Shown: positions 1 through 64,000 of the stretch, in pieces
Layout: each line of letters begins with the position of its first letter
Numbering within the stretch: position 1 is the stretch's first letter
Origin: a virus
IMG/VR virus record: IMGVR_UViG_3300027908_000025
DNA length: 64,000 bases
Strand: one strand, 5' to 3'
The notes under the pieces: generated by a model
Told to the model about the DNA's origin: nothing
The model's database searches: none
What the model saw: the letters and a program-made list of their open reading frames with translations, nothing else
Position numbers and translations under genes: made by a program

Positions 1-7106: not shown

Positions 7107-7523
7107 CTATTTCAACTTCATATTCCACGCTGGCAAACAGTATGGTTTCTTATGGATGATACCATGAGCATCAATAAGTTCATCAACGGCGCAAAACTCT
7201 TTTTGGGTAACCGCGCATGGATCATTTTGCTTTGTGTGAATGCATGATGCTAGAACAGTAGCTTCGTAGATCATTGTTTGAGTAATACTTTGAATGGAGT
7301 TTGTATAAGCAGTATTTGCATCCACAACTGTGTCTGGATGAATTACAGATTTCTTTTCTCCCACAGCTAGTTTTGGATCGGTAAAGTTTGGCTCGACTTC
7401 CTCTCGAAAGATGTAAGAGTTTGTGGCATCATCAGGGGTCGCGGCATTAGATGGTTGAGGTTTCGTACTCGCACAGGCGCCTACGCATACAAGAACCAGA
7501 GCTAAACTAAGATACGGTTTCAT
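7107..7523 (-). CDS. Lipoprotein
   Basis: MKPYLSLALVLVCVGAC lipobox; 4 Cys in C-terminal part. Confidence 0.7.
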   Translation of the reverse strand: MKPYLSLALVLVCVGACASTKPQPSNAATPDDATNSYIFREEVEPNFTDPKLAVGEKKSVIHPDTVVDANTAYTNSIQSITQTMIYEATVLASCIHTKQNDPCAVTQKEFCAVDELIDAHGIIHKKPYCLPAWNMKLK

Positions 7524-7568
7524 TTTCTATTCCTTTACTTCAAACGACCGATTTCAATGATATGATAT

Positions 7569-7847
7569 TCACTCATCAATCGGATCAACTCCAAACTGAG
7601 ACATGATGTATACAAGATTTTGGTCAGGGTATTTCACCTTTAGTGTAAAGCACTCGTACTTTTCAAGTTTGCCATACTTAGCGAGGAATCTTGTATATCC
7701 TTCTTTCGATTCCATAAGGTCTTCAGCTTTGATGTACTTCAGATCAATGCTAATAATCTCTCCGGCTTTGTCCTTTAGATGACAAACTCCAGGATAATTG
7801 GACAGATAAAAATCGGAGAGCTTAACCTTCTCACTTAGTTGAAACAT
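7569..7847 (-). CDS. Hypothetical protein (SH3-like)
   Basis: Basic beta-rich N-terminus EKVKL...GEIISI. Confidence 0.55.
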   Translation of the reverse strand: MFQLSEKVKLSDFYLSNYPGVCHLKDKAGEIISIDLKYIKAEDLMESKEGYTRFLAKYGKLEKYECFTLKVKYPDQNLVYIMSQFGVDPIDE

Positions 7848-8082
7848 AGTCTATCTTCCTATCGAATCTTATCCGATGTTTGTCAGCAGCCCAGCCAAGC
7901 GCACACTTAGTAGAACACAGCGTCCAATAAGCTTTTGTGTCCATACTTTTGGCACTGTACCAACCGTTAGGTAGCTCTGTTGGATTTGACATTACAATTA
8001 CAGATGACTTCGCGCCACAGAACACGCAATTAATATCGTGTTCATGTGGCTCGTTAGATTGACCAGAACAAATATCACACAT
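7831..8082 (-). CDS. Zn-binding protein
   Basis: CxxC, CxxC...GW...CxxxC. Confidence 0.6.
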   Translation of the reverse strand: MCDICSGQSNEPHEHDINCVFCGAKSSVIVMSNPTELPNGWYSAKSMDTKAYWTLCSTKCALGWAADKHRIRFDRKIDYVSTK

Positions 8083-8092
8083 TCAATTCCTT

Positions 8093-8446
8093 TTAAGTAC
8101 GACCTTTACGGGTAAGAATAAACTCTCTGTCAAACTTCACTGCTGGTCCCTTCTTAGAGGGCTCCCAGCCTGCGATACGGGATAGTCCAATTAATTCCAC
8201 AATATCACCAGGCCCTAGGCCGAGGCTACCCATGTCAATGTTTGGAAAGTTCCTTACGTCAGGCAGAGCCCCCGATTCAATCAGAACACTGTCAAGGTTC
8301 ACCTGCAAAACATTACCAGGCTCATCGCAGTCTTCCTGAATAAAAAGAGACACATGCGGCTCCTCGCCACCATAACAGTTGAAAACATAACGGTACGCCT
8401 TATCGTGCAGATGGACGCGGCGAGAACCTTTCTTCGGGATACTCAT
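8093..8446 (-). CDS. Conserved-type hypothetical protein (MxIPKKGSRR N-terminus)
   Basis: ORF with ATGA coupling. Confidence 0.65.
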   Translation of the reverse strand: MSIPKKGSRRVHLHDKAYRYVFNCYGGEEPHVSLFIQEDCDEPGNVLQVNLDSVLIESGALPDVRNFPNIDMGSLGLGPGDIVELIGLSRIAGWEPSKKGPAVKFDREFILTRKGRT

Positions 8447-8703
8447 TGTGTTTTCTCCTGAGCGTTCTTATGCTTCTTATGCAAGTACAAAGCTGTTCCT
8501 GCAAGCATCCACGATACCCAAGCAAACAATAATGCGTAAAAGAATCCACACGCAACAGCTAAATAATCATGGCGTGAAAATGCAGATGTCAATGCGCAAT
8601 ACATCATAAAGACAGATACAAAAGCTGTCATCACCGATATAATACACGGCCACAATGCGTTATTCCGGCTGTTGAATTGCTTAAATGTCATGTGTAAAAC
8701 CAC
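8443..8703 (-). CDS. 2-TM membrane protein
   Basis: Two hydrophobic segments. Confidence 0.55.
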   Translation of the reverse strand: MVLHMTFKQFNSRNNALWPCIISVMTAFVSVFMMYCALTSAFSRHDYLAVACGFFYALLFAWVSWMLAGTALYLHKKHKNAQEKTQ

Positions 8704-8984
8704 GGATCAAAACCAGCTCGTCTATACTGGATAAGTCTAGTCTCTAATTCCTCTTGCACATCATGAGGAACGTGCTTAACTTCAGTCTTCAGAGACAGTT
8801 CATTCGAGTACCAAGTCAATCGAATGTCTCTGCTAGTATCAACTATAGCATACAATGGACAAGTAGTATGCTTCTGCACACTCACGATGATGCCAAAGTT
8901 ACTTGGCCTATACTTTGCTGGGAGGTCTTGACAATGGCAGACATCCGACATAAGAACAATATCACCAACTGATCTATTCTTCAT
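8688..8984 (-). CDS. SH3/KOW-like hypothetical protein
   Basis: VGDIV...GIIVSV...YAIV pattern. Confidence 0.55.
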   Translation of the reverse strand: MKNRSVGDIVLMSDVCHCQDLPAKYRPSNFGIIVSVQKHTTCPLYAIVDTSRDIRLTWYSNELSLKTEVKHVPHDVQEELETRLIQYRRAGFDPWFYT

Positions 8985-8993
8985 TGTATTCTT

Positions 8994-9090
8994 TGGTGGC
9001 AGGGATGAGAATCGAACTACATCTTTATATCTAACAGGTCCAGATTTTCAGTCTGAACCATTATTACTTCGTTGGATATCTTATACCCTA
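8994..9090 (-). pseudogene. Degenerate tRNA (Tyr-like 3' half, GAA anticodon)
   Basis: TCAGA-CTGAAAA-TCTGG arm, bulged T arm GATGTAG-TTCGATT-CTCATC, 3' CCCTGCC-A-CCA; no canonical 5' acceptor strand or D arm. Confidence 0.4.
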
Positions 9091-9256
9091 GTTGCGTAAT
9101 AACTTCAGTTAACCAGATCAACGAACCCCTTTATGCAAGCCGAAGCCAACTTTCAGGTTCTCCCTAGTCTGTTGTTGATATGCCAACATTCAATATTCCC
9201 AAGCTACCCTTTTGAATGAGTAGTGGGCGTAAAGAATGTTCCCACCAAGTGCTGTA

Positions 9257-9286
9257 ACTATAACTCTGGCTAGGCTTTATTGTCAA
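9257..9286 (-). promoter_or_regulatory. sigma70-type promoter
   Basis: TTGACA-N18-TATAGT. Confidence 0.55.
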
Positions 9287-9738
9287 GCGTGGAGTTTATG
9301 CGACTCTCGCACCAGAGCTTCGATGTGTGCGGCTTCTGCTGTAACTGCATCGCGCAGGGGCCTTGGAACAGAAGCAGTTCTTACCCACTCCTGAGCAAGA
9401 CTGCGTAATGTAACAGCCGTAGTATTCGCTGCAATATGCTGCATCACCTTCATAGTGATCTCATGACCACTACCCGGGATACCTTGTAGGACAAGGGGCT
9501 TCTTTGCAAGACGACCGCTCGCAATCTTCTTTGAAAGCTCCCTATCGAAATGAGGAGTGATAAGCTTGCCATCCTCCATGTAAGGAGGATGTAGGGTAGA
9601 GACTGCATACCGAATGGTACCATTTTCTCTGTTGACGCTTGTAACAACGCATGCTACTGGATTGCCTCGTGACATGCTACCATCATCCTTACGTCGGACG
9701 TTTACATTGTCACGCAGGTAGTAAATTCTCAAAGCCAT
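9283..9738 (-). CDS. Phage-type hypothetical protein
   Basis: Start re-called to MALRI (GAGGAG RBS); YAVSTLHP...FDRELSKKIASGRL motif. Confidence 0.7.
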   Translation of the reverse strand: MALRIYYLRDNVNVRRKDDGSMSRGNPVACVVTSVNRENGTIRYAVSTLHPPYMEDGKLITPHFDRELSKKIASGRLAKKPLVLQGIPGSGHEITMKVMQHIAANTTAVTLRSLAQEWVRTASVPRPLRDAVTAEAAHIEALVRESHKLHA

Positions 9739-9772
9739 CGGTTCTATCTCCTCGTTGGTTCTAGCAGTTACT

Positions 9773-9801
9773 ATCATAGGGATTGCGGGGGCGGTTGTCA
9801 A
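9773..9801 (-). promoter_or_regulatory. sigma70-type promoter (near consensus)
   Basis: TTGACA-N17-TATGAT. Confidence 0.8.
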
Positions 9802-9847
9802 GGCTTCCTTTGTCGAGAGATTAATTAATGCTATCAGAGTACTACTG

Positions 9848-10909
9848 ATGTACTTCATTTATGCTTTGAGGGACAAAACCACCGGCAAGGTCTATATAGG
9901 GAAGACTAACGATCCGGAAAAAAGACACAAGATGCATTTATGGTTGGCCAGTAGGCCTAATCACCCGGGGCATTCATTTGTTCATCGTGCTATAAACAGG
10001 CATGGAGCTGATAGTTTTGAGTTCACTATAATTGATTCAGCAGAAGACGAGAATGTAATCTTTGAGCGTGAGAGGTATTGGATAGCACAATACAATTCAA
10101 AGTCAAGAGAGTTCGGTTACAATCTCACAGATGGTGGCGAAGGGCCGAGCGGACTAATTAAGGACACGAAGTTCGTATCCGAAGATGATCTAGAAGAATA
10201 CTTCTGGTCTCATATTGAAAAGCAAGATAATGGATGCTGGAAGTGGATTGCTACCTTTGATAAGGTGGGTCTCCCACATATAAAGTATCAGAAGGCAAAA
10301 TATGCGCATAGCAGTGACTGTTCAGTTAGAAGGTTATCATTGGAACTGGCAGGAAACCCTGCGCCAAAATGCCACATCTTTTCTTACTGCGATAAGACCT
10401 GCGTTAATCCTGAACATCTATTCGCTGGCAATGAGGCGCGATTCTGGGCAAAGGTAGATAAATCTGGTGAGTGTTGGTTGTGGACAGCTTCCAAAGATAG
10501 AGATGGCTTTGGAAAATTCAGTGCTATTATTGATGGACAGATGAAGGATTTACGCGCTAGCAGATATTCTTATGAGCTTCATTACGGGAAAATTGCGCCA
10601 AACGAAGTTGTATCACACACCTGTAATAACGCTCACTGTGTGAAACCAACTCACCTAGTTCTGATTAACAACGAAGAGTATTACACAACAATCGCTGAAA
10701 GAAGTGCTTCCGCTAAAAAGACGCGGTTGAGAAAAATCATGCCAACAAAAGAGGAGTTCCAAACGCTTGTGTGGGTAAAACCAATCAAATACATAGCTCA
10801 GGATATAGGAGTATCAGAAGGTTACGTAATACGAACGATACGAAACTTGGGATTAACAAAACCACCTAATGGTTATTGGATTAGAGCGCAAAACAAAAAA
10901 GCCGCGTAA
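9848..10909 (+). CDS. Homing-endonuclease-like protein: GIY-YIG plus two HNH/His-Cys-like modules plus C-terminal HTH
   Basis: YFIYALR...KVYIGKT...R...H...FERERYWI...GYNLTDGG; two (R/Y)FW...CWxW...CVxPxHL modules; PTKEEF...KP..GYW tail. Confidence 0.88.
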   Translation: MYFIYALRDKTTGKVYIGKTNDPEKRHKMHLWLASRPNHPGHSFVHRAINRHGADSFEFTIIDSAEDENVIFERERYWIAQYNSKSREFGYNLTDGGEGPSGLIKDTKFVSEDDLEEYFWSHIEKQDNGCWKWIATFDKVGLPHIKYQKAKYAHSSDCSVRRLSLELAGNPAPKCHIFSYCDKTCVNPEHLFAGNEARFWAKVDKSGECWLWTASKDRDGFGKFSAIIDGQMKDLRASRYSYELHYGKIAPNEVVSHTCNNAHCVKPTHLVLINNEEYYTTIAERSASAKKTRLRKIMPTKEEFQTLVWVKPIKYIAQDIGVSEGYVIRTIRNLGLTKPPNGYWIRAQNKKAA

Positions 10910-10927
10910 GTTTCCCTACGCGGCTTT
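10891..10927 (-). terminator. Rho-independent terminator (possibly bidirectional)
   Basis: AAAGCCGCGTA-GGGAAACT-TACGCGGCTTTTTTGTTTT on minus strand. Confidence 0.8.
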
Positions 10928-10946
10928 ATGTGAGACGAAGTGCGAA

Positions 10947-11420
10947 TTACTGCGCATTCTTCGCAGCGAGGGCCTTGCGGGCCTTATCCAGATACTCGGC
11001 GCCAGCCGGGCGCACGCCTCCATTTTTGCCTCTTGCGATCGCAAAAAGACCGGGCGCGGCAGCCTCACCGCGCAGGAAGGCATCGACCTGCTTGCTCTCA
11101 CCTCGGATAAAGCCCTTGACAGCCTCACCGATCTTGGTCTCCGAACCGGCAGCCACCTTCATCTCAGTGACAACGCGGTTGGTGAGAGAACCGAGGTCGA
11201 AGCTGGTCTTCGGGAACTGCTCGTACACCGAAATAACAGCCGCGCGGATGCGCTCCGTGGGAACCTCGTTCGCGACGACGTAGCTGCGGGCCTCTGCCTC
11301 AAGCTTGCGCATCGTGGCCTCCAGATCCGCCGTACCGTGCGCGTCTCGCACCAGGGCCCGGCCCCAGTTGATCCCAGTACCCTTGTCCTCGTCCGCCGTA
11401 GCATTCTGTTCGTTGCTCAT
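10947..11420 (-). CDS. GC-rich, probably highly expressed protein with wHTH-like C-terminus
   Basis: Start MSNEQ; GLFAIARGKNGGVR wing; visibly GC-richer than flanks. Confidence 0.75.
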   Translation of the reverse strand: MSNEQNATADEDKGTGINWGRALVRDAHGTADLEATMRKLEAEARSYVVANEVPTERIRAAVISVYEQFPKTSFDLGSLTNRVVTEMKVAAGSETKIGEAVKGFIRGESKQVDAFLRGEAAAPGLFAIARGKNGGVRPAGAEYLDKARKALAAKNAQ

Positions 11421-11482
11421 GATTGACCTTCTCTTTCTTTGTTTTTGAACCTGCGGGGCGTTGTTTGCTCCCGACAAAGAAC

Positions 11483-11510
11483 ATTGTAATGTCGCTCCGG
11501 ACGATTGCAA
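11483..11510 (-). promoter_or_regulatory. sigma70-type promoter
   Basis: TTGCAA-N16-TACAAT. Confidence 0.55.
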
Positions 11511-11569
11511 GGGCAGAAGGTCAAATACTCGTGTGAATTTCCGATTACTAACGTAAACTGCTGAATGGG

Positions 11570-11767
11570 TTAGCCATTCTTGGGCTGAGTACGCTCCTCG
11601 ATATGCTTGGATACCTCGCTGGCGTCCTGCGAGACCTTCTGAATCTTCTCTGTGAGGGTCTTATCGCCAAGCGGGGCTGCCTTACGGGCCAGGTCACCAG
11701 CTTCGCGCGACAAACGTTCAGAAGACTTCTTGATTTCTTCAACGACTTCTCTCTTTGTGGCTGCCAT
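11570..11767 (-). CDS. Small coiled-coil protein
   Basis: GGAGAG RBS; heptad pattern. Confidence 0.7.
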   Translation of the reverse strand: MAATKREVVEEIKKSSERLSREAGDLARKAAPLGDKTLTEKIQKVSQDASEVSKHIEERTQPKNG

Positions 11768-11780
11768 GTTCTTCTCTCCT

Positions 11781-12095
11781 TCAAAAACCCAGTCTTGTTA
11801 GATGCTTGATGTGGTTATGTAGTTTTGTATCCGACTCACTTAATCGAGTCAATACCTCATAGAAGAGAGCAAACTCACGTTTGCTAAAGAAGTACCAGCA
11901 ATCAACGGGTACACTTCCGTCCTTAAGCTCGGACTTCTTGTAGATGCCAACACCTGGACTACCAAACGAAGTCATACCATACCCATACTTAGCTAGAAGT
12001 CTACCTACTTCAGTAGCAATTGATAGGTCGGATAGTTTAGGCACGCTTACTTTTTGTGGCACTTTTCTTGTTAGCATTGGTACCTGCCAGCGCAT
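11781..12095 (-). CDS. Hypothetical protein (start uncertain)
   Basis: 3' part of the 11781-12242 ORF. Confidence 0.45.
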   Translation of the reverse strand: MRWQVPMLTRKVPQKVSVPKLSDLSIATEVGRLLAKYGYGMTSFGSPGVGIYKKSELKDGSVPVDCWYFFSKREFALFYEVLTRLSESDTKLHNHIKHLTRLGF

Positions 12096-12915
12096 AGACA
12101 AATCCTTCTCTAACGAATTTGCTTTCGTCCTGCATTGCTTTATATACTGCGCTATAAGAACAGTTGTATCCCATCCGCTGCAAGATAGCATACACAACAG
12201 AAGGGTAAAGTCCTGGCGGGGCGTAGAACTTTTGCACAACACCTACGACAATATCCTTAATCGTAATGAGCTTATCCTTATTAGGATCGCTTTGATGTGC
12301 AGCAGTAGTTCTTTCTATAGGACGTGGCTCAAAAGCAGCTCTCAGTCGGAACTTAGCTTTCCCAACCTTGTCGAACATGTAATAGTGTCTTCTGATAGCA
12401 GAATTAACCTCTGCATACTTATGGTGTACAGAGGTAGTCTTCCATCCAATCTGCTCCAAGCGTTCGATAATCTCACTTAGATGTAAGCCATCATCGTTTC
12501 CACGAAGGACTTTGGCAATGTAAGACTCAATTGATGTTGGGGAAATCTGGAACTGGTCTGGATCGATAACGGTAATAGCATTACTTCTACGAAGACGTTC
12601 CTCCCTATTTAGGTGGAAGCTAATCATATCGCGAACCTCAAGAAGAATTCGCGCATCTTTCTTGGTAAGAAGTCTTTTGTCCTCTTCTTCGGTATGTAAG
12701 TTCGTTGCAAGTGTCTCTGCTACAATCGGTGGAACCGATTTATATGTGGGACTGCTGTCAGTTGGTAGACCACACTCTCTTCTTACGTCGTTAAGAGAAG
12801 TGGCTTTTTGAGCCTCATCCATAGAAGAATAGTGCTCCTTCCAATCGGCAGTTCTAGATGCAGCCGATGTAGCTTCTTTCCAATCCGCACTTCTCGAAGC
12901 AATCATGTTTGTCAT
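12037..12915 (-). CDS. Protein with two winged-helix (HARE-HTH-like) domains
   Basis: IAKVLRGNDDGLHLSEIIERL...VNSAI...FDKVGKAKFRL and a second wHTH ...SAVYKAMQ...FVREGFVYAL. Confidence 0.65.
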   Translation of the reverse strand: MTNMIASRSADWKEATSAASRTADWKEHYSSMDEAQKATSLNDVRRECGLPTDSSPTYKSVPPIVAETLATNLHTEEEDKRLLTKKDARILLEVRDMISFHLNREERLRRSNAITVIDPDQFQISPTSIESYIAKVLRGNDDGLHLSEIIERLEQIGWKTTSVHHKYAEVNSAIRRHYYMFDKVGKAKFRLRAAFEPRPIERTTAAHQSDPNKDKLITIKDIVVGVVQKFYAPPGLYPSVVYAILQRMGYNCSYSAVYKAMQDESKFVREGFVYALAGTNANKKSATKSKRA

Positions 12916-13454
12916 CCGAAAAAGCGTTTACCGATAGAGAGAAAAAGTAGTCCAAGAAGCCAGATAAGAATCGGAGAGCTAGCAATAACTGTACCGAAGA
13001 GCCATGTAATAATCCCTGCTGGACTGTCATGAAAGTCGGGCACATCCCACTTGAGTTTCTTACCTACATATCGTCCTAAGAAATAGAACCCTGGGAATGC
13101 TGTTGCAATCGCTATGAGAAGAGCAGCTAATGCAACAAGAACAACTGCAATACCAAGTAGGATTTGCGTATACAGCATGTTGCGCCACTCAAATGCTAGT
13201 ACTGCAAGGATGAATGCAATCCATGCCGGATACTTTAGAAACCTAAGCTTGTGTGCTACATCCGCAGCACGCTCAGTAAATCGTAGCCATTTCAATATAC
13301 CGCCACACGTGGCACAATGTAATTCAGCTGGAAGCTCCTCGGTTTTCTGACAGTTGCCACAAAGAAGCCGCTCGTAAGTATCATCCTCTTCGATGGTCTT
13401 AAAACACTTATCGCAATGCATATTCACCTTACCATTACAGGTATAGCTACCCAT
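12912..13454 (-). CDS. Zn-ribbon plus membrane protein
   Basis: Three CxxC then TM helices; similar architecture to 48865-49320. Confidence 0.7.
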   Translation of the reverse strand: MGSYTCNGKVNMHCDKCFKTIEEDDTYERLLCGNCQKTEELPAELHCATCGGILKWLRFTERAADVAHKLRFLKYPAWIAFILAVLAFEWRNMLYTQILLGIAVVLVALAALLIAIATAFPGFYFLGRYVGKKLKWDVPDFHDSPAGIITWLFGTVIASSPILIWLLGLLFLSIGKRFFG

Positions 13455-13460
13455 ACTATT

Positions 13461-13766
13461 TTAGTGGTTGCAATCAGGGCCGTGAACATGCTCATCTAAA
13501 TGAACCTCATCGCTTGGAATAGGTTCTGCTTCACCCTTACTAAGAGATGCAAGCCGTTCCTTAAGCATATCCACATGAGCTTTGGGAATCTCATAGCAGT
13601 GCTCACAACCTAGCTTGTTAGGGAGCAAAGTCCTACTGAACGTTCGACAGTAAGGATTAGGGCAAACACTTTCGCCTTGCACGCCACGCTGCGACCTTTC
13701 CTTGAATGATGGCATAGGCTTAACATCTTCGCGATGCCGCAGTTTCTTATCTGATCGATTACTCAT
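13461..13766 (-). CDS. Zn-binding protein with His-rich tail
   Basis: CPNPYC...CEHC; HVHGPDCNH C-terminus. Confidence 0.65.
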   Translation of the reverse strand: MSNRSDKKLRHREDVKPMPSFKERSQRGVQGESVCPNPYCRTFSRTLLPNKLGCEHCYEIPKAHVDMLKERLASLSKGEAEPIPSDEVHLDEHVHGPDCNH

Positions 13767-13924
13767 GCTGCCTCCGGTTCATCATGGTAGGTATTATCTT
13801 CCCACCTATATACTCCCAGATGAAGTATTAATTGCCCGTTGCTGTCATGCGACAAATCATCAGGCATCGTATCATTTGCCAACCCGCCCATAATAGTACG
13901 AACTTCTTCTTCAGATAACTGCAT
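13763..13924 (-). CDS. Small acidic protein (not in ORF track, 53 aa)
   Basis: MQLSEEEVRTIMGGLANDTMPDD...; GGAG RBS; ATGA overlap. Confidence 0.55.
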   Translation of the reverse strand: MQLSEEEVRTIMGGLANDTMPDDLSHDSNGQLILHLGVYRWEDNTYHDEPEAA

Positions 13925-14132
13925 TTTATAGCTCCATTTGGTTGTTAGTCTTCTCTATGCCAAGAGAGTTTTCGTTAGTGAAAAGTGCCAGTAGTTCCTT
14001 CCTAAAGCTATCCTGGAACGCAGCAATTCTAATTCGTCTCGACAAATTGGGCTTTCCGCTTTGGAGCTTTTATCTTTGGAGACTTTTCGAATTGGTTGGA
14101 TAGATCCTGGCAGTAGGTCTCAGCTAGACTTA

Positions 14133-14435
14133 TTATCCGATATAGACTCTTGTGATCTCGAATGAACCGCTGTCCTGCTTTTCAATTCGAACATTCAGCC
14201 TATCATCTCGAAGCTCCATTGTTCCAATTGTATTGGGCAGCCAAGTGCGAACTTGTAAGCCCCGGCCCTTCGCTTCGGCAGTAAGCTCATTTAAGCTCGT
14301 ATCTTCTGCTGCAATATCGTAGATAGTGCATCCGCACTCCTTACCACCGATATTCTCTACATGCTCGGACTCGTTTACAAGCACTTTTGTGCCGAGATAC
14401 TTTTCGAAGCCCGTCTTTTCAATCTGCTTTCCCAT
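14133..14435 (-). CDS. Peptidase inhibitor I78/potato inhibitor I-like protein
   Basis: VRTWLPNTIGTMELRDDRLNVRI...ITRVYIG matches the R..P....TM..R.DRLN pattern; GAGGA RBS. Confidence 0.7.
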   Translation of the reverse strand: MGKQIEKTGFEKYLGTKVLVNESEHVENIGGKECGCTIYDIAAEDTSLNELTAEAKGRGLQVRTWLPNTIGTMELRDDRLNVRIEKQDSGSFEITRVYIG

Positions 14436-14482
14436 TGCATCCTCGCCTATCATGCCCACTATAGCAACGAAATGCGAGCTTG

Positions 14483-15193
14483 TCAATGCCCCGTGATAAC
14501 TTGTTTTCGAACAGCCTCACAATCATCACACCAGCATCCACATTTCTTTGGACATGGAGAATGTTTACCCGGCGGACTGTGTAAACATGCTTCACTTATG
14601 TTGGTAGGCTTCTTTCTTTCCTTATACTGCCAGTCTTTTACCTTCACGCTGCTTGCGCGCCTCGTTTCGTACATCAGATCACGAATGTGGAACTTATTAA
14701 TGAGGCCACTATAAAAGCTGTAAGCCTCAATGTCAGCTTTGAAAGACTTCTGCTCCTCTTCTCCGTTGCATAATGCTAGGAGAAAGTCATTGTCAAAGAG
14801 CATTCCGAACGTAGCGGGGCGATCTGCTCTACAAAGTAGCATCATCGTATCTTTATAGTGGCGCTCCCAAACGATAGTCCGCATCTTTAGAAGCGTCATG
14901 AATATACATACGTCCGATACATGACGATAAAGAATGGGAGTCTTCTTTACCTGCTCAAGAAAGCTATCACTCATGTCAGCTTCCATTTCAGATCGTTGCG
15001 TCCAAGGTAGTTGTCTTGCTTCTTCTCGCCACGTTGCTGCCTCTGTAAGCAGCCATACCGCATTTCCCATCCACTCGGTATAGCTTTTCCTATCTCCGAG
15101 GATAAGATCTCTGTGAGCGAATGCAATAGCGCGTCGTGCTTCTCTGCACCAATACATCGCACGCCCCTGATAGTATTCGCGAGTGTCAGCCAT
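14483..15193 (-). CDS. Hypothetical protein with Cys/His-rich C-terminus
   Basis: 236-aa ORF. Confidence 0.65.
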   Translation of the reverse strand: MADTREYYQGRAMYWCREARRAIAFAHRDLILGDRKSYTEWMGNAVWLLTEAATWREEARQLPWTQRSEMEADMSDSFLEQVKKTPILYRHVSDVCIFMTLLKMRTIVWERHYKDTMMLLCRADRPATFGMLFDNDFLLALCNGEEEQKSFKADIEAYSFYSGLINKFHIRDLMYETRRASSVKVKDWQYKERKKPTNISEACLHSPPGKHSPCPKKCGCWCDDCEAVRKQVITGH

Positions 15194-15344
15194 TTCGTTC
15201 TCTCAAAGCTAGCAAGTTTGCTGCTTCGATACAAGCGTCAGCAATAGCACGAAGCTTTAGATCAAGTTCGAAATCTCTTCTGCTATTAGCGCGCAGCTCC
15301 TCAGCTTTGAATGCTAGCTTGCGTACAGCATGCTCCATACTCAT
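15186..15344 (-). CDS. Small helical protein (not in ORF track, 52 aa)
   Basis: MSMEHAVRKLAFKAEEL...; overlaps neighbours at both ends. Confidence 0.5.
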   Translation of the reverse strand: MSMEHAVRKLAFKAEELRANSRRDFELDLKLRAIADACIEAANLLALRERNG

Positions 15345-15739
15345 TGAGCCGCAAGCTCTTGTACTAGTTGTTTCACAAGATCACCAGAGAACATAATCTG
15401 TCTGGTGGCAATGCCCATCTTGTGCAGATCTTCTGCCATGTATTTAGCTTGTTCGTTGTATGAATGCACGATAGCCATAGGAGGAAACTTCTCTTGTGGG
15501 ATATGGTCTCTCATGTAATGAATGACTGTATGACCGGTGCGCTCGATCTTGCGCTCGTTTTCCACTACGAAATCGCCCAAATCCCTATCAAACATAATGA
15601 GACCGAGTTGAAGCTCAGCATTTAGAATACCAATACATTCGTCGTAATTCCAAGCATGCAGTACGCAATGGTGCGGGCCAAGATATTTCTCAATCAAGTC
15701 ATGACGTTCTTGCATGTCATCTAGAAACAGGACATACAT
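15341..15739 (-). CDS. Cyclic-phosphate-processing receiver-domain protein
   Basis: VLFLDD...FDRDLG...TGHTV...IVHSYN matches the LFLDD/DHDLG/TG/HSxN pattern. Confidence 0.75.
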   Translation of the reverse strand: MYVLFLDDMQERHDLIEKYLGPHHCVLHAWNYDECIGILNAELQLGLIMFDRDLGDFVVENERKIERTGHTVIHYMRDHIPQEKFPPMAIVHSYNEQAKYMAEDLHKMGIATRQIMFSGDLVKQLVQELAAQ

Positions 15740-15740
15740 A

Positions 15741-15941
15741 TCAGTGAAGCTCCTCAAAGTAAAATAGGTGAACAGTCTCCTCTGTTACTTTGGCTATAGA
15801 TCCGAAATCGAATCTGACAACATATTCGATGCCACTACTACCATACATATTACCGGCAGTACCGTACACCTTCTGTCCCTCGTGCATGATGTATACTCTT
15901 CTGCCAGGATGAGCCTTCGCTTGGTATTCTTTCAGGTCCAT
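15741..15941 (-). CDS. SH3-like small protein
   Basis: PGRRV...GT...YVVRFD. Confidence 0.6.
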   Translation of the reverse strand: MDLKEYQAKAHPGRRVYIMHEGQKVYGTAGNMYGSSGIEYVVRFDFGSIAKVTEETVHLFYFEELH

Positions 15942-15943
15942 TG

Positions 15944-16159
15944 CTACACCACTATGACTGGTTTCTCACTAAGCAGTTTGATATTCTCATTCTCTGCTAT
16001 AGCGACAACGATTCGCTCACACTTATCAGCTTCGTCTGACAACCCTGCACGTCGCCACATGATTGATGCCCACACGTAATGACGCAGGATTTCACACACT
16101 CTTGCCTGCTGAATATTTTTGTCTCTCATTTCTTTAGGTTGTCGATAATCTTGTAGCAC
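15944..16159 (-). CDS. Hypothetical protein
   Basis: Abutting ORF. Confidence 0.5.
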   Translation of the reverse strand: MLQDYRQPKEMRDKNIQQARVCEILRHYVWASIMWRRAGLSDEADKCERIVVAIAENENIKLLSEKPVIVV

Positions 16160-16428
16160 ATTCCCTCTGAAATCTTTCTCACTCGCTGGGGAATGCTTCT
16201 GTAAACCTTGGTACTACAATGAAGCCATAAACACCAAGCATGGAGTGTTTTAAGTCCTCGGATAGCTGTAGGTTTGTCGTATGCGGTAAGCGACGCACGA
16301 CAAAGCATTTGGCCATCGCAAAGAAATTCAATACCAGCGACAACATCTTCGTGTAAGAAGCCACCATCAAAGTAGTATGGCTCCGGTAATCTACGAACGA
16401 GATATTTGCCGCTCTGTGATACAAACAT
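16126..16428 (-). CDS. Hypothetical protein
   Basis: Abutting ORF. Confidence 0.5.
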   Translation of the reverse strand: MFVSQSGKYLVRRLPEPYYFDGGFLHEDVVAGIEFLCDGQMLCRASLTAYDKPTAIRGLKTLHAWCLWLHCSTKVYRSIPQRVRKISEGMCYKIIDNLKK

Positions 16429-16431
16429 CGG

Positions 16432-16800
16432 TTACCATTGATAGTAGTGTGTTGCTATGTGCGCGCTAAGGTGTTTCGCAGCTAGTTTTTTTCCGCAAAG
16501 CCCGCACACAATCCAATCATCTAGCTCACTTTTTTTACCGGCTTTCTTTGCGGGTTTAACAGGGGCAGCAAGCTCCTTCTTCCGCTTTTCTTTTTCTTCT
16601 CTTCGGCTGTCGTTCGTTTCAATACCGAGGCGCTTATTCAGCTCTTCGTAGAAGTCTTTCTTACCCCAACCATAGCCAGCAAATACAGCATCGATAGTAC
16701 CTAGGTACTGAATATACTTGATGCGTTTGTCTTCGTAATTCTTGATGTTCCCACGAAGCTCGTTTACGATTCGTTCAAACTGATCTTCTGTTCCCTTCAT
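16432..16800 (-). CDS. Coiled-coil protein with C-terminal C2H2-type Zn finger
   Basis: CGLCGKKLAAKHLSAHIATH. Confidence 0.7.
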   Translation of the reverse strand: MKGTEDQFERIVNELRGNIKNYEDKRIKYIQYLGTIDAVFAGYGWGKKDFYEELNKRLGIETNDSRREEKEKRKKELAAPVKPAKKAGKKSELDDWIVCGLCGKKLAAKHLSAHIATHYYQW

Positions 16801-16804
16801 TGGA

Positions 16805-17065
16805 TTACCTAGGAGGAAGTGCGTTCATTCGGGGGCGGGCATATTCTTGGCTGCATTTTTCGCACCCATGATTACCACAAGCGCCATTGGGATGGCTTCT
16901 TACGCCCACAACACGCGCTCTTGCACTACCAAGAGATACACGCTTGCTCTTCTTGTTCTGACCGGAGGCCTTGTAAGACTCGTAAAGAGCACGTTGCGTC
17001 GATTTGCGCGACCTCTTGTCTTTTTTACGCTGTTCAGATCTACGAGTACGAGCTTTCTTACCCAT
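16805..17065 (-). CDS. Basic protein with Zn knuckle
   Basis: K/R-rich; CGNHGCEKC. Confidence 0.65.
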   Translation of the reverse strand: MGKKARTRRSEQRKKDKRSRKSTQRALYESYKASGQNKKSKRVSLGSARARVVGVRSHPNGACGNHGCEKCSQEYARPRMNALPPR

Positions 17066-17120
17066 GTGAATTCTCCAATCAGGATCCTAGTTTATGGATC
17101 GTTTGCCACCGCGTCAAGCC

Positions 17121-17330
17121 TCAGAGATTCGATTGCTTACATACAAATCTCTCACGGACAGATACAACAATGAATCCTATTAGGGCAGGAACTGCAAGCA
17201 GTAGTAGACTAAACCCACAGATAATACGCGCCCTGATGCTTAGCTGACGCTCGACAATGGCAGCAAGGCATACCATAAAGATACCAACTGGTAGCCATAG
17301 GTAGTCGAACATACTAAAGCCTTCCATCAC
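17121..17330 (-). CDS. Small 2-TM protein
   Basis: Hydrophobic segments. Confidence 0.5.
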   Translation of the reverse strand: MMEGFSMFDYLWLPVGIFMVCLAAIVERQLSIRARIICGFSLLLLAVPALIGFIVVSVRERFVCKQSNL

Positions 17331-17695
17331 TGTCCCGCGCTATGCTCTTCCGAAGCGTGATGCTTAAAGAAGAACGCATAGTAGATTACAACGAGCAGAA
17401 ACCCTAGGCCAAAGAAGATCTTGGCATAGTTTCGATACTGATCGTAGAAGTAAAACTCCGATGTCATCCAAGTAGCATTGGCACAAATCCAGCAGCATAC
17501 AGCTAGATTGGGAAACAGTTCGTGGATATTCTTCCTGTTTCGCCATGTGATATCTGCAGCAACAAGCAGCGTAGGAACGATCATAATCATTCCGGCAAGG
17601 CGCCAAGTCATCACCCAAAAGCAATCCTTTAGGAGCCATAATGCGATGTGCATGTTCTCATACGACCTGAACGTCTTAAAGAGATTGGGCTTCAT
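17327..17695 (-). CDS. 4-TM membrane protein resembling a conserved uncharacterised bacterial family
   Basis: EN.HI..WL.KD..W ... NLAV..WI.AN..WM..EF pattern. Confidence 0.7.
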   Translation of the reverse strand: MKPNLFKTFRSYENMHIALWLLKDCFWVMTWRLAGMIMIVPTLLVAADITWRNRKNIHELFPNLAVCCWICANATWMTSEFYFYDQYRNYAKIFFGLGFLLVVIYYAFFFKHHASEEHSAGQ

Positions 17696-17958
17696 GTTGG
17701 CATCATCTTTGTGAGCATTGCTTCGGCAATGCAGTTGATCATTACCTTGATGTTATCCAGTTTATCTGGATTGTGTTCTTCTTTAGCTAACTTGTGCAGC
17801 GACTGGAGCACTTCCGTTATCGCTCGCAGTTCCTTCAAAGACTTCGATGATAGGAATTGGAGTATCTTTGATCTCTGCAGCGGTGTTAGTTCCATCAGGC
17901 TTTTCGGTAGTGGCTCGTTGTAGAACTGCAAGTTTGAATTTGATGGTATCGAGTTCAT
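17692..17958 (-). CDS. Hypothetical protein (overlaps next ORF in another frame)
   Basis: ATGA-coupled at 3' end; start uncertain. Confidence 0.5.
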   Translation of the reverse strand: MNSIPSNSNLQFYNEPLPKSLMELTPLQRSKILQFLSSKSLKELRAITEVLQSLHKLAKEEHNPDKLDNIKVMINCIAEAMLTKMMPT

Positions 17959-18109
17959 ATGTAAGACTATCCACCTTGGTTTCGGCCAGATTCGCTCGGT
18001 AAGTTTCTGAATCTAGCTTGATGTTTAGATCGGATCTTGTAAGGACAAGACATGTATGCATCTTACGAAGCTTCTTTTTGAGCTTTGCGATTTTCTTCTT
18101 GGCACCCAT
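17783..18109 (-). CDS. Coiled-coil hypothetical protein
   Basis: GGAGG RBS; downstream of promoter 18122-18150. Confidence 0.6.
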   Translation of the reverse strand: MGAKKKIAKLKKKLRKMHTCLVLTRSDLNIKLDSETYRANLAETKVDSLTYELDTIKFKLAVLQRATTEKPDGTNTAAEIKDTPIPIIEVFEGTASDNGSAPVAAQVS

Positions 18110-18121
18110 GTGGTTCCTCCC

Positions 18122-18150
18122 ATCGTAGCCGCTGCGTCAATGTGTGTCAA
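18122..18150 (-). promoter_or_regulatory. sigma70-type promoter
   Basis: TTGACA-N17-TACGAT. Confidence 0.7.
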
Positions 18151-18162
18151 GTATGATGGTTT

Positions 18163-18549
18163 CTACTTCTTGCCAAAGATAGCGTGCCAATTCTTCTCGT
18201 ACCGATCTTGTGATGTAGGCTCTTTCAATTCTACTAGCACCTTGCAAAAGTCACATACGTATTTTCCATCTTCTGGCTCGACATGTGGCGCTGAGATATT
18301 ACACTCTATACATTTCTGGTCGGGGTACTCAATAGCTGGCTTCATATTATCCTCGTACCAGTAATGGTAGGTGTTATCAAGATCAACGTTCCAAGCAACG
18401 CGGCCGATGGGGACTGGATACTTATAACGCTTTACAAGCGTAGCAACTTTACCAACATACTGCAACATATTGGGATTCCAATCTACTTGAACACCATTTA
18501 TGACATGGTCTCCCAATATAACTCTGTCGCCAACCTTAAACCTAGCCAT
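18163..18549 (-). CDS. SH3-like plus Zn-ribbon protein
   Basis: FKVGDRV...YVGKVAT...; CIEC...CDFC. Confidence 0.7.
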   Translation of the reverse strand: MARFKVGDRVILGDHVINGVQVDWNPNMLQYVGKVATLVKRYKYPVPIGRVAWNVDLDNTYHYWYEDNMKPAIEYPDQKCIECNISAPHVEPEDGKYVCDFCKVLVELKEPTSQDRYEKNWHAIFGKK

Positions 18550-18952
18550 GTGATTCCTGCGCTTTACTCTTTATCTTGGTAAGTTCACGCTTGCAAGTTA
18601 TGAGTTCGGCTTGCGCACGCATTGCAGATAGATGTCTAACATCATCTTCCGCAATCATCTTGTTGTAATTGGGATGCATTGCAGCAAACTTATCGGCGTC
18701 GCCCATCCACCTACAACGTGGCCGATGCTGCTGCAGTACCGACATATGCTTACCATTCGAAGCACCACAGAAAGCACACTTACTCCAAGTCTTATGGAGT
18801 TCCGCGATGTATGGATCGTTAGTTGCTTCTTCCAAAGAAGAGTATTGAATGCATGCACCACCCTCGGACTCCCACGTATCCGTGTCCGCAGATTCGAGCT
18901 TGCTGCTAACAGCGCGCATTAGCTCTCTAACTTCATTAGCAGGTCTGCTCAT
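18542..18952 (-). CDS. Zn-finger hypothetical protein
   Basis: CAFC...H..C. Confidence 0.6.
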   Translation of the reverse strand: MSRPANEVRELMRAVSSKLESADTDTWESEGGACIQYSSLEEATNDPYIAELHKTWSKCAFCGASNGKHMSVLQQHRPRCRWMGDADKFAAMHPNYNKMIAEDDVRHLSAMRAQAELITCKRELTKIKSKAQESHG

Positions 18953-19137
18953 AGGTTATCCCACAGCTTCTTTGCCAGCCTAAGCGGATAAGAGATGACA
19001 TACAGCACGCCCATGAAAGCATAAAACACAAGCTGTGAATTCACTCCTTCGTCACGTGCCTTGCGACGCTCCTCCGCTTCTTTTGGCGAGATATAGCGGC
19101 CTTCTTCCTTAATAGGTCTTAATGGTCTACGAGTCAT
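18949..19137 (-). CDS. Small single-TM protein
   Basis: Start re-called to MTRRP. Confidence 0.5.
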   Translation of the reverse strand: MTRRPLRPIKEEGRYISPKEAEERRKARDEGVNSQLVFYAFMGVLYVISYPLRLAKKLWDNL

Positions 19138-19138
19138 T

Positions 19139-19405
19139 TCAATGTCCCAGTAAGAGTTTGGATGACAATATACCAACAACTGATCCTGCTGCAGAACCAA
19201 ATGTGTATGCGAAAAACATAAGCACAGAGTCTTCTGACTTGGCAATCTTTCTGATGACAAAGAAGTTCATACCAGCGATGATAGTGTCAGATAACATAGA
19301 CCAGATTATATTGGCCTGCGCTACTGCTCGGAAGTTAATGACAAGCACTAGATACAGTACGAGCTGTATAGAGAACAGTTCAATGAATAGGAGTGTCTTT
19401 TTCAC
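19139..19405 (-). CDS. Small 3-TM membrane protein
   Basis: Ends YTFGSAAGSVVG; similar to 57163-57402. Confidence 0.7.
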   Translation of the reverse strand: MKKTLLFIELFSIQLVLYLVLVINFRAVAQANIIWSMLSDTIIAGMNFFVIRKIAKSEDSVLMFFAYTFGSAAGSVVGILSSKLLLGH

Positions 19406-19586
19406 TTGGGTATATGACTACGCTTTCTATGATCGCAGTAGAAGCAATATAGATCTGCGTACTCGGGTGTTGTTGCTAATGCTTCGTAGTCATGTACGTT
19501 ATATGAGCAGAGAAGTTGGCGCAAGAGTAGGTATGCGCGATACTTTAGTTGTGGGTAGGTTGGATACATTTTGATTCGAACCTGCG

Positions 19587-19661
19587 TGGTCTCCTCGGCA
19601 GGATTCGAACCTGCAGCTTTCGGAGTAGAAATCCGAATTTCTTCCGTTGAATTACGAGGAG
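19587..19661 (-). tRNA. tRNA-Arg(UCU)
   Basis: CTCCTCG TA ATTC AACGGAA GAAA T TCGGA TTTCTAC TCCGA AAGCT GCAGG TTCGAAT CCTGC CGAGGAG ACCA. Confidence 0.9.
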
Positions 19662-19712
19662 ATTGTGACGAAACTTTAGTTTAGGGCGATATATAAGTCT
19701 ATGGAGGCTTCG

Positions 19713-20399
19713 ATGGTTCATTTAAGAAAAGAAAAAGGCGACATTGCAACTGCAAAAGTTATAGCAGATTTAACTGAAAAGGAATATGTTATTCTAACAC
19801 CAACTGTTAGCGAGCATTTACCATTTGATCTTATCGCTTATAAGGACAATAAGTGTTTAAGAATTCAGGCGAAGTATAGTTCTACTGGACTTATATCACA
19901 TAAGAATGTGTGGAACGATAAACACGGATCACATGTAAAATACTACGGCAATAATGATTTTGACTATTATGGAATCTATTTTCCTTCAGTAAATAAGATT
20001 GTATACCCGTCCATTAAGTTTGGCGGAGCTAAAATCGCTACTAAAGTTCCAAACTCCGCTACTCCTTTTTATTGGTGGGAGGATTTTTTATCGCTTACAG
20101 ATAAAGCGGAGAAAAGAATCTATAGAGATTTCGGTGTTGAATTAAATCGGTCTTGGCAAAGTAATCCCGTATTCAAAGCTGGAACTCCACAAAGAAAAGA
20201 GTTAGATGAGAGGCATCGAAAAGTGGCTCGCCCATCCAAAGAAGAACTGCAAAAGCTTTTGTGGCAAAAACCAACATCACAACTTGCAAAAGACTTTGGA
20301 GTATCTGACAAAGCTATTGAGAAGTGGGCTAAAACGTACGGACTAGAAAAACCCGGCAGGGGCTATTGGTCTCAGCTTCCAACTAAGTTTTCTTACTGA
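19713..20399 (+). CDS. PD-(D/E)XK homing-endonuclease-like protein (I-Ssp6803I/PDDEXK_5-like) with C-terminal HTH
   Basis: KGDIA..KV...L...Y.IL.P......FDLI.......RIQAK; GGAGG RBS before MVHL; tail PSKEEL...KPGRGYW. Confidence 0.85.
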   Translation: MVHLRKEKGDIATAKVIADLTEKEYVILTPTVSEHLPFDLIAYKDNKCLRIQAKYSSTGLISHKNVWNDKHGSHVKYYGNNDFDYYGIYFPSVNKIVYPSIKFGGAKIATKVPNSATPFYWWEDFLSLTDKAEKRIYRDFGVELNRSWQSNPVFKAGTPQRKELDERHRKVARPSKEELQKLLWQKPTSQLAKDFGVSDKAIEKWAKTYGLEKPGRGYWSQLPTKFSY

Positions 20400-20563
20400 C
20401 AGACTCTAAGCAAGTGAGACAATTCAATACCAACAAGGCCACACAAGCAAGACCATCCGATGATTACTAGAACAAGTAGTAGCAGTTTACCTGCCGAACT
20501 ACTGCTAGTGGGCGAACCAAAATGTCTAAATGGTTTGCCACGACGGGGAACAATTACAGCCAT
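20393..20563 (-). CDS. Small single-TM protein (not in ORF track, 56 aa)
   Basis: MAVIVPRRGKPFRHFG...LLLLVLVIIGWSCLCGLVGI. Confidence 0.5.
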   Translation of the reverse strand: MAVIVPRRGKPFRHFGSPTSSSSAGKLLLLVLVIIGWSCLCGLVGIELSHLLRVCQ

Positions 20564-20573
20564 GATTTATCTT

Positions 20574-20837
20574 TCAATGGAGCACAATGCATTGCTGTGA
20601 TGTATTTGCATTGATAGTAAGCCCTACTAGGGAAATGTTCTGAGGATTTGTTTTCTGGTCGTTCTTAAACCACACTTGCGCGATGCCATATGTGATCGGA
20701 TAAGCTACCTTTTTGCTGTCATCGGTAGTTTTCTCAAAGCACATTACACCATAATGCAGCGTATTGGTTGGGGCCTCAGTATTAGAACAGCCCATTAAAC
20801 CAAGTAGACATACCAACAGTGTAGCTTTCATTTCCAA
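20574..20837 (-). CDS. Lipoprotein
   Basis: MKATLLVCLLGLMGC lipobox. Confidence 0.7.
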   Translation of the reverse strand: MEMKATLLVCLLGLMGCSNTEAPTNTLHYGVMCFEKTTDDSKKVAYPITYGIAQVWFKNDQKTNPQNISLVGLTINANTSQQCIVLH

Positions 20838-21116
20838 CTACCCCCGCTTAGAAATTCCGCCTCCTGGGCCATTGCGAATAAACAAATCATCACGCCTCTT
20901 AACATATGCGCTAACAAGATGATAGACAATAGTCTTGTCCACATCAGCGCCAGCGTTCTGAAATCTGAGAGCGAGACTCTCCGATAGCTTGGTGATAGGG
21001 ATAGTATGACCAGCATTGACAGCTTCGTCAATGGCCTTTCCTGCAGCGTCAACGATAACGCTTGTAAGATTACTCAGCTCAATACAGATTCCGCTGTGTC
21101 GATCGAGGGTTGCCAT
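20838..21116 (-). CDS. Small winged-helix-like protein, paralog of 2725-2994
   Basis: TKLS..LA...YHLV..Y...R.DL.I..GPGGGI shared pattern. Confidence 0.65.
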   Translation of the reverse strand: MATLDRHSGICIELSNLTSVIVDAAGKAIDEAVNAGHTIPITKLSESLALRFQNAGADVDKTIVYHLVSAYVKRRDDLFIRNGPGGGISKRG

Positions 21117-21146
21117 TTGAGCACCGTCCTTGTCCTAGTATTGTAA

Positions 21147-21449
21147 TCAGTAGTTTCGGAAAGTCAAGGCTGGCTGGTCTTCTTTTCGATAACCCTCTTC
21201 ATCGAAACGTTCCGGATAAAGCTTGGCCTCTATCTCATCACAACCAATACAGTGTAAACTAAGAATGGATCTGCCATGTTCGCACATTTGAGCTTGCTGA
21301 CGAATCAATGCTGAAGTTTGCTTAACTGTAAGCTCTCCATTGAAATACCGGGTAAGGATTGCATCACGCTCTTGTCGCTCACGCTCCCACCTTTTGGCAG
21401 TGATTAATTCATCAGGTGTAAGTCTTGCAAGCTGCTCCTCTGTGAACAT
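21147..21449 (-). CDS. Hypothetical protein with CxH...HCxxC
   Basis: Abutting ORF. Confidence 0.6.
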   Translation of the reverse strand: MFTEEQLARLTPDELITAKRWERERQERDAILTRYFNGELTVKQTSALIRQQAQMCEHGRSILSLHCIGCDEIEAKLYPERFDEEGYRKEDQPALTFRNY

Positions 21450-21641
21450 TTAACCACACCTACTAATCAGATAGTTATAGGCTCCCGGCATCCTGTCGCG
21501 AATGGCGTTTAATGACACGACGTTGCCGCGTACGAAGCCGATGCTTGCAAGTCGAACCCCGGTGCCTTTGCACAAGGCGAATTCTACAAACACTCGTGAG
21601 CCGCTTTCGGGATGCTCGATGAGGTATGTTGCAGTGTTCAT
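21450..21641 (-). CDS. Hypothetical protein
   Basis: Abutting ORF. Confidence 0.55.
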   Translation of the reverse strand: MNTATYLIEHPESGSRVFVEFALCKGTGVRLASIGFVRGNVVSLNAIRDRMPGAYNYLISRCG

Positions 21642-21644
21642 TAC

Positions 21645-21938
21645 TTACTCGTCGTCTTCGTCATCCTCTACGCCATGCAGATCATCGTCATCGATATCTT
21701 CCTCATCATCGATGTCGTCGTCTTCCTCATCTTCATCGGTGAGATCAAAGTCTTCACCATCTACGTAAATACCAACAGCTTCTTCATCTATCACGCAAAC
21801 GATTGTAGAGAAGTCAGCTCCATTGGCTGCTTTCTTTAGCGCATCGTGAATCTTACGAGGTGAATCCACATCAGGATCCATATCTATGGTGTGAGCGAAA
21901 GTGAAATTCTCGCCATCGCGAAATCCAATAACTAGCAT
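21645..21938 (-). CDS. Highly acidic protein
   Basis: GGAG RBS; D/E-rich C-terminal third. Confidence 0.7.
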   Translation of the reverse strand: MLVIGFRDGENFTFAHTIDMDPDVDSPRKIHDALKKAANGADFSTIVCVIDEEAVGIYVDGEDFDLTDEDEEDDDIDDEEDIDDDDLHGVEDDEDDE

Positions 21939-21967
21939 CTATTTATCTCCTACTTATTTAGTCCTTA

Positions 21968-22210
21968 TTATTGCATGGTGTAGTTGTAAATAACGAGGCC
22001 GATGAGATACACCATATAGCATACTGCTATAGCTGTCATAACTGCCGTTGCACCAATTAGTACGATCCATACACGATCAGGAAGATCACCTGGCCGCATA
22101 AATATACGACCAATAGCATATAGAATAGCGATAATAATCGCTACTACGATAGCTCCAACTAGGAATATGACGACGTGATGCATGTTACGGCTCAATCGGA
22201 GGGAACGCAC
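21968..22210 (-). CDS. 2-TM membrane protein
   Basis: Hydrophobic segments. Confidence 0.55.
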   Translation of the reverse strand: MRSLRLSRNMHHVVIFLVGAIVVAIIIAILYAIGRIFMRPGDLPDRVWIVLIGATAVMTAIAVCYMVYLIGLVIYNYTMQ

Positions 22211-22418
22211 AAATTGCTTCGTACGACTGCTGTGCGCTTTCGTTATTGTCGCGAGCTAGCTGCATATCATCGCGCAGCTGTCTGAATACAGCGTCATGCT
22301 CTAGCTCCTTTGAATCCTTGGCATCCTTAATGGCGTCCCTATATTTCTTGTAGGTTCTTGCCCGCTCCAAGTTAGAACTAACGACGCGACGAGCAGCAGC
22401 TTCAATGGCCTTCGACAT
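22185..22418 (-). CDS. Small coiled-coil protein
   Basis: GAGGA RBS. Confidence 0.65.
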   Translation of the reverse strand: MSKAIEAAARRVVSSNLERARTYKKYRDAIKDAKDSKELEHDAVFRQLRDDMQLARDNNESAQQSYEAICAFPPIEP

Positions 22419-22464
22419 GATGATTCCTCAGCTCCATAGACTATAGTGGTTGCTTGTTTCCGTG

Positions 22465-23076
22465 TCAACGGTCTTTCTCGCCACGCCGCAAACCGCCCTC
22501 TGGCTTCCAGTTTACAGGATGAGTTTCTCCTGTCGTACATGCTGCACAATGTGCATTGTTCTTTACGTCGTAGCCTTGTAGCATGATTTGGTTCGCGGAC
22601 CAATCATGATACCTAGCATCAAGTTCCTGCGAGGCTTTATCCTTTTCGTTAGAGAAACCATTTGCAGCACTGCGTCTCTTTGCTGCTTCGTTTGTATGGA
22701 AAGCGATTGCAACTCGCTTACCATCGGCATATCCTTTCCAGTAAGCTCTACCTGTAGCATCACGTTGATCAAACCACGCTTCATGCCAGCATTTAGCGCT
22801 ATTCTTTGAGTTGAATAGTTCGGCTTCTAACTCCTCGACTTTGGTAGAAAGCCTCTGCTTCTCGTACCAAAAGTGGGACTTAGCTTGGAACTCTTTATTC
22901 TCGTATTCCTTCTTTGTAATACCAAGGATACGTTGCTCCCAACAATCACATCTTGCACTTCCCTTGTGCTCACTGCAGAGCATTGAGTAGTTGATTTCGT
23001 TCTTAATCCAATCTGGTGAGATAGAATGTAGGATACGATACCATAGCGTGATGAAAAAGAGTTTGATTACGTTCAT
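22465..23076 (-). CDS. Hypothetical coiled-coil protein
   Basis: Start re-called to MNVIK (ATGA overlap). Confidence 0.6.
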   Translation of the reverse strand: MNVIKLFFITLWYRILHSISPDWIKNEINYSMLCSEHKGSARCDCWEQRILGITKKEYENKEFQAKSHFWYEKQRLSTKVEELEAELFNSKNSAKCWHEAWFDQRDATGRAYWKGYADGKRVAIAFHTNEAAKRRSAANGFSNEKDKASQELDARYHDWSANQIMLQGYDVKNNAHCAACTTGETHPVNWKPEGGLRRGEKDR

Positions 23077-23483
23077 GATACACCCTTTTCGCGGAAAAGC
23101 AAATCCAATAGCTTCTGAATAAAGTTCAATCTGCATTTAGCAGAAAGTGTGCTACCCACTAATTGGTAGGACTTAAGAGTACCGCCCACCTCTTTAACCG
23201 TCTTGCGCCACATCTTTCCGTGGCCTTTACGACCTACGATTAGATGAGCTAGTTCATGTAGCATAAGCTCCTTACTTCTTAATCGTGTTTTGTATGGTAC
23301 GCAAATCCATCCAGTATGCTTTCCCTTTATGTGGGAATGAGCTAGTGCGACATGTTTATTGTCTTCAGTACGCCAGAATCTTGCATCGTGGCCGATGATA
23401 CAACCACCTACATATACTCCGGAAACTTCGGACCTATCCTTCAAACACGCTGGCCAAGCGGCGTGCGATAATTTGTAACCCAT
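23073..23483 (-). CDS. SprT-like Zn metalloprotease
   Basis: LMLHELAHL....GHG..W zincin motif. Confidence 0.75.
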   Translation of the reverse strand: MGYKLSHAAWPACLKDRSEVSGVYVGGCIIGHDARFWRTEDNKHVALAHSHIKGKHTGWICVPYKTRLRSKELMLHELAHLIVGRKGHGKMWRKTVKEVGGTLKSYQLVGSTLSAKCRLNFIQKLLDLLFREKGVS

Positions 23484-23486
23484 CTC

Positions 23487-23729
23487 TCACCTATTGAAAA
23501 ATACACTGTCATCCTTTTCAAACGGGCCCTTCGCATTTGCACTACGAAATAGCCCGGTTCGTACCATCAATTCCATAGTCCAATAAAGCCACCAGAATGT
23601 ACTAAACGCAACGAATACATACAAGCAGCGCCATACTGTTCTAGAATCGCGGGGGACCAAAAAGATTCCAGTAAAACCCCATAGAACCGACACCATAATT
23701 AGGAGTGACCAAAAGTAAGTTTCGTACAT
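23487..23729 (-). CDS. 2-TM membrane protein
   Basis: Hydrophobic segments. Confidence 0.6.
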   Translation of the reverse strand: MYETYFWSLLIMVSVLWGFTGIFLVPRDSRTVWRCLYVFVAFSTFWWLYWTMELMVRTGLFRSANAKGPFEKDDSVFFNR

Positions 23730-23739
23730 TGTTATCTCT

Positions 23740-23973
23740 TCAGAGGGACTGCTTTAGTTTGCATCTAGCTTTGTTATCTTCGTCAAATTGTTCCGCCATG
23801 TACCAACCGATCTCAAAACCACTAATCAAGGCCCACATCTCTTCCTTGTCAGAGATAGTGACGATCCTGTCGTAGATACGAAGAATGCAGGGTAGTTCCT
23901 TAATGGCTTTGAGCTGCACGATGATATCGTTTAGACTAATATCAGTTCCTTCAGTAATTCTGTACCGATTCAT
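23740..23973 (-). CDS. Hypothetical protein
   Basis: ATGA-coupled ORF. Confidence 0.6.
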   Translation of the reverse strand: MNRYRITEGTDISLNDIIVQLKAIKELPCILRIYDRIVTISDKEEMWALISGFEIGWYMAEQFDEDNKARCKLKQSL

Positions 23974-24218
23974 CCTAGTTTTCTCACAGTAAAATCAGCG
24001 TCATTCACTTTATGTATCCATAGAAATGCTTTACCATCTCTACTGCGACAGCCTAGCCATGGTCCTGAAATCCTTCCAGTACCTAATGTATCTATCTCCT
24101 GCCTGAGAACCCACCTATCACCGTGGTAAGACATCCTCTTCTTACCTGACTCGTTTTTAGGAGTCAATTCGACGATTGTCTCCTTCTTTTCACGGCTCAT
24201 TCGCGGGAATCTAATCAT
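23970..24218 (-). CDS. Phage-type small protein
   Basis: V.LTPK...GK.R...G..W...W.....D..F.V pattern. Confidence 0.6.
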   Translation of the reverse strand: MIRFPRMSREKKETIVELTPKNESGKKRMSYHGDRWVLRQEIDTLGTGRISGPWLGCRSRDGKAFLWIHKVNDADFTVRKLG

Positions 24219-24220
24219 CT

Positions 24221-25453
24221 TTACTCATCTGTCAAGTCTTTCGATTTGTCAGACGTCTCACTATCCGTATCTGTAAGCTCTTCCAACTGCTTTGCAACTC
24301 GTGCATTAAGCTCATCGTAATGAGTATCAAGTGTGTCAGCCGGATAAGTTCTACTCCGTATTACAAGCTCATTGATATATGCAATTGGCCAGGTGCGAAC
24401 CTTGTCAAAGTAAAGCTCATTAAGAGTAGCAAGTGTTTTACGAACAACATCCTCGTCCATCGCATCAACCGTTTTAATCTCATCGAACCTACCTGGACGA
24501 ATAACTGCAGGATGAAAAGTCTTCATCGAATTCGTAAGACCGATGACGAGCTTTACTTCCTTGTTTAGTCGCTCAAGCATTCTCAGGAGTTTATTGCTGT
24601 GCAAAACCTGGTCAAAATCGTCTAGAATAATGGCCTGAATACCAAGCTTCTTGATAAGGAAGAAGAAGGTATTCATATGACTGTATGTTTCGTCCTTATA
24701 GATAAGGGTCTTTAGCTTAAGGTTCGAAACAATACTCTGTGCAAGAGATGATTTACCTGTACCTGGCGGGCCTCTAAAGATAAAGGATCGGTTTACACCG
24801 AGCTTAAAACATGCATTGATGTATGCAATAAACTCGTCAAGTTGCTTCGAGGAATTAACATCTGCTGGTTCACCAACGAGCTTGATATTTTTCTTGTCCT
24901 CATTGTTTAGGAGTATGATATTGCTATTGAGATTCTCAATAGTCTTTGCGACAAGAAAGTCTATGACATCACTTTCCTTTACCTGGTTAAACCTGTAGAA
25001 GATGCCATTATTGGAGCCACCCTCGTACTCCGAAGCTCGCTCATGATGTACAATCTCACCAATTGGTGTTGTATAGACACGAGCATTGATACTTCTTTCG
25101 TACTCGAAACTAAGTGTTCGATATGGAAATGTTGCAAGTGCTGGCACAAGAAGACCGCCTACGCCACCATAATTGGTACCAACAAACAGTTTCTTCCATC
25201 CGTTTTCGAGATTGATTAGACTGTGAAAGTAGTAGCTCTTATTGAGAATAGCACCTTGCATAACGTCGAACACACCTTCGACAAGAGCTAACGGAGTGCG
25301 GTCTAGCACAAAGCTCTTTACGGCTTTGGATACTCTGAGACCAACATCAATTTTGGTGCGATGCTTGATAAGGAATTCTTGTGCGACAGAACTGCCATTC
25401 TCTAGCTTCTTCCGAGCAACGTACCAATTGAATTTACTTTGCAGGTCGTCCAT
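24221..25453 (-). CDS. AAA+ ATPase
   Basis: Walker A GPPGTGKS, Walker B IILDDFD, sensor TN, second region of homology AVIRPGRFD. Confidence 0.92.
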   Translation of the reverse strand: MDDLQSKFNWYVARKKLENGSSVAQEFLIKHRTKIDVGLRVSKAVKSFVLDRTPLALVEGVFDVMQGAILNKSYYFHSLINLENGWKKLFVGTNYGGVGGLLVPALATFPYRTLSFEYERSINARVYTTPIGEIVHHERASEYEGGSNNGIFYRFNQVKESDVIDFLVAKTIENLNSNIILLNNEDKKNIKLVGEPADVNSSKQLDEFIAYINACFKLGVNRSFIFRGPPGTGKSSLAQSIVSNLKLKTLIYKDETYSHMNTFFFLIKKLGIQAIILDDFDQVLHSNKLLRMLERLNKEVKLVIGLTNSMKTFHPAVIRPGRFDEIKTVDAMDEDVVRKTLATLNELYFDKVRTWPIAYINELVIRSRTYPADTLDTHYDELNARVAKQLEELTDTDSETSDKSKDLTDE

Positions 25454-25462
25454 TTGGTGTAC

Positions 25463-25699
25463 CTAGAACTTGTTCACCTTATCACAGTACCAGCAGTGAA
25501 TAGAGCTATGAGTTCCCCACCAATTGCTTCTCGCTATGTAATCACATACAACATAGAACCTATGACCAAGAATATAGTGGTCAATGGCATCCGCTGCATG
25601 GATGAGAAGGAGTTTAACGTGCTGCATTAGGTGGCCATATATGCATATGCAGTCCAGAACCTCTGGCTCTTGCCAAAGCTTTCTGATACAACCTCTCAT
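25463..25699 (-). CDS. Zn-binding hypothetical protein
   Basis: CICxxxH...H..CD...HCxxCD. Confidence 0.45.
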   Translation of the reverse strand: MRGCIRKLWQEPEVLDCICIYGHLMQHVKLLLIHAADAIDHYILGHRFYVVCDYIARSNWWGTHSSIHCWYCDKVNKF

Positions 25700-25877
25700 T
25701 GTCAGCTTTCTTCTTATGAGACTTGATTAATGCTAATGAGACAAGATTGATTACTGGTCTCCATGTGGGGCAAGCTGCAATGCTTACAAGGCTCATTACA
25801 GTATTGAATAGTACGAATCCATTTGCGAATAATAGAGCTGTTTTCATACGGCTATCCTAGCGCTGCGTGAACAAAAG

Positions 25878-26171
25878 TCAACACCCGGCGTAACGATATG
25901 GATGTGGCGACATCCTGGCCGGACAATCATGTACTACAGTAGTAGTTTCATGGTGGCAATCATGACATGTACGCCATCCGCGCAGAACTAATCTACCCAT
26001 GGGCGTTAGTTTAGGTGGCGCGCCTGCAATTGCTCCCTTTAGACGAAGAGTAGCCATAGTGGCTACCTTAATACCAAGCACCTGCTTACATACTTTGATG
26101 TCATTGGGAGTTTGGGCAAAGCGCCAGATTAACTCTAGCGCCTCCTTCTCTTCGTTATTAAAGCGAGGCAT
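25878..26171 (-). CDS. wHTH-like plus Zn-knuckle protein
   Basis: L..KG.I....KLT..GR wing; CHDCH..HDCP. Confidence 0.55.
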   Translation of the reverse strand: MPRFNNEEKEALELIWRFAQTPNDIKVCKQVLGIKVATMATLRLKGAIAGAPPKLTPMGRLVLRGWRTCHDCHHETTTVVHDCPARMSPHPYRYAGC

Positions 26172-26446
26172 CAGCCCTTCTTGTTCTTTGCAGCCTCGGG
26201 GCTAGCATTCTTTCGGCGAGCGGCTCGTACCTTGATTCTGATCTCTGCGAGCTGAGCACCCTTGTTCTTAATGCGCTCCTTCTTGGCATCGCTTGTAAGA
26301 ACGCCTTCCTTGTGGGCAAACCAATTCATCGCAAGAGTCTTGCGCTCACCTTCCCCACCTTCGAGCAACCCTTGTGCAAAGTGCTTCAAAGTGAGATGCT
26401 TACCAGACTTGCGCCACATAGACTTAATCGCACTACTCGTCGCCAT
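26171..26446 (-). CDS. Basic hypothetical protein
   Basis: Abutting ORF. Confidence 0.65.
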   Translation of the reverse strand: MATSSAIKSMWRKSGKHLTLKHFAQGLLEGGEGERKTLAMNWFAHKEGVLTSDAKKERIKNKGAQLAEIRIKVRAARRKNASPEAAKNKKG

Positions 26447-26816
26447 TATCTTTGACCTTTCTAGTGAGAACCGAATCCTGAATCTTCTGCTTGAAATCGT
26501 TTAGTTCTACTTGCGCCTCTCGGTCCGCTTTCTTCTTATCCTGCTCCTCAATCTTTTTCATCGCAGCAGGGATTCTTTTGCGGAATGCTTCGATATCTTT
26601 AGCGCGCAAGTCCTCATCGACATTGGTAAGGACGTATGTCCTTTCGTAATTGTACAAGTCCTCTTCTGCCTGGCGAAGCTCCTCTTTGACAGAGACGATA
26701 GAGTCTTCTGTCTTATTGAGATCTCTTTGGATGAATGCTCGCCGCTGCTGGTTACCACGAAGAGTATCCTTTAGTGCGACAACTCGCCCTTGTAGCTCTT
26801 CGAGTTTAGTAGTCAT
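26433..26816 (-). CDS. Coiled-coil protein
   Basis: Heptad pattern. Confidence 0.65.
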   Translation of the reverse strand: MTTKLEELQGRVVALKDTLRGNQQRRAFIQRDLNKTEDSIVSVKEELRQAEEDLYNYERTYVLTNVDEDLRAKDIEAFRKRIPAAMKKIEEQDKKKADREAQVELNDFKQKIQDSVLTRKVKDNGDE

Positions 26817-27140
26817 TTATCGTCCGTCGATCAGTTTACGAGCGTCAAGGTAGCCGTGTGCGTAAACTCTTGCTTGATCAAAACAGATACTGTTAAACCA
26901 GCTTGTGCACCTAATCTCATACCTAGCATTGTTACTATCCAGTAAGTAGTAGAAATTAACGAGCGAACTTTCATTCCAGCGCCTCGTTGCCCAAGCACTC
27001 ATTGCTGCACAAAGAGGAGCCGCTGTGTAAGCACTATCAATGAACAGAAAAACCTGCTCATTTGCTTTGTCGCCCCACTTATGATCAGTTTGTTCCATGT
27101 GTACCGACGAATACAAGCTTATGATTACGTGCTTGCGCAA
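26817..27140 (-). CDS. Hypothetical protein
   Basis: Abutting ORF. Confidence 0.55.
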   Translation of the reverse strand: MRKHVIISLYSSVHMEQTDHKWGDKANEQVFLFIDSAYTAAPLCAAMSAWATRRWNESSLVNFYYLLDSNNARYEIRCTSWFNSICFDQARVYAHGYLDARKLIDGR

Positions 27141-27292
27141 TCTGCACTAGGAGGCTTTTAATCTCCTCTACAGACTTGCCGTTGTGATACCATTTGCGCA
27201 CCAGAGTTTTCACTTCCTCGGGAGGCATCTCTACCGAGGGGGAAACCTTGCTGCACCATTCAATAGAGGGCCAATCGGTCTTCACATTCTTT

Positions 27293-27320
27293 ACTATAGG
27301 GTCGCGCGAATCGTTGTCAA
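27293..27320 (-). promoter_or_regulatory. sigma70-type promoter
   Basis: TTGACA-N16-TATAGT. Confidence 0.65.
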
Positions 27321-27464
27321 GGGGTCTCTCGCAGTAGAAACAGGGCTCGCTTTTCCAAGGATAAAACGAGCCGGAAACCCTTGCGGTGGACTAGGCTTAC
27401 AGGCAACTACTACCCGCGGCGGTCCCGCTCCACTGACTTATCACCTTTGGAAAGTCAGAAAGTC

Positions 27465-27659
27465 TTAGTGTTTGAACAGGCGAGATCCAACCATAACGAC
27501 AAGTCCTACAGCCATAACAATATTGCCAGTGGTATAGTTATTGTCCTCGCCAACGCGCACCATAAAGTAAAGCGCAAGACCGAGCATCGTTGTGATAAAT
27601 CCAAGCCACCCAACTGTACTGCGGACTGAGATGTGCTCTTTCGTCTTCTTATCTTTCAC
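27465..27659 (-). CDS. Small 2-TM protein
   Basis: Hydrophobic segments; last gene of the envelope operon. Confidence 0.6.
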   Translation of the reverse strand: MKDKKTKEHISVRSTVGWLGFITTMLGLALYFMVRVGEDNNYTTGNIVMAVGLVVMVGSRLFKH

Positions 27660-28204
27660 GGAGATCCTCCATCGTTATTGGCAACCGCGCCGGGCAAAAG
27701 AGGATTGATGCCATCAGTGATGTCGTACAAACAACACCAGAAACTTCCGCACACGGTGTTAGCACAAGGCTTATTAGGCTCTTGTGGATTATTAATCTCC
27801 ACACAGTACAGTTGGTTCATATAGTTGCATGCAGAAGGAAACTGTTCTCCTCCAGAAGCATACCCTGTCCACCATGCTGGTCCAAAGTAGTAATCACATG
27901 CTTGTGTTACGGGATAGATGCCACCATCCTCACGCAATGATGTGAATGGAATGCATGCAGCACCGCAGATATTAGCGATACCATTGTCGCCACACTCGGC
28001 ATAGCTCGGACAGCTACCACAATTTGCGGTCGCACCAGTGGTTTTATCCACGATATTACCGCAGAAATCGCTTCCACAAACGAGTTCTTGTGCGACGCTA
28101 GCATCAACATCGGATGACGCATCAACTGACCATGTAGCATCTGGCCCACCATTAGCGCAACCACATGCAAAAATGGTTGCGCAAACAGCGATGATGTGTT
28201 TCAT
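27656..28204 (-). CDS. Cys-rich lipoprotein (myxobacterial style)
   Basis: Lipobox FACGC; DAS/DGG motifs; CG...CG.......CG.C...EC repeat. Confidence 0.75.
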   Translation of the reverse strand: MKHIIAVCATIFACGCANGGPDATWSVDASSDVDASVAQELVCGSDFCGNIVDKTTGATANCGSCPSYAECGDNGIANICGAACIPFTSLREDGGIYPVTQACDYYFGPAWWTGYASGGEQFPSACNYMNQLYCVEINNPQEPNKPCANTVCGSFWCCLYDITDGINPLLPGAVANNDGGSP

Positions 28205-28223
28205 TATGATCCTTGCTTGTCTT

Positions 28224-28832
28224 TTATAGGGACTTGCTAACGTGGCCGTTAACGTCCATACAAATACTGATTGTAGTACCGATATTACCGTTAAGACTTT
28301 CTAGCATTGAAAGAGTGCTTGCGTTAACGGTAGCAGAACCCAACGTAATAGTAAGCTCTACTGGCCCTGCCTTAAAGTATTGGAAGATGGTATCATTGCT
28401 TGCAACCAACGTAGGAGTCAGCGGAGCACTGCCACTAACATTGGACGCAGTATAGGTAGCAATTACTACGCTTGGACCGGCATCACCATCATTGATAGAT
28501 ACAGATAGGTTCTGTACCCAATCAAATTGTCCATTGGGGTTAGATAGTACTAGCTGATTGACAGCAATTTGCACACTGTCTGCGATATCTGACACCTTAT
28601 TAAGTGTGGTAGAAAAGTCTACGCTTGTAGTAGTTGTAGAAAGTGATGGGATCGTAGCGCTATAATCGGATGGCGCATTGGGCGGGACGCTTGGCAGAGT
28701 AGGAAGATCGAATACAACGTTCTTCGAATCGCAAACAGAAGGCTCATCTGCTGTCGCAGATACGCATCCTGCCATGATAATTGCAGCGAAGATACCACCA
28801 AGTGTCGAGATCACTGTCTTTGTCTTATTCAT
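28224..28832 (-). CDS. Beta-rich lipoprotein
   Basis: Start MNKTK with AAGGA RBS; lipobox IMAGC. Confidence 0.75.
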   Translation of the reverse strand: MNKTKTVISTLGGIFAAIIMAGCVSATADEPSVCDSKNVVFDLPTLPSVPPNAPSDYSATIPSLSTTTTSVDFSTTLNKVSDIADSVQIAVNQLVLSNPNGQFDWVQNLSVSINDGDAGPSVVIATYTASNVSGSAPLTPTLVASNDTIFQYFKAGPVELTITLGSATVNASTLSMLESLNGNIGTTISICMDVNGHVSKSL

Positions 28833-28846
28833 TGTCGGTTTCCTTC

Positions 28847-29506
28847 TTAGGGCCACACTACTGAAAATCCCGTAACGAAAGTGGGAACCATCCAACCATT
28901 AACAGTAGGATTGTTCACAGTCAACCCATTGAGATTACTGTTTCCTGACTGACTGATAACAGATTGAAAGCCATCCGTATTAACGTGCATATAAGTCGGA
29001 CCCAACTCAATCACCCAATTAAACCCATTGGGCCTACCAAGTCGCAGGCCGAGGTATGCATTGAAATAATCATACCCTACGGCCGGGAGATTGCTTGCAG
29101 GCAATCCCTCACGAGCGGCGAAACCTCCCTGAAAATCAGCAAAGAGTCCAATCGCAAGTCTTGGCATAAGAGCAAAGGGATCAAGCTTAACCGATAGACG
29201 CCCACCAGGAGCCACATAAGTCTCCGTAAACGATGCTTGCAGGCTTACCCAATCCACCATTGGATGGACGACAAGCCCAATCGCGAGGCCGCTAGGCACT
29301 CCCAGGTCTGCACCAAAGCCAAGACGTAAGACGTGCCTAGGGGCGGGTGGCAGGGGCGCAGGTGCATTCTGCGTAGGAGTTGCAGCTGGCGGAGGATGGA
29401 ACGGATCATCGTCCGTAAGAGCGTTCGTAGTTGGATCGGCTGCGCTTGCATTGACAGTCGCAATCATCGCAGTCGTCAGTAGAACCCCGAAAAGAATCTT
29501 TCTCAT
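28847..29506 (-). CDS. Predicted outer-membrane beta-barrel protein
   Basis: Signal peptide MRKIL...ASA; Pro-rich linker; amphipathic strands; aromatic C-terminal strand FVTGFSVVWP. Confidence 0.65.
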   Translation of the reverse strand: MRKILFGVLLTTAMIATVNASAADPTTNALTDDDPFHPPPAATPTQNAPAPLPPAPRHVLRLGFGADLGVPSGLAIGLVVHPMVDWVSLQASFTETYVAPGGRLSVKLDPFALMPRLAIGLFADFQGGFAAREGLPASNLPAVGYDYFNAYLGLRLGRPNGFNWVIELGPTYMHVNTDGFQSVISQSGNSNLNGLTVNNPTVNGWMVPTFVTGFSVVWP

Positions 29507-29519
29507 GTCTTCCTCGTTG

Positions 29520-30092
29520 TTAGAGACAGCACGTCTTGATGCAGCTATCATAGCCGCACTTACATCTATCGACGCAAGAGTCATCGCACATGCCGCAGTC
29601 GCTCTTGCAAGACTTGAATTTAATCTCGCACCGCTGCGTACATCCAGCATCGGACTCGACACCGGTATCGGTAGTGCTACTGTCAACAGCGTTACTGTCA
29701 ACAGCGCTACTGTCAATAACATCACCGTCGATCATACCACCATCGGCTGGATTGATGCCTTGAGCGACAGGATTAGTGCAGACTACGCCCCAGATATTAG
29801 CATCTGTCTCTAGACACTCAAATGGTAGCTCACAGCAAAGTCCCGATGGACCACAAGCTGGCGCATTGATAGGACATTGGCTACCACTATCGGCGACTGC
29901 AGCATCGATACTGCTACCAGAACCACTATCAGCAAAACCACTGCCACTGTCCGCAGCGTTTTCACCACCAGTCCCACTATCATTCATAGTAGAACTATCT
30001 GAGCTACTGTCAGCAGATTCTGACGTGACGTACCCAGAGGTACCACAACCAATGAGAAGCGGGAGGATGAAAAGAGTCGTTAGAGTCTTCAT
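29520..30092 (-). CDS. Lipoprotein with DSG/DAG linker and Cys-rich domains; C-terminus paralogous to 659-1189
   Basis: Lipobox LIGC; C-x3-C-x6-C-x3-C...C-x3-C-x-C-x4-C-x3-C tail. Confidence 0.8.
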   Translation of the reverse strand: MKTLTTLFILPLLIGCGTSGYVTSESADSSSDSSTMNDSGTGGENAADSGSGFADSGSGSSIDAAVADSGSQCPINAPACGPSGLCCELPFECLETDANIWGVVCTNPVAQGINPADGGMIDGDVIDSSAVDSNAVDSSTTDTGVESDAGCTQRCEIKFKSCKSDCGMCDDSCVDRCKCGYDSCIKTCCL

Positions 30093-30102
30093 GATAGTCC
30101 TT

Positions 30103-30159
30103 GTGGGTGGGAGGTTGGGTCGAATCCTTTCGCAGGTATTTGCACAACCTCCCACCCAC
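30103..30159. repeat. Perfect 15-bp inverted repeat (27-nt loop) abutting the RBS of the envelope operon
   Basis: GTGGGTGGGAGGTTG (30103-30117) / CAACCTCCCACCCAC (30145-30159). Confidence 0.85.
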
Positions 30160-30238
30160 GCTTCTTTTGCTTGTGAGTCGGTTGCCTTTACAGCTTCCCG
30201 CTCAAAGATTTTGGGAACCTCGTTGGTTCGACCTGTCT

Positions 30239-30267
30239 AGTATAGCAGCGGCAGAGCAGTTCGTCAA
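30239..30267 (-). promoter_or_regulatory. sigma70-type promoter for the envelope operon
   Basis: TTGACG-N17-TATACT. Confidence 0.8.
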
Positions 30268-30618
30268 GTGGAAGTGGCAAATAAGTTTAGCGATCGGCAG
30301 GCTCCGCAGTCAGCATGATATCTCCTACAGAAGTACTCGTAAAGGTTTGACATCATACCAAGCATCTCTTTTTCTCGAAAGTACCTACCAGGACTATAGT
30401 AACGCTGGTATATGGCATCATGAATAAATGAATCACACACTTTCTGTAATTCGTAATGGTGCTGAACTGTGGGTGATGGACCAGCGACAATACACATCTC
30501 TACTATACCCTGATAGTGCTATACAGCTGTCGATCGCGTCCTCGTGCGGACCGAGATAGAATCAATGGATCGAGGTCATGACAAAGTTTTCTAACGTTGG
30601 GATTATAGCTTAGATCAA

Positions 30619-30867
30619 TCACGATGTAGTCTTTCGAAGTCTCTGTAATTCAGCTGGCCACATTCTATGCACGGGCCATATCCAGAAACACATCATCATA
30701 GAATGATAACCAACACTATTTCTTAGGCGAGAATAATACTTCCAATCTGGTTGTCGATATACGATATCAATCATCCTTATACGTTCAGAATAAACGTAGT
30801 AGTTTCGAACCAGAAAGCTAATAGGAAGGACACAAAGTATCAGAGGAATTAAAGTTGCAGCAATCAT
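30619..30867 (-). CDS. Single-TM protein
   Basis: N-terminal TM; ATGA overlap. Confidence 0.55.
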   Translation of the reverse strand: MIAATLIPLILCVLPISFLVRNYYVYSERIRMIDIVYRQPDWKYYSRLRNSVGYHSMMMCFWIWPVHRMWPAELQRLRKTTS

Positions 30868-31145
30868 GCGGCTTTCTTCTCTTCTTCTGCCTTCTTCTCA
30901 GCCTTCAATGCACCTTCGGCTTCGAGGCGAGCTTTAATCTCATTAGCAGCCTCTTCACTAATAAGCATTTCACTAAGGTACTGGTAGTCCTGACTAAATC
31001 CGTTCCAACGTACTAGGTACAAGATTGGATCGCCAGGGCCGTATGGATGCAAAACCTGGGAGATAAAGCCCCGGAATTTTGGGTTCTCAGCAAGAGCAAC
31101 TTTCTCTGTAGCACTCCAGTTAATAATCTTCTTCGTATCAGACAT
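30864..31145 (-). CDS. SH3-like hypothetical protein
   Basis: GFISQV...YLVRW.G. Confidence 0.65.
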   Translation of the reverse strand: MSDTKKIINWSATEKVALAENPKFRGFISQVLHPYGPGDPILYLVRWNGFSQDYQYLSEMLISEEAANEIKARLEAEGALKAEKKAEEEKKAA

Positions 31146-31154
31146 GTATACCTT

Positions 31155-31532
31155 TCACTTTTCTTTACTTGCCCACTCGATAATATCCTTCAGTGTATTC
31201 AATGAAACAGAAATACCACCAGACTTACCTTGATTGAGGTAAAGCGCCAATTCGTGATCCTCCGCCTTGGAAAAAGTCGATGGAATCACTCGCGCCTTTA
31301 CTACATCATAATCACGACCCTTGGAAAAGGCAACCGTATCTCCAACCTCTCGCTTGATAGGCTCGTTTACGGTCTTCGCCATAGCATCAATGAGGCTCGT
31401 AGCCTCAACGGCGGGCGGATCATTTCGATCATCCGGCATAGCCGAAGAGGTTTCCGAAGGCTTGACGGTGTAAGCATCCTGCGCGCTCTGACTCATTGGT
31501 TTCTTACCCTTTCTTACAGCTCTTTGATGCAC
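31155..31532 (-). CDS. Hypothetical protein
   Basis: ORF in array. Confidence 0.6.
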   Translation of the reverse strand: MHQRAVRKGKKPMSQSAQDAYTVKPSETSSAMPDDRNDPPAVEATSLIDAMAKTVNEPIKREVGDTVAFSKGRDYDVVKARVIPSTFSKAEDHELALYLNQGKSGGISVSLNTLKDIIEWASKEK

Positions 31533-31695
31533 GAAATGTCTACGGTGAACTGCATCTCATCACAGAACTTTAGAACAAAGGTTCTGGTGTTTATAACAGC
31601 AATGACATCGGCTGGCTCGTTCACATATTTCTGAGTGAGAGCAAGAGCTGGCCGCGGATTGCTAATGACCTCTACAATATCACCTTTAGATATCA

Positions 31696-31926
31696 TCACT
31701 TACTTGAGATTACAGTGTCTACAGTATCCTGCTTAATGAACACATACTTATCAGATCCATATATGACACACGCAATCTTCAGTGTCAGCATTGGCTCTGG
31801 ATTAGTGTATCCCATCTTTTGGGCAGTAAGACGTACAAGAGTATGTACTAGAATTGGCTTTCTGTTATATCCCACATGGTGGTCTAAAAACACTCTTGCA
31901 ATTGCCTTATGAATTAAATCGTCCAC
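31696..31926 (-). CDS. Small hypothetical protein (possible wHTH)
   Basis: First gene after promoter 31935-31963. Confidence 0.55.
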   Translation of the reverse strand: MDDLIHKAIARVFLDHHVGYNRKPILVHTLVRLTAQKMGYTNPEPMLTLKIACVIYGSDKYVFIKQDTVDTVISSK

Positions 31927-31934
31927 GGCATTTG

Positions 31935-31963
31935 AACCTAATGGCTTTCTAGCCGAGCGTCAA
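31935..31963 (-). promoter_or_regulatory. sigma70-type promoter
   Basis: TTGACG-N17-TAGGTT. Confidence 0.65.
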
Positions 31964-31972
31964 GGGCCAGCA

Positions 31973-32215
31973 TCAAAGTTTTCGCAGCACCCAATGAACG
32001 GTCCGATCTCCACTATACCTCAACGTAATAGTTGCATCACCAATGATTCCAAACCTATCATAGTAATTCGAATACTCAGTGAATCCATAAGCTTGTAATA
32101 CGGTTTTGACAACTAAGAGACGGTCAGAACTTTGGCTATCAAGCTCAACTATCTTACCAGTTGGTAGTTCAGAACACTGGCCTTCACTCACTTCGTAGAT
32201 TTGATATCTATGCAT
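31973..32215 (-). CDS. Hypothetical protein
   Basis: TAATG overlap. Confidence 0.6.
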   Translation of the reverse strand: MHRYQIYEVSEGQCSELPTGKIVELDSQSSDRLLVVKTVLQAYGFTEYSNYYDRFGIIGDATITLRYSGDRTVHWVLRKL

Positions 32216-32865
32216 TAGTGTACGTTTGTCCTAAACAAGGTGATATCTTCGGTTTTATTTGGGCTCGGTGGCTCATCTACGTGGATAGCTTCTGCTGCAG
32301 GCGTAGAATCAGACTCGCTTGTACTATAGTCCACAAGAACATATTCGCCACTACCGTTGCGTATGTACGTTGCTAATGACATTGTAACACCTGGGTGACT
32401 TGCGTGGATAAGATTAGCTCTCGCTGCACCAAGATCTGCATTAATTGTTCGCCACTTATTAGACTCAAGCTTGTCAGATGCGTCTGCATAAAGCTCGAAC
32501 CATCTATGAGACTTGATGTTATCCTCTGGACCATCGATAATGTGTTCGAGGAGTAATAGCTTTCTTTCGGTGCCAGCATCTTTGCTTGCAGCAGGTGTAT
32601 CAACGATAGGTTTCGTATCCACTACAACTGCAATTGGTTCCGGAGAATCGCTGTTATGTTCGAAAGTTCTATGGACAATGATAGTTGTTCCTGCAATGGC
32701 TCCGATGATTAAAGCAGCACCACAGACCAAGACAATTGCACGACCAATATAAGCTATAGTTGTGTACTTAGAAAGCTCATCGAATGATACAGCTAATGCA
32801 AATACCGCTCCGCACGCAGCAGCTAATATAACGATTGCAACAAGTACTGATAGTATCCACGCCAT
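32215..32865 (-). CDS. Membrane-anchored protein (2 TM plus soluble domain)
   Basis: GGAG RBS; two N-terminal TMs. Confidence 0.7.
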   Translation of the reverse strand: MAWILSVLVAIVILAAACGAVFALAVSFDELSKYTTIAYIGRAIVLVCGAALIIGAIAGTTIIVHRTFEHNSDSPEPIAVVVDTKPIVDTPAASKDAGTERKLLLLEHIIDGPEDNIKSHRWFELYADASDKLESNKWRTINADLGAARANLIHASHPGVTMSLATYIRNGSGEYVLVDYSTSESDSTPAAEAIHVDEPPSPNKTEDITLFRTNVH

Positions 32866-32886
32866 TTTATTTCTCCCCGAAGCTCT

Positions 32887-33111
32887 TTACGTACAGCCGA
32901 AAAACCTAGAATACATCCAGTAGAAACCAACGCACAGTGTAATTAAGACTAGCGCAAGGTACATCATAAGGATGCCTAATAGGAGCAAAGACCAATCTCT
33001 GCCCGTATGGTTTCTCAAAGCCACGATACCGTAATGTATTGCGGCCGGGATACCAAACACCACTGCGGCAGCCAGTATATAGCAGATAGATACTGATACT
33101 AAAAGAGACAC
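32887..33111 (-). CDS. 2-TM membrane protein
   Basis: Hydrophobic segments. Confidence 0.55.
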   Translation of the reverse strand: MSLLVSVSICYILAAAVVFGIPAAIHYGIVALRNHTGRDWSLLLLGILMMYLALVLITLCVGFYWMYSRFFGCT

Positions 33112-33639
33112 TTATCCCTTCCTATCTACTCCAGCTTTACGCAGCGGGCCACGCTTGAAACCATTATAACAGTCCCAATCGATTTGGTCATCACTTTCAA
33201 TGTGGTCAGGTTCGAATAGGCTACGCTGCGTTCTCCTTGGACGACTATCACCAGGCAGGCGACTATTGTAGTTGTCCCAATCGATATCACATCTCTTACC
33301 GTTATCGGCGCCAAGAGTACCAGCTTGCTCGGCCTTCTTAATCTTGTCTGCTACCTCAATCGCTTTGGCTTTGAAAGCTGCGGCATCTGGGATAGCTTGC
33401 GTCGCTGCACCAATCTTCTCTACCTCTTGATGATGGTACGAGTAGACCTTTCCATCAAATTCTACCCATACATGATCCTTAATAGTATGTGTGCAGGTCT
33501 TCTTATCACACTTCTGGCCACCGCCAATTGTTGCGAGGTAGCACGCGACATACTTTACCTTACCATCGGTCTTGGCGCTAACACCAGCAGCAATACCTTT
33601 GGCACTGACCTTTACTTTATCACCCTTACAGAAAGCCAT
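33112..33639 (-). CDS. SH3-like N-terminal domain protein
   Basis: FCKGDKVKV...WVEFDGKVYSY; repeated IDWD.YN. Confidence 0.7.
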   Translation of the reverse strand: MAFCKGDKVKVSAKGIAAGVSAKTDGKVKYVACYLATIGGGQKCDKKTCTHTIKDHVWVEFDGKVYSYHHQEVEKIGAATQAIPDAAAFKAKAIEVADKIKKAEQAGTLGADNGKRCDIDWDNYNSRLPGDSRPRRTQRSLFEPDHIESDDQIDWDCYNGFKRGPLRKAGVDRKG

Positions 33640-33655
33640 TACTACTTACCTTTCC

Positions 33656-33931
33656 CTATTTTTGGGGCTTGGACTCCATACTCCATTTGCAAATATGTGT
33701 CTGAGGTTTGCCTTTGAACTCTTTATGTCGTTTAACTCTACCATGCAGCGTCCACTCTTCGCCTGGATTGAATGCATTGGACGGAGTTGTAATTGTCAGG
33801 ATGTTCTTATTCGCATCTAGTAGGATGTACAGATACCTCTTTATGTTCGTATTGTCCCAGCTAGCGCGATGTATCTTTCTAACGACAACAATTTTGGTCT
33901 CTATGAACTTGCCTATCTGTCCTACAAACAT
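33656..33931 (-). CDS. Stand-alone OB-fold-like protein
   Basis: FVG..G...LLD.N.N...GRVK.H..F.GKPQT pattern shared with 62396-63067. Confidence 0.6.
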   Translation of the reverse strand: MFVGQIGKFIETKIVVVRKIHRASWDNTNIKRYLYILLDANKNILTITTPSNAFNPGEEWTLHGRVKRHKEFKGKPQTHICKWSMESKPQK

Positions 33932-34248
33932 TTGCCACCGAGACTTTTGACGAAGTTATCTGTCAATGTGTCATAGTCTTCTTCGTGGATATGTTTCAAC
34001 AACTCAGGCTCATAGTGCATATACGGTAGGCCCTGGTCAAAATACGACACAGCTCTAAATTGCTTCTGATTGTAAGCTGCTGCAGTGTTGCTAATAAAGC
34101 TTCTCACATCATACCTTAGCACATCACCACGCTTTATCTGCGCTATAAATGCTTGGTACCAATGCATCCTGCACATTGTTTTCTCAACGTACTTACAGAA
34201 CTGATTGAGTGCATCAGGCGTCGAACGTAGGCTGTCGTTCATTAGCAT
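33922..34248 (-). CDS. Hypothetical protein
   Basis: ORF in array. Confidence 0.55.
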   Translation of the reverse strand: MLMNDSLRSTPDALNQFCKYVEKTMCRMHWYQAFIAQIKRGDVLRYDVRSFISNTAAAYNQKQFRAVSYFDQGLPYMHYEPELLKHIHEEDYDTLTDNFVKSLGGKCL

Positions 34249-34585
34249 TTTCTCGGTACCACTTTATCCCTAAACCCATAGCGTCAAACAGGCCGCAAAT
34301 CTCTATGAGCTTTACAGCTGCTTCCTTGACAGAGCTACCCTCATACTCTGTCTTACATTCCTCACTGCCATCGTGGCCTTTGAATACCTTACGCATCGCG
34401 TGATAAAAGGACCGTCCGTCAGGCTTACTGTCAGACTTGCCACCATATGCAGCACCGCTGTCATTTTGTAGGATAGCGCCACGCTCTAACGCTCCAGAGA
34501 TAATGTTTACTGCCATGGTGTGGTAGCTTGTCTTTGCTAGCATAGCTTTGGTTCCTTCTCTGGTTGTGCTGGTAGATTGTAACAT
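34214..34585 (-). CDS. Hypothetical protein (start probably internal)
   Basis: Downstream of promoter 34576-34604. Confidence 0.5.
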   Translation of the reverse strand: MLQSTSTTREGTKAMLAKTSYHTMAVNIISGALERGAILQNDSGAAYGGKSDSKPDGRSFYHAMRKVFKGHDGSEECKTEYEGSSVKEAAVKLIEICGLFDAMGLGIKWYRENANERQPTFDA

Positions 34586-34604
34586 AGGAAAGCGTGTCCG
34601 TCAA
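34576..34604 (-). promoter_or_regulatory. sigma70-type promoter
   Basis: TTGACG-N17-TACAAT. Confidence 0.75.
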
Positions 34605-34833
34605 GCTCGCCACGATTGCTTGCCGCGCATTACGTCAAGCACATTCTTTGCCACTTCGAAATTAGTTCTGCACCACACTTCGCATTCCATTGTCTCTTTA
34701 TTCTCTCTCAGGTAGAAGGTATAATCTGGGAAGAACTTTCTGCGAATAGAGTCAAGAATGTATAGCGATATTCCTTTGTTTGTAAGCGGTACTGCGCAAA
34801 CAATGTTCTCGTATCTTCCATTAACAATATCGT

Positions 34834-35145
34834 TCATTTAATCATCTCCTCTACCCTCTCAAAGATAAAATCGTTTAGTGTACTGCCGAATAGCGGGTGA
34901 GAGGCGACGTGTGGCGCGAGCGAGCTCGCGACGCCGGGAGCGCGGCCGAACCCTTTTGATTTGGCATAGTCGCGCATTAGTGGAACGAAATACGCTGAGA
35001 AAAGCGTCCTGTGATTTAAGGCATTGTGCTGAGCTACAAAAGCCTTATAGTCTTTAACTAGGTTAGGACGCTGCGTATGAACCCATTTACAGAATTCTCT
35101 CACAACCTCATTGCAAGCATTCGCATTACTCATTGTAGTATTCAT
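34834..35145 (-). CDS. Hypothetical protein
   Basis: ORF in array. Confidence 0.55.
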   Translation of the reverse strand: MNTTMSNANACNEVVREFCKWVHTQRPNLVKDYKAFVAQHNALNHRTLFSAYFVPLMRDYAKSKGFGRAPGVASSLAPHVASHPLFGSTLNDFIFERVEEMIK

Positions 35146-35521
35146 CCTGCTGCATTCGATTAAGCTGCATTCGATTAATATGTCTTACCCATGCACCCTC
35201 CGGCACATAGTTAATTGCGTGTGTTTTGCTATACTTGGTTAGGACCTGTATAGTTAACTGATCAACGATTTTCTTTACGTCCTGGTTCGTGGCCCCTAGA
35301 AATAAACCGGTATCAGCGGTAAACTCTTTGGTAAGTGGTATTACAACGTACAGCTTTATCCTCCTAGCTACCATAAACTCACCGATAGGAGCATTGAGCC
35401 TATCGAAATGTTGCTCAATGTACCGGTCGATACTATGAAGAGCAGCCTGGTAAGCTCTAATGTGTTGTCTAGAAAATACCCACTTGCAAAATGCTGTTAG
35501 CTCAAAACGATCACTTGCCAT
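35126..35521 (-). CDS. Hypothetical protein (FC.WV motif shared with 34834-35145 and 33922-34248)
   Basis: ORF in array. Confidence 0.6.
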   Translation of the reverse strand: MASDRFELTAFCKWVFSRQHIRAYQAALHSIDRYIEQHFDRLNAPIGEFMVARRIKLYVVIPLTKEFTADTGLFLGATNQDVKKIVDQLTIQVLTKYSKTHAINYVPEGAWVRHINRMQLNRMQQDEYYNE

Positions 35522-35902
35522 TACTTACCGAGTTTCTTATCCATCTTACGTTTGAATGCATCTAGTTCGGTATCGGCAATAAGGTATTTACTGTCGATAA
35601 ACTGTAGTAGGTTAGTTGGTACGGAAGTCGGTAGGTAAATAACAGTGCCACTACGAACCATAACTGCATGATAGAGTTTATTCTGCTTTGAAGCTTCCAA
35701 AGTTCACCTCACTTGGCTTCCCATTGGTTTATTACACGCTCCGATAGTTCAATGTACTTGCGATGATTGCGCACATACTCATTGTTCATGTGAAAGAGAT
35801 GCACCCCACTAGCAGATAAGTTATAACGGCCCATAGGGGTATTGGCAACAGTACGTTCGAGCTTTGTCCGAAATGCATACACTGCACCAACTATAACTGT
35901 AA

Positions 35903-36274
35903 CTAGAATATCCTTTTCAATAGCCATGTTGGTACTGCTCCATACTTGATGATTACTTGGCGTTGATCATTAAACCAAGTAGCAACGTAGGATGCAAGGT
36001 AAGAGTGGCTAAAATGATACCGTTCTAATAGTAATGTAGCAGGAATATGCCATAGCTGTACGAGTTTGCTTTGTTCATACCTAGGCGCACCGTAGACACT
36101 AGCAACTATCGGATCCTTTTCCATAAAGCATCTAACCTTATCAGGACTTACAACCAAGGTATCATTCATGCTATGAATATCATCATAGGAAGGTACAGCA
36201 TTAAGATAATCGTATGCATCTGCTCCAAACGCATACATTTCAAACGATGCTTCCTTAACATTCAGACACGCCAT
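35903..36274 (-). CDS. Hypothetical protein
   Basis: ORF in array. Confidence 0.55.
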   Translation of the reverse strand: MACLNVKEASFEMYAFGADAYDYLNAVPSYDDIHSMNDTLVVSPDKVRCFMEKDPIVASVYGAPRYEQSKLVQLWHIPATLLLERYHFSHSYLASYVATWFNDQRQVIIKYGAVPTWLLKRIF

Positions 36275-36578
36275 AGTATCTTACTCGCTTAATAAAGAAC
36301 ACATTCGCATGCCAAGAGATAGTTGCGCTGATAAACTCCTCAACCCATGTCAAAGCATGTCCGCTTCGAGAGGTAAAGCCATAAAGCTCCTTAAACATGA
36401 TCATCATAACGCCAAGGGGCTCAATGCGAAGTGAATCGGCATAACCCAAGCGCCGCAACTGTTCATTGGATTTTTGGAGCGTAACAGTAAACTCTTTATT
36501 CGTACTGTGTTTCCTATGCGTATCCGAATCATACTCAAACACCAGGAACGTCATCGATTTGGATGTTTTGCAGAACAT
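36255..36578 (-). CDS. Hypothetical protein
   Basis: ORF in array. Confidence 0.5.
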   Translation of the reverse strand: MFCKTSKSMTFLVFEYDSDTHRKHSTNKEFTVTLQKSNEQLRRLGYADSLRIEPLGVMMIMFKELYGFTSRSGHALTWVEEFISATISWHANVFFIKRVRYYGVSEC

Positions 36579-36694
36579 TTAAGTCACCGATGGCTATGTA
36601 CAACCTAACCAGTCGTAGGATAAAAGAAAGGCCCGAAGAATGTTTATCGCATTCCCGAGCCTCTCTGAGCAGACGAGCAGCAGGTTCAATCCCC

Positions 36695-36723
36695 ACAGTA
36701 GCTCGCATCGGCCGGAGCGTCAA
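36695..36723 (-). promoter_or_regulatory. sigma70-type promoter
   Basis: TTGACG-N17-TACTGT. Confidence 0.65.
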
Positions 36724-36734
36724 GGGCGGGCCGT

Positions 36735-37175
36735 TTAGTAGATACTAGAACGTTTTAGGGGCTTTGCAGGCTTCTTCTTTTTCTCTTCTGCAATCCTGGC
36801 CTCGGCAAGTGTTGCAGCAAGTTCGTGGAGTGCATCCTGCACATACATAGGAATCTTACTCAGCATCATGGTACCGAAGTATTGGAGAGTGTACCGCATT
36901 GGCTTACCATTGCTATGGTAGCTATGAATGTAGTTATATAGGTAGAGAATAACGCTTTCGCTCTTACCAGTATCCAAATTCTCTATAACAAGCAATGCGT
37001 GATACTTGGGATCATAGTGTGCAGGTGGGGTTGCTCTTCGAACAATCCAGCCAGGATGCCCTGACAGCTCTGATGATGGAACTTCTACGACCGACTTGAT
37101 CGGGGCGGGCTCATCTAATTCTTTTGCTGCAGCAATACCCTTCTTTGCGGCCTCGGCGAACACTTTCTTATTCAT
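36735..37175 (-). CDS. Hypothetical protein
   Basis: ORF in array. Confidence 0.65.
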   Translation of the reverse strand: MNKKVFAEAAKKGIAAAKELDEPAPIKSVVEVPSSELSGHPGWIVRRATPPAHYDPKYHALLVIENLDTGKSESVILYLYNYIHSYHSNGKPMRYTLQYFGTMMLSKIPMYVQDALHELAATLAEARIAEEKKKKPAKPLKRSSIY

Positions 37176-37803
37176 ACTTACACCTTATCATTTACATCTA
37201 CTTAGAGCGGCAAGCACGGCTTTCTTAGCAGCAGCAATGTCAGAAGAAGCCGTAGCCTTTTCGCCTTTAATAAACCAATATCCTGCGCTGCCATTAGGCA
37301 ATACTTGGATACTAGCAAGCCTTCTAGTGTTAGGAGGGTCTAGTAGGATGTAGTCGTATATTTCGTGGCTTGCATCTTCTCTTCGGACCCACATGTTATA
37401 CCTTATCTAGCAGATCTGCTTTACCAAGAATGCGCGCTATTTCTTCCTGTGATGAAAGGAAGTTCTTCTTGGCTTCCTTCCAGCGATCTAGCGCCTCTTG
37501 TGGAACGTCAACAGAATACTTGTCGGTTCTTTCCGTTGGCGGGCTGATTACATAGTACGGATATAGCTCACTTGCGTGAATAAAAACCCTCATGCTACTA
37601 TTCCTCCTGGGAGAGCATCCAATCAATAACGAGATTCTGCACATCTTCTGCATACTTTACAACGTCTGTAAAGTACATCAGTTTGCTTGCGTTATTGCGT
37701 GAAACTCTATACCGGTTCAAACTCGCAGCATGGACACTATAGCCCATAGCTCGCAGGAAGTTTACCGCGATCTGGAATCCAAGCGCTGTCCCCATAGCGT
37801 AGT

Positions 37804-37832
37804 AATCTAATGGCATCGTAAATGTCTGTCAA
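37804..37832 (-). promoter_or_regulatory. sigma70-type promoter
   Basis: TTGACA-N17-TAGATT. Confidence 0.7.
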
Positions 37833-37846
37833 GGTTCACTCGCAAT

Positions 37847-38479
37847 CTACCAACCAACAGCAACCTTTGCTTTCAGGTCATCTTTCAGCTTGCTACTGAT
37901 AAACCTCTTGAAGATATCTCGGATTTTGACAGCATCAGGATCTACGTTTTGATACACCAACGGGTCGACGTTGGTGCTTTTCGTATAGATTCTGTCAATG
38001 GTTAGGCGTGACTTGATAATACCATCCCACTGGTTATTTCCTGAGTAGTAAACAAGTGCGCGCCTATTAATTGACTCCCCATACTCGGTCATACTACAGT
38101 CAGTTAGATAGATGATACCGACAGTAGGATGAACTGCCTCGTCAACAATATACTTCGAGTGCTGCGCATTATTCCAGCTCTTGCAGGACAGTACTCCGCG
38201 CATACTCTTGGTAAGAAGATCCCACAGTCCATCAACTCCATCGGAGGAGAAAACGATATCCATCTTAACCGGAGCAGGAGCGCTCAAAGGTGCAGGCACA
38301 TTATTGTAGTACGGTACAAGAGGAGTAATCATTTCTTCGCACTGCTGCCTACAGTTTTCCAACCCAAGATCAGGGAACGCCTTTTTGACGATGGGCAAGG
38401 ACCAGGTAGGATTAGTTTTAATCCAGTCTGGAAGTTTCTTAGCTTGCTCACTCGCCAAAAACTCAGCAGCACTAATCAT
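37847..38479 (-). CDS. Uncharacterised protein, paralog of 39770-40576 (SMRG..SC..W motif)
   Basis: WDLLTKSMRGVLSCKSW...P.VGIIY...TEYG..I..R. Confidence 0.75.
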   Translation of the reverse strand: MISAAEFLASEQAKKLPDWIKTNPTWSLPIVKKAFPDLGLENCRQQCEEMITPLVPYYNNVPAPLSAPAPVKMDIVFSSDGVDGLWDLLTKSMRGVLSCKSWNNAQHSKYIVDEAVHPTVGIIYLTDCSMTEYGESINRRALVYYSGNNQWDGIIKSRLTIDRIYTKSTNVDPLVYQNVDPDAVKIRDIFKRFISSKLKDDLKAKVAVGW

Positions 38480-38494
38480 TGTCCATCTCCTCCG

Positions 38495-38686
38495 TCATTC
38501 GCCCTGCCACCTGAGCTTACCATCCTTGCACTTGCGAAGCACTAGTGTAGCTTGGCAGTGCTCACATTCAATTTCCATACCTTCTTCCGCACGATCATTG
38601 CAGTTCATCACGTGGTCTTGACAGCACGTAAACAAACCTCCATGATCGTAATCTATCTCAAAGTCGCAGACCTTCATAGCTTGCAC
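38495..38686 (-). CDS. Zn-ribbon protein
   Basis: TCC..H...CEHC. Confidence 0.55.
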   Translation of the reverse strand: MQAMKVCDFEIDYDHGGLFTCCQDHVMNCNDRAEEGMEIECEHCQATLVLRKCKDGKLRWQGE

Positions 38687-38699
38687 CTTTCTTCACACT

Positions 38700-39035
38700 T
38701 CATCGCTTTGCTCCTAGCCTCACACCATACTTGGTATGAAAGAAGAACGCAATACTGAGATACAGCTTACCAAGTAGTGTATCAGTTTCAATCTCGCTGC
38801 ATAGTGTACCGGGCTTAAAGTAGTTATCAGGCTGAGTATCACGCGGCAAGTAATGATGCCATGGACACACATATCCACCGAACTTATTGCGTGCGATTGC
38901 AGCATACCCGCATCGTCTCCGATCGGGCCAATCTCTGGCCATCGTACAGCGCGGTTGAAACGATTTAAGGATTCTTCTAGTGAGATTCATTGCTTCCATT
39001 TCCGGGATTCGCCGTAAATGATGCATGTAAGCCAA
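38700..39035 (-). CDS. Zn-binding hypothetical protein
   Basis: C...C...CPWH. Confidence 0.55.
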   Translation of the reverse strand: MAYMHHLRRIPEMEAMNLTRRILKSFQPRCTMARDWPDRRRCGYAAIARNKFGGYVCPWHHYLPRDTQPDNYFKPGTLCSEIETDTLLGKLYLSIAFFFHTKYGVRLGAKR

Positions 39036-39230
39036 AAGAACAGTACTAGAATGCCTAATACTATGAATGTATAGAATCCAAGAAAGTGCAGCATTAGGGT
39101 CATCGCGGCCACAGCAAGCACAATACAGAACATGATACCAAACGCTTGACCTGCTGACTTGAGAAGAAGCTTCCAGTTCATTTTGCCCTACTCCTTGAAC
39201 GTTTGTCTCATAGTAAGTCCACGCAAGCGC

Positions 39231-39773
39231 TCACGCAAGCATCCGTGGCAGTGTCGCCTTGTGATGAAAGCCTATGGTAAAGATCATCCTAGATCCTTCC
39301 ACTATCGTTTTCACTTCGTGCTCCTGCAACTCTGGACGTAGCACAAGAGCATCGCCCTCATTAAGCTTTACTTCCTCACCATCGACAAACAATTCCCCGC
39401 CCTTTGCCGCTGAATCAACCATCACGTTCACGCGATGGAGCTTGCAGGCTTCTCTAGATTCTGTTGCAAGATCATGCAGTTGGTGCGTGAAAGTTACATC
39501 GTATACCCAATCCTTGTGGGGCTGTATAAAACCTCCCTCCTTGTAGCTAATAAACTGCTGGATACTGCGACCCTCAAACGGGGGTGTAAGTCCGGCAGCA
39601 GTCAAGAATTTCTGGTAGAGAGCGTCTGGAATCCCATAGCCTGTTCCAAACCTGTGCACTGTGCCACACTTATAGATACCTGGTCGGGCGCCCTCATAAT
39701 GAACGCATGTATTTGACAGCCTCCGCAGTGTAAAGAGTTCGCTTGCTGTGAGGAAGCTCTGAATGACTCTCAT
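39231..39773 (-). CDS. 2OG-Fe(II) oxygenase (prolyl-4-hydroxylase-like)
   Basis: Y..GGFI.PHKD...GGEL...GDAL...HEV..I..GSR; start re-called to MRVIQ (ATGA overlap, AAGGAG RBS). Confidence 0.85.
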   Translation of the reverse strand: MRVIQSFLTASELFTLRRLSNTCVHYEGARPGIYKCGTVHRFGTGYGIPDALYQKFLTAAGLTPPFEGRSIQQFISYKEGGFIQPHKDWVYDVTFTHQLHDLATESREACKLHRVNVMVDSAAKGGELFVDGEEVKLNEGDALVLRPELQEHEVKTIVEGSRMIFTIGFHHKATLPRMLA

Positions 39774-40576
39774 AGCTGCACCGACTCCTTCTTCTCTGCT
39801 TCGACCATTGGCTTTGGAATGATCTTTGTCCAATCACAATCGATCTTACTACCGTACTTTATGTTGCTATCCCTGTAGCAAACCCAACCTTTATTCTCTG
39901 TCCAAACGCTGTTATAGTCATAATCAATAAGCTCCTTCACAGGCTCTGACAGGGGAATTGTAGCATTCTCTGGAAGCACCGGGCCTGGTTCAGTATTTCC
40001 GGTGTAAATTGGAAGAGGGCAGCGCTCAGCTAGAAACTCCTTGAATATCCATCTGGCATAAGCTCCATATGGTTCGGAATGACAGTACGTTTTCTCTAGA
40101 AACAAACCGTATGACTTATCTAGAAGCTGAATTAAACGCACAACGGAACGATACCATATACGACTCCCGTATTCAGTATCACCTCTGTTAATACAGATCA
40201 TACCGCAGTAAGGATCAATGACAGACCCAACCAACGTATGCCTCCGCTCTCCATCCCACTTTATGCACGACGTGAGTCCGCGCATGGACATTGTCATGAT
40301 ATCAAATGCGCTTGATGTAAACTCAACGTAGCTGCCTTGCAGCGGAACAATATCATACAGCTTAAGTCTCTTCTCGACAGGCATCACCATTGCATTCCTT
40401 AGAAGAGCATCTAGAACTACACGGTGGGATTGAATGCCGAGCGATAGCTCATTAGGATTGATGTCAATCTTCTTGGATGCATCACTCAATCCAATAGTAG
40501 GGAATACCTTCTCGACCTTATGGTGCTTAAAGATCGGATGAGACGTTACGAATGAGGGGAATTCTACCGCTGCCAT
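39770..40576 (-). CDS. Uncharacterised protein, paralog of 37847-38479
   Basis: FDIMTMSMRGLTSCIKW...DPYCGMICI...TEYGSRI.YR. Confidence 0.8.
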   Translation of the reverse strand: MAAVEFPSFVTSHPIFKHHKVEKVFPTIGLSDASKKIDINPNELSLGIQSHRVVLDALLRNAMVMPVEKRLKLYDIVPLQGSYVEFTSSAFDIMTMSMRGLTSCIKWDGERRHTLVGSVIDPYCGMICINRGDTEYGSRIWYRSVVRLIQLLDKSYGLFLEKTYCHSEPYGAYARWIFKEFLAERCPLPIYTGNTEPGPVLPENATIPLSEPVKELIDYDYNSVWTENKGWVCYRDSNIKYGSKIDCDWTKIIPKPMVEAEKKESVQL

Positions 40577-40577
40577 G

Positions 40578-40796
40578 CTACTTCACCATACCACCTGGAC
40601 TGTTTGTGAGAACACTAAAGTCGCTCATCTCACCATTGTTAATGGCGTCTTTGATATCCTTCCAGATATCAACGATGGATTCATCGCACTTGGACTCTTC
40701 CTTGATGTATGATACGAGATCGGTACAGCGAGCAGGTTTATCACCGTGCTCCCTAAAGAACTGCTGAGCGTACTTGAGTAGCAGCTTGCTTTCCAT
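40578..40796 (-). CDS. Small wHTH-like protein
   Basis: DLV..I...I..AI..G....L...PGG.VK. Confidence 0.5.
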   Translation of the reverse strand: MESKLLLKYAQQFFREHGDKPARCTDLVSYIKEESKCDESIVDIWKDIKDAINNGEMSDFSVLTNSPGGMVK

Positions 40797-41015
40797 TTAC
40801 CGTCTCCTCATCCCTTCTCTCAGACTTATTGCCAGTACTAAGAATAGTAGCGGTGTAAACATCGTTAGTAGTACTACCGGAAACCTCCAAAAGATAGCTT
40901 GATTTACCGGGATAGACGCCCTCTTTGTCTTTACTATGTGCTCTTTTGTCAGGATAATGACAGCAGGAGTTTGCGCTACAAACACATTTGTTCTGTAGGG
41001 ACTCACAGGAGTCAT
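40797..41015 (-). CDS. Single-TM protein (Y-R-T motif N-terminus)
   Basis: SPYRT then C-terminal TM; same layout as 42019-42231. Confidence 0.55.
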   Translation of the reverse strand: MTPVSPYRTNVFVAQTPAVIILTKEHIVKTKRASIPVNQAIFWRFPVVLLTMFTPLLFLVLAISLREGMRRR

Positions 41016-41019
41016 TTCT

Positions 41020-41406
41020 TCACCTTAGTCCTAGTGCTCGCGCACCTCTATCAATACCAGTCTGGTGTCCACTGTAGTCATAACGACACCCATCGCACCA
41101 ATTACCAATACCTCTTTCAACATGTGTAAGTGCAACAGCTGCATCAATCATCGCATCATTGATTCGACGCCATGCGACACACTCCGCATGAGAAACAGGA
41201 TGTACGATGTGATTATTGACCCAGCTGTAATGTATGCGACTCTCAATCATCGCAGCGTAAGCTGTTAGCTGGCGCGGCAGATTTCTATTCTGGAAGCTGT
41301 ATGCAGCTGCCATCCAACTTTCAGAGTCCGCAGACAATGTGAGAGTTTCGAGCATGTTCGCACTCACGCGCGTGTAGGCCAGAGCGCGTGTCCTAGACGT
41401 TCCCAC
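41020..41406 (-). CDS. Hypothetical protein (start probably internal)
   Basis: ORF in array. Confidence 0.45.
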   Translation of the reverse strand: MGTSRTRALAYTRVSANMLETLTLSADSESWMAAAYSFQNRNLPRQLTAYAAMIESRIHYSWVNNHIVHPVSHAECVAWRRINDAMIDAAVALTHVERGIGNWCDGCRYDYSGHQTGIDRGARALGLR

Positions 41407-42035
41407 ATGGGGTTTAGGTCTTGCCTGAGAGAGCGTAGTCTTTCGGTAAACGTTTGGTGTTCCCTACGATACATCACCAAATGAGAGTAATTGTCCTTTG
41501 CCGCGTTCTCTACGTTAGCGATTCGATCGGCAAGTTTCAAGGGGAGCGCAGCAGAATTCTTGACCATCTTGTCGTACATGCTATCGTTGCGAGCATGTCG
41601 GTTTCTCCCGACACCCGTGCAAGACCACACATACTCTGCCACCACGGGGCCAAACTCACGCTCGATATCTGCCTTGGATGTAATAGTGTCCTCCACAACA
41701 TCATGCAGCCACGCAGCAACAAGCATAAGCCCGCTGTATCCAAAGTCAGCAAGTACATCATGTACTGCTTTAAGATGGAATGTGTATGGCTTATCACCAT
41801 ACATCTGCTCACCGTGTGCCTTCATAGCAAAGTCTCGCGCATACTCTTCGATCGTTTCTAGAGTATGCACTTCCACTACCTTGTCGCCAATGATTCTAAT
41901 CCACTCACCATTTGCATATCGGATAACGGTGGGACGCTTGCTGTTTTCAAACTCGGCACTGCCACCACAGATATAGCTGTATGTACCAGTGTACTCGCGA
42001 GCGACCGAAGGTAGGTGTTTATAGATGTCGTCCAC
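41364..42035 (-). CDS. RelA/SpoT-type HD hydrolase (small alarmone hydrolase, Mesh1-like)
   Basis: A..FA..AHG.Q.Y...PY..HL..V...AAWLHDVVEDT...FG..VA..V...T...KLADR..N. Confidence 0.9.
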   Translation of the reverse strand: MDDIYKHLPSVAREYTGTYSYICGGSAEFENSKRPTVIRYANGEWIRIIGDKVVEVHTLETIEEYARDFAMKAHGEQMYGDKPYTFHLKAVHDVLADFGYSGLMLVAAWLHDVVEDTITSKADIEREFGPVVAEYVWSCTGVGRNRHARNDSMYDKMVKNSAALPLKLADRIANVENAAKDNYSHLVMYRREHQTFTERLRSLRQDLNPMWERLGHALWPTRA

Positions 42036-42231
42036 TAAACTTCTCCAGCTCTGGCACGAGTCCGCAGTGATGTAGGTAGATTAGAACACCAATAGCTATC
42101 TCAAGCCCAAAAAGGATACCTGTTCCAAGAATAACGAAGTACTTTGGCCACGTAAGAATAACCGGACGCTTAATCTTGACCGTATCCTCCTGCCAATTTG
42201 CTGCAGGAGGAGCATAAGGGTTTCTATTCAC
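42019..42231 (-). CDS. Single-TM protein
   Basis: NPYAPP N-terminus, C-terminal TM. Confidence 0.6.
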   Translation of the reverse strand: MNRNPYAPPAANWQEDTVKIKRPVILTWPKYFVILGTGILFGLEIAIGVLIYLHHCGLVPELEKFSGRHL

Positions 42232-42464
42232 AGGACCCGGTCGTCCTCTTTGCGCGCAAGCTCTGCAGGCTCCTGCTCCTCACGAACGCTATTGTCAGAA
42301 GTCCACCGAAAGAGACCCGTGTAAATGACAAGCTGGTTGCTCTCACTACCGTCTTCTTCGATAGTGGCCTGACCGCTCCGAACCATACCAATGATCTTAT
42401 TACGCTGCTCTTGGGTCGTAAGGGCTCGCGGCTGAGGCTTGGGTGGTCGCATCGGCATGTTCAT
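42228..42464 (-). CDS. Hypothetical protein (DN.GQL/V.YTG type)
   Basis: GGAAGGA RBS; resembles 13763-13924 (D.S..QL....G..RW.D). Confidence 0.6.
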   Translation of the reverse strand: MNMPMRPPKPQPRALTTQEQRNKIIGMVRSGQATIEEDGSESNQLVIYTGLFRWTSDNSVREEQEPAELARKEDDRVL

Positions 42465-42513
42465 TGTTTTTGTCCTTCCTTTGCTTGACAGACGTTAGCT
42501 AGTTGCTACAATG

Positions 42514-42542
42514 AAAAAGGCGAGGCAACTAGCCTCGCCTTT
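42514..42542 (-). terminator. Rho-independent terminator
   Basis: AAAGGCGAGGC-TAGTT-GCCTCGCCTTTTT. Confidence 0.8.
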
Positions 42543-42720
42543 GAGCGATATCCCAATTGTCGATTGCATGAAACGCAATACAGCCACACCAGATAACTGC
42601 TAGACATACAGGACCCGCCACCATTGTTGTCTCCCACGACCAAGGAACGGTGCCTAGGATGATACCCATAATATAACCTCGCAGTGCGTGATGCATTAGT
42701 GAGGGACGAATCCACACGTT

Positions 42721-42969
42721 TTATCGCCTCGCGTTGAGTTTCCGTAGTTCTGTACGAATGTCGCTTAGCTTACTGGAAATACTCGCCAAAAGGCAGAAAC
42801 TCCATATCGTAGCGAGGATATAAAAATCGTGTGTTCGCTTAGGTTCCGGATCATGATACAGTGCGATTCCGCCCCACACCAGACCACCGATACATACAAC
42901 AAGACATGCTAGCGCAAAGATGCCTTGCAGGGAGCCGCTTTTTCTGTACCAGGGTAGAAATCCGTACAT
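42721..42969 (-). CDS. 2-TM membrane protein
   Basis: Hydrophobic segments. Confidence 0.6.
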   Translation of the reverse strand: MYGFLPWYRKSGSLQGIFALACLVVCIGGLVWGGIALYHDPEPKRTHDFYILATIWSFCLLASISSKLSDIRTELRKLNARR

Positions 42970-42975
42970 GATTTA

Positions 42976-43251
42976 TCAGGCCCCGTTTGCCACGCCGTGG
43001 GCAGGCTTTGCAGCCTTCGCCCGCTTGTCAACACAAGAGGCGCAAGCCCACCGCATCGGACGCGTGATCCCCATAGAAACCGGCCTAAAGCCCTCTTTCC
43101 AAGCTTTCTCGTGCGCTTGTCCGGGGTCCTCACCAGTCTTGATGGCGGACGCATTACAGAAATCGCACACGCATTGCCACGATCTTACGTCATAGCTCCT
43201 GCCACCGACTTTGACCTTGTGGAAAGACGTCTCACACTGCTTGATTGCCAT
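42976..43251 (-). CDS. Zn-ribbon protein
   Basis: CDFC...AW.EGF...CASC; AGGA RBS. Confidence 0.65.
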   Translation of the reverse strand: MAIKQCETSFHKVKVGGRSYDVRSWQCVCDFCNASAIKTGEDPGQAHEKAWKEGFRPVSMGITRPMRWACASCVDKRAKAAKPAHGVANGA

Positions 43252-43294
43252 TGTCTTTTTCTTCCTGTAGCTGAATGTCGCGCGAAACCGATTC

Positions 43295-43798
43295 TCACAC
43301 ATCCTTTATCGAATTGCGGGCTTTCGCCAACTCATCGATTAGTCCTTTGATGTACTCGTCTGTATCCGTTGTGTTGCTTCTGTATGTAAGACTCATATCG
43401 TCTTCGATACCAGTCTCGATAAAGTCTTCCTCAGTAATGTCGATGAAGATCTCTCCTTCCTCTGTAGGAACTGGGATAGTATCGATCTGTGCGACAACAT
43501 CCTGCTCGGTAGGAATCGTATTGAGTCCACTACCTTTGTACGACACTGCATTGGTGCCGAAGAACTCCTCATCTCCTGGGAAAAGAAGCTCGAATCCGAC
43601 ATTGAATGTCCGCTCGTAACGCTGGATATAATGCGTTAACTTACGTCGCGCTCTGTTCGAGTCTTCCTTACACGTATCGCAGAACGCACTGTCAACTTGT
43701 GCGTAGTACACGCTGCAAGCAATGCACGCCCGATGTGATACACGCTCGGCAGCCTGCCTGTGGGAGAAAGGAGGTGGAAGCATTGTACGACGATCCAT
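43295..43798 (-). CDS. Zn-finger plus acidic protein
   Basis: CIAC...CDTC; GAGGA RBS. Confidence 0.65.
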   Translation of the reverse strand: MDRRTMLPPPFSHRQAAERVSHRACIACSVYYAQVDSAFCDTCKEDSNRARRKLTHYIQRYERTFNVGFELLFPGDEEFFGTNAVSYKGSGLNTIPTEQDVVAQIDTIPVPTEEGEIFIDITEEDFIETGIEDDMSLTYRSNTTDTDEYIKGLIDELAKARNSIKDV

Positions 43799-43820
43799 CT
43801 GAAGTTCCTCTCCTGCTGTA

Positions 43821-43848
43821 AACGTAATGCCTAGTTTGGGAAAGTCAA
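43821..43848 (-). promoter_or_regulatory. sigma70-type promoter
   Basis: TTGACT-N16-TACGTT. Confidence 0.5.
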
Positions 43849-43862
43849 GGGGTATAGCAAGC

Positions 43863-44528
43863 TTATTCGCCTCTGTTTATTAGCAGCACCTGTGCGGCTT
43901 GTCCCATAGGGTATCCAGATGTAAATTTCCGCATACCTTTCGCATTAAACACATCACCACGCAATGCAACCATCGGAGTATCACGAGCACCTTCGTACTC
44001 ATCAATCTCCTGTACGCTAATGTATGCAAGTTTCCCATCATCGTTCCAAGCAACTGTATCCCCCGGTTGGATATCGACTGCGCTGATAAAGGTAAAAGGT
44101 CCCCGCTTGTCGGGATGGTTGGTAAACGTTGTACCGGCTGGTATAAGTGTGTTGCCTGCCAACCATATACAGCGGTAGTAGTCCTTGATGTCCTCGACAA
44201 AGAAATACCACATACCATCACGCAGGGCATTGGGTTCATAATGATCTCCTACACGGTTAACCATCTTGTACTGTGCAGCACGTTCAACGGTGTATGCATT
44301 ATCATATAGCGTGGACGTCAGCATCTCGTCGCCCGCCTTCCATCCAAGAAGAACGTTATGTACAATAGGTCCTAAGATACCATGGTAGGGTCGAGAAGCA
44401 TCAAATCCTATTACGGTAGCACTAATCACATCACTGGACTTAGAGCGTGCGATAGCACCCCTCTTTGTGATGTATATGCTAATCTTCTCGCCAAGAGTGG
44501 CGAAACGTAGCTCTGTTCGTTTAGCCAT
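43863..44528 (-). CDS. Two-domain beta-rich protein, paralog family
   Basis: LG..I.IY...SATVIG...LLGWKAG; C-terminal GP..FI.A.DI..GDTVAW. Confidence 0.8.
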   Translation of the reverse strand: MAKRTELRFATLGEKISIYITKRGAIARSKSSDVISATVIGFDASRPYHGILGPIVHNVLLGWKAGDEMLTSTLYDNAYTVERAAQYKMVNRVGDHYEPNALRDGMWYFFVEDIKDYYRCIWLAGNTLIPAGTTFTNHPDKRGPFTFISAVDIQPGDTVAWNDDGKLAYISVQEIDEYEGARDTPMVALRGDVFNAKGMRKFTSGYPMGQAAQVLLINRGE

Positions 44529-45186
44529 TGTTTGTCCTATTAACGAGTAGAACTTTGCTTTCCATTTGAAGCGGATATCCGTTTGGGTAAGACAAAATAC
44601 CGTCCTTGCAGAAGACCTTGGCATTCAAAACAATTATAGCGTTCTCTACCATATCCTCACCTTCGTCCACATCGTAAACGATTGCGTAGGTAAGAAGGTT
44701 CTTTGTTTCAGTAAACCATGCAACTGTATCACCTTGTCTGATATCGGTAGCAGCAATAAACTTGAGCGGCCCTGCAGCTGGCGAAACAATTGGACCACTG
44801 CCAAAGTGAGTGTCATGGATGCTATGAACTTCCATGCCATAATATACGAACTTGCCATAGACAAACGTACCAATATTGGGATGTAGCTTGTATGCAGCAT
44901 AGTGATGATGGCCCGGAATAAACTGATCCATTCTGTCAAGATTAAACACACGCAGCAATCCCCTAGCATCACTGAAGTCAGTATAGTCAAGTCCCTGCAG
45001 ATACTTATTCGCATACGACGGACGATTATCCCACCCTAGAAGATATCTAGTTGGTAAGGCATTCTCTACGACATTGATTGCAACGACAGTAGCGCTCACT
45101 GTATCATTTGTGCGGTACTGTTGAATACAGCCATCCCGCACATAGAGATTAACAGTAGCACCAAGGGGAACGTTTTCGAGCTTCAT
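44521..45186 (-). CDS. Tandem paralog of 43863-44528
   Basis: Both domains shared. Confidence 0.8.
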   Translation of the reverse strand: MKLENVPLGATVNLYVRDGCIQQYRTNDTVSATVVAINVVENALPTRYLLGWDNRPSYANKYLQGLDYTDFSDARGLLRVFNLDRMDQFIPGHHHYAAYKLHPNIGTFVYGKFVYYGMEVHSIHDTHFGSGPIVSPAAGPLKFIAATDIRQGDTVAWFTETKNLLTYAIVYDVDEGEDMVENAIIVLNAKVFCKDGILSYPNGYPLQMESKVLLVNRTNNG

Positions 45187-45301
45187 TTCAGTTGCACCTC
45201 ACTCGGATGTCTCCAAGGAAAGATCGTGCTTCCTAGGCGTCTTTAGAGGCCGGGAAACGGCCGCTGCCTTGCAGTCCGGCAACGATAGCAATCACTAACA
45301 A

Positions 45302-45688
45302 TCACAGGCATTTTATCTCTCCGCTCACACCAAGATCAACGTACTGAAACTCACCGTTGGCCCACCCGCTACTATCTTCTATGTAATGATCTATCTCAGA
45401 ACCCAGGAAGACATGCTTTGTTTCGATACGCAAATACCTCTGTAGGTGAGCAGAATCTTCATTGAGATCGTACGGAAATTGGTTTTGCTTTAGGTGATAC
45501 AACCCATACGCTAACGCATTGAACAGTATTACAATGCGTTTCTTTGTAAGCATTTGCTGGAACGGCGGATCACCTCTGCGTTTATATCGTTCGTGATCGG
45601 CTCCATTGTACGCATCTACCAGACTTTGCATGAAAGCACGCAGAGTCCTATAGAAGTCGTTGTCCGGAAAGCTTATTCCTACTTTCAT
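45302..45688 (-). CDS. Hypothetical protein
   Basis: ATGA-coupled ORF. Confidence 0.65.
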   Translation of the reverse strand: MKVGISFPDNDFYRTLRAFMQSLVDAYNGADHERYKRRGDPPFQQMLTKKRIVILFNALAYGLYHLKQNQFPYDLNEDSAHLQRYLRIETKHVFLGSEIDHYIEDSSGWANGEFQYVDLGVSGEIKCL

Positions 45689-46128
45689 GACTTCCCCGGG
45701 TTAGGTGTTTCGCAGAACCAGCAACTTACATCCGTAGTAAAGACTTTATTCCCGCAGGTTTTGTTCTTGCATCTGGTTTCGGTACTTGTGTGTACTTGTT
45801 GCATTGGCTCCGTCATAATACCTATAGCTTCGTACTCAACAGGACACCACATCGCATCCGAGTATGAGAACTTGTTCTGACTGAACTTGAACATAGGAGA
45901 CGTGCCCATAAAGCTTGTAACCTTCGCAATTCGTGCATCGGTAGGCTTATTTTCGCCAGCTTTCCATCCGATGAGATATAGTCCAGGCCTACCACCAACC
46001 GTATTGTAGACACCAATAACTGTAACGCTAGTAGTTCTAGACATAGAGAGGCTACACACTTCCCCCGTTGGGTTAATATACACCGTAACCCTATCGTCCA
46101 TCTTGGGATTGATATCGATTAGTCGCAT
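45685..46128 (-). CDS. Same N-terminal domain as 43863/44521 plus C-terminal Zn ribbon
   Basis: V.VYI...TSVTVIG...YLIGWKAGE; C...C...C..C. Confidence 0.75.
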   Translation of the reverse strand: MRLIDINPKMDDRVTVYINPTGEVCSLSMSRTTSVTVIGVYNTVGGRPGLYLIGWKAGENKPTDARIAKVTSFMGTSPMFKFSQNKFSYSDAMWCPVEYEAIGIMTEPMQQVHTSTETRCKNKTCGNKVFTTDVSCWFCETPNPGKS

Positions 46129-46138
46129 TGTATTACCC

Positions 46139-46480
46139 TCAGCGTCCTGCGTGGTATCCGCACGAACAGTGCGCAACGATACCTTGTCCTAGCCTTGGCC
46201 AACAGTAGGGATGACTGTCATGTTTCGAGTAGATGTGCCACCTGTTAGGGTGATTGCATTCGGTGCAGATAGACCAGAGGAAAACATACTTCTGAAGCCA
46301 GAAGATAATGCGATACACAGTGTCGTTGAATCGGATACGAAACAGCTCACGTCGCACAAGACGCCTCAATCGAGCAATTCGCCCGGAAGCCATCTTGTGT
46401 GCAATCTCACTCCACTTACGAGCCATTTTTCTCTTCCTTCGGAGACTGCAAAGCTTGTAGGAGAAGTATGATCGCAGCAA
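46139..46480 (-). CDS. Zn-binding hypothetical protein
   Basis: CTECNH...H...C...HCSC. Confidence 0.5.
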   Translation of the reverse strand: MLRSYFSYKLCSLRRKRKMARKWSEIAHKMASGRIARLRRLVRRELFRIRFNDTVYRIIFWLQKYVFLWSICTECNHPNRWHIYSKHDSHPYCWPRLGQGIVAHCSCGYHAGR

Positions 46481-46610
46481 CTATAGGCCAAAGAAGTAGC
46501 AGCAGTATGGAAAACCAATGCCACATAGCATCTAGGGCGCTGCCCACCAGATAAAAGAACACAACACCAGCGACCCAGGCGAGCGTCAGAAGTATGATTA
46601 CAATAACCAT
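46416..46610 (-). CDS. 2-TM membrane protein
   Basis: Hydrophobic segments. Confidence 0.55.
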   Translation of the reverse strand: MVIVIILLTLAWVAGVVFFYLVGSALDAMWHWFSILLLLLWPIVAAIILLLQALQSPKEEKNGS

Positions 46611-46735
46611 TATCCCACCTGTTTATCCGTAGATACCCTCATATAGCATCCACACTAGATCATAATCACCGCATGAAGCGTACTTCATACGCCTATGAAC
46701 GCAGAAAGCACCTTTCGGTATGAAACGTTTTTCCA

Positions 46736-47182
46736 TTATCCTATCTCAATGATCTGTTGCGGTTCGATGCGACCGCTCACCTTACCACCAGGTACGAGCA
46801 TGTACTCTAGCAGGCATACTGCAGCGCCAGTACTAAGCTCTAGCTGTTTATTGGGGTCGGAGGGTTTGGCATCGAGGTCTTTGACCTGACAAGTTCCACG
46901 AGCTATCTCATCCTCGCCGAAAACGATAACGTAATACGCGCCGCACTTGGACGCAAGCTCAAGCTTTTTCTTGAGCTTGGCATTACGTGTGTCGCATTCT
47001 GTACGAATGCCACGACGTCTTAACTCACGAGCGAATACTAATGCAGCGGATGAACACTCATCAGAGGTAGAAACTACTACAGCATCAGAAATCGGATCAC
47101 ACCTGCGACATACAATAGCAGCGCCAAAGGATGCCTTGTACACCTCGGCACTTTCGCTTTTGCATGTGATACATGTAGTCAT
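46736..47182 (-). CDS. Zn ribbon plus stand-alone HisRS-type (HGTP) anticodon-binding domain
   Basis: CxxC..CxxC then A.ELRRRGI..E.D....KLKKKLE.A...GA.YVIVFGEDE...G...VKDL. Confidence 0.85.
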   Translation of the reverse strand: MTTCITCKSESAEVYKASFGAAIVCRRCDPISDAVVVSTSDECSSAALVFARELRRRGIRTECDTRNAKLKKKLELASKCGAYYVIVFGEDEIARGTCQVKDLDAKPSDPNKQLELSTGAAVCLLEYMLVPGGKVSGRIEPQQIIEIG

Positions 47183-47290
47183 TTCAGTAGTAGTATCTCT
47201 TGCAGACTTTGAGCCATTCGATGATGCACCATAGTATCACTATATCGGCGATATACAAAAGCACCCACTGCCAGATAGGAATATGCAGTA

Positions 47291-47608
47291 TCATTCGTCA
47301 GGACAAAGCCCTACTGTTCCGTACCCGGTAATTCCTTGACACCAGCTGCCTACATTGCAGCGTGGATCATCGCAGGCAAACACAATGCCACCATCGTCTT
47401 CGCCGCAAATCCAAGGAGTCTCGGCGTCATTATCACACTGCCATACATTACCCCACACTTGGTTTGTGGGACCGGTGCAGCATAGACTACCAGGATTGAT
47501 GGCTGCTTCTGGTGTGTGCTCTTCTACCACACCAGCATCAGAAGGTTCTGTGGTGGTCGGGACGTTTGCACACCCAATGCAAAGCACTGCTAGCAGTGCG
47601 CCTCTCAT
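47291..47608 (-). CDS. Cys-rich lipoprotein
   Basis: Lipobox CIGC; SDAG/DDGG motifs; 6 further Cys. Confidence 0.7.
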   Translation of the reverse strand: MRGALLAVLCIGCANVPTTTEPSDAGVVEEHTPEAAINPGSLCCTGPTNQVWGNVWQCDNDAETPWICGEDDGGIVFACDDPRCNVGSWCQGITGYGTVGLCPDE

Positions 47609-48060
47609 CGCTTCTTTCCCTTCTTCTTATCGTGCTTCTTATTTTGCTTGCAGTTGCGCAGTCCACATATAGGGCAGATCGGTAGCACAAGCGGAACACG
47701 GAGCGCTTCTCTTACACGTCGCAAAACCGAAGCACCCTCCGGGTCCAAGTGAGGATGCTCTGTTGCAACTTCCTCCAATCGCCCCATAAACCAATTGCGC
47801 TCATTGACAATCATTTGTGCCACAATCATTCGCACTTGCATCGTAAGGTCGGGACTAAGTTCGTTCTGCGCGAACATAACACGAGTACCATTGATACACA
47901 TACGCCATGCCGTGGGCACAACGGGCTCCATCGGATCTATTTCACGAGCTTCGTACTCTTCCTCACAGGCATAGTAGTATGAGATACCAGCATACTCTAC
48001 GACATGAGCGTCAGGAGCGTACTTTTCATTGAACCAAGCGATAGCGTCTTCGATATTCAT
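47605..48060 (-). CDS. Hypothetical protein with C-terminal Zn knuckle and basic tail
   Basis: CPICG..NC; poly-K. Confidence 0.65.
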   Translation of the reverse strand: MNIEDAIAWFNEKYAPDAHVVEYAGISYYYACEEEYEAREIDPMEPVVPTAWRMCINGTRVMFAQNELSPDLTMQVRMIVAQMIVNERNWFMGRLEEVATEHPHLDPEGASVLRRVREALRVPLVLPICPICGLRNCKQNKKHDKKKGKKR

Positions 48061-48064
48061 TGTA

Positions 48065-48436
48065 CTACTCGAACTCTACAATGGGGCAAACACGCGACTT
48101 CTTTGCTTTCATCCACTGCCTGACAAGTCCTGGCTCGCTATATTCGAGACTATACTTCCAAGCTAAGACACTAATGGTAAGTGCGATAGCGCCAACAATT
48201 GCTCCAAGCACGATGAAAGCAATCTTGGTATGCTCCCAGAATCCGATATAGAAGATACCATAAAGCATCGTAGCTGCAATTGTTGCAGCTACAGCAATGA
48301 CAGTAAGCCACAGAATACCAGAAAAGAAAACTCGCTGACAGTAGGAGCAAAGATTAGTCGTGTCTGGGATGTCAGAATAGTTGCTAAATGAACTTACCCA
48401 AATCTTGTAGTGCAAACTACTTCTATTGAGGACCAT
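48065..48436 (-). CDS. 2-TM phage membrane protein
   Basis: NLC.Y...TM..TM...CPIVEF. Confidence 0.65.
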   Translation of the reverse strand: MVLNRSSLHYKIWVSSFSNYSDIPDTTNLCSYCQRVFFSGILWLTVIAVAATIAATMLYGIFYIGFWEHTKIAFIVLGAIVGAIALTISVLAWKYSLEYSEPGLVRQWMKAKKSRVCPIVEFE

Positions 48437-48448
48437 GTTCTTTTCTCC

Positions 48449-48865
48449 TTACACGCCGTGAGTAGGGCAGCTATAGCTATCGCAGCTAGGATTGCTACAT
48501 GCTGCAGCTTTCATAACCTGCGTAGTAGATGTCTTACTCTCGAAATCGATGTGAGTAATCGACAGAGGACAGCGCTGCTCCGATACAAGACCACGCGCTA
48601 GCTTGACTCGTGTAAAGGTATTGATTGATGCAACACCAGGATACAGCCTAATATCTCCCTCGGCAGCTGCGAGTGAATCTAGGCATTTCTGCCAGCAATT
48701 GTCGTACAGCTTGCTATCCTTGTCTCGATCGTGCATGCGCTCAACGACAGCCTTTACATCACTGAGCGAGATGTTATGAGTCTCGCACTTGATGTATACA
48801 CGTTGACTACCAACACGCACACCATCATAGTCGGGCACAGGAATATCAGCGATAAAGAAGTGCAT
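48449..48865 (-). CDS. Hypothetical protein
   Basis: Start re-called to MHFFI (TGATG overlap). Confidence 0.6.
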   Translation of the reverse strand: MHFFIADIPVPDYDGVRVGSQRVYIKCETHNISLSDVKAVVERMHDRDKDSKLYDNCWQKCLDSLAAAEGDIRLYPGVASINTFTRVKLARGLVSEQRCPLSITHIDFESKTSTTQVMKAAACSNPSCDSYSCPTHGV

Positions 48866-49320
48866 CACATTCCTCCAAACAATGTGAGAGCATACAGCCC
48901 CAAGTAATAAAGAGCTGGTATAAAACCGATTGTGAGGAGTCCAGTCGCCCAAGCGAGCGGGCCATACTCCAAATCATACTCCCCATTGGAATGTAACCAA
49001 TGCCACTTACATCTTCGTGCAATGGCAACACCGAGCTTATGTGGGACTATGAACGCAGCAACGGCAACTGCTAGAATAACAAGGAGTCCAACAACGCACG
49101 CAACTGTACCCTTAGGGACAAAGAGCAGTCCTCCCACAAGGCCAACCCCAAAGGGCCAAGCGCGTGCAGCTTTCTTGAGAGAAGCTTTACGTTCCGCTGT
49201 AAACCAAGGCGCTCTAATGCGGGGAGATGTGGGCTCAACTGAAATCACACCATGCCTGTACGGGCCAGCATCCGCTTCTACCACATTGGCTCGACATTTA
49301 GAACAAACGACTTCGTTCAT
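48865..49320 (-). CDS. Zn-ribbon plus membrane protein, paralog-like to 12912-13454
   Basis: CSKC; TM pair; KW...W..G...P..YLG. Confidence 0.65.
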   Translation of the reverse strand: MNEVVCSKCRANVVEADAGPYRHGVISVEPTSPRIRAPWFTAERKASLKKAARAWPFGVGLVGGLLFVPKGTVACVVGLLVILAVAVAAFIVPHKLGVAIARRCKWHWLHSNGEYDLEYGPLAWATGLLTIGFIPALYYLGLYALTLFGGM

Positions 49321-49361
49321 TGCAGCCCTCGGATTAAAACTAGGGATGGATCGTTGGGTTG

Positions 49362-49736
49362 TCAAGCTCGTTTGCGGGCGAGCCACTCATTACCGTGAGA
49401 TGGACACGTACCAGCACTGTAAGTGCAGCCACATTTATTGCAGAGCACAAGCTCGATTGTGTTATCTACTGCTACCGGCTTGGCTGCAGCAAGCATCGGT
49501 TCTGTGGGAGAATCGTTTGCAGTATACCCACCACAATTAAGGCATATCATTTTCCCAGATAGACCGCCCTTGTATGCATTCACATTCTTCTTGCAGTACG
49601 CACACCAATGGAGTGATACAGTGGTGGAAGTGGTGATACCAGGTGCAGTACTCGACTGCGTAGCAGCATGGACGACATTCATATGGATAGCGAGGTTTTG
49701 CACCATAATGCCACACTTGACGCACAACGTAGACAT
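49362..49736 (-). CDS. Multi-Zn-finger protein
   Basis: C2H2 (CVKC-x9-H-x4-H), CAYC..CLNC, CNKC..CPSH. Confidence 0.7.
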   Translation of the reverse strand: MSTLCVKCGIMVQNLAIHMNVVHAATQSSTAPGITTSTTVSLHWCAYCKKNVNAYKGGLSGKMICLNCGGYTANDSPTEPMLAAAKPVAVDNTIELVLCNKCGCTYSAGTCPSHGNEWLARKRA

Positions 49737-49949
49737 TTACCAGCCCTTACCTTCTCGAAGTCTACCTCTGGTATTGAACACACTCAATACGGTTATAGAC
49801 AACGAAGCGGCAATCCACAAACCATCACATACAACTCCCAACCAACTATGCTTGGATACATCGTGCAACACATTGATAATCCATATAGCAATCGCGATGA
49901 CATTCACTACAGGACACCAGAAGTTGCCGGACTTGTACCACTTGTTCAT
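49737..49949 (-). CDS. 2-TM membrane protein
   Basis: Hydrophobic segments. Confidence 0.55.
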   Translation of the reverse strand: MNKWYKSGNFWCPVVNVIAIAIWIINVLHDVSKHSWLGVVCDGLWIAASLSITVLSVFNTRGRLREGKGW

Positions 49950-50305
49950 GACTTCCTCTTTACGGCTTGTAGAACATTCTTCTTGACTTCCTCGATAAGA
50001 AGTCGTTGGGCATCGGTGTCAGCGTAGACGCATGTTTCAAGAACTTCCTCTTCAATGTCTTCTTCTTCAAGGTCTTCTTCGTCGTCATCGTCGTCTAACT
50101 TACCGTACATTGCCATACGAACGTTATCGTTAGTAAGCTCATCAAGCTCTACATACTCAATGATATCACTAACTCCTGTATCGCAACGGTTCATACAGTC
50201 GAACATACCTTCTACGATAGCAGTCTGTACGTTAACATCATTGCTACACGTGAGCACATTTTTGCGCATCTCAGGAGACAACTGCTTTAGAGTTTTCGGA
50301 GGCAT
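49946..50305 (-). CDS. Acidic protein
   Basis: AAGGA RBS; central D/E tract. Confidence 0.65.
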   Translation of the reverse strand: MPPKTLKQLSPEMRKNVLTCSNDVNVQTAIVEGMFDCMNRCDTGVSDIIEYVELDELTNDNVRMAMYGKLDDDDDEEDLEEEDIEEEVLETCVYADTDAQRLLIEEVKKNVLQAVKRKS

Positions 50306-50349
50306 GATTCCTTAGAGGATCCCGCCGGTCTTCGTCTTTTCGCACATGC

Positions 50350-50595
50350 TCATTCATCCTCATCGTCGTCGTCGAAGACATGTTCCTTCATAGCGATTGT
50401 ACCAGCAAGAAGGAATAGCAGCACAAGGAAAAGAGCAACAAATGGACCGCCTGTAAGATTCCACAGCCAAAGTGCGATAAAGAAGACGCATGTAAAGATA
50501 GCAACGACACTCACGATGAGCAGTAGCATAAATGCAGCAACTGCAAATGATAGGAGCCAGCTGTAGAATGTTATCTTCTTCATCTTACTTTCCAA
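50350..50595 (-). CDS. 2-TM membrane protein with acidic tail
   Basis: Hydrophobic segments; DDDDEDE end. Confidence 0.55.
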   Translation of the reverse strand: MESKMKKITFYSWLLSFAVAAFMLLLIVSVVAIFTCVFFIALWLWNLTGGPFVALFLVLLFLLAGTIAMKEHVFDDDDEDE

Positions 50596-50776
50596 GATTC
50601 ATCCTGTCGGTGCAATCGGGACAGAAGGTGTGATTGCTCCTAGGTTGGAACAGCCACCCTTCGGGATACTTTGCTACTACGGGGCTTCTTGCGCCCAGAT
50701 CAGCCCTCACAAGGACATCACACGACGCCGCACAATCATCACTGTCGCAGAGAACCTGTGCCTTGAGATAAATCAT
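50585..50776 (-). CDS. Zn-ribbon protein
   Basis: CDSDDC...GW...CPDC. Confidence 0.6.
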   Translation of the reverse strand: MIYLKAQVLCDSDDCAASCDVLVRADLGARSPVVAKYPEGWLFQPRSNHTFCPDCTDRMNLGK

Positions 50777-51153
50777 TTAGCTCCTCCTCGCTCTTCCCAC
50801 ATTCTTATACCAGCATCGCCAGTATTGCCGTGGACTCTATCCCAACTAGAATTCTGGTTCGTACTCATCCACTCAAGAGGACTAGACTCCCCTGGATATC
50901 TTGTCTCTAAAATATGGACACTGCCACACTCGCAGCGCCAGAGACTGCCCCTATATAGTCGTCTAAACGTGAGAAGATAGAACAGACGTGCGAAGATGCC
51001 AGGAGGCGCACATACATGTGGACGCGGTGGCGGAGGTGGTTTGATCGGGGCAGGTGCACGAATGATTCCTGCTGTAGGACGTTTGCGCCTTGCTACGATA
51101 GCAGCAGTGCGATACGCCGTGCCACTACCAGGAATAGGACGATTATGGCTCAT
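50773..51153 (-). CDS. Pro-rich protein with HxC/CxCG Zn site
   Basis: PHVC.PP...GSLWRCECG. Confidence 0.65.
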   Translation of the reverse strand: MSHNRPIPGSGTAYRTAAIVARRKRPTAGIIRAPAPIKPPPPPRPHVCAPPGIFARLFYLLTFRRLYRGSLWRCECGSVHILETRYPGESSPLEWMSTNQNSSWDRVHGNTGDAGIRMWEERGGAK

Positions 51154-51434
51154 CCTGCAGCCTTTATAGCTTCATAGATGATCATAGCGGATAGACCTAG
51201 TGGCGTTACGTAGAAGTGTCTGACATTCCCGCCCGTGCACCATCGAGCCTCAATCCTTTTATCCCTTACAAGGATATCTGCTAATTGCATATTAGGAGCG
51301 GTGTACTGGAGACCTGAATCACGGACGCACACTCCGTGGCACCCGGATATGCCAGTTTTAACACCTAGCATAAACTCGTACTCTTGATGTGATAGAGTTT
51401 TCATCTGCCTACCTGATGCAAGTGCTAGGATCAA
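51150..51434 (-). CDS. Hypothetical protein (wHTH-like tail)
   Basis: VTPLG..A motif. Confidence 0.5.
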   Translation of the reverse strand: MILALASGRQMKTLSHQEYEFMLGVKTGISGCHGVCVRDSGLQYTAPNMQLADILVRDKRIEARWCTGGNVRHFYVTPLGLSAMIIYEAIKAAG

Positions 51435-51909
51435 TCACGCCCATATGTCGTGCAAAACCATCGATATCGTTTCTGTCGGGAACTTCAATCCAACCGAGAT
51501 TATATGGGTGAGCTATGTGTATGTCATCGCCTGGAAGAGTAGGGCCTTCGATGGCCCTGTAATCGCCCTCCACATAGTAATGAGGTGGCATAACCCAGCA
51601 CTTTAGTACAGTGCGGTTGTCAAAAACGCTTGTCAGCGAATACTCTACCACAACGTATCCCATCTTCTCTTCCCACTGCTTACGATGCATAACAGCATCG
51701 TTGTGTGATACGAAGATTGCTCTACCACACGATGCGATAGCAAGAGAGCTAAGCACCCACACAGCAATCCAGCCTACAGTACGCAGAAGCATAGCCACAG
51801 TATCCTTCTCGATCTTGATGACGAACGGAAGTTTAGGTGTGGGAGGATCTGCTGGGCGGGCGTTATCCCTATAGCCATGGATATCGTTATCGCATGTGGG
51901 ACACTTCAT
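51409..51909 (-). CDS. Membrane-anchored protein
   Basis: CPTC, single TM. Confidence 0.6.
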   Translation of the reverse strand: MKCPTCDNDIHGYRDNARPADPPTPKLPFVIKIEKDTVAMLLRTVGWIAVWVLSSLAIASCGRAIFVSHNDAVMHRKQWEEKMGYVVVEYSLTSVFDNRTVLKCWVMPPHYYVEGDYRAIEGPTLPGDDIHIAHPYNLGWIEVPDRNDIDGFARHMGVIDPSTCIR

Positions 51910-51914
51910 TGCGT

Positions 51915-52088
51915 TTACTTTACTTGACCGCTTTCCACGGCCTTGCGGAAGTGTGCGACAGCTCGCCTAAAAGCTTCGGCTTTACTGATATCTAGGGCAC
52001 CGGCAATTAGCTGGATGTCCGCAAGAAGTGAATCGTCCAAAGACAAATTGTACTTGGGCGTCTTGGTCGCAGTCTGTTCGTTGCTCAT
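51915..52088 (-). CDS. Ribbon-helix-helix (CopG-like) DNA-binding protein
   Basis: YNLSLDDSLLADI..IA....ISKAEAFRRAV; AAGGAG RBS; start MSNEQ. Confidence 0.8.
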   Translation of the reverse strand: MSNEQTATKTPKYNLSLDDSLLADIQLIAGALDISKAEAFRRAVAHFRKAVESGQVK

Positions 52089-52106
52089 TTGCCTTGTCTC
52101 CTTTTT

Positions 52107-52243
52107 ACGCACTGTGTAGGACACTCGCCTATAGGATCGCTGTCTCGCCGAGCGAAAGCCGGGTTGATTCGCATTCACCGGAAGGGGATACCATATACCC
52201 CTCGTGGGCCGGTGCCTTATGACGGGTGCCCTACACACTACGC
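52107..52243 (-). ncRNA. Candidate structured RNA or leader
   Basis: 12-bp closing stem 52113-52124/52226-52237 enclosing CACCGG/CCGGTG and GAGGGG/CCCCTT stems. Confidence 0.5.
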
Positions 52244-52311
52244 AAAAAGAGGGCCGTGGCTTTTCCTTTTTCTTGTCGAGAGCTTGTGCCTTGCTTCGAT
52301 CTAGTATAACA

Positions 52312-53124
52312 ATGGGCAGCACGAACCGCAAGGGGATAACGGCATATAAAGAGCTTGCCGAAAGGCTATGGGCGAAGGTGACGCGGGGTGGAGCCGATGA
52401 ATGCTGGCTTTGGTGTGGACGAGTAGAACACAACGGAGTTGGGGTGCTTACATCTTATCGCAATCACATAAGAGCACACAAAGCAGCGTATATGGTGACT
52501 AACAATACGGAAGTGCCAACGGGTAAGTATGTTATACAGACCTGCAACAATAGACTATGCTGTAATCCGTCCCACCTGATCTTATCTGATAAGAGAAGAC
52601 GAAACGGAGATAAAACAGAAGAAGATAGATTCTGGGGGAAGGTAAACAAAGATGGACCTATGCCTACTCCTGGCAAGTGTGATGGAAATTGTTGGGAGTG
52701 GCGGGCAAAAATCCTCCAAAGTACAGGATACGGTGAGTTTAGCGTTAGAAACGACGATGGTACTAACGGGTCAAAGTTAGCTCATCGAATGTCATATGAG
52801 CTTACCTTTGGCGAAATACCAGATGGTATGAATGTATGTCACGCGTGTGACAATAGAAAATGCCTCCGACCAGAGCACCTATTTGCCGGTACACAGAAAG
52901 AAAACGTGCAAGATGCTATCGCCAAAAATAGGTGGGCAAAAGAAAAGCCCAACCAAAAAGGTGAGAAGAGCCATAAAGCCAAACTAACCGAGGAGGAAGT
53001 TCTAGAGATAAGAAGACTGCATGCTACCGGCACAATGGGATATAGGAAGCTTTCCGCGAAGTTTGGAGTAAATACCGGCACAATACGAGCTATACTAATA
53101 AGACAGACGTGGAGACACATTTAG
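52312..53124 (+). CDS. Tandem HNH homing-endonuclease-like protein with C-terminal HTH
   Basis: Degenerate first module; intact second AHR.SY...CHACDNRKCLRPEHL..GT.KEN; KLTEEEV.EIR...FGV tail. Confidence 0.88.
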   Translation: MGSTNRKGITAYKELAERLWAKVTRGGADECWLWCGRVEHNGVGVLTSYRNHIRAHKAAYMVTNNTEVPTGKYVIQTCNNRLCCNPSHLILSDKRRRNGDKTEEDRFWGKVNKDGPMPTPGKCDGNCWEWRAKILQSTGYGEFSVRNDDGTNGSKLAHRMSYELTFGEIPDGMNVCHACDNRKCLRPEHLFAGTQKENVQDAIAKNRWAKEKPNQKGEKSHKAKLTEEEVLEIRRLHATGTMGYRKLSAKFGVNTGTIRAILIRQTWRHI

Positions 53125-53157
53125 CATCTCCACGTCTTATCTTACAGGTACGCCCTA

Positions 53158-53433
53158 TCAGTCGAGAGCTTCCTCTTCCTCGGACTCCTTGGCGTCCACC
53201 TTGTCAGCAGGAGTCTGCGTACCTTGTGGACGAGGTTCATAGAACGACTTGCGCACCTTGTGTTTCACGTACACAACGGTTTCGTCCGATTCCTCCGGAA
53301 TGTTGACCAAACAAACCAACTCGAAGTGTGCACCGAGTGGAATGTTGAACGTGATAAGTTCCCCTCTGGAACCGTTGATTACACGACCCTTAATTCGCAA
53401 TTGGGGATCATTCGTGCGATTCGGATTAGGCAT
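53158..53433 (-). CDS. Hypothetical protein
   Basis: GGAGAG RBS. Confidence 0.7.
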   Translation of the reverse strand: MPNPNRTNDPQLRIKGRVINGSRGELITFNIPLGAHFELVCLVNIPEESDETVVYVKHKVRKSFYEPRPQGTQTPADKVDAKESEEEEALD

Positions 53434-53537
53434 TTTCTTCTCTCCATGCATTCCCACATCTTGTGGGACTATCTTTCAGCAGCACCATAATTCGCAAACA
53501 TTGCTAATCGATACTGCTGTTTCCTTCGTGCTCTATT

Positions 53538-53565
53538 ACTATAAGGACGTTACATCGACTGTCAA
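53538..53565 (-). promoter_or_regulatory. sigma70-type promoter
   Basis: TTGACA-N16-TATAGT. Confidence 0.65.
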
Positions 53566-53584
53566 GATATCCAACGCGCTTTTA

Positions 53585-53833
53585 TTACGCCTTGAATGAA
53601 AACAGCTTCGCAAGCGACTTGAAGAAAAGGTCCAATCGCTCCACGTGGTTGGGGCGAATGCGCTTCGCAAGGTCCGCCATCATCCAGGGCTCGCACGCAA
53701 CGAGCTTTCCCTGCTTACGGAGGGCCTTAGATCGGACGTGGTAGTTCTTATGAGCCTCGAACAATCGAGGGTCCGCACCTGCAACAATAGCATGCTCGGC
53801 CTGAGCACGAGTCATCTTATCGATATCCTTCAT
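53585..53833 (-). CDS. Hypothetical protein
   Basis: AAGGA RBS, start MKDID. Confidence 0.65.
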   Translation of the reverse strand: MKDIDKMTRAQAEHAIVAGADPRLFEAHKNYHVRSKALRKQGKLVACEPWMMADLAKRIRPNHVERLDLFFKSLAKLFSFKA

Positions 53834-53856
53834 GGCAGTCCTTCTTTCCTTGTGTG

Positions 53857-54225
53857 TTATTCGTTGTGCAAAGCGATGGCAAAACCACCACCGAAACCAA
53901 GGACAATGATTGCGAGCATCGAACACACAGCTAGCCCGGTGTTCATGAGAGGGTAAAAAACACCATGCGCGACGAGCATCATTGCAGCCAAGATGGCAAG
54001 CAAGAAACTCTGCACTGCGATACGCTTATTCCTACTTGTGGGCTCGGACATCTTCGTTTCCTTTTGTTGTGAGACTGACTTTTGTGCTGGCTGCCTATAC
54101 GGATCTAGTTGCGGTTCTGCCACACTCATCCTGGTAGAACGGATGCCCTTACCGTTGGTGACACGGTGCAGAATGAGTATAGAGGCTCCTACAGCCATAA
54201 TTACAGCGGGCGGAATAAAGTTCAC
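53857..54225 (-). CDS. Membrane protein
   Basis: Three hydrophobic segments. Confidence 0.55.
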   Translation of the reverse strand: MNFIPPAVIMAVGASILILHRVTNGKGIRSTRMSVAEPQLDPYRQPAQKSVSQQKETKMSEPTSRNKRIAVQSFLLAILAAMMLVAHGVFYPLMNTGLAVCSMLAIIVLGFGGGFAIALHNE

Positions 54226-54468
54226 TGCTTACCCTTTTCTACTTGGTGAAAGCTGCGAGCTTATTCGTCATTCCGGGAGCATCGATCACAAATCCTCCTG
54301 CTGGCGTAGTCCTGATCGTGAGACGCGGACTGCGACCACGAATTGCAGGAGAGACTTGCAAGAGGTTATAGTAGCGACATGCAAGTTGAGCCTGCACGTC
54401 GCCACCTTCTGCCAATAGTCGCAACGTTTCGTATTGGATAACCATAACGCGCTACCTCGTTCGTTGTA

Positions 54469-54921
54469 CTACTGAAAGAGCGCAGGAATCTCTGCGAGCA
54501 TCTCCGGATGCTCGGTACGATACACGGCTCCAGATTCGGTGCGACACGGACCGAACACAGCACTATACATGCTGCCGAACTTGAGTCGGGTGGGAGGACT
54601 GTTGGCCTGGAAGGCATCGTGGCTTCCATCGTTCTTACGACCGATATACCACCTACCACCATAGACCGGCTTCTGAATCTGTCCACCCACCATCGCCTCG
54701 ACTCGACCGCGAATGTCGGACACGGTGCTGAGGATGGCATTGTAGCTCTTCGCTTCCTCACCCTCTGCGACAGCCTCCGTCTTCTGCGCCTCGACATCCA
54801 CCTTGTAGGCGTCGAGCATATCCATCACCTCGAAAAGCATCTTGGATCGAGGGCTCGTCCGAGTACGCTTCTCTGCAGTGTCGGTCGGGGTGGGATTCGT
54901 GGCGGTGTTGTCGTTGCTCAT
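54469..54921 (-). CDS. GC-rich hypothetical protein
   Basis: Start MSND; WYIG...F....PT...G..Y.AVFGP.RT motif; GC-richer than flanks. Confidence 0.8.
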   Translation of the reverse strand: MSNDNTATNPTPTDTAEKRTRTSPRSKMLFEVMDMLDAYKVDVEAQKTEAVAEGEEAKSYNAILSTVSDIRGRVEAMVGGQIQKPVYGGRWYIGRKNDGSHDAFQANSPPTRLKFGSMYSAVFGPCRTESGAVYRTEHPEMLAEIPALFQ

Positions 54922-55442
54922 GACTTTCTTTCTCCGGTTTCTTTCCGCGCTGTGAGATTACAGCGCTATCACGTTTCGCGTTTTCACACTTACCAGTGTT
55001 TTACTTGGCCTTCAGCTTGAGGATACCCAGGAAGAACACTCCAACAAGTAGCAGAAAGCCCCACGAAACGGTAGCTCCTACAACAGAGAAAGCAGTTGCC
55101 TGCAGGGCACCGACGTGCCAGCAAAGAGCGATCACGCCAAAGAGGGCCAAGACGATAAAAAGTGCTTTCACGTTGATTCTCCAGTTTTTTGAGAGCGATG
55201 CTGCCCTCGACACTCAATAGTGTAATGATCGGTTTTGGCTTGGCAAGGGCTAACATCCACTTTGATCACACCCTCTCGACCCAAACAATAGAGCGACAGT
55301 CGAAACTTCCAACGATCTTGCCGTGCTTGCTGGTAAACGCAATCATATCGCCCCTGCGTCCAGTGACACGATAGACCTTGCATCCTTTTTGGAAACGGAA
55401 TCGCTGTCCCACATCTAGGTGGGATGAGTTCACTTACAGACT

Positions 55443-55730
55443 CTAACGCTTGTAGTTAAAGCGAATGTATGACAGTACCTGACTAGCAGTGATCTTGATC
55501 GTAAAGCCTCCGTGCATTTCCGAATAGAACAGAGCGAAGAATTCAGGTGTCGCAGTCTTGTCCACATACGGAACTCTGCTCACCTGCACAATGAACTTGT
55601 GGCGTTGATTCGTCAGACACGAGATTCCTCCCACATGCTGTCTCGTGATGCTTCCGCCTCGGCTTACACGGCGCCAAGCTTCTCGTCTGTTTTTCGGTTC
55701 GGGTGTCATCTGTTTTTCTTCCCCATACAC
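55443..55730 (-). CDS. Hypothetical protein
   Basis: ORF in array. Confidence 0.55.
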   Translation of the reverse strand: MYGEEKQMTPEPKNRREAWRRVSRGGSITRQHVGGISCLTNQRHKFIVQVSRVPYVDKTATPEFFALFYSEMHGGFTIKITASQVLSYIRFNYKR

Positions 55731-55763
55731 TTACAATGCCTTTGCCGTTAGCGAATAGAAACA

Positions 55764-55988
55764 CTACTTCGACTCCTTGGTACCATAACGCTGGGAGATA
55801 TAGCTAGAGAACTTAGTATGTATCAGTGAGATATCCACTGACTCAGTAATATGCTCATCGATAATCTCCCTTTCCTTCTTATCGAGGTCGGAGATAGCAT
55901 CAACTTCTGCGAGCATTTCTACTGCGCCTTGTATCGTATTGATTGCGTCTACCTTTTCAAGCAGCGCAAAGAAGTCATCTATCTCCAT
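55764..55988 (-). CDS. Small acidic protein
   Basis: ORF in array. Confidence 0.6.
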   Translation of the reverse strand: MEIDDFFALLEKVDAINTIQGAVEMLAEVDAISDLDKKEREIIDEHITESVDISLIHTKFSSYISQRYGTKESK

Positions 55989-55991
55989 ATG

Positions 55992-56264
55992 CTACCGGCT
56001 CTTCTGGAAGATGCCACGCTTACTTCGGCGCGGGCGCAATTCATATGCAGCAGCGATGTGGCGCTTTGCCCACAGTACAATAGTTGCAGCTCGACCAGAA
56101 GAAAACCCGTAGGCTTCTAGGGAGCGCTGCACACTTGTCTCAGGCATATCATCGCTATGTAGCACACTAACAGTCCAACAGATCGCGTTCTCCACTGATA
56201 GCCGAGGAAAGCTCATGGTTCTATCATTAGGCCGCTGCTTGATGCTGTCAAGCGCAAGATGCAT
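55992..56264 (-). CDS. Hypothetical protein
   Basis: ORF in array; start likely internal. Confidence 0.45.
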   Translation of the reverse strand: MHLALDSIKQRPNDRTMSFPRLSVENAICWTVSVLHSDDMPETSVQRSLEAYGFSSGRAATIVLWAKRHIAAAYELRPRRSKRGIFQKSR

Positions 56265-56292
56265 AATAAGTCATTGTTGACAAGGAGACAAC

Positions 56293-56484
56293 ATGTCGTT
56301 ATCTACATCTCAAGTTATAGCAGTCGCATCATCTATATGTTCAGGGGTAGCAATTATTGTGGGAGACCTCTCACAGGCAGCACTAGTTCCATCCCACGTA
56401 GTAGCAGTAGTTCTCGCTGTTACATCAGCAATCGCGACCGTAATTTCTACGGTAACAGCGGTTGAGACTGAAACAAAGTCGTAG
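56293..56484 (+). CDS. Small 2-TM (holin-like) protein on the plus strand
   Basis: Strong AAGGAG RBS; possible promoter TTGATG-N17-CATAAT at 56239-56267; two hydrophobic segments. Confidence 0.65.
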   Translation: MSLSTSQVIAVASSICSGVAIIVGDLSQAALVPSHVVAVVLAVTSAIATVISTVTAVETETKS

Positions 56485-56505
56485 GCTATCCTACATATTG
56501 CGGAC

Positions 56506-56537
56506 AAGAAAAAAGCCAGAGACTTTTGGTCCCTGGC
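56506..56537 (-). terminator. Rho-independent terminator
   Basis: GCCAGGGAC-CAAAA-GTCTCTGGC-TTTTTT. Confidence 0.75.
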
Positions 56538-56570
56538 CTCTTCCTCCATCACTTGCAGCTACCAAAACTC

Positions 56571-56599
56571 AATCTAGGGCTCTGCGTGCGGCTTGTCAA
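56571..56599 (-). promoter_or_regulatory. sigma70-type promoter
   Basis: TTGACA-N17-TAGATT. Confidence 0.65.
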
Positions 56600-56782
56600 G
56601 TGGGCAGAAGCCGAGACTCGTAGAGCCAGTATTCCTTACACAGTTCGGCCTCATACTTACATGCAGCATCGGCATCTTCTTTGGCAGGATACTCACAACG
56701 GTTATCATAGCTATCTGTTAGCCAGCCTGGATCACCAACCTTATTGGTTTCCGTAGGTTCAGCCCATACGCCCCATCTCATC

Positions 56783-56983
56783 TCACTCTCCCGCAATCTT
56801 CTTGATGACAGTGCTCCATGTGGGATGCAGCATTGCAAGCGCGAACTTGCCAGGCATCTCCCTCTTCACCACATCAAAGATGCGGCGGACTTCTGCCTTG
56901 ACACCTTCACGAATCATCCCAGCAATACAGTCCTTTGGCATATGGTCGTTATGTCGCCCACAGATAACGCAATGTTCCATCAT
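56783..56983 (-). CDS. Small protein with CxxC-H-H-C Zn knuckle
   Basis: CVICGRHNDHMPKDC. Confidence 0.55.
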   Translation of the reverse strand: MMEHCVICGRHNDHMPKDCIAGMIREGVKAEVRRIFDVVKREMPGKFALAMLHPTWSTVIKKIAGE

Positions 56984-57162
56984 CCATCCTCACGCCTTGG
57001 GAGGCGCTTTCGTGTAGGTCGCCTGCTTACAGGTTTCTTCTTACGCGGCTTATCGCTCAACCGTGGATCATTGAATCTATGTGGGCGATAGCCTGTTCCA
57101 TCGCAATGGTCGCAGATTGGTCGCCCGGGCACTTTGAGTAGCAGCATGTTCACCTTTACGTT

Positions 57163-57402
57163 TCATGGCAGCACCATAGCAGCGTATGCCCCAACCGCAT
57201 ACCCCAGCACAAACGCCGGAGCAATACGCCAGTTCTTGGTAGACTCTCCCACACCAATAATGATTGTGAGAGCTTGCAGGCCGGAGATTAATGCTGTATT
57301 GATTGCGGCACCGCTTGTAGCTTGATGTACCCAAACAACCGCCAGCGCTTCGTAGAGAGCGCCTGACACAAAGACGGAAATGAATCTGAGCGCGGTTTTC
57401 AT
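57163..57402 (-). CDS. Small 3-TM membrane protein
   Basis: Ends FVLGYAVGAYAAM; start codon lies in the last stem of the RNA array. Confidence 0.7.
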   Translation of the reverse strand: MKTALRFISVFVSGALYEALAVVWVHQATSGAAINTALISGLQALTIIIGVGESTKNWRIAPAFVLGYAVGAYAAMVLP

Positions 57403-58027
57403 ATGCTGTGAGGAGTCTCCCACCAGTGTTATCCTCGCAACTTATCGCCCTGGGCACTAATCGATATTGTTGCGCAGTTTTCCGGTGCGGAGACTCCTCA
57501 CAACACAAGAGCTTATATGCTTTGTACTGCACCCGCCCGAGTCCAGCGCAATACCAGTGGCGTCACATAGGCTTTTTCAGGGCCAGTACACGGGCATGGT
57601 ATATGTTGTTGGAGCTTAGACGAATGCAGTACAAAACATACTAGCTTATATGCTCTAAACTACATTCGCCCGTGGTACATCATTTATGCAGGGCGTCTCG
57701 CACGATCGAGGGCCCGATTGCTGCTTTTTGTCACACAGTACCGCATTACGCCTAAGCGTGTTGCAGATAGAGGAGACAATTGTCGCTGTACTTTAGACGA
57801 ATGCAGTTCAGAACACAAAAGCTTATACGCTCTATACTACGTTCGCCCGTAAGTTGGAGCCGAAGGAGGCGTTCGGAGAATCGGTTTGCGCGCCCGATTA
57901 CAATCAACTCCTATTTGGACATAACTTGGAGGGCAGCGGCAAAAAGCCGCTGGTAGTCTCGGTGTACGCCAAAAGTGCACACGTCAGGCTATTGACTCTT
58001 AGACGAACGTAGTACAGAACGCATAAG
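57398..58027 (-). ncRNA. Array of four abutting long-stem RNA domains
   Basis: 27-nt arm pairs 58001-58027/57822-57848, 57795-57821/57645-57671, 57618-57644/57512-57538; related stem 57483-57511/57398-57426; mismatches resolve as G-U only on the minus strand. Confidence 0.8.
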
Positions 58028-58123
58028 ATTGCTCGTTTAGTGTGAAGTGTCCTGGTTCCTCTATGCGTCCATTTTGGATGGGAGGATCCGACTCTTACTC
58101 TTTGGAGCTACCTTATGTGTTCC

Positions 58124-58240
58124 GATCAGAAGGCGATTGCCTTGACAGGTCGGGTGAGGTGGGTGGTCTCGGCGAGAGGTTCCGTCCAACCTTTTTAGGT
58201 ACCGACTTCTGATCGCAACACACAAGTTATTGTGTTGCGG
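58124..58240 (-). ncRNA. Upstream hairpins, probably part of the same long non-coding transcript
   Basis: GATCAGAAG/CTTCTGATC long stem 58124-58214; CGCAACACA/TGTGTTGCG hairpin ~58214-58239. Confidence 0.5.
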
Positions 58241-58350
58241 GACGATCATCATATCCTGCCGTAAAGGCATCTAGTTATCGTCTTGCTCCTCTAACATTGC
58301 AACGGCCCAGTGGCTCGTCAAGGGGTCATTGCTGGCACGAGGATGCTTCT

Positions 58351-58566
58351 TTACGGATTGCGCCAGTAGCGCTTGTCCTCTGACCGCTTCCAAACGAAAC
58401 CGCATCCATAGCACGTTCCTTTCTCAAAAGGCCTTGTGGATCCCCATTCCTGTCCATTGCATGTAGGACATCGAAATCGTTTCGCACGAAGAGGAGGTGC
58501 TTTCCATACCTTGTATAATAGGTAGGACACAATCGCAAATAGTGTTAGGCACCACATATACAGCAT
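58351..58566 (-). CDS. TM plus Zn-ribbon protein
   Basis: CPTC...CYGC. Confidence 0.55.
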   Translation of the reverse strand: MLYMWCLTLFAIVSYLLYKVWKAPPLRAKRFRCPTCNGQEWGSTRPFEKGTCYGCGFVWKRSEDKRYWRNP

Positions 58567-58956
58567 GATTACTTATCCAACCACCTTTCGGTCTTGAGAC
58601 AGAGCTGAGCACACATTGTCGCACCAATAGCACGAAAGAGCGCAGCTGCTCGGCGCATATCACTCTTCTTTGGATTGGGCGGAAGGAGGATGTTGTAGCA
58701 GAACCGGAGATTGCTCCGCACAACTTCTGGTTTCATTTCGGCTGTTGCCATCTTTTAGCTCACAATGCAATTGATTAGCAGACAAAGTAAGTACATCGCC
58801 AAGGCGAGTCCGCAAAAAAGAGACCATATCGTCAAAGCAGTTGGCTATGTTGGTAAAGAGGTTGTAATGTCCTACAAGGTTATAGCTACAACGATCCAAC
58901 ATAGAAGGCTGATAGCCCTTCGGCTGCACGTAGGCATTTGTCCTATAGACCATTAT

Positions 58957-59235
58957 TCACTTCCCACAGGTGTGTCGTAGCGCGCCAACTTCGCTGCAGC
59001 CAAGACAATCATCGCTGCTATCATATCCCATCTCGCACATAGCAAAGAGTCTGATAAACTCTCTGTCATTCTGCCAATCACAGGGCAGCGATAGTAACAT
59101 ATCTTTAGCTTCGATAAGCTTACCATCATCGATAAGGTTTGCTATTCGCCTTTCCGCCTCCAAGAAAGCATCGGGCTCAAAACGAATATAAAGCCTACCT
59201 CCAAAGATACGATACCATCGTTGCCAGAATTTCAT
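58957..59235 (-). CDS. Hypothetical protein
   Basis: TAATG overlap. Confidence 0.55.
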   Translation of the reverse strand: MKFWQRWYRIFGGRLYIRFEPDAFLEAERRIANLIDDGKLIEAKDMLLSLPCDWQNDREFIRLFAMCEMGYDSSDDCLGCSEVGALRHTCGK

Positions 59236-59828
59236 TACTCTTCCCCACCCGCTCTGAGACCGAGTTCAGCACATGTACCACACTTTGGTCCAAATGGACA
59301 CTTATCCGTCGCAGGAGCTGCAACAAGCATGTAGGGTAGTGTATCATGTTCCTTGGCATGACCCTGTGTGTGCTCAGAGCGCAGGAGTCCACACCAACAC
59401 CGCTCGTTAGGAAGTTCTGCCGTACACTTTGTGCGTGAATGCTCCTGCCAGTACCAAGAGATTACATTCACACCGACAGGAATCTCTTTGAGACCACAAC
59501 TGCATTGTTCAGCTTTAGTGCGATCTTTATCGGCATTAGTTCTGAGCTGTAAGTCCTTTGCACGTAGTTTAGCACACTCTGGACACACATTGGGATCACA
59601 GTGTTCTGGGTGCACGCCATAGCTATCGCGTGCAGCACTATATCCTGCCATAAAAGCATCTAGACATACTGCAGTGGTAGAGGAGTTCACTCCGTACAGT
59701 TTACCACCAGCAAACATAATACCACGTGCTACACGGTTGCGAAGCTCAGGCTTACCGAAATGTGCGACAAGCGCTCTGAATAACGCTTCCTTTTCCTCTT
59801 CACTGAGTGAATCGATATTGTGGTACAT
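59235..59828 (-). CDS. Cys/His-rich multi-Zn-knuckle protein
   Basis: AAGGA RBS; repeated C.CG...H...C. Confidence 0.65.
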   Translation of the reverse strand: MYHNIDSLSEEEKEALFRALVAHFGKPELRNRVARGIMFAGGKLYGVNSSTTAVCLDAFMAGYSAARDSYGVHPEHCDPNVCPECAKLRAKDLQLRTNADKDRTKAEQCSCGLKEIPVGVNVISWYWQEHSRTKCTAELPNERCWCGLLRSEHTQGHAKEHDTLPYMLVAAPATDKCPFGPKCGTCAELGLRAGGEE

Positions 59829-59831
59829 GGT

Positions 59832-60230
59832 TTATCCTTGTTGTTTTGGTATCGGCAAAAAGGCATATGTACTCTCATGGTCTTCACCAACAGTGCAGTG
59901 GCACACAACAAACTCCCTGCATCCTGGAATCGTCTTACGTATTCGCTTGTGGTCGCTGTGAATCCAATCCCACTCAGCTGGCCCATAGGAGCGCGGTGGG
60001 AACTCTATGGTATGAATGTGCGTTTTGTTTAGCATGATGATATGCTGTGGGACAACATCAGGAACATCTTCGAAAGTAAGGAACACCCCATCCTTCCACT
60101 CCGGATCCGTTGTAGGGTTTTTACCTGCAGTATATAGCTTGTATGCAGCATCCCACAACGTACTACCTTCAACAATACGAATCTTGGGCGTCTCGTTGAA
60201 CGGGGCGCTTTTCAGCACACGTACTTTCAT
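59832..60230 (-). CDS. Hypothetical protein
   Basis: TAATG overlap. Confidence 0.65.
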   Translation of the reverse strand: MKVRVLKSAPFNETPKIRIVEGSTLWDAAYKLYTAGKNPTTDPEWKDGVFLTFEDVPDVVPQHIIMLNKTHIHTIEFPPRSYGPAEWDWIHSDHKRIRKTIPGCREFVVCHCTVGEDHESTYAFLPIPKQQG

Positions 60231-60499
60231 TATCCCACATACTCCATGATATCGTTTGATAGATGGTCGAAGGTAGCAGGAGCTGCATTAGCAGCCCAGC
60301 ATGATTCGAGCATCTCGCACTCGGTGTGCTGCAAGCGCACACAGATCTTTTCGCTAGGACTACGACCTTTATTTTTGGGCGCAAGCTTCTCATGCACCTT
60401 GGCTCGCAATGTAAGCATGCTTTCGGGAGCTGCAAGAGCTTTCGGCACGCCGTAGCACTTGACCACATCACCATTGACCAGGACAATTAGAAGATGCAT
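60230..60499 (-). CDS. Hypothetical protein
   Basis: GAGGA RBS. Confidence 0.6.
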   Translation of the reverse strand: MHLLIVLVNGDVVKCYGVPKALAAPESMLTLRAKVHEKLAPKNKGRSPSEKICVRLQHTECEMLESCWAANAAPATFDHLSNDIMEYVG

Positions 60500-60501
60500 T
60501 A

Positions 60502-60810
60502 CTATTCCTCGTACTCGTGTTCACAGCCATTGGTGGCCGATTTTGGATTCTTGATGTGAATTCTGCACTTTATACAAAGCCTCTTATCCACTACGACCTT
60601 TGGCTTCGGCTTCTCGACCTTGACAAAGAACTCATGTCGGAGGCCGTAGGTACATGTAGCTTTGTCGTCGCTCATGTGTGCATAGCAGAAGATGCAAAAC
60701 CCCGGTGTACCAACTACCTCGACGATAGGAACAAACTCCTTGTATGCCGGAGGGATTCTATTTTCGAAGGCGTGTATCTTCTCAAGTATCTCTGCGTGCT
60801 TCTTTGACAC
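60502..60810 (-). CDS. Double Zn-knuckle protein
   Basis: CIFC...C...HEF; CIKC...CEHEY. Confidence 0.65.
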   Translation of the reverse strand: MSKKHAEILEKIHAFENRIPPAYKEFVPIVEVVGTPGFCIFCYAHMSDDKATCTYGLRHEFFVKVEKPKPKVVVDKRLCIKCRIHIKNPKSATNGCEHEYEE

Positions 60811-60819
60811 AACTACACC

Positions 60820-61101
60820 TCATCGAATGGAAGAAGAGCCCCGCTGGGGACCCACAGTGTGGTCGCAATGATGACACTTGAGTTTACTCTCCAGTCTAGA
60901 CCACGTTTGAATAGTCTTAGCTGGAATAAGATACCTGCCAAGGACTTCGTACTCGTGCTCCTTGGTGGGAGAGTTCTTACACTGTCGCTCTGAACGAGAC
61001 AGAAGAGTTCTGTCTTCTATCTTACCGACGAAGACACCGAGCAGAGCTGCTAGAAACTTATTCATGGCGCTGCATCCTCTTTGTCGGAAGGTACAGCACA
61101 T
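60820..61101 (-). CDS. Zn-binding protein
   Basis: C...HEY...CHHCDH. Confidence 0.5.
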   Translation of the reverse strand: MCCTFRQRGCSAMNKFLAALLGVFVGKIEDRTLLSRSERQCKNSPTKEHEYEVLGRYLIPAKTIQTWSRLESKLKCHHCDHTVGPQRGSSSIR

Positions 61102-61340
61102 CGAATCACATACGACATCATGCCATGCTCGTGGAAGGCAAAGTCGTTTGTTGCAACACCATCGGCATTCTCTAGCACGCTGTATGGAACATCCTTACAA
61201 GCCAAGGTCGACTGTCGAAAACAATCCGCCTTGGTATGACAGGAGATGATTGCGCCATTTGACATGTCAGGAAGTTTGACGACGGTATAGCTACCACTAC
61301 ATGCGCACATGAGCGCACACATGAGAATTAGGGTCTTCAT
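61062..61340 (-). CDS. Lipoprotein, family of 68-472
   Basis: Lipobox MCAC; C....DC......C...Y. Confidence 0.7.
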   Translation of the reverse strand: MKTLILMCALMCACSGSYTVVKLPDMSNGAIISCHTKADCFRQSTLACKDVPYSVLENADGVATNDFAFHEHGMMSYVIRCAVPSDKEDAAP

Positions 61341-61528
61341 TGTATTGTCCTCAACCCGGAACTTCGCTATTATCTACTAGTCTTGCACACACGTACATCG
61401 AATCTTTCGAACGAGGTACATATAGCTTCTCACCGTCGAACAGTGTATCACCAATGGCTGCGAGCGCGTCAGTTTCATAGACACGCACAACATTGCCGTT
61501 TACGTCTTTGATTTCTATGACGTGCATG

Positions 61529-64000: not shown

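Follow-up and report, generated by a model that had tools for sequence, protein, structure and literature searches.

A gene-free stretch of about 830 bases in the genome of a large, uncultured phage from soil is predicted to give, from its minus strand, an RNA of five adjoining domains, each clamped by a helix of 22–27 bp. We are confident that these helices form a selected, strand-specific family of long-range pairings, and it is the helices, not the inserts enclosed by them, that carry the signal. The array is a real, novel and well-defined element that most plausibly acts as RNA, given its location on the coding strand and its overlap with start signals. The mechanism that we infer for it, RNase III-type processing combined with translation-gating stems, is the best reading of the predicted structures and is held at somewhat below an even chance. 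The window analysed here is a 64,000-nucleotide stretch of DNA from the IMG/VR virus record IMGVR_UViG_3300027908_000025, and its sequence is present on 134–167 kb contigs of other assemblies. Minus is the coding strand in this window: nearly all genes lie on it, most of them small and without a family match.

Architecture of the array and the solitary unit

Following the minus strand from 5′ to 3′, the array begins with unit U0 (58109–58229), in which a 61-nt insert is closed by a 24-bp helix with 22 of 24 positions paired (5′ arm ~58226–58203, 3′ arm ~58135–58112; mean pair probability 0.91). Its stem base, CUUGUGUGUU/AACACAUAAG, matches that of the other units. An 81-nt spacer (58028–58108), which forms a rod-like hairpin of its own (z −3.08), separates U0 from U1 (57822–58027, 206 nt). 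The U1 arms, 58027–58001 and 57848–57822, are paired at 27 of 27 positions (22 Watson–Crick and five G-U pairs) around an insert of 152 nt. In U2 (57645–57821, 177 nt), arm 57821–57795 pairs with 57671–57645 at 26 of 27 positions (20 Watson–Crick, six G-U) and encloses 123 nt, and in U3 (57512–57644, 133 nt) arm 57644–57618 pairs with 57538–57512, again at 26 of 27 positions (20 Watson–Crick, six G-U), around 79 nt. The arms of U1, U2 and U3 were each recovered by arm pairing, in the minimum free energy (MFE) fold and in the ensemble. The last unit, U4 (57398–57511, 114 nt; z −8.8), is closed by a helix of ~22 bp (~57510–57489 with 57420–57399) that has only its base in common with U1–U3. There is no spacer between any of the units from U1 to U4. 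The arm coordinates and pair counts of U1–U3, the lengths of the four units (the fourth given as ~114 nt) and their direct abutment had been proposed in a sequence-only reading of this DNA, and all were reproduced when the minus-strand arms were paired.

Two units beyond those four, U0 and a solitary unit S, were found by an inverted-repeat search and by our own long-stem scan. S (52098–52252, minus strand) has a 27-bp helix with 25 of 27 positions paired (arms 52249–52223 and 52127–52101), a 95-nt insert and the stem base CUUUUUGCGU/GCGUAAAAAG. All six units share a stem base of 13 nt (5′ CUUNUGYGUU, 3′ ..AYAUAAG), with variants in S, which has the start and end just given, and in U4, which ends in ..AGCAUAUGA; similarity in the upper stem is limited to U1–U3. 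Since U0, U4 and S each stand without an abutting palindromic partner, they show independently that the unit of this family is 'arm-insert-arm' and not a 54-nt palindrome.

Independent gene callers leave a gap of 1.2–1.55 kb at this locus. Two small minus-strand ORFs upstream of the array (58351–58566 and 58660–58953) were accepted by some callers only, so the gene-free stretch may reach 1.55 kb; of the two, the ORF of 71 aa had no homologue among 5.8 billion proteins. No significant structure was found upstream of U0 in the region 58225–58960 (z −1.2). Another long-range stem occurs at 59084–59225 on the minus strand, with 22 of 24 pairs, a span of 142 nt and few registers. It sits inside a 92-aa ORF (58957–59235) predicted by two independent callers, is unrelated to the family in sequence and may be due to chance.

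Strand-specific folding and compensated changes

The MFE fold of the region 57380–58060 on the minus strand consists of exactly four stem-closed domains in direct succession (−280.5 kcal/mol, z −16.1), whereas the plus strand of the same region gives a different and messier fold (−243.1 kcal/mol, z −5.0). Within the Boltzmann ensemble of 58240–57380, the cognate stems reach 0.89–0.97 in mean pair probability, while the hairpins within the palindromic repeats have a probability of ~0 and cost 43 kcal/mol when enforced. Pairing across the inserts instead of within the palindrome, the central proposal of the sequence-only reading, is thus what both the ensemble and the MFE structure favour. The arms also discriminate between partners: cognate arms reach −42.2, −35.0 and −36.1 kcal/mol, compared with −21.8 to −30.7 kcal/mol for every non-cognate combination and just −23.1 and −29.0 kcal/mol for hairpins of adjacent arms.

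In the alignment of U1–U3, which are three paralogous units from one genome, 97.5% of cells pair and five pairs are altered on both sides. The covariation value was reached in four of 500 shuffles, and sliding the register lowers pairing to 32–52%. Substitutions in one arm had been said to be compensated in its partner; the double-sided changes and the advantage of cognate over all non-cognate pairs agree with this, and we regard the compensated changes in U1–U3 as suggestive, not conclusive. A further asymmetry concerns the non-Watson–Crick cells of the six helices, which on the minus strand comprise 24 G-U against two A-C, as anticipated by the claim that such positions are G-U on the minus strand and A-C on the plus strand. 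By our own count, the independent positions number ~16 G-U versus two A-C (binomial p ~7e-4), and transversion mismatches are almost absent from the six helices. The excess of G-U over A-C speaks for selection at the level of a single-stranded, minus-sense nucleic acid.

A scan of the whole window for long stems (24-nt arms with at least 22 pairs, G-U allowed, 30–320 nt apart) returned no cluster on the plus strand and six on the minus strand, five of them belonging to this family. At a looser threshold (20-nt arms, at least 19 pairs), which was also used for the shuffle control, there were two clusters on the plus and eight on the minus strand, compared with about one per strand in shuffled sequence. 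Multi-register, strand-specific stems of such quality were rare in ~860 kb of unrelated loci.

Variable inserts

The inserts show no similarity to one another, and their folding relative to dinucleotide shuffles is not significant (z −0.2, −1.5, −1.4, −0.1, −1.6 and +0.5). The sequence-only reading had described them as mutually unrelated and internally structured; the first part of this description stands and the second, with z-scores from +0.5 to −1.6, does not. The extreme z-score of the array is therefore due to the closing helices, and since the inserts neither resemble one another nor fold better than shuffles, it is the helices on which selection acts. Within the 64-kb window the inserts have antisense matches no longer than chance 12-mers, and comparison of the inserts with phage and plasmid collections gave no match. 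The possibility that the inserts encode small proteins was rejected, as they contain no credible start codon or Shine-Dalgarno sequence.

A 7-mer, SCGAGAC, occurs on the minus strand in four of the six inserts, namely those of U0 (58166–58172), U1 (57956–57962), U2 (57695–57701) and S (52142–52148). These inserts hold four of the ten minus-strand copies of the motif within 0.9% of the window length, and the palindrome CUCGSCGAGA has just two perfect copies in the window, one in U0 and one in S. The significance of the shared motif is borderline after multiple testing; the motif may correspond to a small hairpin or protein site.

Genes overlapped by the units

Immediately after U3, the U4 helix runs into a gene for a 79-aa protein (57163–57402, minus strand), whose AUG (57402–57400) lies within the 3′ arm, in accordance with the earlier suggestion that the fourth unit has a related stem base and buries the downstream start codon. 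The protein has three hydrophobic segments and no Pfam or PHROG match, and it belongs to a family of small proteins with >100 clusters. Directly downstream of S is a gene for a 57-aa ribbon-helix-helix (RHH) protein of the CopG family (51915–52088, minus strand; PF01402, E 2e-5). At its end, the 3′ arm of S reads AAAAAG, which together with the following GAG overlaps an AAGGAG Shine-Dalgarno sequence located 12 nt before the RHH start. As for U0–U3, no gene follows them and no credible ORF lies inside them. The position of U4 and S on downstream start signals, together with a rod-like leader that buries the start codon of a homologous gene on another contig (L021, described below), shifts weight toward a role in cis.

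On the other side of S, an HNH homing-endonuclease gene (52312–53124, plus strand) starts ~60 nt from the 5′ arm and is mentioned as context only; the window has two HNH/GIY-YIG homing-endonuclease genes on its plus strand. Between the HNH start and S (52253–52311, minus strand) we noticed TGTTATACT, which resembles an extended −10 promoter element and, judging by this likeness to the consensus, could provide the S-RHH transcript with its own start.

Proposed RNase III-type processing and translation gating

According to the tentatively favoured reading, the array would be transcribed together with the surrounding minus-strand genes into an untranslated RNA, in which the flanks of each 60–150-nt insert would pair into perfect 22–27-bp helices, the selected and functional part of the element in contrast to the inserts. 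A host enzyme of the RNase III type would then cut these helices, and this cleavage would release stem-clamped ('paired-termini') RNAs and, in U4 and S, detach the 5′ arm from the AUG or the Shine-Dalgarno sequence that it covers. The unmasking would turn on synthesis of the 79-aa membrane protein and of the RHH protein, or set its timing. If the helices are such processing or gating sites, the phage would control the translation of small genes and the maturation of RNA by a reusable, duplicated RNA module.

Bacterial RNase III cleaves perfect helices of about two turns, matures 16S and 23S rRNA from flanking long-range stems, and processes T7 early mRNAs. The corresponding substrate feature is present in all six units, with 22–27 pairs and 0–2 mismatches. 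Since the abutting units have no single-stranded linker, only a double-strand-specific nuclease could separate them, and because the helices exceed two turns, the linkers have zero length and cuts in U4 and S would unmask starts, RNase III-type cleavage is the most economical proposal. We consider it a reasonable inference from 22–27-bp helices without linkers. RNase III-like palindromes dispersed over a phage genome have been documented (PMC11707656).

The rRNA stalks and the early R sites of T7 share with the array helices of about two turns inside a polycistronic transcript and separation that requires a double-strand-specific cut, and the stalks additionally share the long-range pairing of flanks around an enclosed RNA. 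In contrast to both, the segments enclosed in the array are short (60–150 nt) and lack both conservation and detectable structure, the stems are paralogous and follow each other with zero spacer, two units lie on start signals, and cleavage is putative. If processing and gating hold true, the array would represent a compact natural analogue of rRNA processing stalks and of engineered paired-termini RNAs. A second parallel is offered by leaders that sequester a start site until opened by processing, such as RNase III-activated phage mRNAs and the folded mRNAs of toxins such as hok. Similar to these, U4 and S place an AUG or a Shine-Dalgarno sequence in a long helix, and a small membrane protein is encoded downstream of U4. 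The array differs in that its helices are members of a repeated family, not specific to one gene, and in that processing is putative here.

Several features fit less well with RNase III-type processing. Ahead of a single small gene, four or five tandem sites seem redundant, the conserved 13-nt stem base suggests a sequence-specific partner that RNase III would not need, U0–U3 precede no gene, and homologues of the 79-aa gene are mostly without such a leader. Because plain processing by RNase III leaves the stem base and the redundancy of U0–U3 unexplained, a model with a dedicated partner stays alive; and as the cut inserts would keep their stem clamp, there is room for the idea that they act in trans.

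Alternative explanations

The idea of trans-acting RNAs, which we consider unlikely, makes the insert the active part, as an antisense RNA, a guide or a protein decoy, and the 27-bp handle a device that stabilises it or loads it onto a protein. This would suit the variable and unrelated inserts between near-identical handles, the retention of the stem base in all six units, the occurrence of SCGAGAC in four of the six inserts, and the fact that the inserts are not locked in structure, as a base-pairing payload requires. It has an engineered precedent in antisense RNAs that carry a variable, largely single-stranded insert in an inverted-repeat dsRNA clamp; in that study, paired dsRNA termini made expressed antisense RNAs effective in E. 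coli (PMC1635301). Those RNAs are a synthetic design, whereas the phage units are natural and arrayed. Against a payload function, complementarity within the 64-kb window is limited to 12-mers, the inserts have no match in phage or plasmid collections, the neighbours scanned include no candidate partner protein, and U4 and S lie in cis on start signals. Extended to its full form, the proposal would define an undescribed class of phage RNA cassettes with a ~27-bp handle, a sequence-specific 13-bp base (CUUNUGYGUU...AYAUAAG) and interchangeable single-stranded payloads of 60–150 nt, whose linker-less array would, with a dedicated nuclease or binding protein, supply antisense or decoy RNAs during infection; we view this extended version as doubtful. 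Should the inserts be payloads, the array would be a new phage route to several regulatory or decoy RNAs from one transcript.

Rather less probable is the view that MITE, Correia or REPIN-like elements, or elements acting as single-stranded DNA, have piled up in an intergenic hotspot, with the RNA hairpins as a by-product that could still alter the expression of neighbouring genes. The arms resemble 27-bp terminal inverted repeats (22–27 bp), both clustered and solitary copies exist, every copy is intergenic, S lies 60 nt from a homing-endonuclease gene, and the leaders of homologous genes vary. Moreover, by our own reasoning, the sense strand is the lagging-strand template if replication and transcription are co-directional, so that an excess of G-T over A-C alone does not exclude single-stranded DNA. 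A parallel in its favour is found in the CREE/NEMIS elements of Neisseria, which, like the array units, are short, intergenic and bounded by inverted repeats. Their co-transcribed hairpins bind RNase III and are cleaved or protected by it, thereby affecting neighbouring genes, and the elements carry IHF and promoter motifs (PMC2649163). CREE copies have a conserved core and are dispersed genome-wide, whereas the interiors of the array are unrelated and the family comprises six copies in one phage with compensated arms. CREE also carry TA duplications; there is no target-site duplication flanking U0 or S.

The same contrast extends to MITEs in general, since the copies of one MITE have a common core, whereas the interiors here are non-homologous and of different lengths. 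The neighbours scanned include no transposase or RAYT, and the arms are absent, beyond chance matches, from IMG/VR, JGI metagenome contigs, GenBank phages and plasmids. The window has just six copies and the public collections scanned gave none, and compensated changes within units are unexpected for ends that bind a transposase. Four observations speak against a MITE- or Correia-like origin: interiors that have nothing in common, missing target duplications, an element that is rare, and compensated changes. The arms themselves may still have arisen by mobility or recombination.

We further considered a single large (~830 nt) multi-domain noncoding RNA, with five helices radiating from a linker-less junction and with the size and phage association of GOLLD and ROOL, and judge it improbable. 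The structured block is indeed continuous from 58229 to 57398, the linkers from U1 to U4 have zero length, and the independent gene callers leave 1.2–1.55 kb free. However, Rfam gave no match to GOLLD, ROOL or another family, the interiors show no significant folding, the stems represent recent paralogues and not distinct conserved domains, a solitary unit is located elsewhere, and no conservation was found in other genomes. DNA-level invertible segments in a shufflon-like array, with repeats kept alike by recombination, would account for inverted repeats that bound short segments and for the concerted evolution of both arms of a unit, but are very improbable, as no recombinase was found nearby, the strong G-U/A-C asymmetry and an almost complete lack of transversion mismatches would not be expected for duplex DNA sites, and contigs of the source runs show no alternative orientation, although minor forms may be hidden in them. 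Whether the helices or the inserts prove to be the working part, the array is an unusually clean, strand-specific structured element outside all RNA families searched.

Identities considered and rejected

The sequence-only reading had listed a 6S-like RNA among its candidate roles. This proposal failed: RF00013 gave no match, not even at E<=10, and the predicted interiors, being multibranched or loose, do not form a rod with a central bubble. CRISPR and TIGR arrays were rejected because the 54-nt junction repeats are palindromic, the apparent 'spacers' are uneven (79, 123 and 152 nt) and no cas or tas gene was found among the neighbours scanned, and a retron because no reverse transcriptase was detected among the ORFs scanned near the array and across a sample of the window. 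In retron msr-msd RNAs, a conserved branching G in an AGC context comes after the a1/a2 closing stem; the array units do have a closing stem, and their 5′ arms are followed by AAGAGU, AAAGUA and AAGCUC, with the AGC context in U3 only. The core motifs of integron attC sites (RYYYAAC...GTTRRRY) are absent or reversed, the co-varying arms span the insert and no integrase was seen.

The PeSL elements of T4-type phages, which combine a sigma-70 promoter with a local terminator hairpin and flank ORFans, are similar to the array units as repeated intergenic stem-loop elements flanking variable cassettes in a plastic early region of a large phage (PMC2839356). In the array, by contrast, pairing extends across each cassette, and no ORF lies inside. 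An identity with PeSL was rejected since the minus strand of 57398–58229 contains no promoter-like site, no insert has an ORF and local hairpins have a probability of ~0.

Searches for relatives

No named RNA family had been recognised in the array from the sequence, and searches with Rfam 15 bear this out. At gathering thresholds over the whole window no family matched the array and only distant tRNAs were reported, and at E<=10 over 57300–58400 the only hit was mir-1228 (plus strand, E 9.4), a match by chance. Covariance models for GOLLD, ROOL, Y RNA/YrlA, tRNA-like RNAs and ribozymes likewise gave no match to the array. A tRNA-like cluster lies at 2276–2704 (minus strand), where Rfam calls four tRNAs and ARAGORN labels two of them 'tRNA-???' with a 2-nt anticodon (tc).

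When the region was compared by BLASTN with GenBank phages and with PLSDB plasmids, no match emerged. Exact arm and junction patterns returned lone chance matches without a partner arm from IMG/VR and JGI metagenome contigs, and by these patterns the array is a singleton in both collections. The contigs of the DNA runs that are the probable source, which are not independent of the window, have the identical sequence with no variants and no alternative orientation; contigs can mask minor orientation forms. A search for RNA runs found none. Among the array neighbours and the sample of window ORFs scanned, no reverse transcriptase, cas, Tas-like, recombinase or RNase III gene was found, in keeping with the earlier statement that no cas, RT or Tas-like gene is adjacent. 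No relatives were found for the neighbour proteins of 71, 132, 166, 287 and 360 aa, and scans of genome contigs for the phage host gave no match.

Homologues of the 79-aa protein were examined at five loci (L020, L021, L077, L091 and P0005), of which only L021 has a long leader. Since the other four have leaders that are short, unstructured or overlapping, the leader is not a conserved feature of the membrane-protein gene. The homologue in L021, a 1.1-kb soil contig, is 63% identical and is preceded by an unrelated, rod-like leader of 102 nt (334–435, plus strand; z −3.3), whose 3′ arm holds the GUG start.

The 197-aa neighbour protein has relatives in two high-GC phages, with one domain in common. 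The whole records of these two phages contain no array and one isolated long-stem domain. In G001, a 136-kb IMG/VR soil phage with one protein domain in common with the window, a helix of ~27 bp that includes G-U pairs closes a 138-nt intergenic domain (L084:9366–9503, plus strand; z −5). Flanked by two plus-strand genes and placed directly before a Shine-Dalgarno sequence and ATG, this domain has no sequence similarity to the units of the window. Long start-proximal clamps thus recur in soil phages, as non-homologous and sporadic elements. For other large phages, abutting long-range stems confined to the coding strand provide a search image.

In the high-GC relatives L020 and L077, a GC-rich imperfect palindrome similar to GCCGCGCCACTGCGCGC flanks the homologous membrane-protein gene on both sides (L020:105–125 and 388–408; L077:2960–2978 and 3241–3260). 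It may be a promoter, operator or terminator motif of these phages.
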